This document shows positions 1 to 64,000 of a stretch of 64,000 bases of DNA, in pieces; position 1 is the stretch's first letter; the number at the start of each line of letters is the position of its first letter. The translations under genes and the position numbers were made by a program. This DNA comes from Paragordius varius. Its lineage: Eukaryota > Animalia > Nematomorpha. The stretch is from positions 5,208,001 through 5,272,000 of the forward strand of contig OZ176053.1 of NCBI GenBank assembly GCA_964247055.1. Direction: 5' to 3'. The notes below the pieces were generated by a model. It worked only from the letters and a program-made list of their open reading frames with translations, was not told the origin of the DNA and ran no database searches.

Positions 1-1928
1 ATAATATTAAATAAGATACATGCCAGTGAGTTTGAAAAATGTCATGCATATTGTATTAATTGTTTATCTTTTTGTGCCTTATTTCATAAATTTTGGCTGA
101 AAATGATCAAAATAATTTCTGTAAAATTCAAATCGGGTGGGAAAATAAATGTTACATTCATAAGCAAAAGACTTGACTTAAGTGTTTTTTTATCACCGTT
201 CTTCAAGTGTACACTTACTGGCTTAAGTAAACTTTCTCAACTTGCCACGCTTGACTTACGAGTCAGCGCGACTTTTTTATCACCCCACCCAATATATCAA
301 AAAAATGAATTGGTTGAAAGTCTTTAGCTTTTACGAAATATTTATTTTATGTGAGCTGCTTTTGCGTTTCCATATCAGGCAATTACCACATAAGTGATAT
401 TGTTAGAACCATGATTCAACTTATTTTTATATGTACAATAGTTTAATTGGACAGGCATTCAAAAATTTAAAAATTTATAGGTTACTTATTCCAATTAAAG
501 CATAATAAGTTGGGAAAATACTCAGAATTTCTTAAAATAAATTTAAAAAAAATAAAAAGTGTTGATTTTTAATAAAATATATAAAATATAATGCAAGCAA
601 AATATCGTAATAAATATATATTGTGTTGAAAAATGCTTCCATTAGGCTTTTGGTGCAGACCAGTCATTTAAGAGAGTTTTTGTATTTTTATGATAATTCC
701 ATATCGAAAAGTCGCAAAATTAATTCAAATAATTATTTGATGTAAAAAGGCTATAAAATTTGTTGAATAAAAGGAAAAGAATATTTATAATAAATTTAAT
801 TATCGGGAAACCTCAAATTTTTGGAAGCGCCAAGGCGATAGGAATTATTAGCAGATGCTATTAGTATTAAACTAATATTTTTTGAAAAGGTTGAAACGGA
901 ATAAAAATACTTAATATATTTTTTTAATTGATGCAAAGGAGGATTTTCCATTAAAATTTTGATTTAAAGATACGTGTTCAATAAAGTACGATTTGTGTTT
1001 AAAAAATTTACTTAAATTTGAAAGTCATGGATATATTGGTAAAAAGGTAGATGTTTCCACCAAAATATTTGTAAATTATATTTCAGCATTTAAATTCTGT
1101 TTTCCTTTATTATTTCGATATGGTCTCCCAAAAATTGATGTGGATATGTTAAAATACGTTTCTTATTAATTATAAACACAAAAAGTCGACGATGTATATG
1201 CTAAATTTTGCGTAAAATTTAGGTTGCTTAGAAGAGTGCTTAACAACGAAAATAACTAATGATTGATTTATTGTGAACATATATTTTATGGGGAATCTAA
1301 CCGTAAATTGTATAAAACAAGTTTGTATATTATATAAACACTATATCCAAACAATATACATTGCGCATAAAATTAAGTATAAAAAATACTTTCATGAAAT
1401 ATATATTCTGAAAGATTGTATCAGGCTTCTCGTGGTCGTTTTGGTATTAATCCTTATAGTTATAAATAAGTTATTAGCTCTTTTGTTATTACTGCTCCAC
1501 ATCTGAAAATGGCAAAATTTGGGCACAATTTTCTAAATAAAATTATTTTATTAGAAGGTGAATGCTTTATGCCAAAAAAATCAATATATCATAAATAAAC
1601 TATATATAAAAAGAAAATCAATATTTTCATAATTAGTTTTGAGTCCGACAAACTCAATGGGCCATCTATCTTAAACGCAAAATGCCGAGATTTCCCAATA
1701 AGAATTTTTGACATATGGTATTATGACAGCGAAAAATTAATTTTGAAATGCATATTTTAAAAATCTAATTTTTAGCAAAATTATGTTGAAGTGTAGTTCA
1801 TGTAATAAATAGGACAATTTTTCTACCAAAATGATGCTAAACATTTAAACCACTATTTTAATTTAAAAATTAGTTCGCTTGTATTTTCTGTCATAAATAA
1901 AATCGTTTTTCAAATAAATTAACACAAA

Positions 1929-3589
1929 TCTACATATCTATAAAAATGGAAAATGCTGACTTTGTGATCTGTTTCCAAAAAACCGGTAGGCCCATTCAAA
2001 TCGAAATGTCGAAAAAATATAATCATTAATGAATGCCCCGACAATATCTTCGCCCTTTTTTTGAATTAGGTCTCCAGTTCGGGCCCACCCCGTGTAAAAA
2101 ACGGTTTTTTTTTAAACACAAGTCCACAAAAATCGTGTCTTTTAGACAATTTTCCTGAAAACGTGTTGGACCATTCGATTTCAAATATGATTTTTTTTTA
2201 ATTTTCGATTGCGCCGAACATAGTCGGCTCGCTTGTTTAATTTAGGCCCTCTTTCCCCCCCCGTAAAATGCTACTTTTTACAATAAAATTTAGTCCACAA
2301 AAATAATTTTTTAAAATTTTTTGCCCAAAGTATGATACCGTAAAAATTCAATAAGGATTCCAGGTATTCCCTAAAAGGCAAAAAATTTTAGTCGTGCGTT
2401 TCTTTGATGATAGCTGCTGAGTAAGGACATACCCGCTAAAAACTGACCCGTCATATCGTAATGGCGTGCTTTTGGGGCTAAGTGTCAGAAGACTTATCAG
2501 GCCATATGAGTTCAATCCGTGCTTAAAATATTACCAGTAACAAGGCAAAAATTCGGATCATGCGGTTTTTTAAAATTAGCCGTTAATTAGGCCCTTCACG
2601 CCCTGAAAAATGCGCCACCATAGAATGATTTTTTAATTTTGAGACAATTTTACCAAAAACAAATGAGAGCTGGAATCAATCATGATTCCAGGTATTCTTC
2701 GTCAAAAGGCCAAGCGCTTTTTTTGTATCAGCCTCTGAGGGAGCTAACCGCCAATAACTACGCCACTATATAGAAATTGCGTTGTTTAGAGGTTAATTCT
2801 CAGAAATCAGGCCATAAAAGTTTTATAAGGGCTGAAATATTACCCGTAAACAGGCAAAAGTTGAAGTCGAGCGGATTTTTTATTAGCGGTTAAATATCAC
2901 TGGGTAGAAGGCTATCCGCATAAAAATGCGTCCCTATATCGATACAGCATGCCTTTGGAGCCAAATTCCAGAAAACATATGCGACTATGTGAGTTCAATA
3001 AGGGCCTATAATATTTATTACCCCTTAAAAAACAAATATTTTAGTATAGAGGGTTATTTCAATGAGTCGCTACGAAAGGTTTTACGCCCTGAAAAATTCG
3101 CCGACATAGAACAATTATTTGGTTTTAAAGCCATTCCAAGAACTTATAGGAAGATATAGACATTATAATTCCAGATATTCCCCATATTATGAGAAAAATT
3201 TTGCCCGACGCTTTTTTATACCTGCCTCTGGGTAAGAAGCTGCGCACCAAAAACTGTGCCACTAATAGAAATTGCGTTCTTTTGGAAATAATTTAAAACT
3301 TATGCCATATGTGCCTATTTAAAGTTCGAAATATTACCCGTAACTAGGTAAAAATTAATTCAAGACTTTTTCCGATAGCCGTCAATTTGGGGCCTTTACA
3401 CCAGTAAACAATATGTTAGTATGAATGCACCGTTTTGAAATATCCTATGAGATCATAGCTATTAAATAATGTTTTGAAATAATCGACATATATGTATCAT
3501 TTTAATGTCTCTTTTTTCAAATACCCCCCCCCCCCCCCCTCCCCTCCCCCGAAGGACTTCCTCGGGCATAAGCACGAGATTTACGCTAG
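1929..3589 (+). mobile_element. Non-autonomous Helitron (family B, copy 1) with internal tandem modules
   Basis: Starts A|TCTACATATCTATAAAAATGGAAAATGCTG and ends ...GCACGAGATTTACG-CTAG|T. Inserted between A and T with no TSD; GC-rich hairpin-forming sequence before the end; termini shared with 33520..34662. Confidence 0.85.
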
Positions 3590-4834
3590 TTTTTATATAA
3601 AATAAATTTTTAAGAATCCTCAAATTATCATGTGTTTTTAAAATATCAAGCGTTTATACCGTTTTGATCATGCTTCCAAATAGTATTAAGTGCGTTTCAC
3701 TAAAATTTTGATAAATTAAATTTTCAAGAAAATATCATTTTTTAAAATTGGTATGTCATAATCAAACTTCTGGTATAATATATATCTTTACAAAATGTTG
3801 CTGATTAATTTAACCGTCTATTTCCTCAAAGCGTTAAATTCTCGTTTAAATTTTTGTGAACCAATAAATAATACTGAAACTAACAACAATTATAAAATAA
3901 TTATTATATATATGGGTTAAAAACATTCGAAAAATATGCGACGGAATTGGCAAATTTTATTTAGGCTCATAATGGAAATGTGACGTTTTTTAACTTAATT
4001 CAAAAGATCCTGACCTTTAATATTCATATGCTAAATGTTACCAAAAAATGATGGGTCTTAGTGTTAACAGTAATATATTTTAAAAGTGCGAATTATATTT
4101 AAAAAAATGGAATTTTTACTATTTATTCTATATGAATATCATCGTATAAATTATAAAATAATTGTACATATAAATATTTATGCAAATCATGAAATTATAC
4201 AGTTACATATGTGTAGTGTGGTGATAGATATGTTATGAGGTTTTAATATATTACATAATCCATTTAGTGCGAATGAGTAAATGCTGCATGTAGCATTCAT
4301 CATAAAAATTAAACTAATTTTGATTTTATTCCAAATATAATATATTTGTATTATAATTTAAATTAAAAGAATTAGTATGATTGTATAGTTATGTTCTAAT
4401 TAAAAAAACATTTTTGAGTTTTTTTCTCTATAAAATTAACAAGATTTCCAGAATGTGATATCAATCGCGTGATTATATATGTATATATTATATAATTTTA
4501 TAGATATATTAGTAATAAGTATAATATATAAAGTAAAGTTGTAGTATTTTATGGAATGTCAAGGATTTAATTAGTAAATAAAAATAGTTATAATATCTAA
4601 TCTAAAAGTCAAAAAGTGTGTTATAATTAAAAAAATAACACCAAAGTCACTCCTGATTTTTTATGTACAAAAAAATGGAAAGTACATTTTTTAGGTATAA
4701 GCAAAATTCATTTCCATTATTTATCTTAAAATCTTATATGCCTCTCTAACACGGTAAAACGCATGTTCATTAATCCAACTTTGGAAGGTCTTGCATTGAA
4801 ATTTATTAAGTTTTCTGTTTCGCAAAATGATATT

Positions 4835-6389
4835 TTATATTTTAGAGCAAAGCAAAGGAGGTTTTGGTGCTCTTCTTTTGATAGATGGCGGCGTAATAAA
4901 TTCCATACTATCATTCCCATTTGGGGTGTAAAAATTATTGGTTTTGTCATGGTTCGTGATCTCTGGGGTTCGTGAAATGGATGTTGATGGTATAAAGTTG
5001 TTAGTTCCATACTTGGAAGTTGAAATATTCATAATACCGTTTTGATATACAGTGAGATTTTCGTTTATGTTTAGATTCTAATACAAAATAAATATACAAT
5101 TTTCGTTTATGTTTAGATTCTAATAGAAAATAAATATACAATGAAAAAGCGCTTTTTATACTTTTTATTTAGGGCAATAAAATAATATTTAAAGTTTTAC
5201 TCTTATATGATTGAATATTTCTGATGTATTGATATTCGTTTTGGTGTGAGCTGGGGTAACGCTTTGCGTAGAAAATAAACCATTCATCGTATTTTCATGC
5301 ACCGATAAAATTTTTGGTCCATCCTTTGATACAGCGTTTGATTTCCCCTCATTATGATGTATTTCATCGTTTATATTGTGGTAAGATTTGGAATTTATAA
5401 ATTTGTTATTTGAGTGGGATGATGTGTAAGGAAATGATTCATCATTATGTAAAGCCGAGTTTAATGTTGTTCCCTGGGCGGAATAGTTTGAAGGAATGAT
5501 GGGACGACCTCTGGCTAAAGTACTGGCTTGATCAGCGGGTCGTACGGTTAAAACCAAATCATACGCATTAGCGATCATCATATCAGTTACCTGGGTATTA
5601 AGACATAGATAATTTAAACAGGTGGTCCTTAACAAAAAGATTAAAAGGGCCGAATAATACATATTTTTTGTCGCAAGGGCAACGCACCATAAAATACTGA
5701 AATATATATATATTTATCCTCTAATGGAAACGGTAAAAATTCATGGCCATAAAAAATAACCGTGGTTTGCAATTAAAATTTAAAAAGAATTTTAAATCAA
5801 ACATCCAATCAAAATTTTGTGGGCAGACACTTAGTATTAATCAAAATACACTTCCTTTTTAAATCAATAATGTGTATAATATTCACCATGGGATATAACT
5901 TTTTAGTTTAAGCCTTTTTTAGTGGGTATTCAATATATTAAACCTGTAAATTCACACAACACAACAAAAATAACACCCAAATAAGTTTTGCGTATGCGTT
6001 ATCAAAAATGTTTTATACTTGATCCAACGTTTTCCCTGATAAATCGATGCCATTGACTTCGACAATTTCATCGCCCAGTGACAAAAGACCTGTCCCAGCG
6101 GCAATTCCACCCGGCACAAGTCTCGAAATAAAGATGGCAGGATATCGTTCAAGACCTTCTGAGCCTATTCTAACGCTTATACCTTGTCGTATGTAGAAGC
6201 CTAGGGGACGATCATCATAATACTGCGGAGTTGATTGAGCTACATATATATATATAAATATATATATAAATATTATTACAAAGTATGTGAAATCGGGGGT
6301 GTCAAATTTCCTTATAAATCTCACACCAAGCCTATGTTGTGACTGACATCTACATAGCAAAATGCGTCCGAAATGATAATTAGCAGGAT

Positions 6390-6426
<37 letters not shown>

Positions 6427-9400
6427 GCCATAATAAAAAAAATCAATTTATTATCATAATAATGATCAAATTTTATATACAATAGGCATATATATGTTGT
6501 CAATTCACATAAATTTTTACCAACTTGAAATACGGTAGCGTATGGGTAAAAATAACAAATGGTTTAAATTATACATTTTCATCCTACCTTACGACATTTA
6601 ATTTTATTTATGGACAAAATTTGTTTTATATACGCTACTGAATAACTAATTCGCCAACATAAATGTATATACTGTGATTTATATAATAACATGTAAATGT
6701 TAATTATATTTTACTTGCAAATTTTGGCTCAATACGAATCGATAGATTTAAAATAAACCCCAATTTAGTTGATTTGTCTTGTCTAAATTAAGCCCTTTGT
6801 ATAAACATAAAAACTACTCGATATTAATAAATTTTGTGTCAAAATTGAGTTTAACTTTACTTTCTTAATATTTGGATTGAATTTTTTTTATAAAAATATT
6901 ATATTTTGAAATTTTTATTAAAATATATTTAATTGTTTAATTATCTTAGCATACCTGCATAAATGATCCATAGGAGTTTAAGCAAAACAAAAATGACGAA
7001 TGCTTTTAAGTTTTTAGATACATTGATTTGTAAACAACTATTTTTTAATCAGGATATCCGAATTTCAGACTCTATAAAACATAGTTTAATAATATATTTT
7101 TGCAAAAAAACTTTGATAATCGTAGATTGAATACAAGCATAAACCAATGATAATATTTGTAATCCATGTATAAACAACAATAATTTCATTATTTAATCAA
7201 CATAACAAAAAGCATTTAATGCTTGATTTAAGCAATAATGCCAAATATATTCATCAATCATATAACCCATAAAATTTTTCAATTTCGTAAGCGATTAACC
7301 ATTTTACCAATTTGATCGGTGAGTTTGCTGAGTCAAAATTTATCTATGAAAACTAACGAGTTATACTGCAAACTCTTCGTAGTTTTCACTTTTATAAATG
7401 ATACAGAAAGTCATTTAATGACTTACATGCTTCCCAAGCAATTGTCTCTTTGACCCCCATTAATTTAGGAAATTTTTCGTCCAATAAAAGTTGGTCAATA
7501 TGGCGACCAGTCAAAAACTTATATTTAATTTAGCTAGTGTCATTTCAGTAGCTGGGATACCGACTTTAGTCAGCCTGTGGATAAATTCATAATTAAAAAA
7601 CATGGATAAAGAGGACCACTAAATGTGAATAGACTAGTAACTCCTCTTCATATAAATTGGGCTTAGCAAGAACCTTTTTGATTAATTTGAATAAGGATGA
7701 TTAATTTCTTTTACCTTAATAAATTCCGAATGTCAAATGGGTGTTTGACTGGTCTTCAAATCGACCAACTGTTATTAGATGAGGAATTCCTTAATTTGAT
7801 AGGGGTTAAAGAGAGGATTGCTTGGGAAGCATGTGTTATTTAATGATAACTTCCTCTATCATTACAAAAGTGCAAACTACAAGGACTTAGCATCAGATCT
7901 CATAAGTTGTTTTTACCAACTGGGCAAATTTAAAGTTATATTAAATCAATATATTTTAATTACAACTCCATTTACTATTTATATATGTCGCCCAAACTAG
8001 ACATAGTGAACCAGCTCATAAATTTCAATGAGCAAACTCACCGATCAGACTGGGAAGAGGATTCATCAAATCTTGCAAAAAATTGAATTGTACAGGAACA
8101 AAAATCTTAGTCGTATGATTGGTTAGTATCTTTGACCATGAAGATACAATCTACTATATTTATTTTTGTTTATATATGTATTACAAAACTTTTGTTGTTT
8201 CATACTTGTATTCAATCTACAATTCAAAGCTGTTTTGGTGAAATACTATAATTAAATATAAAATAGTCCGAAATCCGGATTACTCCTGATGAAAAAATAG
8301 CTGTTTATATATCAATGTATATAAACACCTTTCTAATAAGTGTAATTAAAAGAATTCGTAAATTATTTTAGATGACCGGTAATCTTCGAAAGTTTAATTA
8401 AATTATCTTCAATCTCATTGTGTAGTACCTCAAATACTGTGTGAATCATAATCAGTATCAGTTCAAATTCGTATTAAATATTTTATATGCACTAAAAATG
8501 CTAAAATAAAATCAACAGAAAATTAATAGTAACCATAAAATAGGTTTGATCCACCATATTACTTATATCGACAAATAAGGTTAAACTTGAATTTTGACAC
8601 AAAGATTATTAATTTTCATCGATTAGTTTTAAGTTGTTGGCTTAAATTAGTTAAAAATTTGCGGCATTTTAAATCTATCCATTTATATTTAACAAAAATT
8701 TGCAAATTATATTAATACATGTATATAATATGTTTCAACTTAATTTTTAATCATGTTTTATAAAAACAAAGTTAATCTTTTCCGATTGGCCCTATATAGA
8801 AAAAGTAGCAAAAAAATTCTAAGTTAATTATTTTATTTTGGTATGTAGGTCTTACAAGGGTAATGATAAGCTAGGTTAGACATCTGGAGCTAATTGTTGC
8901 AAACTGTGTTATATAAAAGTGTTAACGCCACTTTCATCATTTAAAAATAACCTAATATAATGACTTATGCGCAAAAAAGTTTGTCAATTAAATTATGCAA
9001 AAAATAAAATAACCCTGATTTAATCAACATTAAAAACTCTGATTAGCTAACAAATGTACATAATGAGATTAAACACATTAAATTATAATAGTATAATTTT
9101 AGAAAAATATTATTATGCTTAAAATTCCATACAATAAAAATTAATTAATTAAATTTCGTTCATAAATACCGCAAAAAATGTAGTTGTAACCTTGAAAATT
9201 TTTTATCAAACAAGATTCTCTATACCATAAAATGGCATTGTTATTCATTCAACTATGCAGTAATATGAATCAATTAAATTAACAAATTATCATTAATATT
9301 TAAAGAGATAACTCTAAAACAAAAAACGTATAAATTCCGTCATTCTTTGTCAGTGGGAAAATTTTTGGAAATTCGTAACCAACAACTTAAAACATCTTTA

Positions 9401-12400
9401 TAACTTTTTGTAAGGACAAATTTTATTTTTATTAACCTGTTGCAGGGGGTAAGCCATTAACGGGCAATGATGTGGATGAGTATTGATGATTTGAGGAATG
9501 GTTGGTGTTATAATTATCAAAATTGTTAGCACCAATGTTATCTTTAGCCGTCATGGTGATTAAAGAGTGTGGGCAAGGTAAAACAGGTCGCCTTGGTTTA
9601 ACTAATCGGACTCGCCGTAAAGTTTTAGGTACAGTGTCCACATCAATGATCGAGGAAACTGTCCTAAAATCAAGCGGTCGCCCTATCAAAGGTTTTGATG
9701 CCCTTGGGGTGTTGACATAATTTTGTGTTGCCGTTGGCTGATAATGTGTAGTCGAGGAGATGCTATTGTGTGCTGCATGACCATTCAATAATTTAATGGT
9801 GTGCGGATGGTTTGGCATATAATAATTTTGGGGTGGTACTATGGTGTTTTAAGGATATTTTTTAGAAATTTTGTGCCTTAAACAAAATTGATATTAAAAA
9901 TATTTTAAATACGTAAAAAATTCGACATATCTAAACAAAATGTATTGTTGACCGTTACTAAGCGGCATATCAGAGAATTGGAAGTATTTTGCCCATGAAT
10001 CTATTTTAAAAACTAAAAATTAACTGTATCTTTGCTTATATTTACAAAGTAATGTTTACTAAACATTAAAGCACTTATATATTACTTTTATCGTAAATTT
10101 TTTTAATTCCAAGTAACGGAAGTCAAATTTGTCTAAGATTTATTATAAGCTCAAGAAGTTTACCATCATGGTTCGTTGATTGTTGGCTCCATGTATTGTA
10201 CATGGGATCAAGAATGGGTGATGATTTTTGACGCCTATGCAAATCTCCATTGGATATTTGATAGGGGTAATGATTGATACCATTGTCAGGTGTATAATGA
10301 GAGGAATTCACAGGGTGACCAGTATTGAGAAGTAAATTAGTGTACAAACTTTCAGCCGCTATATTATAGTAATTGGGGACAACATTAAGAATGTATTGAC
10401 TCAATCGATTTCGTTTTTTGAGAGAATTTGGTTGGTTCCCATAACCCGTTATTTGGCCTGGATCTTCGTCTGTTAACACAAAATTAAAAAATTAGAAAAG
10501 TGTGTTGATTACATCAAAAGATTCAAAAATATTTTTATCAAAAGTTTTTTATGTTAATTTCTATTTTTGTATTTATAATCTACAAATTTTTAATACACTT
10601 AAAATTCCTTTCATATTTTGTAATTAGTTTTTTTTATATTTCTGTTTTAACCTAAAAAAAATATGTGATTTAAAAAAACAAAAGAAAAGATTATGCTATA
10701 TAGTAAAATAAACAAAATACAGGTAAGATAAAAGGATGAAAGTATGAAAGATACTAAGAAATAATATATATTTTATTTTATTAATATTAATTTTCTTAAT
10801 GTTAATGTATGAAAGACATGAATAGGTCAAATATTATCATATTTGCCCTTAATTACAAGCTTTCCATGTATACAACTTCGCTTTTTATCAGCATAAGAAA
10901 GTGTAAAAAGTTTTTATAATGTGAATATAAAAAATTTTTTTTTAATCAATTGATAATAACCATAATATTTCGATAAATTTTATGGCTATATGGCATCACT
11001 GACGTAAAAATAAATTTATTATATAAGCCAATATTAGGATTGGTGATAGGAGAATTGTCAATGTAAAGAATATTAATTAACACCGTATACTACGCAAAAT
11101 CAAGCGTATTTATTGTTAAACAAAGCTCTTATCTAATAAAGTTTCATACCTTTCTTTATCTAACAAAATGATGATTGTTATATTAAAACCAAAATCATTT
11201 TAAGATAATTGCTTCCAACCAGAGGTGCAAAAAATTAGACGGAAAATGTCTTGCGCCCTCAAAAAGACGACAGATACATAGATTAACCTTATAAGGCCAT
11301 GTATGGAAATAATAAAATTTAAAAATAAATTCTGAACTTTTAGGCATTTACCGAATAATTTTCGTCATATGAAATTATAGTATGGGACAAAGGTCGAAAT
11401 AAATATAGGAAAAACGTCTTTTATTAGATTGATTCCAAAGCGGTTCTCAAAATGGAGTTAATTCTGGATCTAAGCCTTATGCCGTGGCATATTCAAAAAT
11501 GTTAAAATAGAACCCGGTTTTGGGTATTTTTAAACCCTAGTTTAAACATTCCTATTGTATTTAAGCGTTAAGTCCATAAAGACCTTCATTTGCTATAAAT
11601 TGACAGTGATGATGGAAAAATTGGTAATGGGTGAAGGTCGGTTTATAAAATGTGTTAAATTAAACAGCATTCTAACTCAAAGTCACAGGTCATATCTTTA
11701 ACAGAAGAGTTGGGTTAGGAGTGTTTAAAATATTTGGAGAATCAAATGTTAACGATTTTTTACATTATAATTAGGTAGTATTTTTTATTTTTCTACTATT
11801 TTAACGGGCTTAAAATTTATCGGAAAAGTTTTATTAAAAATTATTATATATCCATTGTCTAACTTTATATTTATAAGTATTTCCCTACAAAGGTAATTTA
11901 TTCATAAAACAAATTGAACAATAACAATGTTCTTTGGGCTATATACAAGAGAAAGCGTGCCAAAATCAATTAATGAATAATCATAATTAAAACAAATAAA
12001 CCCCCAAAAACCAAACTGCAAATGCATAATAAAAACGAATTGATTAAAAAAATATTTTTGAAAGTCTAAAATATTGTGAGTTAAAAGTTCTTTTATAAAC
12101 TACAGTGTAAATATTATTTAAAATCTAATTCATTAATATTTTCTAAATTTAAAACTAACCATTGTATTATTTAATTTCATATATGATCAGGTTTTTGTTT
12201 ACTCTAATATAAACCAAATTAAATTAGTTAGTATCGAGACAAAGCAAGATATAACTGGTGATAACTAATTAAAACTATAATAACCAGTTTAAAAAGTATT
12301 AAATAAACATATTGGTATATTCAGGGTTCTTTATATTTTTATTAATGACCAAGGATATGATATTTTATTAATATATTGAGATGAAATAAAGAATCATCTG

Positions 12401-15400
12401 TTTTAGCTCTTTCAAAATGATTAAACATTATTCGAAGTTAACTAAATGGAAACATCAACGAATACAATATAAAACACACCGTTTCAGTAAAAATGAAACA
12501 TATAGCAAATTGCAAAAAATGCAAAACCAATATTTTTTTAAAAAATAAAAACTATTTTTACCTTGATTTTTTTCATAACCTATTGTTTTGGGTAAACTTA
12601 TAAATAGAAATGTATGTAAATTGGTAACACACTTTATTATGTAACAATTATAAAAAAATATCAACCATCAAAAAAATATTGTCATGTTCGTAACATATAC
12701 TTTGTTTGTTAGTTTTGCCTTTATAAATTTAATTTTTTTAGCTTATGATATATGATATGATATAATATACCCATTTTTTGGAGCAGTATCCGTAGTAGAC
12801 AAGCATTATTGGTAACGGTTGTTAGGGCCCGAGCAAAATTTTCATCATTGTTGATGGGGAGCAGATCTCCATGCAACGGATCCGTGTAACAAATCGTAAA
12901 AGGCATCTCATTCAAAACAAACGTTTCTTGGAGCAATTCTCGGAACCGGGCAAATTTGGTGCATTCCGATTTGTGGAGAGCGAACCGGCGAAATTCCGCG
13001 TAAAACTGTGTTGTAGAATAAGCAAAGTTTAAAATGTGTAAAAGTTTTTTTGTGCACATATTTACATTATATTTGTCGCGGTCATTTTTACACTCCGATA
13101 TCTTATTAAGATAGACCCCTTGGTCCTCAAATCAGTTCTTTAATAACTATAAACTAATCATCTTATGCTGATAATTTTTGGCACTTTTCCGGTGTTTAAA
13201 GTATACCTTCCCACAATCATTAGTTTGTGGGTAGTTTAAGCGTTAATGTGACAAAAATAATACATAGGTTGGAAAAAAAACTAAATTATTATGTAGTTTT
13301 AATCAAAATAATTTCATTTTTTTAAAAATAATGCGAATCATGAACGATGTTTTCCCACAATCGGGTGAAATGGGAATAGGTGTCAATTGTATATTTCTAA
13401 CGAGTGGGAAATTGTACGCATATATTTTTACATATATTATCGAAAAGATTGGATAATATTATAATGTATGTAATATCTTGACAATTTTAACAATAAAAGA
13501 AAAAACCGAATTAATTAAATTAATCGGTCAATATTCATACTAATCTAAAAGATCTAAATAGTGTATGCTAGTAGTTAACTAAACAAAGAAAAATAAATAA
13601 ATAAAGAATCCACTTTAGGTTGTCGGGCCATCAAGTTTTCAGACAACATTATAATCACTTTACTTTATTTAACAAAAAATTATTGCAATATTTAATGTAA
13701 TGTTTGTTAAACTTTTTGATAATGTTTGACATACATTAGGCATTATAAATACAAACACCAAGTAAGAAAACCCCAAACAAAAAAAGATGACAAGGTCTCA
13801 AAAGTCAAAAACCATAAAACTATAATCGAGACACTATATACATACGATTGGATAGATAAGCATTTTCAAAAACATTCTAATTTAATCCCCTTCATCTTAT
13901 AATGATTAAATTTGATTAATTTAATATTTCTTACATTCTTCATAGATAGCTAAAAATAAATTATTATTAAATAGTAAAATATTATTATGCACTAAAAAAA
14001 TAAGGGTATAGGCTAAAAACCCTAAATTTACATTTGTTGCAAAATACGAACCATAAAAATTAGCAACGTTCACCTTTTCAAAAATAAAAAAAAAATACAT
14101 TCAAAAAGTATGAAAAATTTTAATTTATTTTTTATGACTATTACAAGTAGTATTCAAACTACACCAGCCATTTGGGATTTATAATGAATATGAAATTATA
14201 TGTTTTAAGAGAAACTTTAATATTCAAAACATAAAATCAAAAAAATTATTTTAAACAAAACTATCAAATTCATCCAAAATTTAGCTGCGTAAAATCCAAA
14301 ATAATTTTAATTTATTTATAAACACTATATAAATCAAAGGATTATATCGATTTTCATAGAAAAAAAATATCTATAAAATTAAACAATTCGAACTCCTGGA
14401 GTGCATGTTTCCTAAAACCGAGTTTCAATTTATAATTAGTTTTGAATTTAATAGATCTATGGATTTTAAAATTAATGAGTAAAGTTTATTTGATTTAAGA
14501 AAAATTAAAAAGGGCCAAATTGAGAGAGACAGGTTACCGATAAAAATGTTACCGCTGATAAGTGCGGTTATGGCTATCAAAAAAAACTATCAATTAAAAT
14601 CAAATTTTTGTACCATTTTTTTAATTTTTAATTAATTTAGACCCCACTTATATTCTTTTCTAATTACCAATTATTTAATAATATAGCTCTTTATTATATT
14701 AAGAATCAAATTAAATTGAGATAGATACAAAATTATAATTTATATGGAATTTAAATTTTAATTTAAGGGTTTCAGTTTAGATTAAGATAACAATAAATTA
14801 CAATATGAAATATTTTAACAACAATTTTGTATCTAAGGGAAATTATAATATCAACCAGCAAAAAATGATTAAATATTATTTCAAAAACAGGTTTCTCAAA
14901 ATATATAGCAATATACTTATTAATAAAAAACAATAAAAATATTTTATAAAGGGTTATCCTAAATATCCACCGGTATAGTTATTTATGGGTGTTGGCCTTT
15001 TGATAAGCTTTTTCCCTAACATCATATTTATCACATGAGTAATAAAATAATCTAGATTAAACAATTGATAAAAATTTAATTACGAACCAACCCTACCCCC
15101 CTTTGATTAGCATGTATAAATACTAAACCAAAAATCAATATGCCAACATGTTTTTAAATACTACATCCTGTTTCTATTTTTATAAATTTATAGAATATTG
15201 GATTTTAAACCTATCTTTTTATAAAATTTATATTATACATATCCTGTTAATATCCCAATAATATGTAACACGTTTAATGTATTTTTTTTACAAATTTTTT
15301 TTTACGATTTTCCATGATGTTAAAATAATATTTACACCCATTTTTCAAATTTTTATTTGAGAAAATATTTCTTTTGTGAAAATAATTAAAGTTTAAGTTA

Positions 15401-16349
15401 AACAGAATAGGTTAAAAAAATTAAATAATTCAATTTAATATAGAGTTAAGAGGATTGATTTTGGCTGATGGCGCAATGCTTTTAAATTTTTCCAAATAAA
15501 TATTTATCCAATGCATAAAAAACCAAGTTTTTTTAAAAAAATTATATTGATTTTAAAATTTGGACAAAATTAAAAATTATAAAAAGTTCCTAAATATGAA
15601 TGGTTAAAAGAAAGTTGGTAGTTATTAACATATCATTATACAAGTTCTGATAGAATTTTTATTCCTCACATTAAAAATGATAAATTATACTTTTATCGAT
15701 TGATATTTTTTTATTTTGATCTCTAATGAGTTGATTGCTAACTAAATAGGTATACATAAACGTTTCATATATAATACAAAAATCGCATGGAATAAAGAAA
15801 GAGCTTGAGAATTCAGTTATGCTAATTTAAGTGATTACATAAAACTACTATTTATGGAAAAAAATTTTATTATTTTTACATAACTCGCAAACATTAATAT
15901 ATGTAAAGCATATATGAAATATAGTATGTTGTAGGAATCATTTTTATGAATACAATTATGTATAATGTAAGCACCGCCTATATAATGCAAATTTAAATTT
16001 CTCTAAGCATCGATATAAAACAATGAAATATAATCTAATAAAGAAAAGTATGAGATATTTAGACTTATAACTTTCCATAAACGAGATAACTGAAGCATTA
16101 ATGATAGAAACTACAAATATAATTGATTAAAAGCATGTTTATGTTAAAAATTAAAATGATTTGATATTTGTATGACAAATAAATAATCTAATATGTAGTT
16201 TGAAATAAAAAACTATATCTTAAATATCAAACACAAAAAGTTACCAAAAAAATAAATTAAATATAACATGGAATATATACCTTAGATTTAACTTCAATAA
16301 TATCTGGATCAATGAATTTCCTACGTTTGGATTTGCGATAGCTCGACAT
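4835..16349 (-). CDS. par-6: Partitioning defective protein 6 (Par-6) homolog: PB1, semi-CRIB and PDZ domains; spliced gene
   Basis: Manually assembled exons, all GT-AG with consistent phases: 16349-16281 ([23 protein letters not shown]), 13005-12771 (FYAEFRRF...[24 protein letters not shown]1), 10469-10164, 9838-9437 ([17 protein letters not shown]...RRVRLVK, CRIB and PDZ betaA), 6239-6019 ([10 protein letters not shown]...[10 protein letters not shown]...GKTLDQ), then 5590 (VTDMMIAN...) either to the stop at 5189 (544 aa, ends RVKL) or to donor 5201 plus terminal exon 5077-4835 (621 aa). Motifs match Par-6 family consensus; the terminal exon choice is uncertain. Confidence 0.95.
5059..5142. 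repeat. 42-bp tandem duplication spanning a par-6 3' splice acceptor
   Basis: TTTCGTTTATGTTTAGATTCTAATA(C/G)AAAATAAATATACAAT twice (5059-5100 and 5101-5142), one mismatch. Confidence 0.95.
6394..6421. repeat. (TA)n microsatellite
   Basis: Directly visible. Confidence 0.95.
7295..8060. mobile_element. Foldback element with long imperfect inverted arms, par-6 intron 4
   Basis: CCAATTTGATCGGTGAGTTTGCTGA (7307) versus TGAGCAAACTCACCGATCAGACTGG (~8029-8053); ~7370-7520 pairs with ~7740-7890 (ACATGCTTCCCAAGCAAT... on both arms). Confidence 0.75.
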
Positions 16350-16427
16350 TATAACGGTGCGAACATCTCAGGTAAAAAGGGATGGATGATTTACATATGA
16401 TTTAATTTTTGAGTACCTTAAAAAAAT

Positions 16428-17014
16428 TTAACACTTGGATACAATACATTTCTTTTAGTCCTTCGATTCAAATTGGGGTAGTTAAATACCCCAGGCCTTT
16501 TTAAAATTAAATTCTTCAAAAAATATGGAAGGAATCGAAACCATGGCAAAATTTTGCACTTATATAAAATTAATAAACCGAAATATATAAAAAAATTTAT
16601 TCAAAAATAGTTGATATTACTTATTTTAAGCTAAGATCGAAAGGTAAAAATTTGGTCACCGTGACATGTGTGCACTGGTAAATATGAAAAATAATACAAA
16701 ATAAACCACTTTTTCTATTTCTATCAATGTTAGATGTAACTTAAATAAAAAATTAACTTTAATTTTACCCTTAAAATTAAATGAAGACTATATTTTGCAA
16801 AATTTTTGTAAAATAAAAATGGCGTCGAAATAGTTTGAGATGGAATTTTTTTTAAAACAATATTTTATCAAGATATTTTGGCATATTTATATAATATTTA
16901 TCAGGATAGAAGCATATATTTAAATTGGGACCGTTTCCTTAAGTAGTTTTTAAAAAATTTAATTTAAATTTAGTCTGGGGTATTTAGATACCCCAATTAG
17001 AATCGAAGTGTTGA
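16428..17014 (+). mobile_element. piggyBac-like TTAA MITE (family A) copy 1
   Basis: TTAA-CACTTGGATACAA...TTCGATTCAAATTGGGGTA at the left end; ...TACCCCAATTAGAATCGAAGTG-TTGA at the right end. Confidence 0.85.
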
Positions 17015-17565
17015 AAGATGAATATAACACATTTATTTCAATCTTTCGATTCAAATTATGGTAATTCGATACGTCGGACTTGTTTAAAATTTAATATTTT
17101 AAAAAATATGGAATCAATTAGAACCCTGGCAAAAGTTTGCATTTTTACAACATTAAATAACCGAAATAGAAAAATTCAAATACTTGATATTACTTATCGG
17201 GAAGTAAGACGCAAAGGTAAAATTTAGCCAACATGACATGTGTGCATAAGCTAAATATAAAAAAAATATTCCACTTTTTCAATTTATATAAATGTTTAAT
17301 GTTGTTTTAATAAAAAGTAAACTTAATTTTAGGCTTAGAATCATGTAATTAGTTGCAAAAATGTTGTAAAATAAAGATGGCGTTCAAGTAGTTTAACGAA
17401 CTTTTTTTAAAACTTAAAATTTAGATATTTTGGTCTATTTATATAATTTTTTTAAGATAGAAGCATAGATTTAAGTTGGAGTCGTTTCTTTCAGTATTTT
17501 TTCAAAAATATCAATTTTAATATTGTCCGGTGGATATGAGAACCCAATTTGAATCGGAGTGTTAA
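17011..17565 (+). mobile_element. Family A MITE copy 2 (diverged), head-to-tail with copy 1 and sharing the TTAA site
   Basis: Degenerate long end begins at the TT(G)A of copy 1; ends GAATCGGAGTG-TTAA at 17562-17565; internal sequence alignable to other copies. Confidence 0.75.
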
Positions 17566-18096
17566 AGCCGCATATTATTAATCAGCTGTTTAATTAAATC
17601 GTGTTTTGGACTTGCATTAATTTTAAACCCTAGAAGTTACAAAACTATGAAAATATAAGTTTATCTCATACAGAACATTGTTTGATAATTTGTTTTAACT
17701 AAAATAACTTTCAAAATAGTAGTTTATTTAATGCTCTGGGTTATAAAACTATCCCAATATGTCATCTCGGAAAAAAAGTAAAAAGGTCATAGGGTGTTAA
17801 ATTATGAATAAAAAGGTAAATAATTGAATATTATGGTTAAAATTTGTATATAATTAGCTTTTGAAAGCTTTTAAGTTATAATTTCCATCAAATTTTTAAT
17901 AATTATTGATTTTATGGAGCTATCTAAATTTTGGACTCTAAAAGTTAAAAAACTGTAAATATTCTTGACTTATTTATCTATCACATGAGAGAATTATATT
18001 TTAACCAAAAAACATTTAAAACAGTGCTTACTAATTTAAGGGGGTCGAAAAATACCTAATTGTCATCGCGCATAATAAATAAATTGTAATGAAGTG

Positions 18097-18608
18097 TTAA
18101 CACTTTGATTCAAATTGGGTTATCTAATACCCCAGACAGTTTTTAAGTTGATCTTTTCAAAAAATTACTGAAAAAACGGTTCAATTTAAATTTATGCTTC
18201 TATAAATAAAAATTAGTATCTAAATAAAATTTAGTTTTGAAAAAACGGTTTTATTCAAACTGGCCATTTTTATATTATTATATCCTTTTTGCAAAATATC
18301 GTGTTCATTTATTTTTAAAGGTAAAATAAAAGCTAATTTTAATAGAAACAGAAGAAGTGGTATATTTTTATTATTTTTACATTTAACTTAACATGTAATG
18401 TTGGCTAAATTTTTATCTTTGGGTTTTGCCTCTGAATCAGTAATATCAAGTATTTTTTAATAAATTTTTTATATGTTATATAAGTGCAAACTTTTGGAAT
18501 GGTTTCAATTTATTCCAAGTTAAAATATTGTATTTTAAACATACCTGGGGTATCTAACCTCATTTTGAATTAAAGGACTGAAATAAATGCGTTGTATCCA
18601 AGTGTTAA
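18097..18608 (-). mobile_element. Family A MITE copy 3
   Basis: TTAA-CACTTTGATTCAAATTGGGT ... GTTGTATCCAAGTG-TTAA; TTAA on both sides. Confidence 0.85.
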
Positions 18609-19051
18609 CAGGTCTGGAAATAGATTCTGATAGATAAAATCAATAATTACATGATATCTTTTTGGGGCCATACGAGTATTATTAGCTTGGTATTACCACA
18701 TTGGTAACTGCTCCATAAAATGACAAAATATGCGTATGTTTTGCTAATTCAAAAAATCACTTAAATATATTATATAATAAACAAAACAGTATTTTAATAA
18801 GATTTAGATTTTATGAACCTGCTTATGGACAAACTTTTAAGCTAAAATCACAATAAATTTTTTTAAATATCTGCTAACATCAAAAAATATTTTTCCGAAA
18901 AAATTGGTTTTGCTTTAGATTTTAATTCATAGCAAATTTTGGTGAAGCGACTTTTAATGCATTTTGAAGCATGGTGAAATGGGTATACCTTTAATATATA
19001 ATAAAACACATTCCTATGATGCTAAACATATCTATCATCTCAGATTTTTAA

Positions 19052-19548
19052 TTAATACATCGATTCAAATTGGGATATTTAAGACTATATTTAAATTAAT
19101 ATTTTTAAGAAAACTGAAGAAAACGGTCTCAATGTAAATTTATCTTTTATCCTAATAAAAATTATATAAATAAGCCGAAATATCTTATAAAATTTATTGA
19201 AAGCTCTACATCAAACAGCGATGCCATTTTTATTTTACCACATTTTCGCTAAATATCATGTTTATTTACTTTTAAAGCTAAAATTAATAACATTGATAGA
19301 AACAGGAAAAGCTATTTTTTATTATTTGCTAATGCACACATATCATGTTGAATAAATTTTATTGACCTTAAATAAATATGTATTTTGAATGATTATTTTA
19401 TGTATTTCAGTTTATTAATGTTATATGAGCTCAAACATGTGCGATGGATTTAATTCCATCCATATTTTTTGAAGTAATTAAAGGCCTGGGTTATACTAGC
19501 CAATTTGAATCAAAGGGCTGAAATGATTGTCTTGTATCCAAGTGTTAT
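19052..19548 (-). mobile_element. Family A MITE copy 4
   Basis: TTAATACATCGATTCAAATTGGG ... CTTGTATCCAAGTG-TTAT. Confidence 0.8.
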
Positions 19549-20008
19549 AAAAACTTGTATGCAGACAAAATTAAGTTATAAATAAGTACTGTTTTTTCCA
19601 GAAAATGATTGTAAATTTGAGGTCAAACACATTTTTAAATCAAATATCTGAAGGAAAAGTTTAGAATCAATTAATTATATAAAAGTGTTTTTGTAACACA
19701 TGCTCAAAAATGCCTTATCTCACTTCACCAAAATTTAGCAATAAATTGATTTTTAAAGCAAAGTATCCATCTTTTGGAAAAATCTGTTTTTGATATTAAT
19801 ATTTAGAAAACATAAATTTGCGCATTATAGCTCTTTTTACGCTTAGTTTACACAGGATCCAAAACCTAGGAATATTATATATATTCCAATAGAAAAACGA
19901 TCAGGATCATGTTTGGTTTTGGCCCTTACAAATGATTAAATAAAGTTATTTACACTTTTGTGGTAGCTACTTCTTATATCACAAAATGGTAAAATATGGC
20001 ACATTTTG

Positions 20009-20534
20009 TCAACATTTGTATTCAAATGGGGTATCTAAATACCTTACATTTAATTTGGTATTGTTAACAAATACTGAAAAAAGGTCCCAATTTAAATTGC
20101 TTCTATCCTAGATAAAAATTATATAGCCAAATCTAAATAAAATTTGCTTTTGAAAAAAAAAGTTCCCTATTAAATTACATGGACGCCATTTATATTTTGC
20201 AACATTTTTGCAAAATATCTGATTTATTTTATATTCTACAATTTAAAGCTAATTTATATTTAAATGATATCTAATATTAATAGAAACAGAATAAGTGGTT
20301 TATTTTATTTCTAAATTTTGCTAATGCACATATGTTATTTTGACTAAAAATTTGGGTTTTACTTTAAAATAAGTCATATCTAGTATTTTTGAATGAATTT
20401 TTGATATTGGGTTTATATGTTATATAAGTGCAAACTTTTCCAAGGTTTTAATGTCTTAATATTTTTATTTAATTTTTAACAGGCCTGTGGTATCTAACTA
20501 CCCCAAAATAGAAAGAGTTCTATCCATGTGTTAA
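20009..20534 (-). mobile_element. Family A MITE copy 5 (diverged)
   Basis: TATTCAAATGGGGTATCTAAATACC ... CAGGCCTGTGGTATCTAACTACCCC...TATCCATGTG-TTAA. Confidence 0.75.
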
Positions 20535-20605
20535 ATAAATTTTTTTGGTGAAAGGTAAATTTTTCATATTATAAACTGCATATAAAAAGCAAGGGGCTAG
20601 TTCTC

Positions 20606-21102
20606 TTAACACTTGGATACAACACATTCATTTTAGTCCTTTGATTCAAATTGGGGTAGTTGGATACCCCAGGCCTGTTTGAAATTAAATATTATAAAGA
20701 ATATGGAAGGAATTGAAACCATGGCAAAATTTTTCACTCAATAACATTAATAAACTAAAATATAAAAAAAATCCAATCAAAAATACTTAATATTACTTAT
20801 TCAGAGGTAAAACCAACAAGTAAAAATTTAGGCAACATGAGATGTGTGCATGAGCTAAATATTAGTTTTAGCCTTAGAATCAAATATGATATTTTGCAAA
20901 AATGTTTAAAAATTAAAATGGCCCCGAAGTAGTGTGATATGGAACTTTTTTTTAAAACCAAATTTTATTTAGATATTTCGGCTAATTTATACTATATTCA
21001 ATAGGATGGAAGTCTAAATTTATATTAAGACCTTTCTTTCAGTAGTTTTTTAAAAATATCAATTTAAAAATAGCCTGGGGTATTTATACATTTGAATCGA
21101 AG
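20606..21102 (+). mobile_element. Family A MITE copy 6
   Basis: TTAA-CACTTGGATACAACACATTCATTTTAGTCCTTTGATTCAAATTGGGGTAGTTGGATACCCCAGG; right end partly eroded (...TTTGAATCGAAG). Confidence 0.85.
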
Positions 21103-21128
21103 CTAAATTTTGGTTATAAATTTAATAC

Positions 21129-21422
21129 ATAGCAAAATTTTGGTGAGACGAATTTTATCGTATTTTGAAGGATGGTGGAAACGGTATAAGGCTAAAGGGG
21201 TCCACAAAAACACTAGCTTTTCGAAATATCACCTCAGAATTAATTATATCTTTGGTTTTTAAATTAGAGGGAAATTTTAGAAAAAAACAATTTACTTTAT
21301 AATAATTTGTAAAAGTAGAACATTTTAATCAAAATTTTGAAGAGTGTCTTATATCACCTTTTATATCGTTTCCACCATCATTCAAAATATAATAAAACTC
21401 GCCGCACCAAAATTTTGCTATA
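21129..21422. repeat. Inverted pair of a further dispersed repeat (family E)
   Basis: TAGCAAAATTTTGGTGAGACG...GATGGTGGAAACG (21129-21191) versus its reverse complement at 21357-21422. Related copies at ~18890-18990, ~19710-19790 (inverted, flanking family A copy 4) and ~55090-55170. Confidence 0.6.
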
Positions 21423-22566
21423 AAATAATTTTAAAGCAAAATATCCATCTTTTCGGCCAAAATTTAGGAAATATTTCAAATTTTTATCGCGCAAGTTTGG
21501 CATTTTCCGTTTATTTTAAGAGAACAAGATTTTAGAAGGGCGATTGGTGAATTTCAAAGCCCAAATCTAAAAACTAAACTTTCTGAAAATATTGTTTTGC
21601 TTTTTTACATGTAGTTTATGATATAATTTAGTGTTATTTTTTGAAATGCAACCTTTAACTTTTACCAAAAAAAGTTTACTTTAACAACTTCAAATTTTGC
21701 CATTTTCCGATATGGAGCAGTTACCCAAAAAGTGTAAAAAACTTAATCAATCTTAGGGGCTTAAACCCAAAGCTTTATGATAATCCTGATAGATTTTACT
21801 ATCAGAATGTATATATTTCATCAGAATATTTTTAGGACGTTTTGGAGTAGTATAGGATTTTGCCAGTGGCATACTCAAAGGGTGGGTCAAGGGGTAGCAT
21901 TATGCGCTCCTTGCTACAAATGGGTTCCGACTAACGCAATAATCAAATTTAATCGCACAATTCAAAGAGGATACCGCTCTATTCCTACAATAATGTTCAA
22001 GAATCAACGAATAACTTTGTATCTTGTGTCGGATGAAGTTATAAGTACATTTACGGTACAGCTATTAAGGCGAATTTTATAACCAAGTAGTTATGCTGGT
22101 TTATGCGATTTATAGTGATCGATTTATACTTAAATTGTGAGAAATAAACAATAGTGGCACGGAAAAAGACTGGGTGCTCTGGATCATATGGATAGATACA
22201 GAAAAGCAAAAACTGGTAAAACGCAAGCTAGAGCCAAAGGCACCATAACAGAGTTTTAGGGGGAATAGATTATTTGCGTACTGTTCTCACTAGTAATACT
22301 TGTAATGTTATAATTATAATATAGTATATATTTATTTATTTTTCATAAATTAATCTAAAATTCAATTAATTTACCGGGTTTAGGGCAAAATGTTTACGTT
22401 TCAGTCTTGTATTTTAATTTGCATAAAATATTTGCTTTTCGAATATTGAATGCAAATACTATTTCAAATAATATATTTTAAGGTAGGACTGCATATATCG
22501 AAAATAAATAACAAAATGCATTCACAAAAAAATCATTTTTCTCTAAAAAAATATAGGTGCTACAAT

Positions 22567-25500
22567 TTAAATTCTAATATCTTCATTGTCAAAATTTATG
22601 GTAATCATTTTTTCAAGGGATCCTTTGTTGGATAAGGGCGTCGTTTCTGTAGTAGCATCAGAGAGCATGGTTGAAAGTGAGACAGCCGAAGTCTGTTTAC
22701 CCGGTAATTGGGTGGCAAAAAAATTAATGTTTGAGGAATCATCAAAAGACAAAGATGGCTGCAATTTTATAATAGATTTCTTCTCTGGCAACGCATTGGA
22801 TGTACGATCCAATAGTTTTATTACTTCCTCAGTAGAAAAGGGTGGATGTTGTTTATTAATTGTCTTGGCGCTACCTAATTATTAGAAAATATAAACTGTT
22901 ATTAGCAATGTTTGTTTTAGGTAGAATGCTATTTTTAATCAACTGATTGTATATAGGATGAAATAAAAGGAAAAAAATCATTAAATACCAAATTATTTTC
23001 CATTTTTATTGCCAAATCAATAAAATTATACCATTTAATATGGTTGCGGGTATATCATGTGTGGATCCATCATCCTCCCATATAATGTCTGAAACCAATT
23101 TTGTTTTTACAGCTTTCGATCCTGAATCAGTGATTGCTTTTGGCATAAAAGTCACATCTGGTTCTGATTGAAAAATTAATGGTTCTCTTTCTTCGCTTAA
23201 GCGAGGTAATTTAGATTGTAAATGCGGTTTGTCAAGTTCTATCAAAAAATTAGTAATTTTTTATATAAAAAATTTGTGGATATTTAATCATATCTGGTTT
23301 AATGTTTTGTAATTTCTGATTAAATGTCATAATATGATAAGTATTTTATCAAATTATAATGGTTAATTTTATCGCACAATCAATAGAATTAATACGTTTA
23401 TAGGGATTTGCAATAGTATTTTTAAAAAAATATAAATAAAACTATAATTTTATAATAATCTGAAGTTTGGTTTTAAGAACCTAGAGATTTTTTAGCGATT
23501 GATATAGGTGATGGTTTTAGGATGCCAGTACTCGTTCCACTGCTGGTCTCGTGACCAGATATTGGTGAAGACGGTGATTCGCTACTTGGTGTAATTTGTT
23601 CTTTCTGTTTATTCAAGGCATTTATGCGTTTCCGTTTGTTACTCGTTCTATAATAAAAAAGAATTTTTGCATGAAGGAAGTACAAAAATGAAAAATAATG
23701 TGATATACCTAAATTTATCCATGGTAGATGTTGTACGTTTGGATAAGCGGTTACGTATGAAACGAGAAGAATTTTGCAGCAAATTGTTTATAGGTGCCAC
23801 ATCCTCCAAGGACTTCTTGATTGGAGAAGCAATATCAGTGGATTGTCGCTTTTTAATATATCTTGACCCAAGTTTTTTTAGAGTGTTAGTGGGGCCCATT
23901 TTACTGCGTTCGCGCCAACTTTTATAGCCAGGAAGATGTCGATTACCCAATTTCATATTCTGCACCTTCATACTTTCCAATTGTTCATACATGCGTTTTA
24001 ATTCAGCCTTTTCGAATAGACAACAACGGAGAATGTGATATAATCAAATAATATAAATATTAATACGTTTATTTTAGAGGCCTTATTTGTTTAATTTTAA
24101 TTTATATTAAATTTGTTAACATTAAATTAATTAGCTATTAATGGTGAAAACAAATTAAATTTACCCATTTATAAATTAGTTTTACTTAAACCCAGGTAGA
24201 GCATCAAATATATTAGGCTTTTATTTTTTATGAATTATAGCTAACGTGCAATTAAGGATTGCCAAATAAGTGATATATTAATTGAAAATGTTTATCCTAA
24301 GAAATAGTAAGGTGTATAAACCGACATATCCTGGTCCTTTAGATTTGGACTGCTTCCCCCACCTTCACTCGTTAATTGGCCTACCCCTCCAGCAGTACCT
24401 GCTGGCGCTCCACCTTTGCCCTTCAAGAACTTGGCTTTAATGCCCGTTACATTATCCATTGATGAAACTGATTTATTTCCCATTCCTTTGTATATGGCAT
24501 ACATCTAGAGTAGATGGATTACAAAGATCGAATACGTTATCAAAATCCTCATAATATATATATATATATATATAAACAAAAATTATTAAACCCGAAAAGA
24601 ATTTCTCATTATTAGATTTACAAAAAATATGTGGAATAAATTCAATTATGTAATTATGACCAAAACAAACGCTGTTAATTACAGGATAATGAAGTATCCA
24701 AACCACAAGTTACCTAATTATTTTTAAGATATTATTTATAAATATAACTCCAAAATCTTATAAAAAAATTAAAAATAATTTTGTAGGTAAAAATTAAAAC
24801 CTTTATCCCAAATATCAATCCCAATAATGCAGTGGTTGTCAATTGGCAATGTACAAATAATATTATGTATAAAAGATCAGGATCTCCATAGGTTTGTAAA
24901 AAAAATCTAGATAAAAACAGAACAATAATACAGAATTAAATTTTGGTAAAATTTAAAAATCCATAATTTTAAAACATTTTAGTTAATTTTTAACTTTGAA
25001 GGTAATTTTTTGGACCTTTCTCATAGTAGGTTTTATCCTAAGCCTATTAGCAATGCTTTATCCAAACAAGATTTAGTTGCATGATAAGAAAGTTAAACAA
25101 ATAGTTACTAATTAAATAAGATTATAAAATCCTAAAGTAAACCTGACACCTTGTTTCAAACATTGATTTATGATTGAGATAAATTTAGCATATTAATAAA
25201 CAATATTTAACTCACAATGAGATGTTCAGAAACAAGGACAACAAAAATTCGTTGTAAATAGCCATTGAGATGTATTTGCTTTCGTTGAATTCAGAGGGAG
25301 CCTTTCGGACATCAAAACTCAATTTAATGCCCCACAATAATATTGCCAGTTCAACTAAAAAATGTATTAATTTATCATTGTATAAACTAAATTTTATAAA
25401 AGTGTCTTATATAAAGAGATTTGGATTAAAGGCAAAAGAAATATACATGTAGGTGAAAGAGAAAAGCAAATATCCTTATTTTCTAAAAAACAAGTGAGCA

Positions 25501-28500
25501 GAATTTAAGGTTAAATATTTAGTTTTTTATATTTAAACTTTTGGATAAAAATGCTCTCACTTTTCGCCTCAAAAAACGAGGATCACGTTGCTATATTGAT
25601 AATTAACTCAAAAAACTAATCTCAATGGGTTAGTTTTTAAGGAATTACTTTATAATTTTGTGTTAAAACTTAATAGACAATAATATGCATAATATATAAG
25701 CTTGCAGTAAGCTTCGAAACACTCAAGTATAAAATGCAAAAATTAGTTTTAAATAATTAGGATCTAAACTTTAAATGATTAAACTAATGCATCGGTTTTG
25801 TCTAAAAACAGACTTTAGTACACTAGTTATTTTTGTATTAAATGTGATTAATCCGTTCAGAACCTGACATGTAGACAAAACATAAGCGTTTTAAATAAAA
25901 TTTATAAAAAAATTCTAAAATATTTATATTTTAAATTTACATTAATTATATATTTGATTTTAAACAACTTATATTTTATGCCATCTCCTAATACCGAACA
26001 AGTTAATCACATGGCGGTTTTAAACAAAATTAATGTTTTAGGTATTTCACATTTTAAAACTTTCATATTCAAATTCATACGATATTTATGAAATACATTT
26101 GATTATTTGCACATGATACATTTTTCTTTTATTTTGGATTCTATATGATAATCTTCTATTTAACAATAAAAATTACATTTTAAACTCTAAACATGGCACA
26201 CTTTTACATTATATTAGGCTATTTTTTATAACCCCCAATTTAACTAATTGAATAACAATTATATTTTTAATTAATTATTATGGGGCTTATGTAATTTTTG
26301 AGTAAAAAACGCAAAATAGTTCGGAAAAAATCTGTGCATATAATCTGGGACCTATATTCTGAAATGATATTTAAAGACTTAACTCGTATAATCTCCAATA
26401 TTTAATTTTTAATACCAACTGTTTTAAATTTTGGACCAGAAATAAAAGATGATTAAAGTAAATACTTATCGCCAATGAGTAATCCCACCAATTAGTTACG
26501 CAAAGATATGCTTTGAGATGTTCCTGATTATAAATTGTTGAAACATTTGGAGGCGATGCTATAGTCCGGGCCAAACAAAGAGCCATGAAAAATGCAACGA
26601 GAATCCCCATGCGCTTTATTAAATCGACATCTGTAATTTTAATTTTTTGAGCTGATCTCACGCGGAAGACTTTGGCGATTCTAATAAATTAAAAAAGTTT
26701 GATTTTAACTAGTATCAAACTGTTAACTGTGACCAAAGAAAAATATCTTTTATGATAACAAATTTTTATCGTAATACTTAATGATTTAATATTATATCGG
26801 AATAAGTGGTGAAACTGCGAGCTATCTGAGAACAAGCGCCTAAACTAAAGTATGCATCCTTAAAAATTAATTAAATTATGGTGCGAAACTTAGTTTTTTG
26901 CTGTGAAGGTTTAAGCAAATCAACTAATCAAAATCTAGTTTATAAAATATATTTGTAACAAACGAAAAAAGAATGAAGACGTTAACTAACTAATAATCAA
27001 TTTAAATGCTGTTTGAGATAAAAGTCATTCACATGTTATTTATACTAAAATTTTAGATTGATAGATATTCTCATATATTTAACATGATAAAAAAGCCCAA
27101 AGTAAATGTGAGGCAAATTTTTATATTTTTGCTACAATTAATTAAAAATATACCTCCAAGTTTTAAGTAATAAAGCACCATATGCTATGGAAAATCCGAT
27201 TTCTCGAAACCACATCTTAAGTGTGCAACTTACCACGGACGGATCCGGATAAGTGACAATCACCTATAATAATGTAATTTTTATTTTGTCAATAAGTTTA
27301 TAAATAAAAAATTTAAGATTGAATTACCGGTAAATATAAAAGTAAGGCACCGAATAAGAAAATGTATAAGAGCGTTGGGCTTGATGCTTTGACAATCTAT
27401 GTGCAAAAAAAAGAGAGTACTAAATGAATAAATAGAAATATTTGACCGGTCAAAAAACGGGTCAATCGCTTAAATACGGTCGTGTTGAATAGTAGCCAAT
27501 TGATTATTAAAACACTGTAAATAAGTATTAAATATAATCAATTAAATCGCTTTACACTAATTATATTTCAAATACATAAAATATAATAAAATTTTGTGTC
27601 AATCTTTACTCATACTTTTATTACTTCTTGATGCATCATATAAAAATGTTTAAACTTTTTAACTGCCTTTTACCCATACATTGATGGTTATTATCCTAAC
27701 CTAACCAATTCACGCTTAGTGAATCGCATTAATACAACTATTTATTTTTTAATTATAATAATATCTGCATTTACATCCATGATATAAATTTTACAATGGA
27801 TATAATTTTTTAAAATTAAATTACCTTGATGTCACGATAAGCCCATGTAAACCACGCAAGAACTGGAACAATGCACATTATAAGACATTGTAGACTCAGT
27901 ATAATGATCCGAAGTATTTTGTTGAGTTGAACTGAACAAGGTCGGTAATCAACACATTCATCACAATCCTTAGCACACGGGAGACATATGAGTTGATCAT
28001 ATTTATTGGGCTCACTCTTTATAAATAAAAATTATTATATTTTATAAGTCATTTTTTCCCTAATTACTTATGTGATTAGGCAAAGGTTGCTATAAATGTA
28101 ATTAAAACTTACCAACTATGCGGTATATAATTAACACTTTTCAATCCGCCTAATGTCTATTTATCTAAAGTTTTTGTCATAGGCCATATTAGAAAAATTT
28201 TAAAGAAATGAAAACGTTTTTTTTGAAAGCTACGATAAGATTTTTTGTATCTTAACACTTTTTATATAAATTAGAGTAGGGACAAATACTCATTAAGATG
28301 GAGTGTTTTGCTAAGTATATATTTATATATATATATATTTACTATCTTAGTTTTGGGCAATTAAGTTGATTAATTATACCTTGACATATTTTTCGTACTC
28401 TTCCTCCATTTCAGTTCCAACAAAGACGAGTTCCTCTCGACTTTTATATGGAAAATAAAATCCTTTTTTACAAACACATTTGTATGACCCACGCCGAAAT

Positions 28501-30216
28501 CCCAAACCTTCTACAGGTACACACTAACATATTAATTGTAAAAACAAAAATATTTATTTTAATTAGTATGATGATAATAGATACATCACAATTATGTATT
28601 GTTAAAGAGAAAAATTTATATTATTAAATATTTATGTTGTCCAACATGCCGCTCAGGACATTACCTGCCCGCGAATTGGAAAATTACCAAATAAATATGA
28701 AATTCTATACTTTGCAAAATACTTACAAAAACTCGATATAAAACTGATATTTTTGAACAAAAAATATAAATGTCCTCAATTTGCAACGGTTGAGTTTGCA
28801 TTTTTTCCACTTTAATCTAATAAAATATTTAATAATGCCAAGGGCCCGACGTATTTTTGAGTAAAAAATGAGGCCCGCGAAGGTATTTGTGTTGACACCC
28901 CTGGTGTAAATATTATATTTTGAAAGAGTTTAACTGCTCTTTTTATTTTAAAATAATTTGAAAAAGCATGTAGGGCCAAAATAAACTAGATTTTTTTAAC
29001 ATTTTTTGACATGGATAGTTTCTTTGAATCGAAACATTATTGTTAGACCAACAGTATAAAATTACTATCATGAACGTACATAAGTAGAATCCTTGTGGCA
29101 TTTGTCGGATCCGGCGAAAACGTTCAAAGTTGTATCGTTTGGTTGCATAGGACATTGGTCGATATCTACTTTGCGCAGATCAATATCGATTCCGCTTGTT
29201 CCCCTGTTATTACGCATCGAATTATTATACCACATTTATAATAACGTGAAAACAATATTGTTTGAGTATTGAGAATTAAAAACCACTTCTAGTGTTAATT
29301 TAACAATTTGGACCGGTTACAAATTAAAAATTGAATACGATTAGGTTCTGATTCGTGTTTGAATGTTTCGGGTTTTTAAAGATTGAAACGGATACAAAAC
29401 CGTTAAAAATTGGTTCCGCGGTTCTTTATAATTTCATTCTTTAGGACAAATTTGCAATGAAACTTTAACATTTAGCATAGTTACCAAAAAAATTTTTCCG
29501 TCTATATCATGATTTATTTTTCATAATGGTTAAATGTTTTTTTTCCAAATACCCATCAGGTAAACAGAAATATTATTGGTCTTATAGCCATTGGGTGTTA
29601 TTAACTGGATAAAAACATAGAATTTAGAGTCTTTTTTCCTTTTATTGAGTATAAACATAAACTTTATCAGGACTTATGAAGGCTTAAACAACTGCCTGCC
29701 CAGGGCTAAAAGTAATGATAAGTTGGAGTTTGAACCTGGTAAGACAACGGTGCCCTGCCTATTATACCTACTCGCCTTCTCGGATAAACTGATAATAACT
29801 AATATATTAGTTAACTTTCAAAACAGATTAAGTTATGGCAAAAAATTACGTGCATAAAAAGTGCCAAAATTTAATATGGAAATTATTTACTTATTCTCTC
29901 TTATGTAAATTTTAATCCTAGAATATATGATCCAACTCTTAATATGAAAATTATACTACAGGTAAAAATCCAAAATGATTTCTTAATATCACTTCCTATA
30001 ATAGCCTCATATTATATAAATAACAACGATATTTCTTTTGTTGCAACCCAAAATAACTTAACAATAAAAACTGAAATTATACGGACAAAACGTAAAAATA
30101 TAGAGACAAATATTTTTTTCTAAAAGACAACCATACTTTTTCAAATCTAAATTTTTCCTATATAAAATATTTATTTACAAATAGAAAATATATAATTTAA
30201 TGTGTTACCAATATAT

Positions 30217-30252
<36 letters not shown>

Positions 30253-33200
30253 TGTGTGCAAAAAAATTTTTAACAAAAAAAACAAAAAAAATTTTTTTTC
30301 ATTAGATGGCTAATGACCAGCGTATTGCTGCAAAAATTTTTATTTGTTGACAACCTAGTTTTTGAAAAATTGAGAGAAAATCGAAATCGGGAAAAAAGTG
30401 AAAATTAAGGATAATTAGGGATAATTCAAAAAATGATGAAATTTAAAATATTATGGTTTATCATTTTAGGAGATATTTTCAATGTATAAAGAGCCTAAAA
30501 TCATATAGTTTGGGTTTCTATAAAATTTCAGGTCAAAAGATGGCGTTTTTCTTTTGTCACACTTATAAACAAAAAAATTTAATGAAACTATATTAAAATA
30601 ATTTTTTTTGATTATTTACTACCTAAACTCAGTATTAAAATCTTAACATTCATATTTTATTCAGTAAAATAAACTTCTATATCAAAATAAAACCAAAAAT
30701 ATTGTTTTTTATTTTTGCATTTTTTTGTCATCTGGTTTATGAGTGCATAAAAAATTTATTCTGTTTTATTTTGGATTCTCACCTGATTAGGAATTATAAA
30801 GTATAAAATTTATGCACAATATTAAAATTAGTGGAATATCAACCAACAATCCGTACAAATCACAATACAAATATTAATTTGTCATAAAACAGACTGGTTA
30901 GAGGAAATTGTAAGGATTTTTTGGTTTTCCACTACTTTTAAATCCTATTTTGCATAAATTATATACTTAATAATTTGTAATCATGTGAGAATCCAAAATA
31001 AAACAGTATATATTTTTTATACACTTATAAACCAGATGACAAAAAAATCAAAAATAAAAAACAATATTTTTGGTTAATTTTGATATAGAATTTTATTTTA
31101 CTGAATAAAATATGAATGTTAAGATTTTAATAGTGAGTTTAGGTAGTAAATAATAAAAAAAATTATTTTAATATGGTTTCATTAAATTTTTTTTGTCTTT
31201 TAAGTGTGACAAAAGAAAAACGCCATCTTTTGACCTGAAATTTTATAGAAACCCAAACTATATGATTTTAGGCTCTTTATATATTGAATGATAATAAACC
31301 ATAATATTTCAAATTTTATCATTATTTTTTAAATTATCCTTAATAAACCTTAATTTTCACATTTTGCCCGATTTCGATTTGCTCTCATTCAAAAACTAGG
31401 TTGTCAACAAATAAAAATTTATGCGGCAAATGAATATACTGGTTATAAGCTATCTCATGAAAAAAAATTTTTGTTAAATCAAAATGACCCTCTTTTTTGC
31501 ACACAGTGTATATGTTCCATATTTGCAATTTTTAATTATATGAATTTTAAAATGTCGAGATATAAAAAGTGTGGCTGTCTTTTAGAAAAAAATATTTGTC
31601 TTAATATTTTTTCGTTTTGTCCGTATAGTTTCAATTTTTACGGTATGCAAATTAAATATTTTCATTTTATTGCTGTCAAATCATTGTATTTGTGAGGAAT
31701 AAAAAAACAAATAACTACATAAAATGATATTTTCCCTTCTGGTATCGAAAAAAGGGGATAGTGTACGTCATCATCCATATGTTACCGCCACCGCAATCAA
31801 AGTAGGGTTTACTCCAATAGCCATCGTTATAACTGACAGCCAAAATATCTTCTTTTAGTTCGGGCCCATCAGCGGATTCATTGTATCGCATACGGTATAC
31901 TCCTAATTTAATTTTTTTATCAAAAAAAAATTATACAGTTAATTATAAATTTTGTTTAAAGGTAATTAAAAAAGATAGGGAAAGGTATTATTTCAATATG
32001 GGAAAAGTGTGTCCAAAACAATTTTTATCAATAATTAAGAATTAAAATAGATATATTTAAGGTAAATTTTTTTGACTGTTAGCTTTGCTTCCACCATTTA
32101 ACAAATTTTAACATTTTCGTAACAGCTTTAGGCGAGATATCTCATAATATAAACTGTTTTTTACCGCAGTCTTTAAAAAATAAAGTTTTTTAATTAACTA
32201 ATTGAACACTTCAACCGTAACGAGATAAATATTTTTATCAATTTGTTTGGCTATTTTAGCGAAACTATATTTTATGTTTCGTACGTCTCTTTTTTCAAAA
32301 ATTTGCCCAAAAATTAACTATCAATACTGTACAAGCCAATGTATTTTTGTCAATCTAGAAAACTAGCAGGAATTTTAATTGTTAAAACTAAAAGCGTTAT
32401 TAGAAAAGATTATTTTATTCATGTTTTTCGGTATTTAAGGAAGGACAAAGACAATTTTTTTAAACAACAGTTATCTAATTTTTATACCGTTTGCAAATGA
32501 TTCAAAACCTTTAAATTGAATCCGAAAGTTATAATTAATTCCGATATCAGTCTCTCTTTCTTTTACTATGCTTATGAAAAGACTGTTGATGTTTGTTTTA
32601 TGACAACTCTTCCCATTAAGTTTGCGAAATAAATCAATATTTAATGAAAAGATTTTGACAACATTATTATAGGACATATTATAACTGTCCTTTCCTTTAT
32701 TCCATAACATTATTAAAAATGCTATGGTCAAAAATTAAGATTTATTGTCATCATTACCTTAAAAGTTCATAATTGTTCATTTTCTTGTGTTAATAAAATA
32801 ATGCTACAAAGAAGTAACAATCTTTTTATTAATATGTTCAGTTTAACATTACTTAATAATTAACTTCTTAACAAGATTTTCATTTGCGGAAGAAACATGA
32901 GTTGGAATGGAAAGAAAAACAGTAAGATTTAAAAAATTTACAAATTAAAAAACGCATACTTATATGTATGTCATAGCTATAATTCTTATATGTCACATAT
33001 TAATATCACAATGTGCTAGTTGCTCATATTGAATCTCTCCTATGTTGAGTACTGAAATAAAAAAAACTTTATAAACTGTCAAGTTGTCAACTACTTTGCT
33101 ATATATAGTAATTAATAATACATGCACACATTTAATTAATTAATTTAGGTACAACAACTAAAGTTCTATATATAATCTTTTAAAATATAATTTTATTTTT

Positions 33201-36200
33201 TTTATGTAACAGTTAAATTAAAATTTAAAAAAATATATATTACATAAAAATGGAAGAATTTGCAATACATGGTTTTTTTCCTTTTCCCAGAAGTTAACCC
33301 CTGAAGATTATCGCTTGCTTAGAGGCTCAGAGCTAACAACCATAATTTTTTATGATTCCAGTTTGATTAGAGATTAATTTAAGTGAAGCAATATAAATCG
33401 TTTTGATAAAAATATAGCGATTTAAATATAATTATAAAATATGTCATAATGTACATTATCCTTGTATAGTGTTAATCATGAAAGTTTGATTATCTTAGAT
33501 AAATACAATCGTAAAATAATCTATATATTTATAAAAATGGAAAATGCTGGCTGTGATCTGGTACAGGAAAAACGGTAGACCCAATCAAATCCAAACTTCG
33601 AAAAAATATAATCATTAATGAATGCCCCGACAATAGCTTCGCCCGTTTTTTGAAATAGGCCCCCAGTTCGGGCCCCCCGTGTGAAAAACGGGTTTTTTTT
33701 GAAAACAGAAGTCCACAAAAATCGTGTCTTTAAGACAATTTTCTGGAGAACGTGTTGGACCATTCAATTTCAAATATGATTTTTGTTTACTTATTTTCGA
33801 TTGCGCCGAACATAGTCGAGTCACTTTTTTGATTTAGGCGCTCTTTTTACCCGCTCCCCCCGTAAAATGACATTTTTTCAAAAAACAAAGACCACAAAAA
33901 TAATTTTTTAAATCTATTTTTCGCCCTAGGTATGAGACCGTAAAAATTTAATATGGATTCCACGAATTCCCTGTTAAAAGGAAAAAATTTTAGTCAAGCG
34001 TTTCTTTGATGATAGCTGCTGGTTAAGGAGCTACCCGCTAAAAACTGATTTCTCATGTAACTTTGTGATCTGTTTCCGGAAAACTGGTGAACCCATTCAA
34101 AACCAAACATCGTAAAAATTTAATCATAAATAAATGTTCCGACAATAGCTTCGCCCTTTTTTGGAATTAGATCCCCAGTTCGATCCTACCCCGTGTGAAA
34201 AATGGGTTAAGTCAATTTTTTGGAGAACGTGTTGGACCATTCAATTTTAAATATGATTTTTGTTTACTTATTTTTGATCGCGCTGAACATAGTCGACTCA
34301 CTTTTTTGATTTAGGCCCTCTTTTTACCCGCTCCCCCCGTAAAATGCCATTTTTTTCAAAAAAAACAAAGTCCACAAAAATATTTTTTTAATTGTATTTT
34401 TTTGCCCAAGGTATGAGACTGTATAAATTCGAGAAGGATTTTTTGTATTGCCTGTTAAAAAGCAAAAATTTTAGTCAGGCGTTTCTTTGATGATAGCTGC
34501 TGGGTAAGGAGCTACCCGCTAAAAACTGATTCCTCATGTAACTTTGTGATCTGCTACCGGAAAACCGGTAGACCCATTCAAATCCGAACTTTGAACCCCC
34601 GCCCCTCCCCAGAAGTCCGAAGGACTTCCTCGGGCTGCGTAGCAGCACGAGATTTACGCTAGTAATTGATATATTTTGTACTAATCTAATAGTTTTTAGG
34701 GCCAAGTTTGTAAATACTAATTTTGAGTACCAAATATTAAATCGGTTTTTCTTCCTATTTAAAGGAATGTACATGGTTTAAAAAAGGAAAATAGTATTGA
34801 TACTTTTTATTTTAAGCATAAAAACCATTTTTTTAACATTAGCGTCATCGATTATACTTATGATAGATTAATTTATCATGCTGAGCCATTGTATAAAATA
34901 ATCAGAATCATATTAGTTGTGATTTTAATATTAATCATATAGCTTAATATAAGTTTAAAGGTTATATAAGGCTTAAAACTGTTTTATTAAAAATTAGAAA
35001 TGTTCTGAAAGGAATATAAGTTTGGGTCAAAAATGTGGGCAACTTAAAAATCGCTTTACTTGATCAATAGTTACCGTTAATCATTCATAACCAGTTAAGA
35101 TGAGATTGAGATACTAACTTCATTTCGATTTTATTTGTTGTTTATAAAAATCAATCAATTTTTAGATTAAATGTTATAAATGTAATGTTGATTAAAATTT
35201 AAGAACTTTAGTGCAATCTGTCAAAATAATTTCATTAATATTTTTTTGATCATATAAAATTGATCGCATATGCAAGATCTACGGAAAAACAATAGTGATA
35301 TTTAAGTGTAGTTATTGGAAACAGTAACATGTCCAAGTGAAAATTGTATCATTAGAGCTTTTGCGGATATATACAAAAATGAAAAAAAAGCGTTTTGACC
35401 AGGGATTAAAACCAAAACTGTTTTTATGTCGTTTTTGTGAGCGGTTTTGGATTTCGGATAGTCATATTTCCGGCCTTGTCTTTATTTAATTTTTAATATT
35501 AAAAGTCATTATTTAAAAACTAAATGTATTACAACCCAAACTTAATGATATAAAAAGTGGCTTAAAAAACTTATCCGATCTTGCTTTAAAGTCATTTTTA
35601 CAATTATATCATCCTTCTGTGAGGGGACAATATATTAAAATATAAATATAATTTTCGCTAAAAACTATTCACATAATAGTTGACTATAGACCACTTTTTA
35701 ACAAAGATTGTCCAATAGCCATTTGACAACTCGATCGATTTTTATATTCTATATTTATCAAACTATATTATTATGCATAAACTATATTATTTTAAGAATT
35801 TAAAATTTTCGCTGACCTTTTTCAAATATTAGTTAATATGGTATTTGATAATTTTAAGTTATAACATAAAAATATAGCCACTCATCAAAAATTAGCCTTT
35901 ATACTCTTAAAGGAATGTTTTTATATCAAATGTGTGTGTTAAATAGGTTCATTGTTTATATTCTTTTACTTTAATTAATAATGCATCTCTAAAAGGCATG
36001 GTGTGGCATCGCCAATCACCCCAATCTGTATCGAAGGATCTGAACTGGTAATATGTGTTAAAGTATCAAATAATGTTCTTATAAAAGAGACTTCCCTTTA
36101 TTATAAGAATCTCAGTAATAAAAAGTACACATGGCCATTATCAGCTGCATCACCACCCCTTGTTAAAAAATTAAACTTTTTAGTTTGACATTTTATAGTA

Positions 36201-39200
36201 GGGAAGGTTACGCCCCTAAACGATTATATCCTAAAAATAATTGCATTGTTTTAAATCAAAGTGCATGATGATTAGCATGAGCTAATTTTTATTTACAGAC
36301 GCCGTTAACACTTAGATTCAAATTGGGGTATCTAAATACCCCAGACTAAAAAGTTAGGATTTTTAAAAAAACTGCTGACGAAAAAATTAAATTTATGCTT
36401 CTATCCTAATAAAAATTATATGAGCCAAAATTAAATAAAATTTTGTTTTGAAAAAAAAAGTTTCATGTCAACTCACTTCGACGCCATTTTTATTTTACAA
36501 ATTTGCAAAATATCGTCCTTATTAAATTTTAAGGGTAAAATTAAAGCCAATTTATATTTAAATTACATCTAACATTGATAAATAGAAAAGGCGGTTTGTT
36601 TTGTATTATTTTTTAATTTTACCATCGCACATATGTCACGTTGACCAAATTTTTACCTTTCGGTTTTAGCTTAAAATAAGTAATATCAAGTATTTTAAAT
36701 AAATTTTTTTATATATTTCCGTTTATTAATGTTATATAAGTTCAAAATTTTGCCATGGTTTCGATTCCTTCCATATTTTTTAAAGAATTTAATTTTCAGG
36801 TCTGGAGTATCCAACTAACGTAATTTGAATCGAAGGACTGAAATGAATGTCTTGTATTCGAGTGTTAATATATAATAACACATAAAATAAACCATCTAAT
36901 TTTAAAATATAATAATGTAGAGCAATATTTTTCAAATTTTAAAAATTTATCAATAAACATCTGTATTTAAATAAAAATTAAGAAATAATTATAACCCAAA
37001 TTACTTAAAACTAAAGCGATAACATGTAAAGATAATATTCTAATTAACATTTTTTACCACCATTTGTTATAAAAATTTAAAATAATGAAAATTATATCAT
37101 TGAATAATTTGACAAATAATAGAAGCGGTGTTAGGCGCTAAAAAATATAATTAAAAATATAATAATTAGTAAAAACTTATTAACCTATTCTACATTTTAT
37201 GCGAAAAAAATAAATTTGTTAATATATATTTTTATGTTAATTACAATAATTCATGATAAACAAAAATCCAATTATATTATACGTATATAAATAAGATGAA
37301 TGATAAATAAACTATTTTTAACTGTTAATAAATTTTTGTAAATAATATATAAGTATTTATCATGCAATATATTTTATAAATAATTTCTCTTTGTAAATGT
37401 TTTAACCGAAATAGAGATTTACATGTTTCATAAACTGTGTTTTGCTTACATAGCGAACGATATTAATTAAGATACTAACATAATAAAATGGTAAATCTTT
37501 ATTTATGCCCCAGGACTATCTAAAATTTAAATACCTATAAAAATAGCATTGGGCCAAATGTAAAAATATACTTTTTTAACTAATAGGCGCATGATATATA
37601 AAAAATTTAAATAAAATGGTAAAAAAATCCTCATCTCAAATTTTTTTGCCGCCATTTTTTTAATTTTCTACAAAACGCAATTACTGTATATAATGGTCGT
37701 AAATTGTAAATAATAACTTTGATTTCTAAATTGCAATTTACTTGCAAATTTTGATATTATTTAATTAATATCAGCTGTTCGTTTCAAATGTATTTTGGAA
37801 CTATCTGAATTTGAAACTTTAGAAGTTAATAAACTGTATGATTTCTATGTTTATTATCTGATAAAAACGGTTAAAACAACTTTAATATAGTAGTTTGCTT
37901 ACTAGTTTAAGCTGTGGGGTCGAAACACTACCCCACAATGTCATCGCGATAATTGCAATGTAATGAAGTGTTAACAAAAAAACATAAAACAAAAACTTTA
38001 TTGGGCACCTCCAGCTCAATTCATAAAAAATTCTAAATCAAAACTGAAGAATATAAGTCTTCATCAAAGTGTAAATATTTTTTCTTGGAAATATACAAGA
38101 TTATTGTAAAAATATAGATTACTTCTAATGGGATGCAAATTACATAAAAATGCTTATATCAAGATTTAAAAAAATTCTTGTTTTAAAACGAGATATTGAA
38201 CTATATATATAAAGTTAAATTATAGTTTACCGCATAAAATTAAGCGCAAGTTATTACCCCAAAGTTCATGTTAATTTATTTTTGCGAGTCTTACAAGGCT
38301 TCTTGAAATATACCTTTATATAAGAAATACAATTTAGTTGACATCAGATTATATTCATTTTTTTACGGCGCAGTGTTAAACATTCTAATCACTTAGAAAA
38401 ATGTATCAATATTTAGTCATTTGAAAAAATTTCATATTTATAGTAATTGCTCCATATCGTAAAATCGCTAAAGTAGGGCACATTATGCTAAATAAAATTG
38501 GTGGAAGTTGAATGCGTCAATATTGAAAATTTAAATAATATATCTTATAAATTATATTTTAAAATATGTCTGTTTATAGTATTTTAATGTTTTCGGAGCG
38601 CCAAAAGTATTTTTTGAAGATCAATGGAGATGAGCTATCTTTAAAATAAACTCAAAAAAACAGTAGAACGATAAGTTTTTAATTCATCCTAGATTATTAC
38701 ATCATAATTATTATTTTGGAAAAAAGGCAATCTTTCCTTTAAAAATTTTCGCAAATTGGTAATTAAGGAAATTTGAAGCATTTATAATAACATTTTAAAC
38801 TATTATAAGAACACTTTTTCTAAATATCTTGATGTCGATATTTCTATCACCTCATAATTTTCATAGTATATTGTGTGAATTTAAGTAAAATTTTTAGGAG
38901 AACAAATTTTTATATCGATCGGAGGTAAAAATAAAAATCCAATTATGGATATAAGGTGTTATAATAATTTTGTGTAATTTGATGTGTGATTCGAAATGGT
39001 TAATTTAATGCTTAATTTTGCTTTTTTCCCAGAAAATTAATATATATAAACAAATTATCGCCACATCACGGGTTTTTTACTTTGATTTCAAGTGCAATTC
39101 ATCTAATCGTTCTCAAAAATAGGTGTTTTTTTATTACAATATATTTTGCATCGAAGTATCTAACTTCTAACTAATTTAACATAATAAGGCGTTTAAATTT

Positions 39201-42054
39201 TTTTTTATTTTAGCAAATACCCATAAAAAATAAAAGTATCATGAGAAACTTATATAGGATAATATTTCTGACCCAATATTTTGTAGACTATGGCTACGGT
39301 CTTAACATCATGTAATAAAGTTTAACGCGGGTTGGGTCAAAAAAATAAATTTGGCAAGTTAAGTTGTACTGAATCGGACAGACGATATTAAGAATTAGAT
39401 GACGGGAGTACAAAGTTGAAAATATATTTGTGGGGCGAATGTTAAGATAAAAGAAAGAATGACAAAAATAGACCAAGTTTTTTAAATCGAGGATGAATGG
39501 ACAATTATGAGAACACTGGCAGGATTCATGCTTTAAGTCGAGGACGCCATAAAATAGTTGGCAACATATTTATAATGTGACTGTAAAAGAGGAATCATTT
39601 CAGACAAAATTTGATAGTATGATATAAATTTTTAAACAGAGTGAATGATGGCCCTCAGAATTTTAAAGTAGGGGTATGTTCTTTTGTAAAATCAAAATGA
39701 TTTATAGCAATTGGCTCTGACATTATAAAAACCCATGAAATTCAAATCATACATTAATAAATTTTATTTAATTTCCTAAAACTTTTTGATCAGGGCCAAA
39801 GTCCTTTTTCATTAGATTATAATTAAGGCAAAAATGTTTTTTATTGAGGTTAAATGTAAGTTCAAATTACTCCAAATATAAATTATTGTTTGTTAAGGGA
39901 CACAGGTTATATTTATATATTCAAATTAATTGTTGAACTTATAAGTTAAGAATCAATTTTGATACCTGTTATATGATGGAAGCGACTCAAATTTTTTGCC
40001 AACACCCGCAAACTGTGAAACCATTCGGAATCATTTCCCCAATACTTGTATTGCACTGAAAGATCTTTGACTAAAATTTGTTTACCTCCGGGCAGGTAAT
40101 GAGCAAAAGGACAATACAGAACATAATCTTTGTATTGATTAACATCGTAACAATTACCAGCACCAAAAATATTTTCATCTGATTCCACCAACGATCTTAC
40201 CAATGAAAATAACAGGTATTCATTATCAAGTACTTCTTTTGGTGCATATTTCCATAAACGGGTAAGTAGGTTGGCTCTATTCACGGCTTGCAGAGCCTGC
40301 GTATAATACCGTTTAAGTCCATATTGATCGATTACCCCTTCTCCCAAATTTTCAGTGGTACCCGCAGCACAGTTTTCCACATCCTGTTCATATTCTTCAA
40401 CGATTTTTAGAAATCTGGTTACTATATCTAATTGTTCCAAACCTCCCCCTCCCGCTCCAGTTGAATTAATTTTCATTGTACCATTTACTTTAGAGCCAGG
40501 TAATTTTACTAAGTCTGTCGAGTTATTTGAGCCATTAACATAATTTTGCAAGGGATCTGTTAGGTATGTATCTTTCATGATTCCCGGTGGTGTTGTTGTT
40601 TTTGTACTTAGGCTTGTCAAATTAGATTGATGACTCTTTTGTTTGTTATCGGACAATATTTTGTTGATAGTGTTCGAGATATTGTTTTTATGCCGTGCAA
40701 TTTGTGACGTGGTTGCCGTAATTATCGGTGTAGTATTAACATTTATTCCAGTTATACTTGTTACATTATCCATCGTCGATACTATTTTTGCCGGAGCTTT
40801 CGATGTCAAAGTTTCACGCCTAATAAGGATAGGCTTTACATCCATTTCTGGCATTCTTTTGGCCCGGCTAATTTTTCTATTTGTTTTCTTTCGCTCAAAA
40901 ATGATTCTTCGGTATGCATTGAGTTTTAGTACTCGATATATGATATTTAAATGATTAATGTGACGCGTCAAAACGGTTTTCTCATCTTGGTCAAGGTCGA
41001 GAGGTATATGTTTGATGGATGCATCAAAATTGTCATCAAGACTCTTTCGTGTTATTATTGTGGATGAATAGGCAACATTGTTTAGAGGGACAAATATAGA
41101 ATGTTGTTCGATATAACTTTTGGTTAAATTATATTGTAAAGCTTTAAGAGAATATAAATCATCCAAATTTTGAAAAAATCTTGTGTCTCTTAATGATTCA
41201 TTGGTAAATATGCTAGTAGGGGTATCAATAATTTTATTTATGTGCCTATCCTTATTCATTAGCAAATTTTTATAAATTTCAGATGTATTCATATTGGTTG
41301 AATTTAATTCCATAGATGACATATTTTTGTTTAAATTCCAAGCATAGGATGACCTTATGTGTAAAAATAGGAGGAGATATGTGATTTGTTGGATAGTGGT
41401 AGAAGTACCGATCGCTAAATATTTTGATTTACGTATTGTAAATGATAAAATTGCAAAGAAAACATTGTAAAAGTTAAGAAATAAATTCAGAGATTTGGCA
41501 ATATAGTGCTGATTATTACAACTACTTACAACTTTCCAACAACATCTTTGGGCATCTTTTTGCACAGATGTCCTATCTTTCAATATAGGCACAGATTTAA
41601 TATGATGAAAAATATGGAGGGAATCATAATATGGGATAACTATGGGAATATTCGAAATTTTATTTAGATAAAAATATATAATATTTAATTTTTTCCTCTT
41701 CACATGTTTATTTAGGAGTGATTTTAGTAAACTAACAGTATTGGTGTGACAATCACCATGCTCAATTCCAATGAATAGGAGGATGACAAAAGAAGAAAAG
41801 ATTTTTTTAAAAATCGACTGGTCAAAAACAAACGATTGATACCACCAATTGAATGTAAAAAATAATAAGTATAAGATGATGAGTCTAATTTCTTTGAAAG
41901 ACAAAACAGGCAATTTAATTCGTTTACAATTTTGGAATTTAGTATTATTATTGTTTGTTAATGAAGATTGAAGAGCAAGGCTATTACTGTCAATGGATAA
42001 AGGACGATTCTGTTGATGGAATTGTATGCCTTGTTGTCTAAAATTGATATCCAT
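22567..42054 (-). CDS. GPR158/GPR179-like class C orphan G-protein-coupled receptor (Cache domain, EGF-like Cys-rich region, 7TM, cytoplasmic coiled coil), similar to insect CG31760-type receptors
   Basis: 15 exons with GT-AG and consistent phases, totalling 4536 nt (1511 aa + stop): 42054-39966, 31902-31719, 29203-29080, 28523-28380, 28016-27825, 27396-27328, 27263-27154, 26680-26466, 25354-25216, 24906-24801, 24504-24322, 24007-23709, 23647-23481, 23238-23032, 22874-22567. Motifs: AVNRANLLTRLW, WSKPYFDCGGGNIWMMTY, GIDIDLRKVDIDQCP, GLGFRRGSYKCVCKKGFYFP, WFREIGFSIAYGALLLKTWRI, RKAPSEFNESKYISMAIYNE, AELKRMYEQLE. The first ATG in the exon-1 ORF is at 42054 (the ORF track starts at a TTG); the true start is uncertain. 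Confidence 0.93.
28633..28903. mobile_element. Degenerate hAT-like MITE in GPCR intron 3
   Basis: Right end ...GGCCCGCG...GTTGACACCCCTG followed by GTGTAAAT; left end eroded (TATGTTGTCCAACATGCCGC). Confidence 0.5.
29670..29778 (-). mobile_element. Possible degenerate tRNA-derived SINE
   Basis: Minus strand: GGCGAGTAGGTATAATAGGCAGGGCACC (A-box-like), GGTTCAAACTCC (B-box-like, 29736-29725), then GCCCTGGGCAGGCAGTT, resembling the SINE CORE motif. Single copy in the window. Confidence 0.35.
30250..31508. mobile_element. 1.26-kb foldback (almost wholly palindromic) Tc1/mariner-like element with TA target site, GPCR intron 2
   Basis: TA|CACTGTGTGCAAAAAA ... TTTTTTGCACACAGTG|TA. Arms ~30250-30865 and ~30905-31508 are reverse complements over ~600 bp; inserted in a (TA)n tract. 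Confidence 0.85.
33520..34662 (+). mobile_element. Non-autonomous Helitron (family B, copy 2), in intron 1 of the GPCR gene
   Basis: A|TCTATATATTTATAAAAATGGAAAATGCTG ... hairpin GCTGC-GTA-GCAGC (34634-34646), then 12 nt, then CTAG|T. Interior is ~2.1 tandem copies of the ~500-bp 5' module. Confidence 0.88.
36305..36868 (-). mobile_element. Family A MITE copy 7 (GPCR intron 1)
   Basis: TTAA-CACTTAGATTCAAATTGGGGTATCTAAATACCCCAG ... CTTGTATTCGAGTG-TTAA; TTAA on both sides. Confidence 0.9.
37576..37975 (+). mobile_element. Second TTAA-ended repeat family (family C), probably a piggyBac-derived MITE
   Basis: End TGTGGGGT-cgaaacact-ACCCCACA...ATGTCATCGCG...ATGAAGTG-TTAA. Related stretches at ~17570-17800, ~17890-18100, ~59140-59590 and (reverse) ~58815-58890. 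Left boundary uncertain. Confidence 0.55.
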
Positions 42055-43802
42055 CGTACAACAAAAAATTTCCAAATATTTTTTATAGCACTTTTAATTT
42101 AACTTGGATTCCAAAGATAAATGATATTCCAATTTCTGTTTAAGTTTGAAGCGTAAATAGAGTTAGTTATTCACTAAGAATATCCATAAACCATTTGTCT
42201 ACTCTGTAATAATGGCAAAAGTGATGAACAATTCAACAACATTTGATGATTAATGAATACCTAATTAGATATTAATCCGTAGTATCCCAAAAAAAATTTT
42301 ATCAACAAAATTCATTTTAACGATCAAAACAGAAAACTGTATGGCAATGGAGAGAGAAAAAGTAAGGCACTAAAAATCAATCATTCTGAGTATGATAACG
42401 AAAAAATATTTTTATTCGTCTTTAAACCATATATTCCAAATCCCGAATGATAAATTATATCAATCAATGCGTTCGTTAACGGTTTTGAGCGGGAAAATGT
42501 CGAAGTTTTATCTCTAATCATACAGTTTATGGACAAATTCAAAATATTATCCATAGTTGCAAACATATTTAGAAGAGCTATATTGCAGCAATGGCTCTAC
42601 TGTATGGTATTTCATCATATGAAAGGTAAATACTAATTTTAACGTAATGTGATAAATCAATTTTTTTCTGTTTTTGTTTTTTTATTAATTATCATGGATG
42701 GGTATTAATATGTGTGATGTAACTATAAATCAATTCTGTAAAAAATATCAAATTAATCATGTTATTATATAAAAAAATAGAAAAATTATTAGAAACGTAT
42801 TTTGTGGACGACCAAACAAATAGTCAGTCGTATAAGAAGAGATCACACAAAATGTTTCGACAAAAAATGTGATGATTACAATTTGATATGATTGATGCAA
42901 CCGTAGAGAGTGATGATAGAAACAAATTTTATTTTTTATTTTTTTTTAAATTATTTTTTTTCTCTCCTCAAATTTAAATTATATTGTGGTGTTAATATGT
43001 GTGTTTTGCCTGTGATAGGATGAAATTTTTTAGTAAAAGATATTAGCAGTATATCATAATAGTGTTAGTTAGTTAGTTAGACATTGGAAATATTGGGAAT
43101 GTTAAAAGATAGATAGATATTTCATCTTTTTTTCTTTTATTCATTATAAAGGCATGCGTAGAAACTTGGTAATTTGAGAAGTATTAACAGCTAAATTGAC
43201 TAACTCTGTAATGCAAAATTATCTATTAAAAAAATTATTTCGCTTTATACTATTTTTAATGTGTGATATGCACGGTTTTTTTCAATTATTCAATTTTTTG
43301 ATTTATTGGAATTTAAAATTTGTTGTATATTTTAAAATTTAGTTATTCGTAGCGAGCAATCCATACATATTAAAACAACTAAAATTTAACGCATAAAGTA
43401 CTTCTTAACACAAGGTTTTTAAAATTTACAGTATATTTTAGCATAAGTATTCCAGCAACAAGCTTTTAATGATTATGGTGAGAAATGGTAGCAGTTATAA
43501 TAAATCTTCTTTTCAATAAAAATATATCTGCTCCACACACATATTAGACTACAATTACTTATTCTCAAAGAAATTTGTTGTATAGGAATATATTTTTTAA
43601 GAGTAATGTATACAATTAATTATATATTTTTATCTATCAATACAATGCATGATTTTTTTGGTGGAATGCAAAATCTTGCTGGTTGTACCAATGATTAATA
43701 TATATATACTTGTAATATATATTTATCAAAAAATAGCTTACTATTTTATTAATTTATAATTTCCTTTCCAACCACGCGTTTAATTTTCGCAAAAGCTAAT
43801 GC

Positions 43803-43807
<5 letters not shown>

Positions 43808-43851
<44 letters not shown>
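43808..43851. repeat. (TA)n microsatellite
   Basis: Directly visible. Confidence 0.95.
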
Positions 43852-43852
<1 letters not shown>

Positions 43853-44270
43853 GCTTCAAATACTTTTAGGTTAAAATGCGGAATAATTAGGCATTTTATA
43901 TGGTAACAAATACTTATTAACTTGGGACAACTTATAATAAATATTTTATATGCGTTATGTTATATATAGTGTAATATATTTTACTCTAGGTCTCTACAAT
44001 TCGCATAGAGATAGTTTTAATTGTTTGTATCCTTTTTGTTATATTGATCGCTATTTCTCTATATATCTTGAGAGAAGTATAAAGACAAAAAAGGAGGGAC
44101 TATAAATTTTTATTTGGGAATGAATAAATGAGCAGCATTATCAATCCAACTGACACCATAAAAACTCTTAAATTTAACAGCTAATTTATTCAGATTACAA
44201 TTAGACTACTATAATGGAGCTATCAATAATAAAAAAATATGGTATACATCCATATTCAATTGCTCTATAG

Positions 44271-45191
44271 CAGAGACCAAACGGTCGACCGCGGTCGACT
44301 TTGTGACCGCCTGAAAATTTTCAAAAAATTTAAAAAATATTTTGGCATCGAATTTTTTTCAGCAAAATTATAATTTATTTTTCTTACTTTATTTATATTT
44401 GTGTTGAAAAAATTAACTTGTCATTAAATTTATATTCTAAACCAATCAATTATTTTATTAATATATTCATTTAATCATGTGTATTTTATTCAACTTTAAA
44501 TCATTTGTGATTTCCTTACAAATAAATTTAGCTAAAAAATAGAAGCAGGTATTCTTTAAACTTATGTTATAGTATAATTAAAAATACAGCGCAGAAAAAT
44601 GCTAAATTAAATCGTCATAGAAATCAATGGGAAGAAGATTTTTACATAAAATGATAAATGTTGTTATATAACTCCACCGTGGCTTTGCCTAAAAAAACAA
44701 ATTTGCAAAGACATTTTACTACCTTTACATGAACAATCAAAATTACAATTCAGAAATTCGCAAATCAAAAATCAAGCTTTAATAAAGCAACTAATGCTTA
44801 GAAACACTAATTGTTAAATACATCAAAAATAAATAAATTAAAAATATAGAAATCCTAATAAAAAAAACATCAATTTTCAGGACGAAGAAATTAGGAAGGT
44901 TATTAAAGTTTATGAAGCGCTGTTTAAGAATAATAAACACAAAAAAAATAGTTGAATAATAATTTTATCCCTATCTAGAAACACAATTATACGTGGAGAA
45001 AAATAATTATTTTTCTTAATATTTATCTTAAAATGACATGTGCTAGTCATCCCAATCCGTAAATACAAATATATATATACATATATATTTGCATCATTTG
45101 TGTTGAAGTGATAAGTAAATCTTTTAATACTTAATATTTATGCGTGCTCGCGTTAAATTTCCTCCCGCGGGAAAAAGACTGGTCACCCCTG
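44271..45191 (+). mobile_element. Non-autonomous hAT (Buster-type) element retaining a decayed transposase N-terminus
   Basis: Ends CAGAGACCAAAC / GACTGGTCACCCCTG; 8-bp TSD CTCTATAG / CCCTATAG (7/8, NNNTANNN). Interior encodes broken NQWEEDF and VALPKKTNLQRHF-like motifs. Confidence 0.8.
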
Positions 45192-47355
45192 CCCTATAGA
45201 TTTATATATTGGTTATTGTATTTCACCTCGACCAAAAGGTTTTTCACAAAGAAAGTTTTAGAAATATTTTCTCGATTTCAAACCTTCACTAATAAATTCT
45301 ATTTAAAATTAATTTAGTTTAGGTAGCTGAGATTTACACAGAAAGTAATTGAATTTATTTTAAAAACCATCTCGTTATGTAATACCTAATAAAAAAATTA
45401 CTTAATGACTAGACATAATCGCATATAAGATCAAAACTACATTTAGTTATAAAACAACTCCTATATAAACAATGTTGACCCCATAGAATCAAGGAGCACC
45501 GCACAAAATATTTTGATTTTTTAAAATTTAATCTTTAACAATGTAAAGTACAAATTTTATTGCAAGATAAAATGCAGGGATGTGATAAAATAGCGCAAAT
45601 CAGTTGCAAACCCTAATTCCCATTTAGACTGTTTATCATTTCAAATAGGAATGTAATGATTAAATGTAATAAATGGAATATGTTGTTTAGTTTTGACGAA
45701 ATCCTGTTCGTTTTTCACCTTTATGCAGTAAGGCTTTTCCTAATTTTTTTGACTGTGGGAGTATTTCAGGATACATATTTTGTGTTGAATTAGATAAAAG
45801 TTATAAATAATTATCTCATCTAATAGGGGTTATCTATATAACTCGATCATAAACTGCCAGGTTTAAATTGGATTTTATTTATAGTCTAATTATTGCATTA
45901 TTTAGCTATGATTTTTTTACCGACATATATGTAGTAAGGCTAAATAAAACCTAAGTTAAAAATCAGCATATTTATTACAACAAATCGAACGGTTTATGTG
46001 TAATCGTTTATGAACTTAAAACCACCAAAACGGTCACCTAACTTGTTAGAAGCGGAAATGCGGATCCCAACAGCATTTTTTCTAAAAAATATTAGTTATA
46101 ACCGTTTTCTTTTGTGTCAATAGATCAAATACTGTTAAAAAAGGTATTTGTTTATATAAATATAATTTATCATTAAATTTATATTTATATAAAATGCATT
46201 TAATTATTTTAATGGCTTTGAATAAAGAATTAGTAGGTTATATTTAAGATGTATGGATATACTAATTTTTTAATATTCATTATCGGAAACGGTTTTGCAC
46301 CAAAGGCTGACAAATCTCTATATATACCTAACGAATTGACCATTTCAAATCTTATTATAATTAATACCCATTTTTGTATTATCATTATTTAAATATTTTA
46401 GTGGATTCTATAACTGGTATAATATGGGTCAGTGAATGATAAATAAGGTAAAATTATTATCGAAACTTATTTAACTATTATTCACATGTTTTATTTATTA
46501 CTTTAAACAGCTAGTCAAAAGTTGCTACCGGAACGCTTTTGATTTATAAAATATTTATTTTTTAAAAGAATATCTTTTTCCATATAAGTCCCAGTAAAAC
46601 AAACGCTTAAATATTACAATATCAAAGTCCACGTTTATGGCTGCTAAAATTTATGACTTTTTTATGGCTTTTTCAAAGCAGTTAACTTGTATTGGAAAGG
46701 ACGCGCTCGCTGTATTTAAAATTCAGCTTTTTATACAATGATATAGGCATATGACCGTTTCCTTGCGTGAATTTTGTTATATATTTATATATAAATATAA
46801 AAAATATCCAACCTATTTTTTGAATTACTTTTACAACAAATGAATAAGAAATATGAGATATAAAAAATATTATTATTATTATATATTAAAAAGTAATTTA
46901 ATCAAATTAAAAGCTTTTTATATCTTTTTTTTTCACAAAATAAATTATTTACCGTCTTGTAATTATCATGATTATACAACTCTTTACAAAGAGGTAAGGC
47001 ACAAAAATCTGTAAATTATTAGGTATTGTCTTAATTTTCAGTTTCTTTATTACATATTTTAAGGTTATTAAAATTAAAATTTGAGACTTGTACCAAAGTA
47101 TGCTGAAACGAAAATATTCATTGTTTTTATTTAACTGAATAATGCTTCTAATTAAAGTGAGCCTCTTTGTCATAAACTATGTCTAAACATCAACTTAAAC
47201 TAATTAAAAAAAAATTTAGTATTAAAAAACTGATAAAATTTTTTCTATGTCAGTAAATATCAAAATCTATATAATTAAGGTACAATGTTATTTTGATATC
47301 GCGAAGACGTTCCTCTGTTTTGTGGTGGTGCAACGTAACTATTTAAATTGGTTAT

Positions 47356-47357
<2 letters not shown>

Positions 47358-47394
<37 letters not shown>
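47358..47394. repeat. (TA)n microsatellite
   Basis: Directly visible. Confidence 0.95.
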
Positions 47395-47396
<2 letters not shown>

Positions 47397-47398
<2 letters not shown>

Positions 47399-48311
47399 CT
47401 GTGCCTTAGGGTCAAAAATTTAGATTTTCTAATTTTAATATTTTAGGATAATGAAAATTACCCTCTTTCCGAATCCGAAAAAATAGGGGTTACATTTCTA
47501 TAAGTAAAATATTTTAGAAGATTTTTATCCGTTATTTGTTTTTGTTATAAAATTTTTACTTTTGAATCAAATGGGCTTAAACTTAGAATATCAATAATAA
47601 TAAACTTCCTTATTTATAGAGTAAAGCGTCTAATATGCAAAAATCATGTTTTTAAAATAAAATCAAAATTATTTAATATTTCGTAAATATTTGAATGGGA
47701 AATGTATCGGTTATGCGCAAACATAGAACTCTTAGTTGCCACACGCTCTTCAACTTTGTCTATTAATAACATGTGATCAACCGGTTCGGTACATGAAATG
47801 AAAAAATAAAATTTGAGCATTTTATGATTTATAGAAAAATATAAAAATATTTGAATTGTAAGCTTTATGATTTTTGTATAAAATTTTAGTTTTTTTATTT
47901 TAAAAATATTTATATTTCTCCATTTCTTACGGTATAATCACAGGATTTATTAAAAAGGTTAAGTAACTAGTGTGCAAAAAATTAAAGTTTTTAGACACAT
48001 CTAATGCTTTACTTTTAACATTTAAAACGCCCATTTAATTCCAAATTTTTTTTTAATTCATAAATCTGATTTTTGCAAATGCAAGCTTAGTATTTCCCCT
48101 TATATATAATTCCCAAAGTTTGAACATTTAACATAATTAAAATTTGCGTACAAAAATATCTCATAAACAGCTAAATGTCTAAAATAAGTTTGAATTTCTC
48201 ATATTTAAATTGACCCCAAATTTTTTTGGATTCGGAAAGCTGATGAATTACTATACAAAATATAAATAAAATTAAAAAAACTACATTTTTGACCCTAAAT
48301 TTGGCACACTA
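47397..48311. mobile_element. ~0.9-kb MITE with ~120-bp imperfect TIRs inserted in (TA)n
   Basis: ACTGTGCCTTAGGGTCAAAAAT...TTTCCGAATCCGAAAAAA versus TTTTTTGGATTCGGAAAG...ATTTTTGACCCTAAATTTGGCACACT; superfamily unresolved. Confidence 0.65.
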
Positions 48312-49707
48312 ATTTCATATATATTTATATATATATGGAAACTTTGATCATATCTATCAACAAATTTAGAGAAAAATGGGGCTATCAACGCATTTATTTT
48401 AAAATGATTAAGAAGAAAAAAGATTATAACATAATTAATTTTGTGGAGATAGTAAATGATGAGGAATTACAAATAATTCAATTGTTAACTTGTCAGGATC
48501 AGGTGCATAAAATTGGGATTTATATGAAACTATAGGTAATACCGTATCATTGTGACTTTGGGGTGCTATCAGAAATTTTTTTTCTTTAAGAAATTATTTT
48601 AGATTTAAAAAAATTAGTGTTTTATAAACCAAAAAACACAACTGTTAAATTTACCCTTACGATTATACGTTTTTTTTAAAAAATAAAATTTACCAATTAA
48701 AATTTTTTAATAGATATTTTCGCTCGATAAAACATAATTTGCTTGATGTGATTGACTAATAAATTTAACTCCATTTTAATTTATATTTATTTCAATATAT
48801 ATATATATATATATATATAATTTTTTTAAAAAGATTTGTTTAAATATATATAAACAGATCATAATATGTAACCCTAAAATGAGAATCTACCAATTTAATT
48901 CTCCTTTTTGTTTGTGTAAAATATTATTTTAAGTAAAGTAAAATAATTTTACGGTTTAATAAAATTTTTGGCTGAGAAAGTTACAGATTTGATGTTTGAC
49001 CTCGGTTCTTTTTCCATAATTTGTAACGGTGATTTAAAATAAAAAATAATGTCTTTACTAATCCTACAAAAGGAAGTTTCCTGGTTCTATGCGCTTATAG
49101 AAAAAAAATAATCAAACTTACTTATCTTTAGATTAACGGAGATCTATTTTATGCAAAATTTTGTTTATTGTTTCTATTTTTTTATCTGTAAAGATATTGA
49201 TGCCGATAAGCTTATACGAAAATAAACGAACGATAAAACAAAAAAAACTATAAAAAAATAATATTCCATTTTATTTGTCCATAAAACGCGGCTCTATCAA
49301 TACAGCTTAAAATAAAAATTTACCAGTAAATTGTGATCAAAATTACAATGTAAAAAATTCTATTTGGATTTGCCTTCTGTAATATACATAAAAAAAATAA
49401 ATCTATTCCCTTATCTATTAATTTTTAGCAACAATATTTGTGGATGGAGGCAGTATGTTTAATTAAATTTAATATGAATTTGGTATATTTGATGCATTTT
49501 ATTGATTATGGCGCAATTGTTATAATTTAGATAAATTCATTAACTAATATATGCAATATTATAATTTTATTTATAAAGTTATAAATTTTGTCTTTTTTTT
49601 ATTTTTATAGTTTTTTTATTAGTTTTGGATAAGTTATTAAAGAATTTTTGGCATTGATTCTACATGGACTTACAATATAATTAAATAATATGGATATTAA
49701 ATATTTT

Positions 49708-49710
<3 letters not shown>

Positions 49711-49744
<34 letters not shown>
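49711..49744. repeat. (TA)n microsatellite
   Basis: Directly visible. Confidence 0.95.
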
Positions 49745-49751
<7 letters not shown>

Positions 49752-51306
49752 TATTGATTATTTCATTTATAAAGAGCGGATAGCTGCTTTATTTTGTAGT
49801 TATAAAGCATATGAACAAAGTAGGATTTCTATCAAATTATTATTTCTTTGTTTTAATATAAAATTTTATGATATGCAAATTTTTATGTGATCGATATTGC
49901 AAAAAAGGAAAAACTTAAATGGTGTATTCAAATAAATTTAAAAACTTATTTTTTTGTCATTTAGCATTTTGTTTAACTTTTTTTGTGAAACTTAACTTTG
50001 AGATTGCATGAGTATTCTTTGAAGTTACCAAGCCAATATTTAAATTTCTTAAAACACTTTGAATCTTTTTATGGAAGACATGTATAGTCTTAACGATGAA
50101 TGATATATTATTTTCTGCAATATTTTCCATAAAATATCTAAGGTCATAACGGTTTCAATATATAATATAGAAGAATAAATCAAGTTTTAGTTATTTATGA
50201 TTTCCAAGCATATATGATTCCATTTTTTGACAACACGCATGGAATGTAATGATAAAATATTATTATTATAAACTTAATATAAATTAGTATTGAATTGTTA
50301 GATGATAAAAATAAAATAAAAAAAAATTATATATCATACATATTCCGAAATAGGTTTATATGATTTAAACTCTGAATTACTAAACTTATATATGAATAAT
50401 TTCATTATATCCAAGATCGCTCCAATAAACAACAATAGTTGTTGAACATAAAAATTTAATCCATTCACAAATCATTTAACCGTAAAATTGATCCCATTCT
50501 GGTTAGTATAAAGATGCGTGCATTATACCACATTGATAAATATTTATAATGATATGTTGACCTTATTTTATTTCAATATATGGGTTTTTATCTATACACA
50601 TATACTTTTTGTAAACTGTACTATTTATGTTTGTTTCAAGTTGATAATTTGTAATTCTAGTCACTAATTTCAAAATTTAACAGGAGCTTTTTGGATAAAA
50701 TTTACAAAGTTAAGTGTTTACAAGTCCATTTACTGCGTTTATAAAACATAATCAAAAAATATTTGCATGTGAGCCGATTTGGATTCGGGAATGTATTTGA
50801 ACATAAATAAATTTTAACAATAATATAATTTAAATACCTTATTATTTTAAAATGTTTTTATATGAATGCTACCCCATTCGACCCTTTACTTTGTTGCTCA
50901 ATGTTATAATTCTAAACATTAGCATCTTATAGAAAAACAGCTGTTTGTGCCGCTTTGATTATTAAATCATTGTCCCCTATATATATATATATAATAATAC
51001 ATCTCTTTTTATCATTTAATTTAATGTAATAGTGTATATTATATTTAATGGACAAAAAAATTCAAATGGATAATCTCCGTCACAAAGCGTTGTCAGGTCA
51101 TCAACAAACTCGATATAAATATTCGGTTGATTACTTGCACTTTGTTTTATCGAAAATCCCTCTACGAAATTTTCATAAATATATGTCAAAGATCGCAGTT
51201 ATTTTATTTAACACGATAATATAAAAAACATTTTATCATTTTGCTCCTTATTCTGATAAAAGTGGGCGGTGAGTTTTCTAAAAATTAAACTGGTTAGACG
51301 ATAAGT

Positions 51307-51519
51307 CAGTGAATACTCAAACCGGGGCCCATGCGGCCCTAAAAGTGCTTTTTTATGGCCCTGAAATATTTATTAAATTTCTGATGTATTTATTTTAAGT
51401 ATAAATTTCTGCAGATGTGACAAATAGCTATGAAGTTTTTATCGGTATTGTATATGATGCATGGCCCTTGAGACAAGATAAATACTGGCCCTTTTAACAT
51501 ATTTAGGTGAGTACCACTG
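51307..51519 (+). mobile_element. 213-bp MITE of the same Buster family
   Basis: CAGTGAATACTCAAACC ... GGTGAGTACCACTG; 8-bp flanks CGATAAGT / TGATAAAT (6/8 match, central TA). Confidence 0.85.
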
Positions 51520-51603
51520 TGATAAATGATAAATTAGGCTTGAATATTTTGAATAAAGAACACTAATATAAGTATTTGTAAGTTTATTTGTGTATTATAT
51601 TAA

Positions 51604-54063
51604 CAGTGATACTCAAACCGCGGCCCTAAGAGTGCTTTAAAATTGCCCTATGACCATATCGATACTTATATTATTTTTTTAACACATAAACGAATTTTCG
51701 ATTATTTTAATATTATTTTATTTTCTTTAAATTTAATTTTGGTAGTTTTTATTTTTTACCCAATTCGAAATGTAAAAAATATCCCTACATTAAAATAATT
51801 TCAAAATTTTGGCACAAGCTGCTTCTGTTTCTGTATTCTATATTCTTTTCTATTTTGAAATTTTTATTGCATTCCTTTTTTGTATTTAAGCAAGCCTTTC
51901 ATTCAAACTTGCATAGACATATTCTCATAGCTATCCCGCCTCATTTTTTATAACTCATTCCCATAAATTATTTTTCAAATAAACATCATTAAATTTCAAC
52001 TTGTTTTTTTATAGCGTAATTCAAATTATATTCCTATTTTTTGAAAAAATTTACATAATATTTAAACATAAATTCAAAGGATGACATCTAATGCTAAAAA
52101 ACGTAAATTATCCGATGAAAATGACCCTTTAAAAAGAATGGGAAGATAAATTCTTTGTCGTTTAAAATAAAAATGTTGTTACCTGACTTATATGTAAGGA
52201 GAACTTAATTATAAAAAAAATACAATATTGAAAGAATTTTACAATCCTTTTTTCTCATAAATTACCAGAAAATCATGAAGAAAAACGAAAAATATAAAAA
52301 GATTAAGGAGTTATACCAAAGGAAAATCTATTATGTCCATAGCTTTCTACCAAGAAAAAGTTGTATAATTAGCTTCGTCTGAAATTTGTTATATTTTAGG
52401 AAAAAATATCAACCGTTTGCTGATTGCCAACTAAAAGAATGTCTAATAAATGGATGCACTTTTTTATTTGATAAATTCCATATAAAGATCAAATCAGGCA
52501 AATTAAAAAACTTCAACTTTCTGCAACATGTGCTCGACGCATTGACGATATGTCTAAATATATTTTTAACAATACATTATTGGCCCTCAAAAACTGCAAA
52601 TATTTTAGTAATGCTATTGTTTCCAGCACTGATATTAGTACAATACCTCAATGTTCGCTCTTCGTAAGATTTTGCAACGACAACATAATCAACGATATTT
52701 AAATTTTTACCAATGAATAATACCACGAAAGGAAGTGATTTTCTCGAAATAATTAACACCTTTTTCGATAATAATGGTATATCTATGAAAAAATGGTTTC
52801 AATCTGCACAGATGGCTGCCCCTCTATGAGAATAACCAAAGGATTTATTCCTCTTTTGAAAAACAAATATAATTTACAAAATATTTTATCCTTTCACTGC
52901 TTTATTCATCAAACTTGGTTTCGCGTTTAAAAGATGAATCACTCAATTCAGTAATTAAAACGGTGGATATAGTTAACCGCATCCGTGGCAGAGAATTCAA
53001 CCGCCGTAAATTCAAAAACCTTCTGAAAGATATCGACAGTCAGTTTGATTATATTCTTTTGTACACCGCTGTGAGATGGTTATAGCAAAGTATTAAATAG
53101 ATTTTTTGTTTTAAGACATGAAATTCTATTATTTATAAAAGATAACAGAAAGTTTGACGAGGAAATTAATAGTGACATATGGTGGGTTTTATTAGCCTAC
53201 CTTTGCGACATTACTTATAAACTTTTTAATACGTCGTCAAGGAAGCAAAATAATAACCCAATTTTGTAATATCTTTTAAAAATTAATAATATAAACTAGA
53301 TTTTATAAATTAAACACTCCTATATTTTCCAACACTTAAAACGATTCATGAAGAAAATATGGAATTTACCGCGGAGATTAATTTAAAAATAGATTATCCA
53401 ACATTTATATCTAATGAGATATAATTCAGATTTCAAAAATTAAATTATATTAAAAATTGCTTAAAACTCGTTGAAATCCATGGCATATGGATATATTTAA
53501 TATTAAACAACTTGAGAGCATTTCGGTTTTGATCAGGCGCATATCATTGAAGACCTCGTAGGTTTTAAAAATTCCAATTTGGATATTCAAAGAGAATCGT
53601 AGAGAAGAAAGATATTTAGAGTTTTTGCAAGAAGTGCCAAATAAATATGAAAATATAAAAAATGTGCCCAAGTTATCCTAACTCTTTTTCCCTCTAATTA
53701 TACGTGTGAGGCGTCATATTCAAAAATAAAATATGTCAAGAATACATACAGAAACCGCTTAACCGATGATCATACGTATTAAGATTGGTCTGTCATGAGG
53801 TGAAACCAAATTTGTCAAAAAATATTGGTTAATATCGAAATAAAAATTGTTATTAAAATAGTTTAATTTTTAAACTAAATGGTAAACCAGTTTTTAGCTG
53901 GATTTACATGCGATCCGCAAAAAATTCATTGTGCTGACTTAGAGTATAAATATGTGCATATGTGTTAAATAGCTATGGAATATTTGCTATTATAAGGTTC
54001 ATGGCCCTCGAAAAAAAAATATATTTTATTTGGCCCGTCAAATTTTTTTGGTGAGTACAACTG
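51604..54063 (+). mobile_element. hAT (Buster/SPIN-type) DNA transposon, near full length, decayed
   Basis: TIRs CAGTGATACTCAAAC / GGTGAGTACAACTG; subterminal GGCCC motifs; degenerate 8-bp flanks TATATTAA / TATTATAA; contains a transposase remnant. Confidence 0.88.
52081..53830 (+). pseudogene. Buster/SPIN-type (GTF2IRD2/ZBED8-like) hAT transposase pseudogene
   Basis: Fragments MTSNAKKRKLSDEND..KEWEDKFF, ICTDGCPSM, FHCFIHQ, YTAVRWL, PSNYTCEASYS..KNTYRNRLTDDH (hAT dimerization domain); multiple frameshifts and stops. Confidence 0.88.
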
Positions 54064-55370
54064 TATTATAACATCAATTGTTGGTTTAATTAAGAAAAAT
54101 CCAAATTTAAAATTTTAGAGTATTATAAATCATTTTATAATATTTCATTTAAAAATAGTTGCTACTATTGTTAGGCAAATGGGAAGTGTGGTATATTTAA
54201 AGAGAAGACAATTGTTTTTTCGTAAAATGAGATGTGGACCAAGAAATATAATATTTCTTAAGTTTGTGCGATATGTAAGTTTTATATTAGTTAAAATACA
54301 TGTTAAACGTCGTGTCACTGACTTATCCGTTTATCTAATATATGAATAATATTTTTCTTGAAATTTATAATAAGATCACGATATATGTCAGAACACTAAT
54401 ATAAAACTCTGTCATATGCACTTATATTAGGCATCATCTGTTAATAAAGATCACCAATGCATAAAAAAATTTATGATTAACATGTAATTTTCAAAATATG
54501 GCGAAAGCGATAATAATACATGTCTCGCATGTATTGTCAACTAAAATTTAATGAACACGTTAATATTTTTAAAATTTGCCAAATATATACCTAGCTTAAA
54601 ATAAATTTTATGGTTAAAATCCATCGGCTATGTGGTTCTTGCTCAGCATAGCTTAGAACTTTTCTAGCTTGTTTCCGCAAAACATAAATGAAATTTGCAA
54701 TCTAAAATAGATGTAATATATGAGCCTGATATCTTATTCTATATATTTGCACTCATTTGTGTTGACCAATTTAAACAAAATCTATAACTTTTATTGGATC
54801 CATGTGGCAAAAATATAAAAATCATGTAACTTGTGATTTCGATTGCCAATAATTATATTTCTCCTAAGACTTGGGTAGCAAATTTTATCCCCCTTTATTG
54901 GTGTAATACAAATTGAAGTTTAGCTAGATTCTGCCAAATTATTTTTTTCCGCAGAGTGCTCCCAACAAATTATTCAACTTACGAAAAAATACCTGATGAA
55001 TTATATATTGATGAAAAAATGTATAATATTAAGGTGCTTTGGCTAGATTATGACATCAAAAAATTAATGTTGAAAAAATGCCTACATTGTTTAAAATTTA
55101 ATTCATAGCGAAATTCTCTGGACGCGTAATTTATCGTATCTTAGAGCATGGTGAAAACGGCAGAAAGGCACCTAAAGATATTATAACTTTGTTTTTTATA
55201 TACACAGTGTACACAAAATAATTTTCTGGTGAAATATATATATATATATATTCTGATAAAAATATGTATCCTGATTACCATGGTGCTTTAAGTTTTTATG
55301 AGTGATTTAAGAATGTTATTTGCACATTTGTGGAAATTGCTCAACAAAAATGGCGAAATTTGCGATTTTG

Positions 55371-55435
55371 TTAACACTTGGACACAACACATTCATTTTG
55401 GTCCTTCGATTCATATTGGGGCTGTTGGGTATTTG
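55371..55435 (+). mobile_element. Family A MITE long-end fragment
   Basis: TTAACACTTGGACACAACACATTCATTTTGGTCCTTCGATTCATATTGGGG, then similarity is lost. Confidence 0.7.
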
Positions 55436-56304
55436 TTATCTTTTAAGATAAAGAGATAATATAAGAAATGTGAAATGAATTATTTATTTGGTTTTTTTAG
55501 GGTGTATATATAGTAATTTTAGTTGTACATGATTTGCATTATATCAATAAAATTTCAAATAACAAAGGTTATAATATTTACATATTACTCAAAAAATATA
55601 AAAAATAATACAATTCAAATAACGGTGAAAGTCATGATATACAACCAAGGTATGTATTTCACATTTGCATTTAACACAGAATATTATGATATAAAAATAA
55701 AGTATCTTTCAGATTTGCATAACAGTATTCCAGGCCTTTGAGAAGCAAATAATTTACTAAACCCCTATTGATATAAAGTTCTATCGCTTATTTTATATTT
55801 ATTAATCCCTAATTAACTAAATATAACAGGAAATTTACATTTGAATTTAAGTCTATACAAGCTTCAGACAATCGAATTACAAATATTTATTATTTATGAT
55901 TAGCATCGCCTTAAGAGAAAGAAAACTTTAAAGGTAAATTTTTTAATTTAGACATATATTTGAATATTCTTATATAAGATATTTGACAGTTATTGTATCG
56001 CGAGAAGCAGCAATAAAATTAGTCTTATAAATTTTGTAAAGAAATTAGCATAAATTGAGAACATTCCACTTTCCTGAAAATTTATATTTAGGTTAACTGT
56101 ACAATAGTATAAATACATGAAAGAAACAAACTCATTAAAAGATAGTTTGTCAACAGGTCAACAAAATTTATAAAAATCTTAATTACCCAGAATAATTCTA
56201 CTGAATGATATCGTTTTAATATTTAATGCTTTATATCTAATTATGTATCTTTATTTATTCAACGATCATTTTTCAAAATAAATTAAATCGTTTATTACTT
56301 AGAT

Positions 56305-56610
56305 CAGTGACACTCAAACCGCGGCCCGGGCATCTCTATGATGCCATGAATTATTAAATAATTTTGTGATTTAATACTTTGGTAAACGCATCTCGTTGAA
56401 ATTCTATCCAAAAATAATGTGCTGAAGTTTCCCTTGTGGTTTTGTCTCAACTTTCATCAAGGCATATTAAAATAAAAATTATTTTAAAATATAGAGCTAT
56501 GACGTTAGATTGGCCTGTTTCGATAATCAGATTTGTCAAAATAATATTATTTGATTGTGGCCATAGATAAAATATATTTTATTCGGCCAGTTAGTTTTGG
56601 TGAGTATTTA
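56305..56610 (+). mobile_element. ~300-bp derivative of the same Buster family
   Basis: CAGTGACACTCAAACCGCGGCCC start; degenerate ...GGCCAG...TTTGGTGAGTA end. Confidence 0.65.
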
Positions 56611-56969
56611 GGATTTTGATGGATAATCACAACGAATTCCGATTTAGCATGGATCGGCAAATATATGTATAATGAAATATAATCTCCAAATAATTTATTT
56701 TGATTATTTTCATAGTTTAAATAAACATTCAAGAGTATCTAGCTCAACACAAATTAGATATAAACTTAGCTCATAATAGAACTTTATAAATAAAACAAAC
56801 AACAGACGTTCCTTTTGGGACAACCTCTTCAATAATCAATGAACATAGTTTAGGTCATAAATATTGACTATGTGTTCAGAAAATATTGATAATCAAACGT
56901 GTTATTATTCTGCGAATACTCATTTATTAAAGTTTTTTATAATATACAAAAATAATCAATATTAAAAAT

Positions 56970-57597
56970 TTAGCAATTATTGCAATAAAGATCGTTTTTC
57001 TGTTGGCATACTTTGCAAAATATTACGGATTTTTGACATAATTGGCACAATAATACGGATTTTTTGCCAACAGATCTTGGACACAAATAGCCTCTTGTGG
57101 AATATATAAATATATATACCTTTTTGGCACATTAATATTATTGCGTTCCGAAATTCCCAACTTTTCTAAAGCCGAAAATTAAAATGCCATGTATGATTTA
57201 CGACGCCCATAGCAATCAAGATACCGAAATTCGTATATAGATAATATACCTAAAAAGGCATTAAATTCTTCTTTGTTCAAATAAATCCAGTTTTCCGATT
57301 GAGCGTGAGCATTTGTGTACTTTATAATAAAATTTTTTATGTCATAGGTTATGAGAGAATTTAATATTGTGAGTGGGTCCTAAATAATTGATTTGAGCTC
57401 GAGGATAAAACGGATTATATTGGGTTGCTTGATTTTTGTAGAATAGTGTTTAATCCAAACAAATGATTTGGAATAAGCTATATTTCCATTATTATCTAAA
57501 TAAATTTTTTTATACCTGACTCCGAAGATGAGGAGTCCTCCACATTATCTCTTGAATAATCTCTGCTACTATCAAAATTATCTGAAAAATCTTCCAT
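56970..57597 (-). pseudogene. Internally deleted, decayed piggyBac transposase
   Basis: Acidic N-terminus MEDFSDNFDSSRDYSRDNVEDSSSSES; core-start motif IIKYTNAHAQSENWIYLNKEEFNAFLGIL; C-terminal Cys-rich domain RGYLCPRSVGKKSVLLCQLCQKSVIFCKVCQQKNDLYCNNC*. The catalytic DDD region is missing; frameshifts and stops are present. Confidence 0.75.
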
Positions 57598-57671
57598 AAC
57601 AACAAAATAAATGCTTCGTAACAGAAAATAATTTAAATGATATCTTTACAGGAAGTGGGATTAAGCAAACT

Positions 57672-58814
57672 TTAAAACTTGGATACAAAACAATCATTTC
57701 AGTCCTTCGATTGAAAATGGGGTAGTTGGATAACCCATGCCTGTTTAAAATTAAATTGATTTATAAATATGGAAGGAATCGAAACCATGGCAAAATTTTG
57801 CACTTATATGACATTGATAAACCGAAATATATAAATATTCAAAAATACTTGATATTACTTCTTTTGAGCTAAAACCCAAAGACAAAAATTTGGTCATGTG
57901 TGCGTAAAATGGAAAAATAAACCATAATGCATTTTTTCCATTTCTATCAATGTAAGATGTAATTTAAATCAATTAGCTTTAATTTTACCTTTAACACTTC
58001 GATTCAAATTGGGGTATCTAAATACCCCAAACTAAATTTGACTTAATATATTTAAAAAACTACTGAAGGAAACGGTCCCAATTTAAATTTATGCTTCTAT
58101 CCTAATAAAAATTATATAAATATGCCAAAATATCTAAATAAAATTTTGTTTTGAAAAAAAAGTTCCATGTCAAACTACCTCCGCCATTTTCATTTAAAAA
58201 AATTTTTGAAAAACATCGTCTTCATTTAATTTTAAGGGTAAAATTTAACCTAATTTTTTATTTAATTTCCATCTAACATTGGTGGAAATAGAAAAAGCTG
58301 TTTATTTTGTATTAATTTTCAATTTTACCATGGCACGCATATCAAGTTAAGTAAATTTTTACCTTTCGGTTTTAGCTTAAAATAAGTAATATCAAGTATT
58401 TTTGAATAAAATTTTTTATATATTTCGGTTTATTAAAGTTATATAAGTGCAAGATTTTGCCATGATTTCGATTCCTTCCACAATTTTAAAGAATTTATTT
58501 TTAAACAGGCCTGGGGTATTTAACTACCCCAATTTGAATCAAAGGACTAAAATGTTGTATCCAAGTGTTAAAATCAAATGAAGACGATATTTTGCAAAAA
58601 TTTTGTCAAATAAAAATAGCATCGAAGTAGTTTGACATGGAAGTTTTTTTTTCAAAACGAAATTATATTTAGATATTTTGGCTTATTTATATATTTTTAT
58701 TGGGATAGAGGCATAAATTTAAATTGGTACCGTTTCCTTCAGTAGTTTTTTAAAAATACTAATTCAAAATTAGCCTGGGGTATTTAGATTCCCCAATTCG
58801 AATTGAAGTGTTAA
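57672..58814 (+). mobile_element. Family A MITE host copy containing a nested inverted family A copy
   Basis: Long end at TTAA 57672. Interrupted at the internal ...ATTTTACC-TTAA, resumes at TTAA-AATCAAATGAAGACG (58568), ends GAATTGAAGTG-TTAA at 58811-58814. Confidence 0.9.
57991..58571 (-). mobile_element. Nested family A MITE with perfect TTAA target-site duplication
   Basis: TTAA(57991-94)-CACTTCGATTCAAATTGGGGTATCTAAATACCCC ... GTATCCAAGTG-TTAA(58568-71); the flanks rejoin into a contiguous family A sequence. Confidence 0.92.
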
Positions 58815-58889
58815 AAATAAGAAGATGTATTCTGGTAAAAAAAATCAAAAATAATTCTGCCGCTAAATAATTCGAGATGTGAGTTTTTT

Positions 58890-59050
58890 TATTAAAACTA
58901 AATTTTATTTAGATATTTTGATTTAATTATATAATTTTTATTGGGATTTAAACATAAATTTTAATTAGGGTCATTTTATTCGGTAGTTTTTTAAGAATAC
59001 CAATTTGAAAATGGTTTGGGGTATTTAGATACCACAATTTGAATCGATTA
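58890..59050 (+). mobile_element. Family A MITE right-end fragment
   Basis: ...TTTGGGGTATTTAGATACCACAATTTGAATCGA, matching the short end. Confidence 0.7.
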
Positions 59051-59837
59051 AAAATCTTCAATCAAAATAACACCCCATTACCTTTTGGAGTGATTATATC
59101 CTAGAGCTATATAAAATTCGAATATCTTAAAAATTATTTAAAGTATTAAGCGAAATATATGTATTCTATAGCCTTCGTACATAAAAATAGTTTTAAATAA
59201 ATGCGAAATTATAAAAAATCCTCATCTCAAACTTTTTTTGCTTATTTTATCTATAAATATTTTAAATCACTAATATCACAAGCAAAATGCTCTGTATTAT
59301 GGTTAAAAAATGTTAATGACTTTAAAATGCCAGGCTGCATTCCAGCAAAAATTTGATAAATTTTGATTTTAACTTTAGCTATTCGTTTCAATTGGATTTT
59401 AAGGCTGAATTTAGAGCTGCAAGTCACAAAACTATAAAACTATAATTTTTTTATCTAATGCATGAGAATGTTTGATAATTAAATTATACCTAAAGTAATT
59501 TCAATACTGTATTTTATTATTGAGCTCTGGGGTTAAAACCACCCCAAAAGGTAAATTAGGACAAAAAAGTGAAAAGGTAATGAAATATGACAAAATAAAA
59601 CGGAGCGATATTTTTTGCAAAAAAATCTTCGGAGCCGCAACTATATATCTATTGCTTTACTACTTTATAAAAATTTACCAGAATATAACAATTGATTAAG
59701 CGGGAGGCAAAAAAGTTTTCGGTTCATATTGCGATTGTATAAATTATTAATATGAGTGGACTTTATCGGAAATTTTTTAAATAAAAATCAATGTGTTGCA
59801 AAATTCTATTAAAAATTTGTACATTTTATTTTTTCTT

Positions 59838-60414
59838 TTCGATACAAATTGGGGTATCTAAATACCCCGACAAAATTTAAATAAATATTTTTAAAAAACT
59901 ACTGAAGGAAACGGTCCCAATTTAAATTTATGCTTCTATCCTAATAAAAATTATATAAATATGCCAAAATCTCTAAATAAAATTTTGTTTTGAAAAAATA
60001 GTTCCATGTCAAACTACTTCGACGCCATTTTTATTTTACATAATTTTTGCAAAATATCGTCTTCATTTAATTTTAAGCATATAATTAAAGCAAATTTTTT
60101 ATTTAAATTACATCTAACATTGATAAATATAGAAAAAGCGGTTTATTTTGTGTTATTTTTTGATTTTATCATTTCACACATGCCACATTGACAAAATTTT
60201 TGCCTTTCGGTTTTTGCTTAAAATAAGTAATATCAAGTATTTATGAAAATAATTTTTTATATATTTCGTATTAATGTTATATAAGTGCAAAATTTTGCTA
60301 TGGTTTCGATTCCTTCCATACTTTTTAAAGTGTTTGATTTTAAATAGGCCTGGGGTATCTAACTATTCCAATTCGAATCGAAGGATTAAAATGAGTGTGT
60401 TGTATCCAAGTGTT
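59838..60414 (-). mobile_element. Family A MITE copy
   Basis: TTCGATACAAATTGGGGTATCTAAATACCCC ... GTGTTGTATCCAAGTGTT; terminal TTAAs degenerate. Confidence 0.85.
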
Positions 60415-60995
60415 GTCAAACAAACTAGCTCCATTTTATGGACCAGTAATAATATATTATTTTAACAGATACTTTACCATTTATTGCTTGACATCCTTTA
60501 TTATGGCAAAATCAAAAAATCATACGTCTCACAATCAATGTAAGTTTTTCTATATTTTTAGCTAGAAAACAGCATAGAAATGGAATACGAAAGCCAAGAA
60601 GGCAAAGATTTTTGAGCACTGCTGGGGTATTATTAATTTTTTATTGTAGATGGATCCTAAATTTGTTAAAAATTTGAAATACGCTCGTAAACACAATAAA
60701 AAGTCTAATAAGAAGATGGATACTAATTAAAAAATAAATAACTTTTCATCATGAAAATTATTTGTTATGATGTACATCATACAATAACTTGTTTCGCGCT
60801 TTTAATGATGAGAATATTCTTTCTGCATATACATAAAATCCCTATCGGTTCTAATATTTAACCCATTAAGTATTTTGTGCCATTTTATTACCATTTGGTT
60901 CTACACTATCTGCGGAGCGCCTGCGGCTCTCATCTTTTTGTGCTGTCCGCTAAAAACTAAAAATTACCAAATTAAACCGACATATGTACAATATG

Positions 60996-63900
60996 CAAGA
61001 GTAAATTTTGTTGCTACTTAGCAGTCCTTCGGACTTCTTGGGGCGCCTTATTTGGGATAACAAAATTCTGATCCATAATGTGGAATTTCGCAACATTATT
61101 TAATAGTTATGCTCTCATAGGATTTTCAAAACAGTGCATTCATACTAATATATTGTTTACTGGTGTGAAGGCACCAAATTGACGGCCAACGGAAAAAACC
61201 GCTATACTATAGCTTTTATATTTATTTAGAGCCTTTATTGAACTCGTATGGCTTTTTAAGTTTTTTGAAAATTAGTTCCAAAACTACGTCATTTTTGTAT
61301 GGCGTCTTAGTTTTAAACCGGTCCACCCCAACCCATAGACCTATATGGAAAAAATGAGGCCATATATTGGGAATCATCTTTGATATCATCGTCTCATGAG
61401 TTATTGGATAAAATACCTTAAAATTAAATAACCGTTATATGATGGCGTATTTTTAGGGCATAAAGACCCCAAATTGACAACTAATAAAAAACGTTCTACC
61501 TTAATTCAAACCTAGTTACGGGTAATATTTTAAGTTTTTAATCATTTCATATGGCTTCCTAAGCAATTCATATATAGTGGCGCAGTTTTTGGCTGGTAGC
61601 TCCTCACCCAGGCGCAGGTATGAAAACTTTGATGAAATTTTTGTCTTTATATGGGAAATATTGGAATTTGGATTCCATATGTTCCTATAAATTATTGGAA
61701 ATATTGCTTCAAAACTAAAAAATTGTTGTATTGCGCGGCATTTTTAGGGCGTAAAACCTTACTTAGTGACTGATTAAATAACCTAAATACTAAAATATTA
61801 TTTTTAAGAAGAGGGTAATAAATATTTTAACCCCTTTGAACTCACATAGTATTATAAGTTTTCTGAAATTTGACTCCAAAGGCATGTTGTATCTATATGC
61901 TGACAGAGGCGGTTCGCCCCCTACCCAGAGGCTTATATAAAAAAGACATTTGATAAAAAAATTTGTCTTCATAGGGAATACCTGGACATTCTGTTAAGTA
62001 GACTTTTTAATTTCGATTGCTAAATTAATCTTTTAAAGGGTTTGTTGACATTGTGTAATAACTCGGTTTTAATTATCTGGTGGCCTTTGTTGCAGACGTG
62101 CTCTGCTAGGCTACAATTAGGTTTGTTGACATTGTGTAATAACTCGGTTTTAATTATCTGGTGGCCTTTGTTGCAGACGTGCTCTGCTAGGCTACAATTA
62201 GGTTTGTTGTGCTTAATATACTGTTGATGTTCTCTAATCTAATATTGATGAATCTGCTTGTCTCACCTACGTAAACTTCATTGTAAGAACAAGTAGCCTT
62301 CAGTAATTAACACCTTAATAAAACGAGCCTACAATATATGTTATCCAACCTCACTCAAGTCAATCAATACACTCAAAAATTTATTTGAACTTAATGGTTA
62401 CTCAAAAGATTTTGATAAATACATAATAAAACAACACGAAAAAATGATAATACTTTGTGGCGACTGCTATTTTATCTTACATTCAAAATGTTACCCCAAA
62501 ATTTGGCAAAATCCTAAATAAATTTAATATTAGGTAAGTATAAACACCTTTTAAAAAACTAATAAATCTTACAAAAGTTAGAGATCCCATTCCTCGAGAC
62601 AAATTACCCGGGATATATAAGGCTACTTGTTCTTGTAATGAAGTTTACATAGGCGAGACAAGCAGATCCATCAATATTAGATTAAGAAAACTTCAACAGT
62701 ATATCAAGGGCAACAAATCTAATTTTGGCCTAGCAGAACACGTCTGCAACGAAGGCCACAAAATAATTAAAACCGAGATATTACACAATATCAATAACCC
62801 CTTTAAAAAATAATTTTAGAAGCGATTGAAATTAAGAATAATGCTCTACTTAAAAGCTTACAATCTATCATCAATATGGACTTATGTTCTATGGCAATAG
62901 CAACAGAATTAATCAATTTTTATTATCTAATATAATATTCTCCACTTTCCATTACACCCACTTAATTATATGTACTAGTTTCCAGAATTTTACTTAATCC
63001 TATAATTGCTTTCCACTGGTATATATAGTAGTGCGTTTTCATTTTCGCCACTATGATCAAGATCATGCTAACATAATCGAAATATAAGTTCTATTAATAA
63101 GTATTTTATTTGTTAATAATATATTCATACGTCTGCCAAAATTCATTTTATATTCATACCATATGTTCTTAATAATTTTTGAAAGAATGGCCTTAAAACT
63201 AAAAAAAAACTTCAATGAGCCCATTTTCAGGGCGTAAAGGGCTCAATTAACGGCCAATTTAAAAAAACCACTCTTACGGGTATTTCAGGCCCTTATTAAT
63301 TATATGGCGTGATAAGTTTTCTGAAAATCAACTCCTAAACAACGCCATTTCAATATGTGGGGCAGTTTTAGGCGGGTAGCTCATTACCCAGAGTCTGATA
63401 CAAAAAAGCGCTTGATTAAAATTTTTGCCTTTTGGAGAATACCTAATATCATGAGTGATTCCATATGCTCTCGTTAATTTTTGGAAAAATTGCCTAAAAC
63501 TAAAAAATCACTAGATGATGGCACATTTTTGAGGGCGTGAAGTGCCTAATTAACCCGCTAATTTTAACAAACCGCTCCACCTAAATTTTTGCCTTGTTAC
63601 GAATAATATTTTAAGCATCTATCGGACTAATATGGCTGATAGGTTTTCTGAATTTAGCCCCAAAGGCATGCTATTTCGATATGACGGGGCAGTTTTTAGA
63701 GGGTATATCCTTACCCAGCAGCGAATAAAGAAACTTTCAGCAGGGAATACCTCGAATTCTCATTGAACTTTTACGTTCTCATACCCTGGGCAAAAAATAG
63801 ATTCAAAAAATTATTTTTGTGGACTTAATTTTTTTTGAAAAAAATGGCATTTTACGGGGCTGTAAGAAGATGTCCCAAAGCCGACTATGTTCGGCGCAAT

Positions 63901-64000
63901 CGAAAATAAGTAAAAAATTCATATTTGAAATCGAATAAACACGTTTTCCGGAAAATTTTCTCATAGACACGATTTTTAAGGACTTGTTTCCAAAAAAACC
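60996..64000 (-). mobile_element. Helitron family B copy (reverse strand, runs off the window), interrupted at ~61993-63140 by a Penelope-like insertion
   Basis: The reverse complement of 63150-64000 matches the 5' modules of copy 1 (~2100-2830). The reverse complement of 60996-61992 matches modules ~2680-3589, including a degenerate 3' end (GAAGTCCGAAGGACT...AAATTTACTCTTG). Continuity across the insert is an inference. Confidence 0.7.
61993..63120. mobile_element. Decayed Penelope-like retroelement fragments (RT thumb/linker and GIY-YIG endonuclease) in inverted arrangement
   Basis: Plus strand ~62310-62900 translates, with frameshifts, to ...KVRDPIPRDKLPGIYKATCSCNEVYIGETSRSINIR...GLAEHVCNEGHKII...EAIEI. 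A ~85%-identical (by eye) GIY-YIG copy lies on the minus strand at 61993-62310 and carries an 81-bp tandem duplication. Confidence 0.85.

Follow-up and report, generated by a model that had tools for sequence, protein, structure and literature searches.

A long insert in the carboxylate-binding loop of the Par-6 PDZ domain of a hairworm

Background

Canonical Par-6, as seen in the Drosophila structures 1RY4, 1RZX, 2LC6 and 5I7Z and in the mouse or human Par-6B-Cdc42 structure 1NF3, carries a semi-CRIB, a strand beta1 reading RRVRLxK, a PLGF loop and a PDZ core, and the turn between strand and loop reads xK-HGSDK-PLGF. The dipeptide L164-K165 and the conformation adopted by the beta1-beta2 loop have been identified as the affinity switch of this module (PMC11996676; PMC7094393), which recent findings link to Lgl release and hand-over to Crumbs (PMC11996676). 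Helix alphaA is the contact surface for Cdc42 (review PMC8836106).

The gene described here lies in a stretch of 64,000 nucleotides of DNA from the hairworm Paragordius varius, which was analysed as a whole and is called the window below. Its product shares all of these elements with canonical Par-6, with 65-72% identity over exon 5 and every invariant alignment column retained, and departs from it in three respects: the turn is VK followed by 59 extra residues before PLGF, the canonical YIRDG and LAES are replaced by YIRQG and IAAG, and the linker between PB1 and CRIB is about 150 aa long instead of a few dozen.

Structure of the Par-6 gene

The identification of the gene as Par-6 in the original prediction is confirmed by Pfam matches to PB1 and PDZ and by matches to Par-6 chains in the PDB on both sides of the insert. 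The gene occupies positions 4835-16349 of the window on the minus strand and has seven exons, collinear throughout with the Par-6 protein XP_065316605 of another hairworm, Gordionus sp. m RMFG-2023 (LOC135925289; XP_065316605.1 and XP_065316604.1). The exon lengths total 1866 nt, or 622 codons in frame. Expression was followed in a public run, X2, which we take as RNA from its behaviour and not from a record naming it so: its depth is 214-280 on exons versus 0-3 on introns, and it contains a GT..AG joint. The parts of the gene are as follows.

16281..16349, minus strand: exon 1, found by tblastn with residues 1-26 of Gordionus Par-6 (77% identity); the 3' boundary is approximate.
12771..13005, minus strand: exon 2, PB1 domain (Pfam PF00564, E=1.3e-8; 60% identity to Gordionus residues 23-102).
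10164..10469, minus strand: exon 3, in which the expanded PB1-CRIB linker begins, supported by conservation in Gordionus and by an X2 RNA contig over 10189-10470.
9437..9838, minus strand: exon 4 as a whole, with the CRIB and beta1 part, then 53 insert codons and the donor CAG/GTTAAT at 9437/9436.
9597..9838, minus strand: first part of exon 4, with linker, semi-CRIB and PDZ strand beta1 (33 residues at 9597-9695; phmmer to PDB Par-6 1RY4, 2LC6 and 1NF3).
9437..9596, minus strand: insert part A, 53 codons plus 1 nt, then the phase-1 donor CAG/GTTAAT; the last 30 nt lie outside the placed RNA contigs.
6240..9436, minus strand: intron 4, inside the insert, 3197 nt, GT..AG, phase 1, X2 depth 0-3.
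6019..6239, minus strand: exon 5 as a whole, beginning after the acceptor TGTAG at 6240.
6211..6239, minus strand: insert part B, (A)QSTPQYYDD, in an X2 RNA contig to 6230 plus 20 unplaced letters.
6019..6210, minus strand: rest of exon 5, with the RPLGF carboxylate-binding motif and PDZ beta2 to alphaB (Pfam PDZ E=1.2e-9; PDB Par-6 PDZ E ~4e-27; joint to exon 6 in X2).
5201..5590, minus strand: exon 6, the PDZ end (21 residues) and a low-complexity tail (X2 spliced contig; comparison with Gordionus).
4835..5077, minus strand: exon 7, tail, final 14 residues and stop codon, collinear with the Gordionus C-terminus KKRAPKPPMLCSKI; the X2 contig runs past 5201.

All the features expected of Par-6 domain architecture are present, namely the N-terminal PB1 in exon 2, a semi-CRIB directly before the PDZ (I-x-x-P-x-DFR-x-VS-x-I-IDVD ... 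RRVRL; phmmer to PDB Par-6 CRIB-PDZ chains, E=4e-6 to 3e-5), and a Par-6-type PDZ with the PLGF motif, whose match to PDB Par-6 PDZ chains is far stronger than that to other PDZ domains (1e-14 or weaker). The CRIB stretch of exon 4 is 83% identical to that of Gordionus, and a by-eye reading against the alignment found every invariant CRIB and beta1 column. The X2 contig over exon 3 has a loose end at 10470 that reads ..CCAAAAAATG, which is the end of exon 2.

Position, size and rarity of the loop insert

The distance from RRVRL to PLGF is 66 residues in the window Par-6 versus 7 in the canonical protein, so that the predicted insertion of about 59 residues in the carboxylate-binding loop is found at the size expected. 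Par-6 1RY4 aligns to ..RRVRLLKH on exon 4 and resumes at GSDKPLGF on exon 5, so that the extra residues occupy precisely the interval from the Lys of the Leu/Lys dipeptide to the PLGF loop and lie in the beta1-beta2 (carboxylate-binding) loop right behind the lysine of the dipeptide switch. The final YDD of insert part B stands where canonical Par-6 has GSD. Part A is rich in Asn, Ser, Pro and Thr (N8 P7 S6 T5 of 53), which bears out the predicted composition.

The 7-residue spacing that the window Par-6 lacks is near-invariant, though not formally defining, for Par-6. It was found in 77 of the 83 Par-6 sequences having both motifs and, in a second set, in 51 of 55; the exceptions in the two sets have 6 or 9 residues, save Gordionus with 28. 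In nearly all sequences surveyed, from vertebrates to nematodes, the length of the beta1-beta2 turn is thus constant, and the only other insert at the same site among them is the one in Gordionus, with 21 extra residues. Insertions of this kind are therefore not a common feature of other Par-6. The insert by itself (exon 4 residues 70-133), used as the query of a word-based protein search, gave no match, and among the assembled protein fragments searched none carried the junction and none was related to the middle of the insert.

Transcription and splicing of the insert

The extra codons could in principle belong to a retained intron or to micro-introns, in which case the mature loop would be near-canonical. 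The letters offer two openings for such a gene-model artefact: a 25-nt GT..AG stretch at 9437-9461, and a phase-0 site, RRVRL/GTTAAA, which together with an acceptor at 6222 would make the loop nearly canonical in length. The RNA contigs argue strongly in the other direction. One X2 contig spans 9839 to 9467 without interruption, in the same depth class as other exons, and so continues through RLVK and 130 nt of the insert (9467-9839 covered), which means that there is no splice directly after RLVK; on this point the original prediction held. Another X2 contig, covering 6016-6230 with 20 further unplaced letters, is spliced to exon 6 (the joint linking exons 5 and 6 runs from 5587 to 6016, CT..AC), and because it includes 6223-6230, upstream of the alternative acceptor at 6222, that acceptor is not used. 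Splices to 6222 from after RRVRL (GTTAAA at 9602) or from after PRRP (GTTTTA at 9584) were rejected because the RNA contigs read through these sites. Removal of the 25-nt stretch produces a stop codon, and the GT at 9461 as a donor is in phase 0 and gives a frameshift and a stop with the sole possible acceptor, so both were set aside. Gordionus, moreover, has a RefSeq model with an insert at the same site and the same intron phase. The artefact reading is largely refuted, and we give it very little credence; the extra loop residues are transcribed and kept in the RNA.

The intron predicted inside the insert is in place, at 6240..9436 and in phase 1. Its junction, 9437/6239, is not seen directly in any X2 read or contig because 6231-6282 is a masked TA repeat; the donor at 9436 with the acceptor at 6240 is the only frame-keeping GT/AG pair remaining. 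A start of exon 5 farther upstream was rejected, since X2 depth is nil on 6283-6387 and the only AG within 6231-6282 is the one at 6241-6240. The contigs leave room for minor isoforms, for example through a weak phase-1 GT at 9532. Within intron 4 lie an inverted repeat of 94 nt and a repeat of high copy number.

Comparison with Gordionus

Gordionus Par-6 has its insert at the same loop position in the RefSeq model, within the same stems, RRVRLVKP-basic-basic-P (VKP++P) and Y[YF]DDRPLGF, and with a phase-1 intron inside it (..NEP AG/GTTTAT, an intron of 80 nt, then (D)THFYFDDRPLGF). It also has the same alphaA substitutions and shares the C-terminus K[KR]RAPKPP[LM]LCSKI. The two proteins differ in the number of extra residues (21 versus 59), in the middle of the insert, which in Gordionus is unrelated (KKDGVNKEFNEPDTHF), in the length of the insert intron (80 versus 3197 nt), and in the C-terminal tail, which is much longer in Gordionus (922 aa in total versus about 621). 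The common site, stems and intron together with a variable middle suggest that the insert is an old feature of the lineage whose length has drifted, and we read it as a loop expansion of the hairworm lineage.

An intron in the beta1-beta2 loop is absent from the Par-6 loci read in Trichuris, Clunio, an ostracod and a pika. The tardigrade Par-6 intron sits elsewhere, in the Gly codon of PLGF; it was rejected as a counterpart of the hairworm intron because its position would put RPLG on the wrong exon. The insert may have originated around a lineage-specific intron, by drift of the splice site into AT-rich intron sequence.

A decaying or redundant paralogue, relaxed because a canonical Par-6 elsewhere in the genome does the conserved job, would fit the changes at several near-invariant PDZ residues and the long low-complexity expansions in all linkers. 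We consider this highly improbable: each of the seven exons is open, keeps the frame and is expressed, the derived features held in common with Gordionus imply maintenance since the lineages split, and no second hairworm Par-6 appears among the protein matches. The gene is best taken as the hairworm Par-6 orthologue, single-copy-looking and with PB1, semi-CRIB and PDZ intact, an assignment that forms part of the explanation preferred below.

Predicted structure of the insert

The Gordionus CRIB-PDZ was modelled with AlphaFold (AF2): pLDDT is 80-90 across the PDZ and below 50 in the insert, and beta1 remains a strand. Foldseek aligns the model to the Par-6 PDZ 1RZX with a TM score of 0.91 and an rmsd of 1.6 A, which indicates that the PDZ core is kept. 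The loop had been predicted to be disordered, and here the support comes by proxy: the low pLDDT of the Gordionus insert and the composition of the window insert indicate that the latter is probably disordered.

SNX27 PDZ chains are among the weaker fold matches to the Gordionus model. The beta3-beta4 hairpin of the SNX27 PDZ binds VPS26 and is thus a functional PDZ loop insertion. As in the hairworm protein, the core tolerates an added loop segment, which is able to serve as an extra interaction surface; in SNX27, however, the insertion is in another loop, short and structured, whereas the hairworm insert is in the carboxylate-binding loop, long and predicted to be disordered.

Tolerated loop or altered Cdc42 control

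The explanation that we favour, and consider probable, is a disordered loop expansion tolerated in an otherwise intact Par-6. The turn from beta1 (RRVRLVK) to RPLGF carries 59 additional residues, transcribed and, on this reading, translated, and the middle of the insert would form a disordered excursion while the PDZ core, the dipeptide-switch Lys and the PLGF loop stay in place. In Par-6, CRIB-beta1 would continue to bind Cdc42 and the PDZ groove to bind ligands, and the coupling of CRIB to PDZ would be weakened at most. Since the V-K dipeptide is kept along with every invariant residue of CRIB and PDZ, a protein that is intact and simply tolerates the loop is no less likely than a rewired one.

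A functional rewiring, in which the long loop would release the PDZ pocket from Cdc42 control or change that control, seems to us an unlikely outcome, whichever of its routes is considered: a looser link between the dipeptide switch and PLGF, a loop that covers the groove as a lid or pseudo-ligand, or a new docking site provided by the conserved basic-proline stem. The insert does begin one residue past the switch lysine, in the very loop to which the switch has been mapped, and the near-invariant spacing elsewhere implies a constraint that hairworms have escaped. The two hairworms have the stems VKP++P and Y[YF]DDR in common, and this conservation could reflect function rather than mere anchoring. 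Both hairworms also differ at near-invariant PDZ residues, YIRDG to YIRQG in beta2 and, on the Cdc42 contact surface of alphaA, GGLAESTG to GGIAAGTG or GGIAAATG; judged from these substitutions, regulation could have truly changed, and the insert would then not be neutral. It is thus conceivable, if doubtful, that loop, alphaA (LAES to IAAG or IAAA) and beta2 changes co-evolved to uncouple the pocket, or that the loop has become a lid or docking segment under regulation. On the other hand, the insert's middle varies in sequence and length (59 versus 21 extra residues) as a spacer would, and every invariant CRIB and PDZ position is retained, as the tolerated loop would have it.

With the turn otherwise all but fixed in length among the sequences surveyed and 21-59 extra residues present since the two hairworm genera split, the loop offers a natural experiment. 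Were the uncoupling from Cdc42, or the lid or docking segment, real, the allosteric CRIB-PDZ switch of hairworm Par-6 would represent a naturally occurring separation-of-function variant. A switch that still works in hairworms would show that coupling can do without a short turn; one that fails would mean that their cells are polarised by a differently regulated Par complex. The gene is also a case in which a loop insert and a lineage-specific intron have arisen in one place.

The C-terminus of the protein

The window Par-6 ends in ..CSKI, which as a sequence match only fits the S-x-I form of the class-I PDZ-binding motif ([ST]-x-hydrophobic). The C-terminus of Gordionus Par-6 likewise fits S-x-I, and the insect matches end in ..DIVTL.

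Gene model and the extra residues

The Par-6 gene lies on the minus strand of the window. We built a seven-exon model from tblastn with the Par-6 of the hairworm Gordionus, together with RNA contigs:

Exons of the Par-6 gene (window coordinates)
16281-16349, minus strand, exon 1
12771-13005, minus strand, exon 2
10164-10469, minus strand, exon 3
9437-9838, minus strand, exon 4
6019-6239, minus strand, exon 5
5201-5590, minus strand, exon 6
4835-5077, minus strand, exon 7

All exons have GT..AG borders and together give 1866 nt, or 622 codons, in frame. Pfam matches of the exon translations place PB1 at 12721-13059 and PDZ at 6013-6240. When the exons were compared by phmmer with PDB sequences, exon 4 matched Par-6 of Drosophila and mammals over the semi-CRIB and strand beta1 (residues 5-39 of the 1RY4 chain, ending ..RRVRLLKH, align to it), and exon 5 continued along these chains from residue 40 onwards (GSDKPLGF...) with an E-value of about 4e-27; PDZ proteins other than Par-6 matched exon 5 at 1e-14 or weaker. 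Exons 4 and 5 therefore abut in canonical Par-6, and the residues that separate K (9597-9599) from YDD (6211-6219) are all additional. The spacing from RRVRL to PLGF is 66 residues versus 7 in the canonical protein, so the count bears out the original prediction of an insertion of about 59 residues in the PDZ loop, and the PDB matches and gene model agree that it parts RRVRLVK (exon 4) from RPLGF (exon 5) with an intron inside. The 53 residues of the insert encoded by exon 4 include N8, P7, S6 and T5, a composition consistent with disorder.

The linker between PB1 and CRIB (9840-10163 and 10164-10469) is about 150 residues long and rich in N, Q, H, Y, P and T, compared with a few dozen residues in other Par-6; its conservation with Gordionus is limited to its start.

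The insert in RNA and the splice junction

Five public sequencing runs match the locus, none of them recorded as RNA, and their contigs were placed on 5100-10600. Runs X1 and X3 have coverage on introns as well as on exons and look like DNA. Run X2 has a depth of 214-280 on exons versus 0-3 in introns, a contig that links 5587 to 6016, its CT..AC ends reading GT..AG on the minus strand, and a loose end at 10470 whose letters match the end of exon 2; for these reasons we treated it as RNA. One X2 contig is gapless from 9839 to 9467, ending 130 nt inside the insert, and reads through RRVRLVK, three nearby phase-0 GTs and a weak phase-1 GT at 9532. The transcript thus runs on into the insert and is not spliced directly after RLVK. 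A second X2 contig covers 6016-6230 plus 20 letters left unplaced, since a TA repeat at 6231-6282 is masked; this contig therefore extends upstream beyond the alternative acceptor at 6222. Over 6283-6387 the depth of X2 is zero, and within 6231-6282 AG occurs once, at 6241-6240, which puts the start of exon 5 at 6239. On the donor side, exon 4 stays open as far as 9432, and from 9467 to 9432 GT occurs only at 9461 (phase 0) and 9436 (phase 1, in frame); the former was rejected since its phase leads to a frameshift and a stop. These limits leave 9437/6239, the junction originally proposed, as the only consistent one: the X2 contigs reach 9467 on one side and 6230 on the other, and the joint itself follows by elimination. 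The contig break at 9467 also occurs in X3, and is therefore better explained by a polymorphism than by splicing.

Run X4, which carries a second organism label, covers 5100-10600 at low depth with few differences per contig; it comes from a strain or species very near to that of the window, with the insert region retained in a contig spanning 9268-9612.

A 42-nt tandem duplication at 5056-5141 repeats the last acceptor together with the 21 nt that open exon 7 (tattag followed by AATCTAAACATAAACGAAAAT), where the DNA-like runs show a joint that goes back 42. From the first acceptor copy (5119) the protein would end after 13 codons; the second (5077) gives the tail conserved with Gordionus. The aligner placed the 20 letters of the RNA contig on the first copy, so either acceptor may be the one in use.

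Rarity of the insert and comparison with Gordionus

Exon 5, used as the query of an exhaustive HMMER search, gave 150 listed matches, 83 of which have both the RRVRL and PLGF motifs. The spacing is exactly 7 residues in 77 of these 83; two rows with larger spacing were discarded as regex artefacts, and the genuine departures from 7 are spacings of 6 or 9 residues, apart from one protein with 28. In a second set (long Par-6 proteins from a word search) it is 7 residues in 51/55, with the same outlier, LOC135925289 of the hairworm Gordionus sp. m RMFG-2023. Similar insertions are thus not common among the Par-6 sequences in these sets, Gordionus being the sole long outlier.

The Gordionus gene is collinear with that of the window over all exons, and both hairworms have the derived C-terminus K[KR]RAPKPP[LM]LCSKI. 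Its loop has the same insertion point and stems (VKP-basic-basic-P; Y-[YF]-DDR), but a shorter, unrelated middle. The Gordionus CRIB exon ends ..NEP AG before GTTTAT, the start of an 80-nt intron, and the next exon starts (D)THFYFDDRPLGF; this phase-1 intron lies inside the insert, two codons from the window's intron position. No intron was found in the loop of Trichuris, the midge Clunio, an ostracod (intronless gene) or pika. In the Par-6 gene of a tardigrade, a phase-1 intron interrupts the Gly codon of PLGF; we rejected its equivalence to the hairworm intron, since in the tardigrade RPLG is on the other exon. Across these species, the insert and the intron are both lineage-specific and coincident. 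Hypothetically, the insert may have grown around a gained intron, its splice sites drifting into AT-rich intron sequence, which would account for the Asn/Ser/Thr-rich middle and the length difference between the hairworms. The weak phase-1 GT at 9532 would yield a Gordionus-like insert length.

Both hairworm proteins end in a basic-proline patch and LCSKI (4838-4849 in the window). This end would fit a class-I PDZ-binding motif (S-x-I; compare ..IVTL of insect Par-6 in the match list), and the C-terminus loosely resembles a polybasic CaaX box.

Structure and Cdc42 coupling

As a proxy for the window protein we modeled the Gordionus CRIB-PDZ (P0064:255-408), using an alignment of 47 Par-6 sequences. 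The PDZ core has a pLDDT of 80-90, RRVRLV remains a strand and the insert has a pLDDT <50. Foldseek superposed the model on the Par-6 PDZ crystal structures 1RZX and 5I7Z with a TM of 0.91 and rmsd of 1.5-1.6 A, the insert appearing as a gap.

The literature confirms the premise that the dipeptide after RRVR and the beta1-beta2 loop link Cdc42-CRIB binding to PDZ affinity: Cdc42-GTP on the CRIB raises this affinity about 13-fold (PMC8836106), the dipeptide corresponds to the L164-K165 side chains of the Drosophila protein, and the loop conformation selects C-terminal versus internal ligands (PMC11996676). The window has V-K, a pair also found in other Par-6, and keeps all invariant CRIB and PDZ columns of the alignment. 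Both hairworm PDZ domains (6019-6210 in the window) differ at sites at least 90% conserved in the 47 sequences: YIRDG is YIRQG in both, and GGLAESTG is GGIAAGTG in the window and GGIAAATG in Gordionus, on helix alphaA, the surface contacted by Cdc42. A real change in Cdc42 coupling, as originally proposed, is a candidate that we consider rather unlikely. Probably the protein is a working Par-6 that tolerates the insert as a disordered, lineage-specific expansion of the loop. Expansion is also seen in the PB1-CRIB linker and in the tail of this gene, which favours a genome-wide tendency.

Repeats in intron 4

The 3.2-kb intron 4 contains an inverted repeat with 94-nt arms (7425-7518 and 7741-7834), 81% complementary and 222 nt apart. 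Short ORFs in each arm encode peptides that resemble each other, which suggests a repeat or the remnant of a transposon. In the same intron, 6572-6755 reaches a contig depth of about 10,000 in X1 and X3, versus 300-800 around it, with many loose ends, and represents a family of high-copy repeats in this genome.
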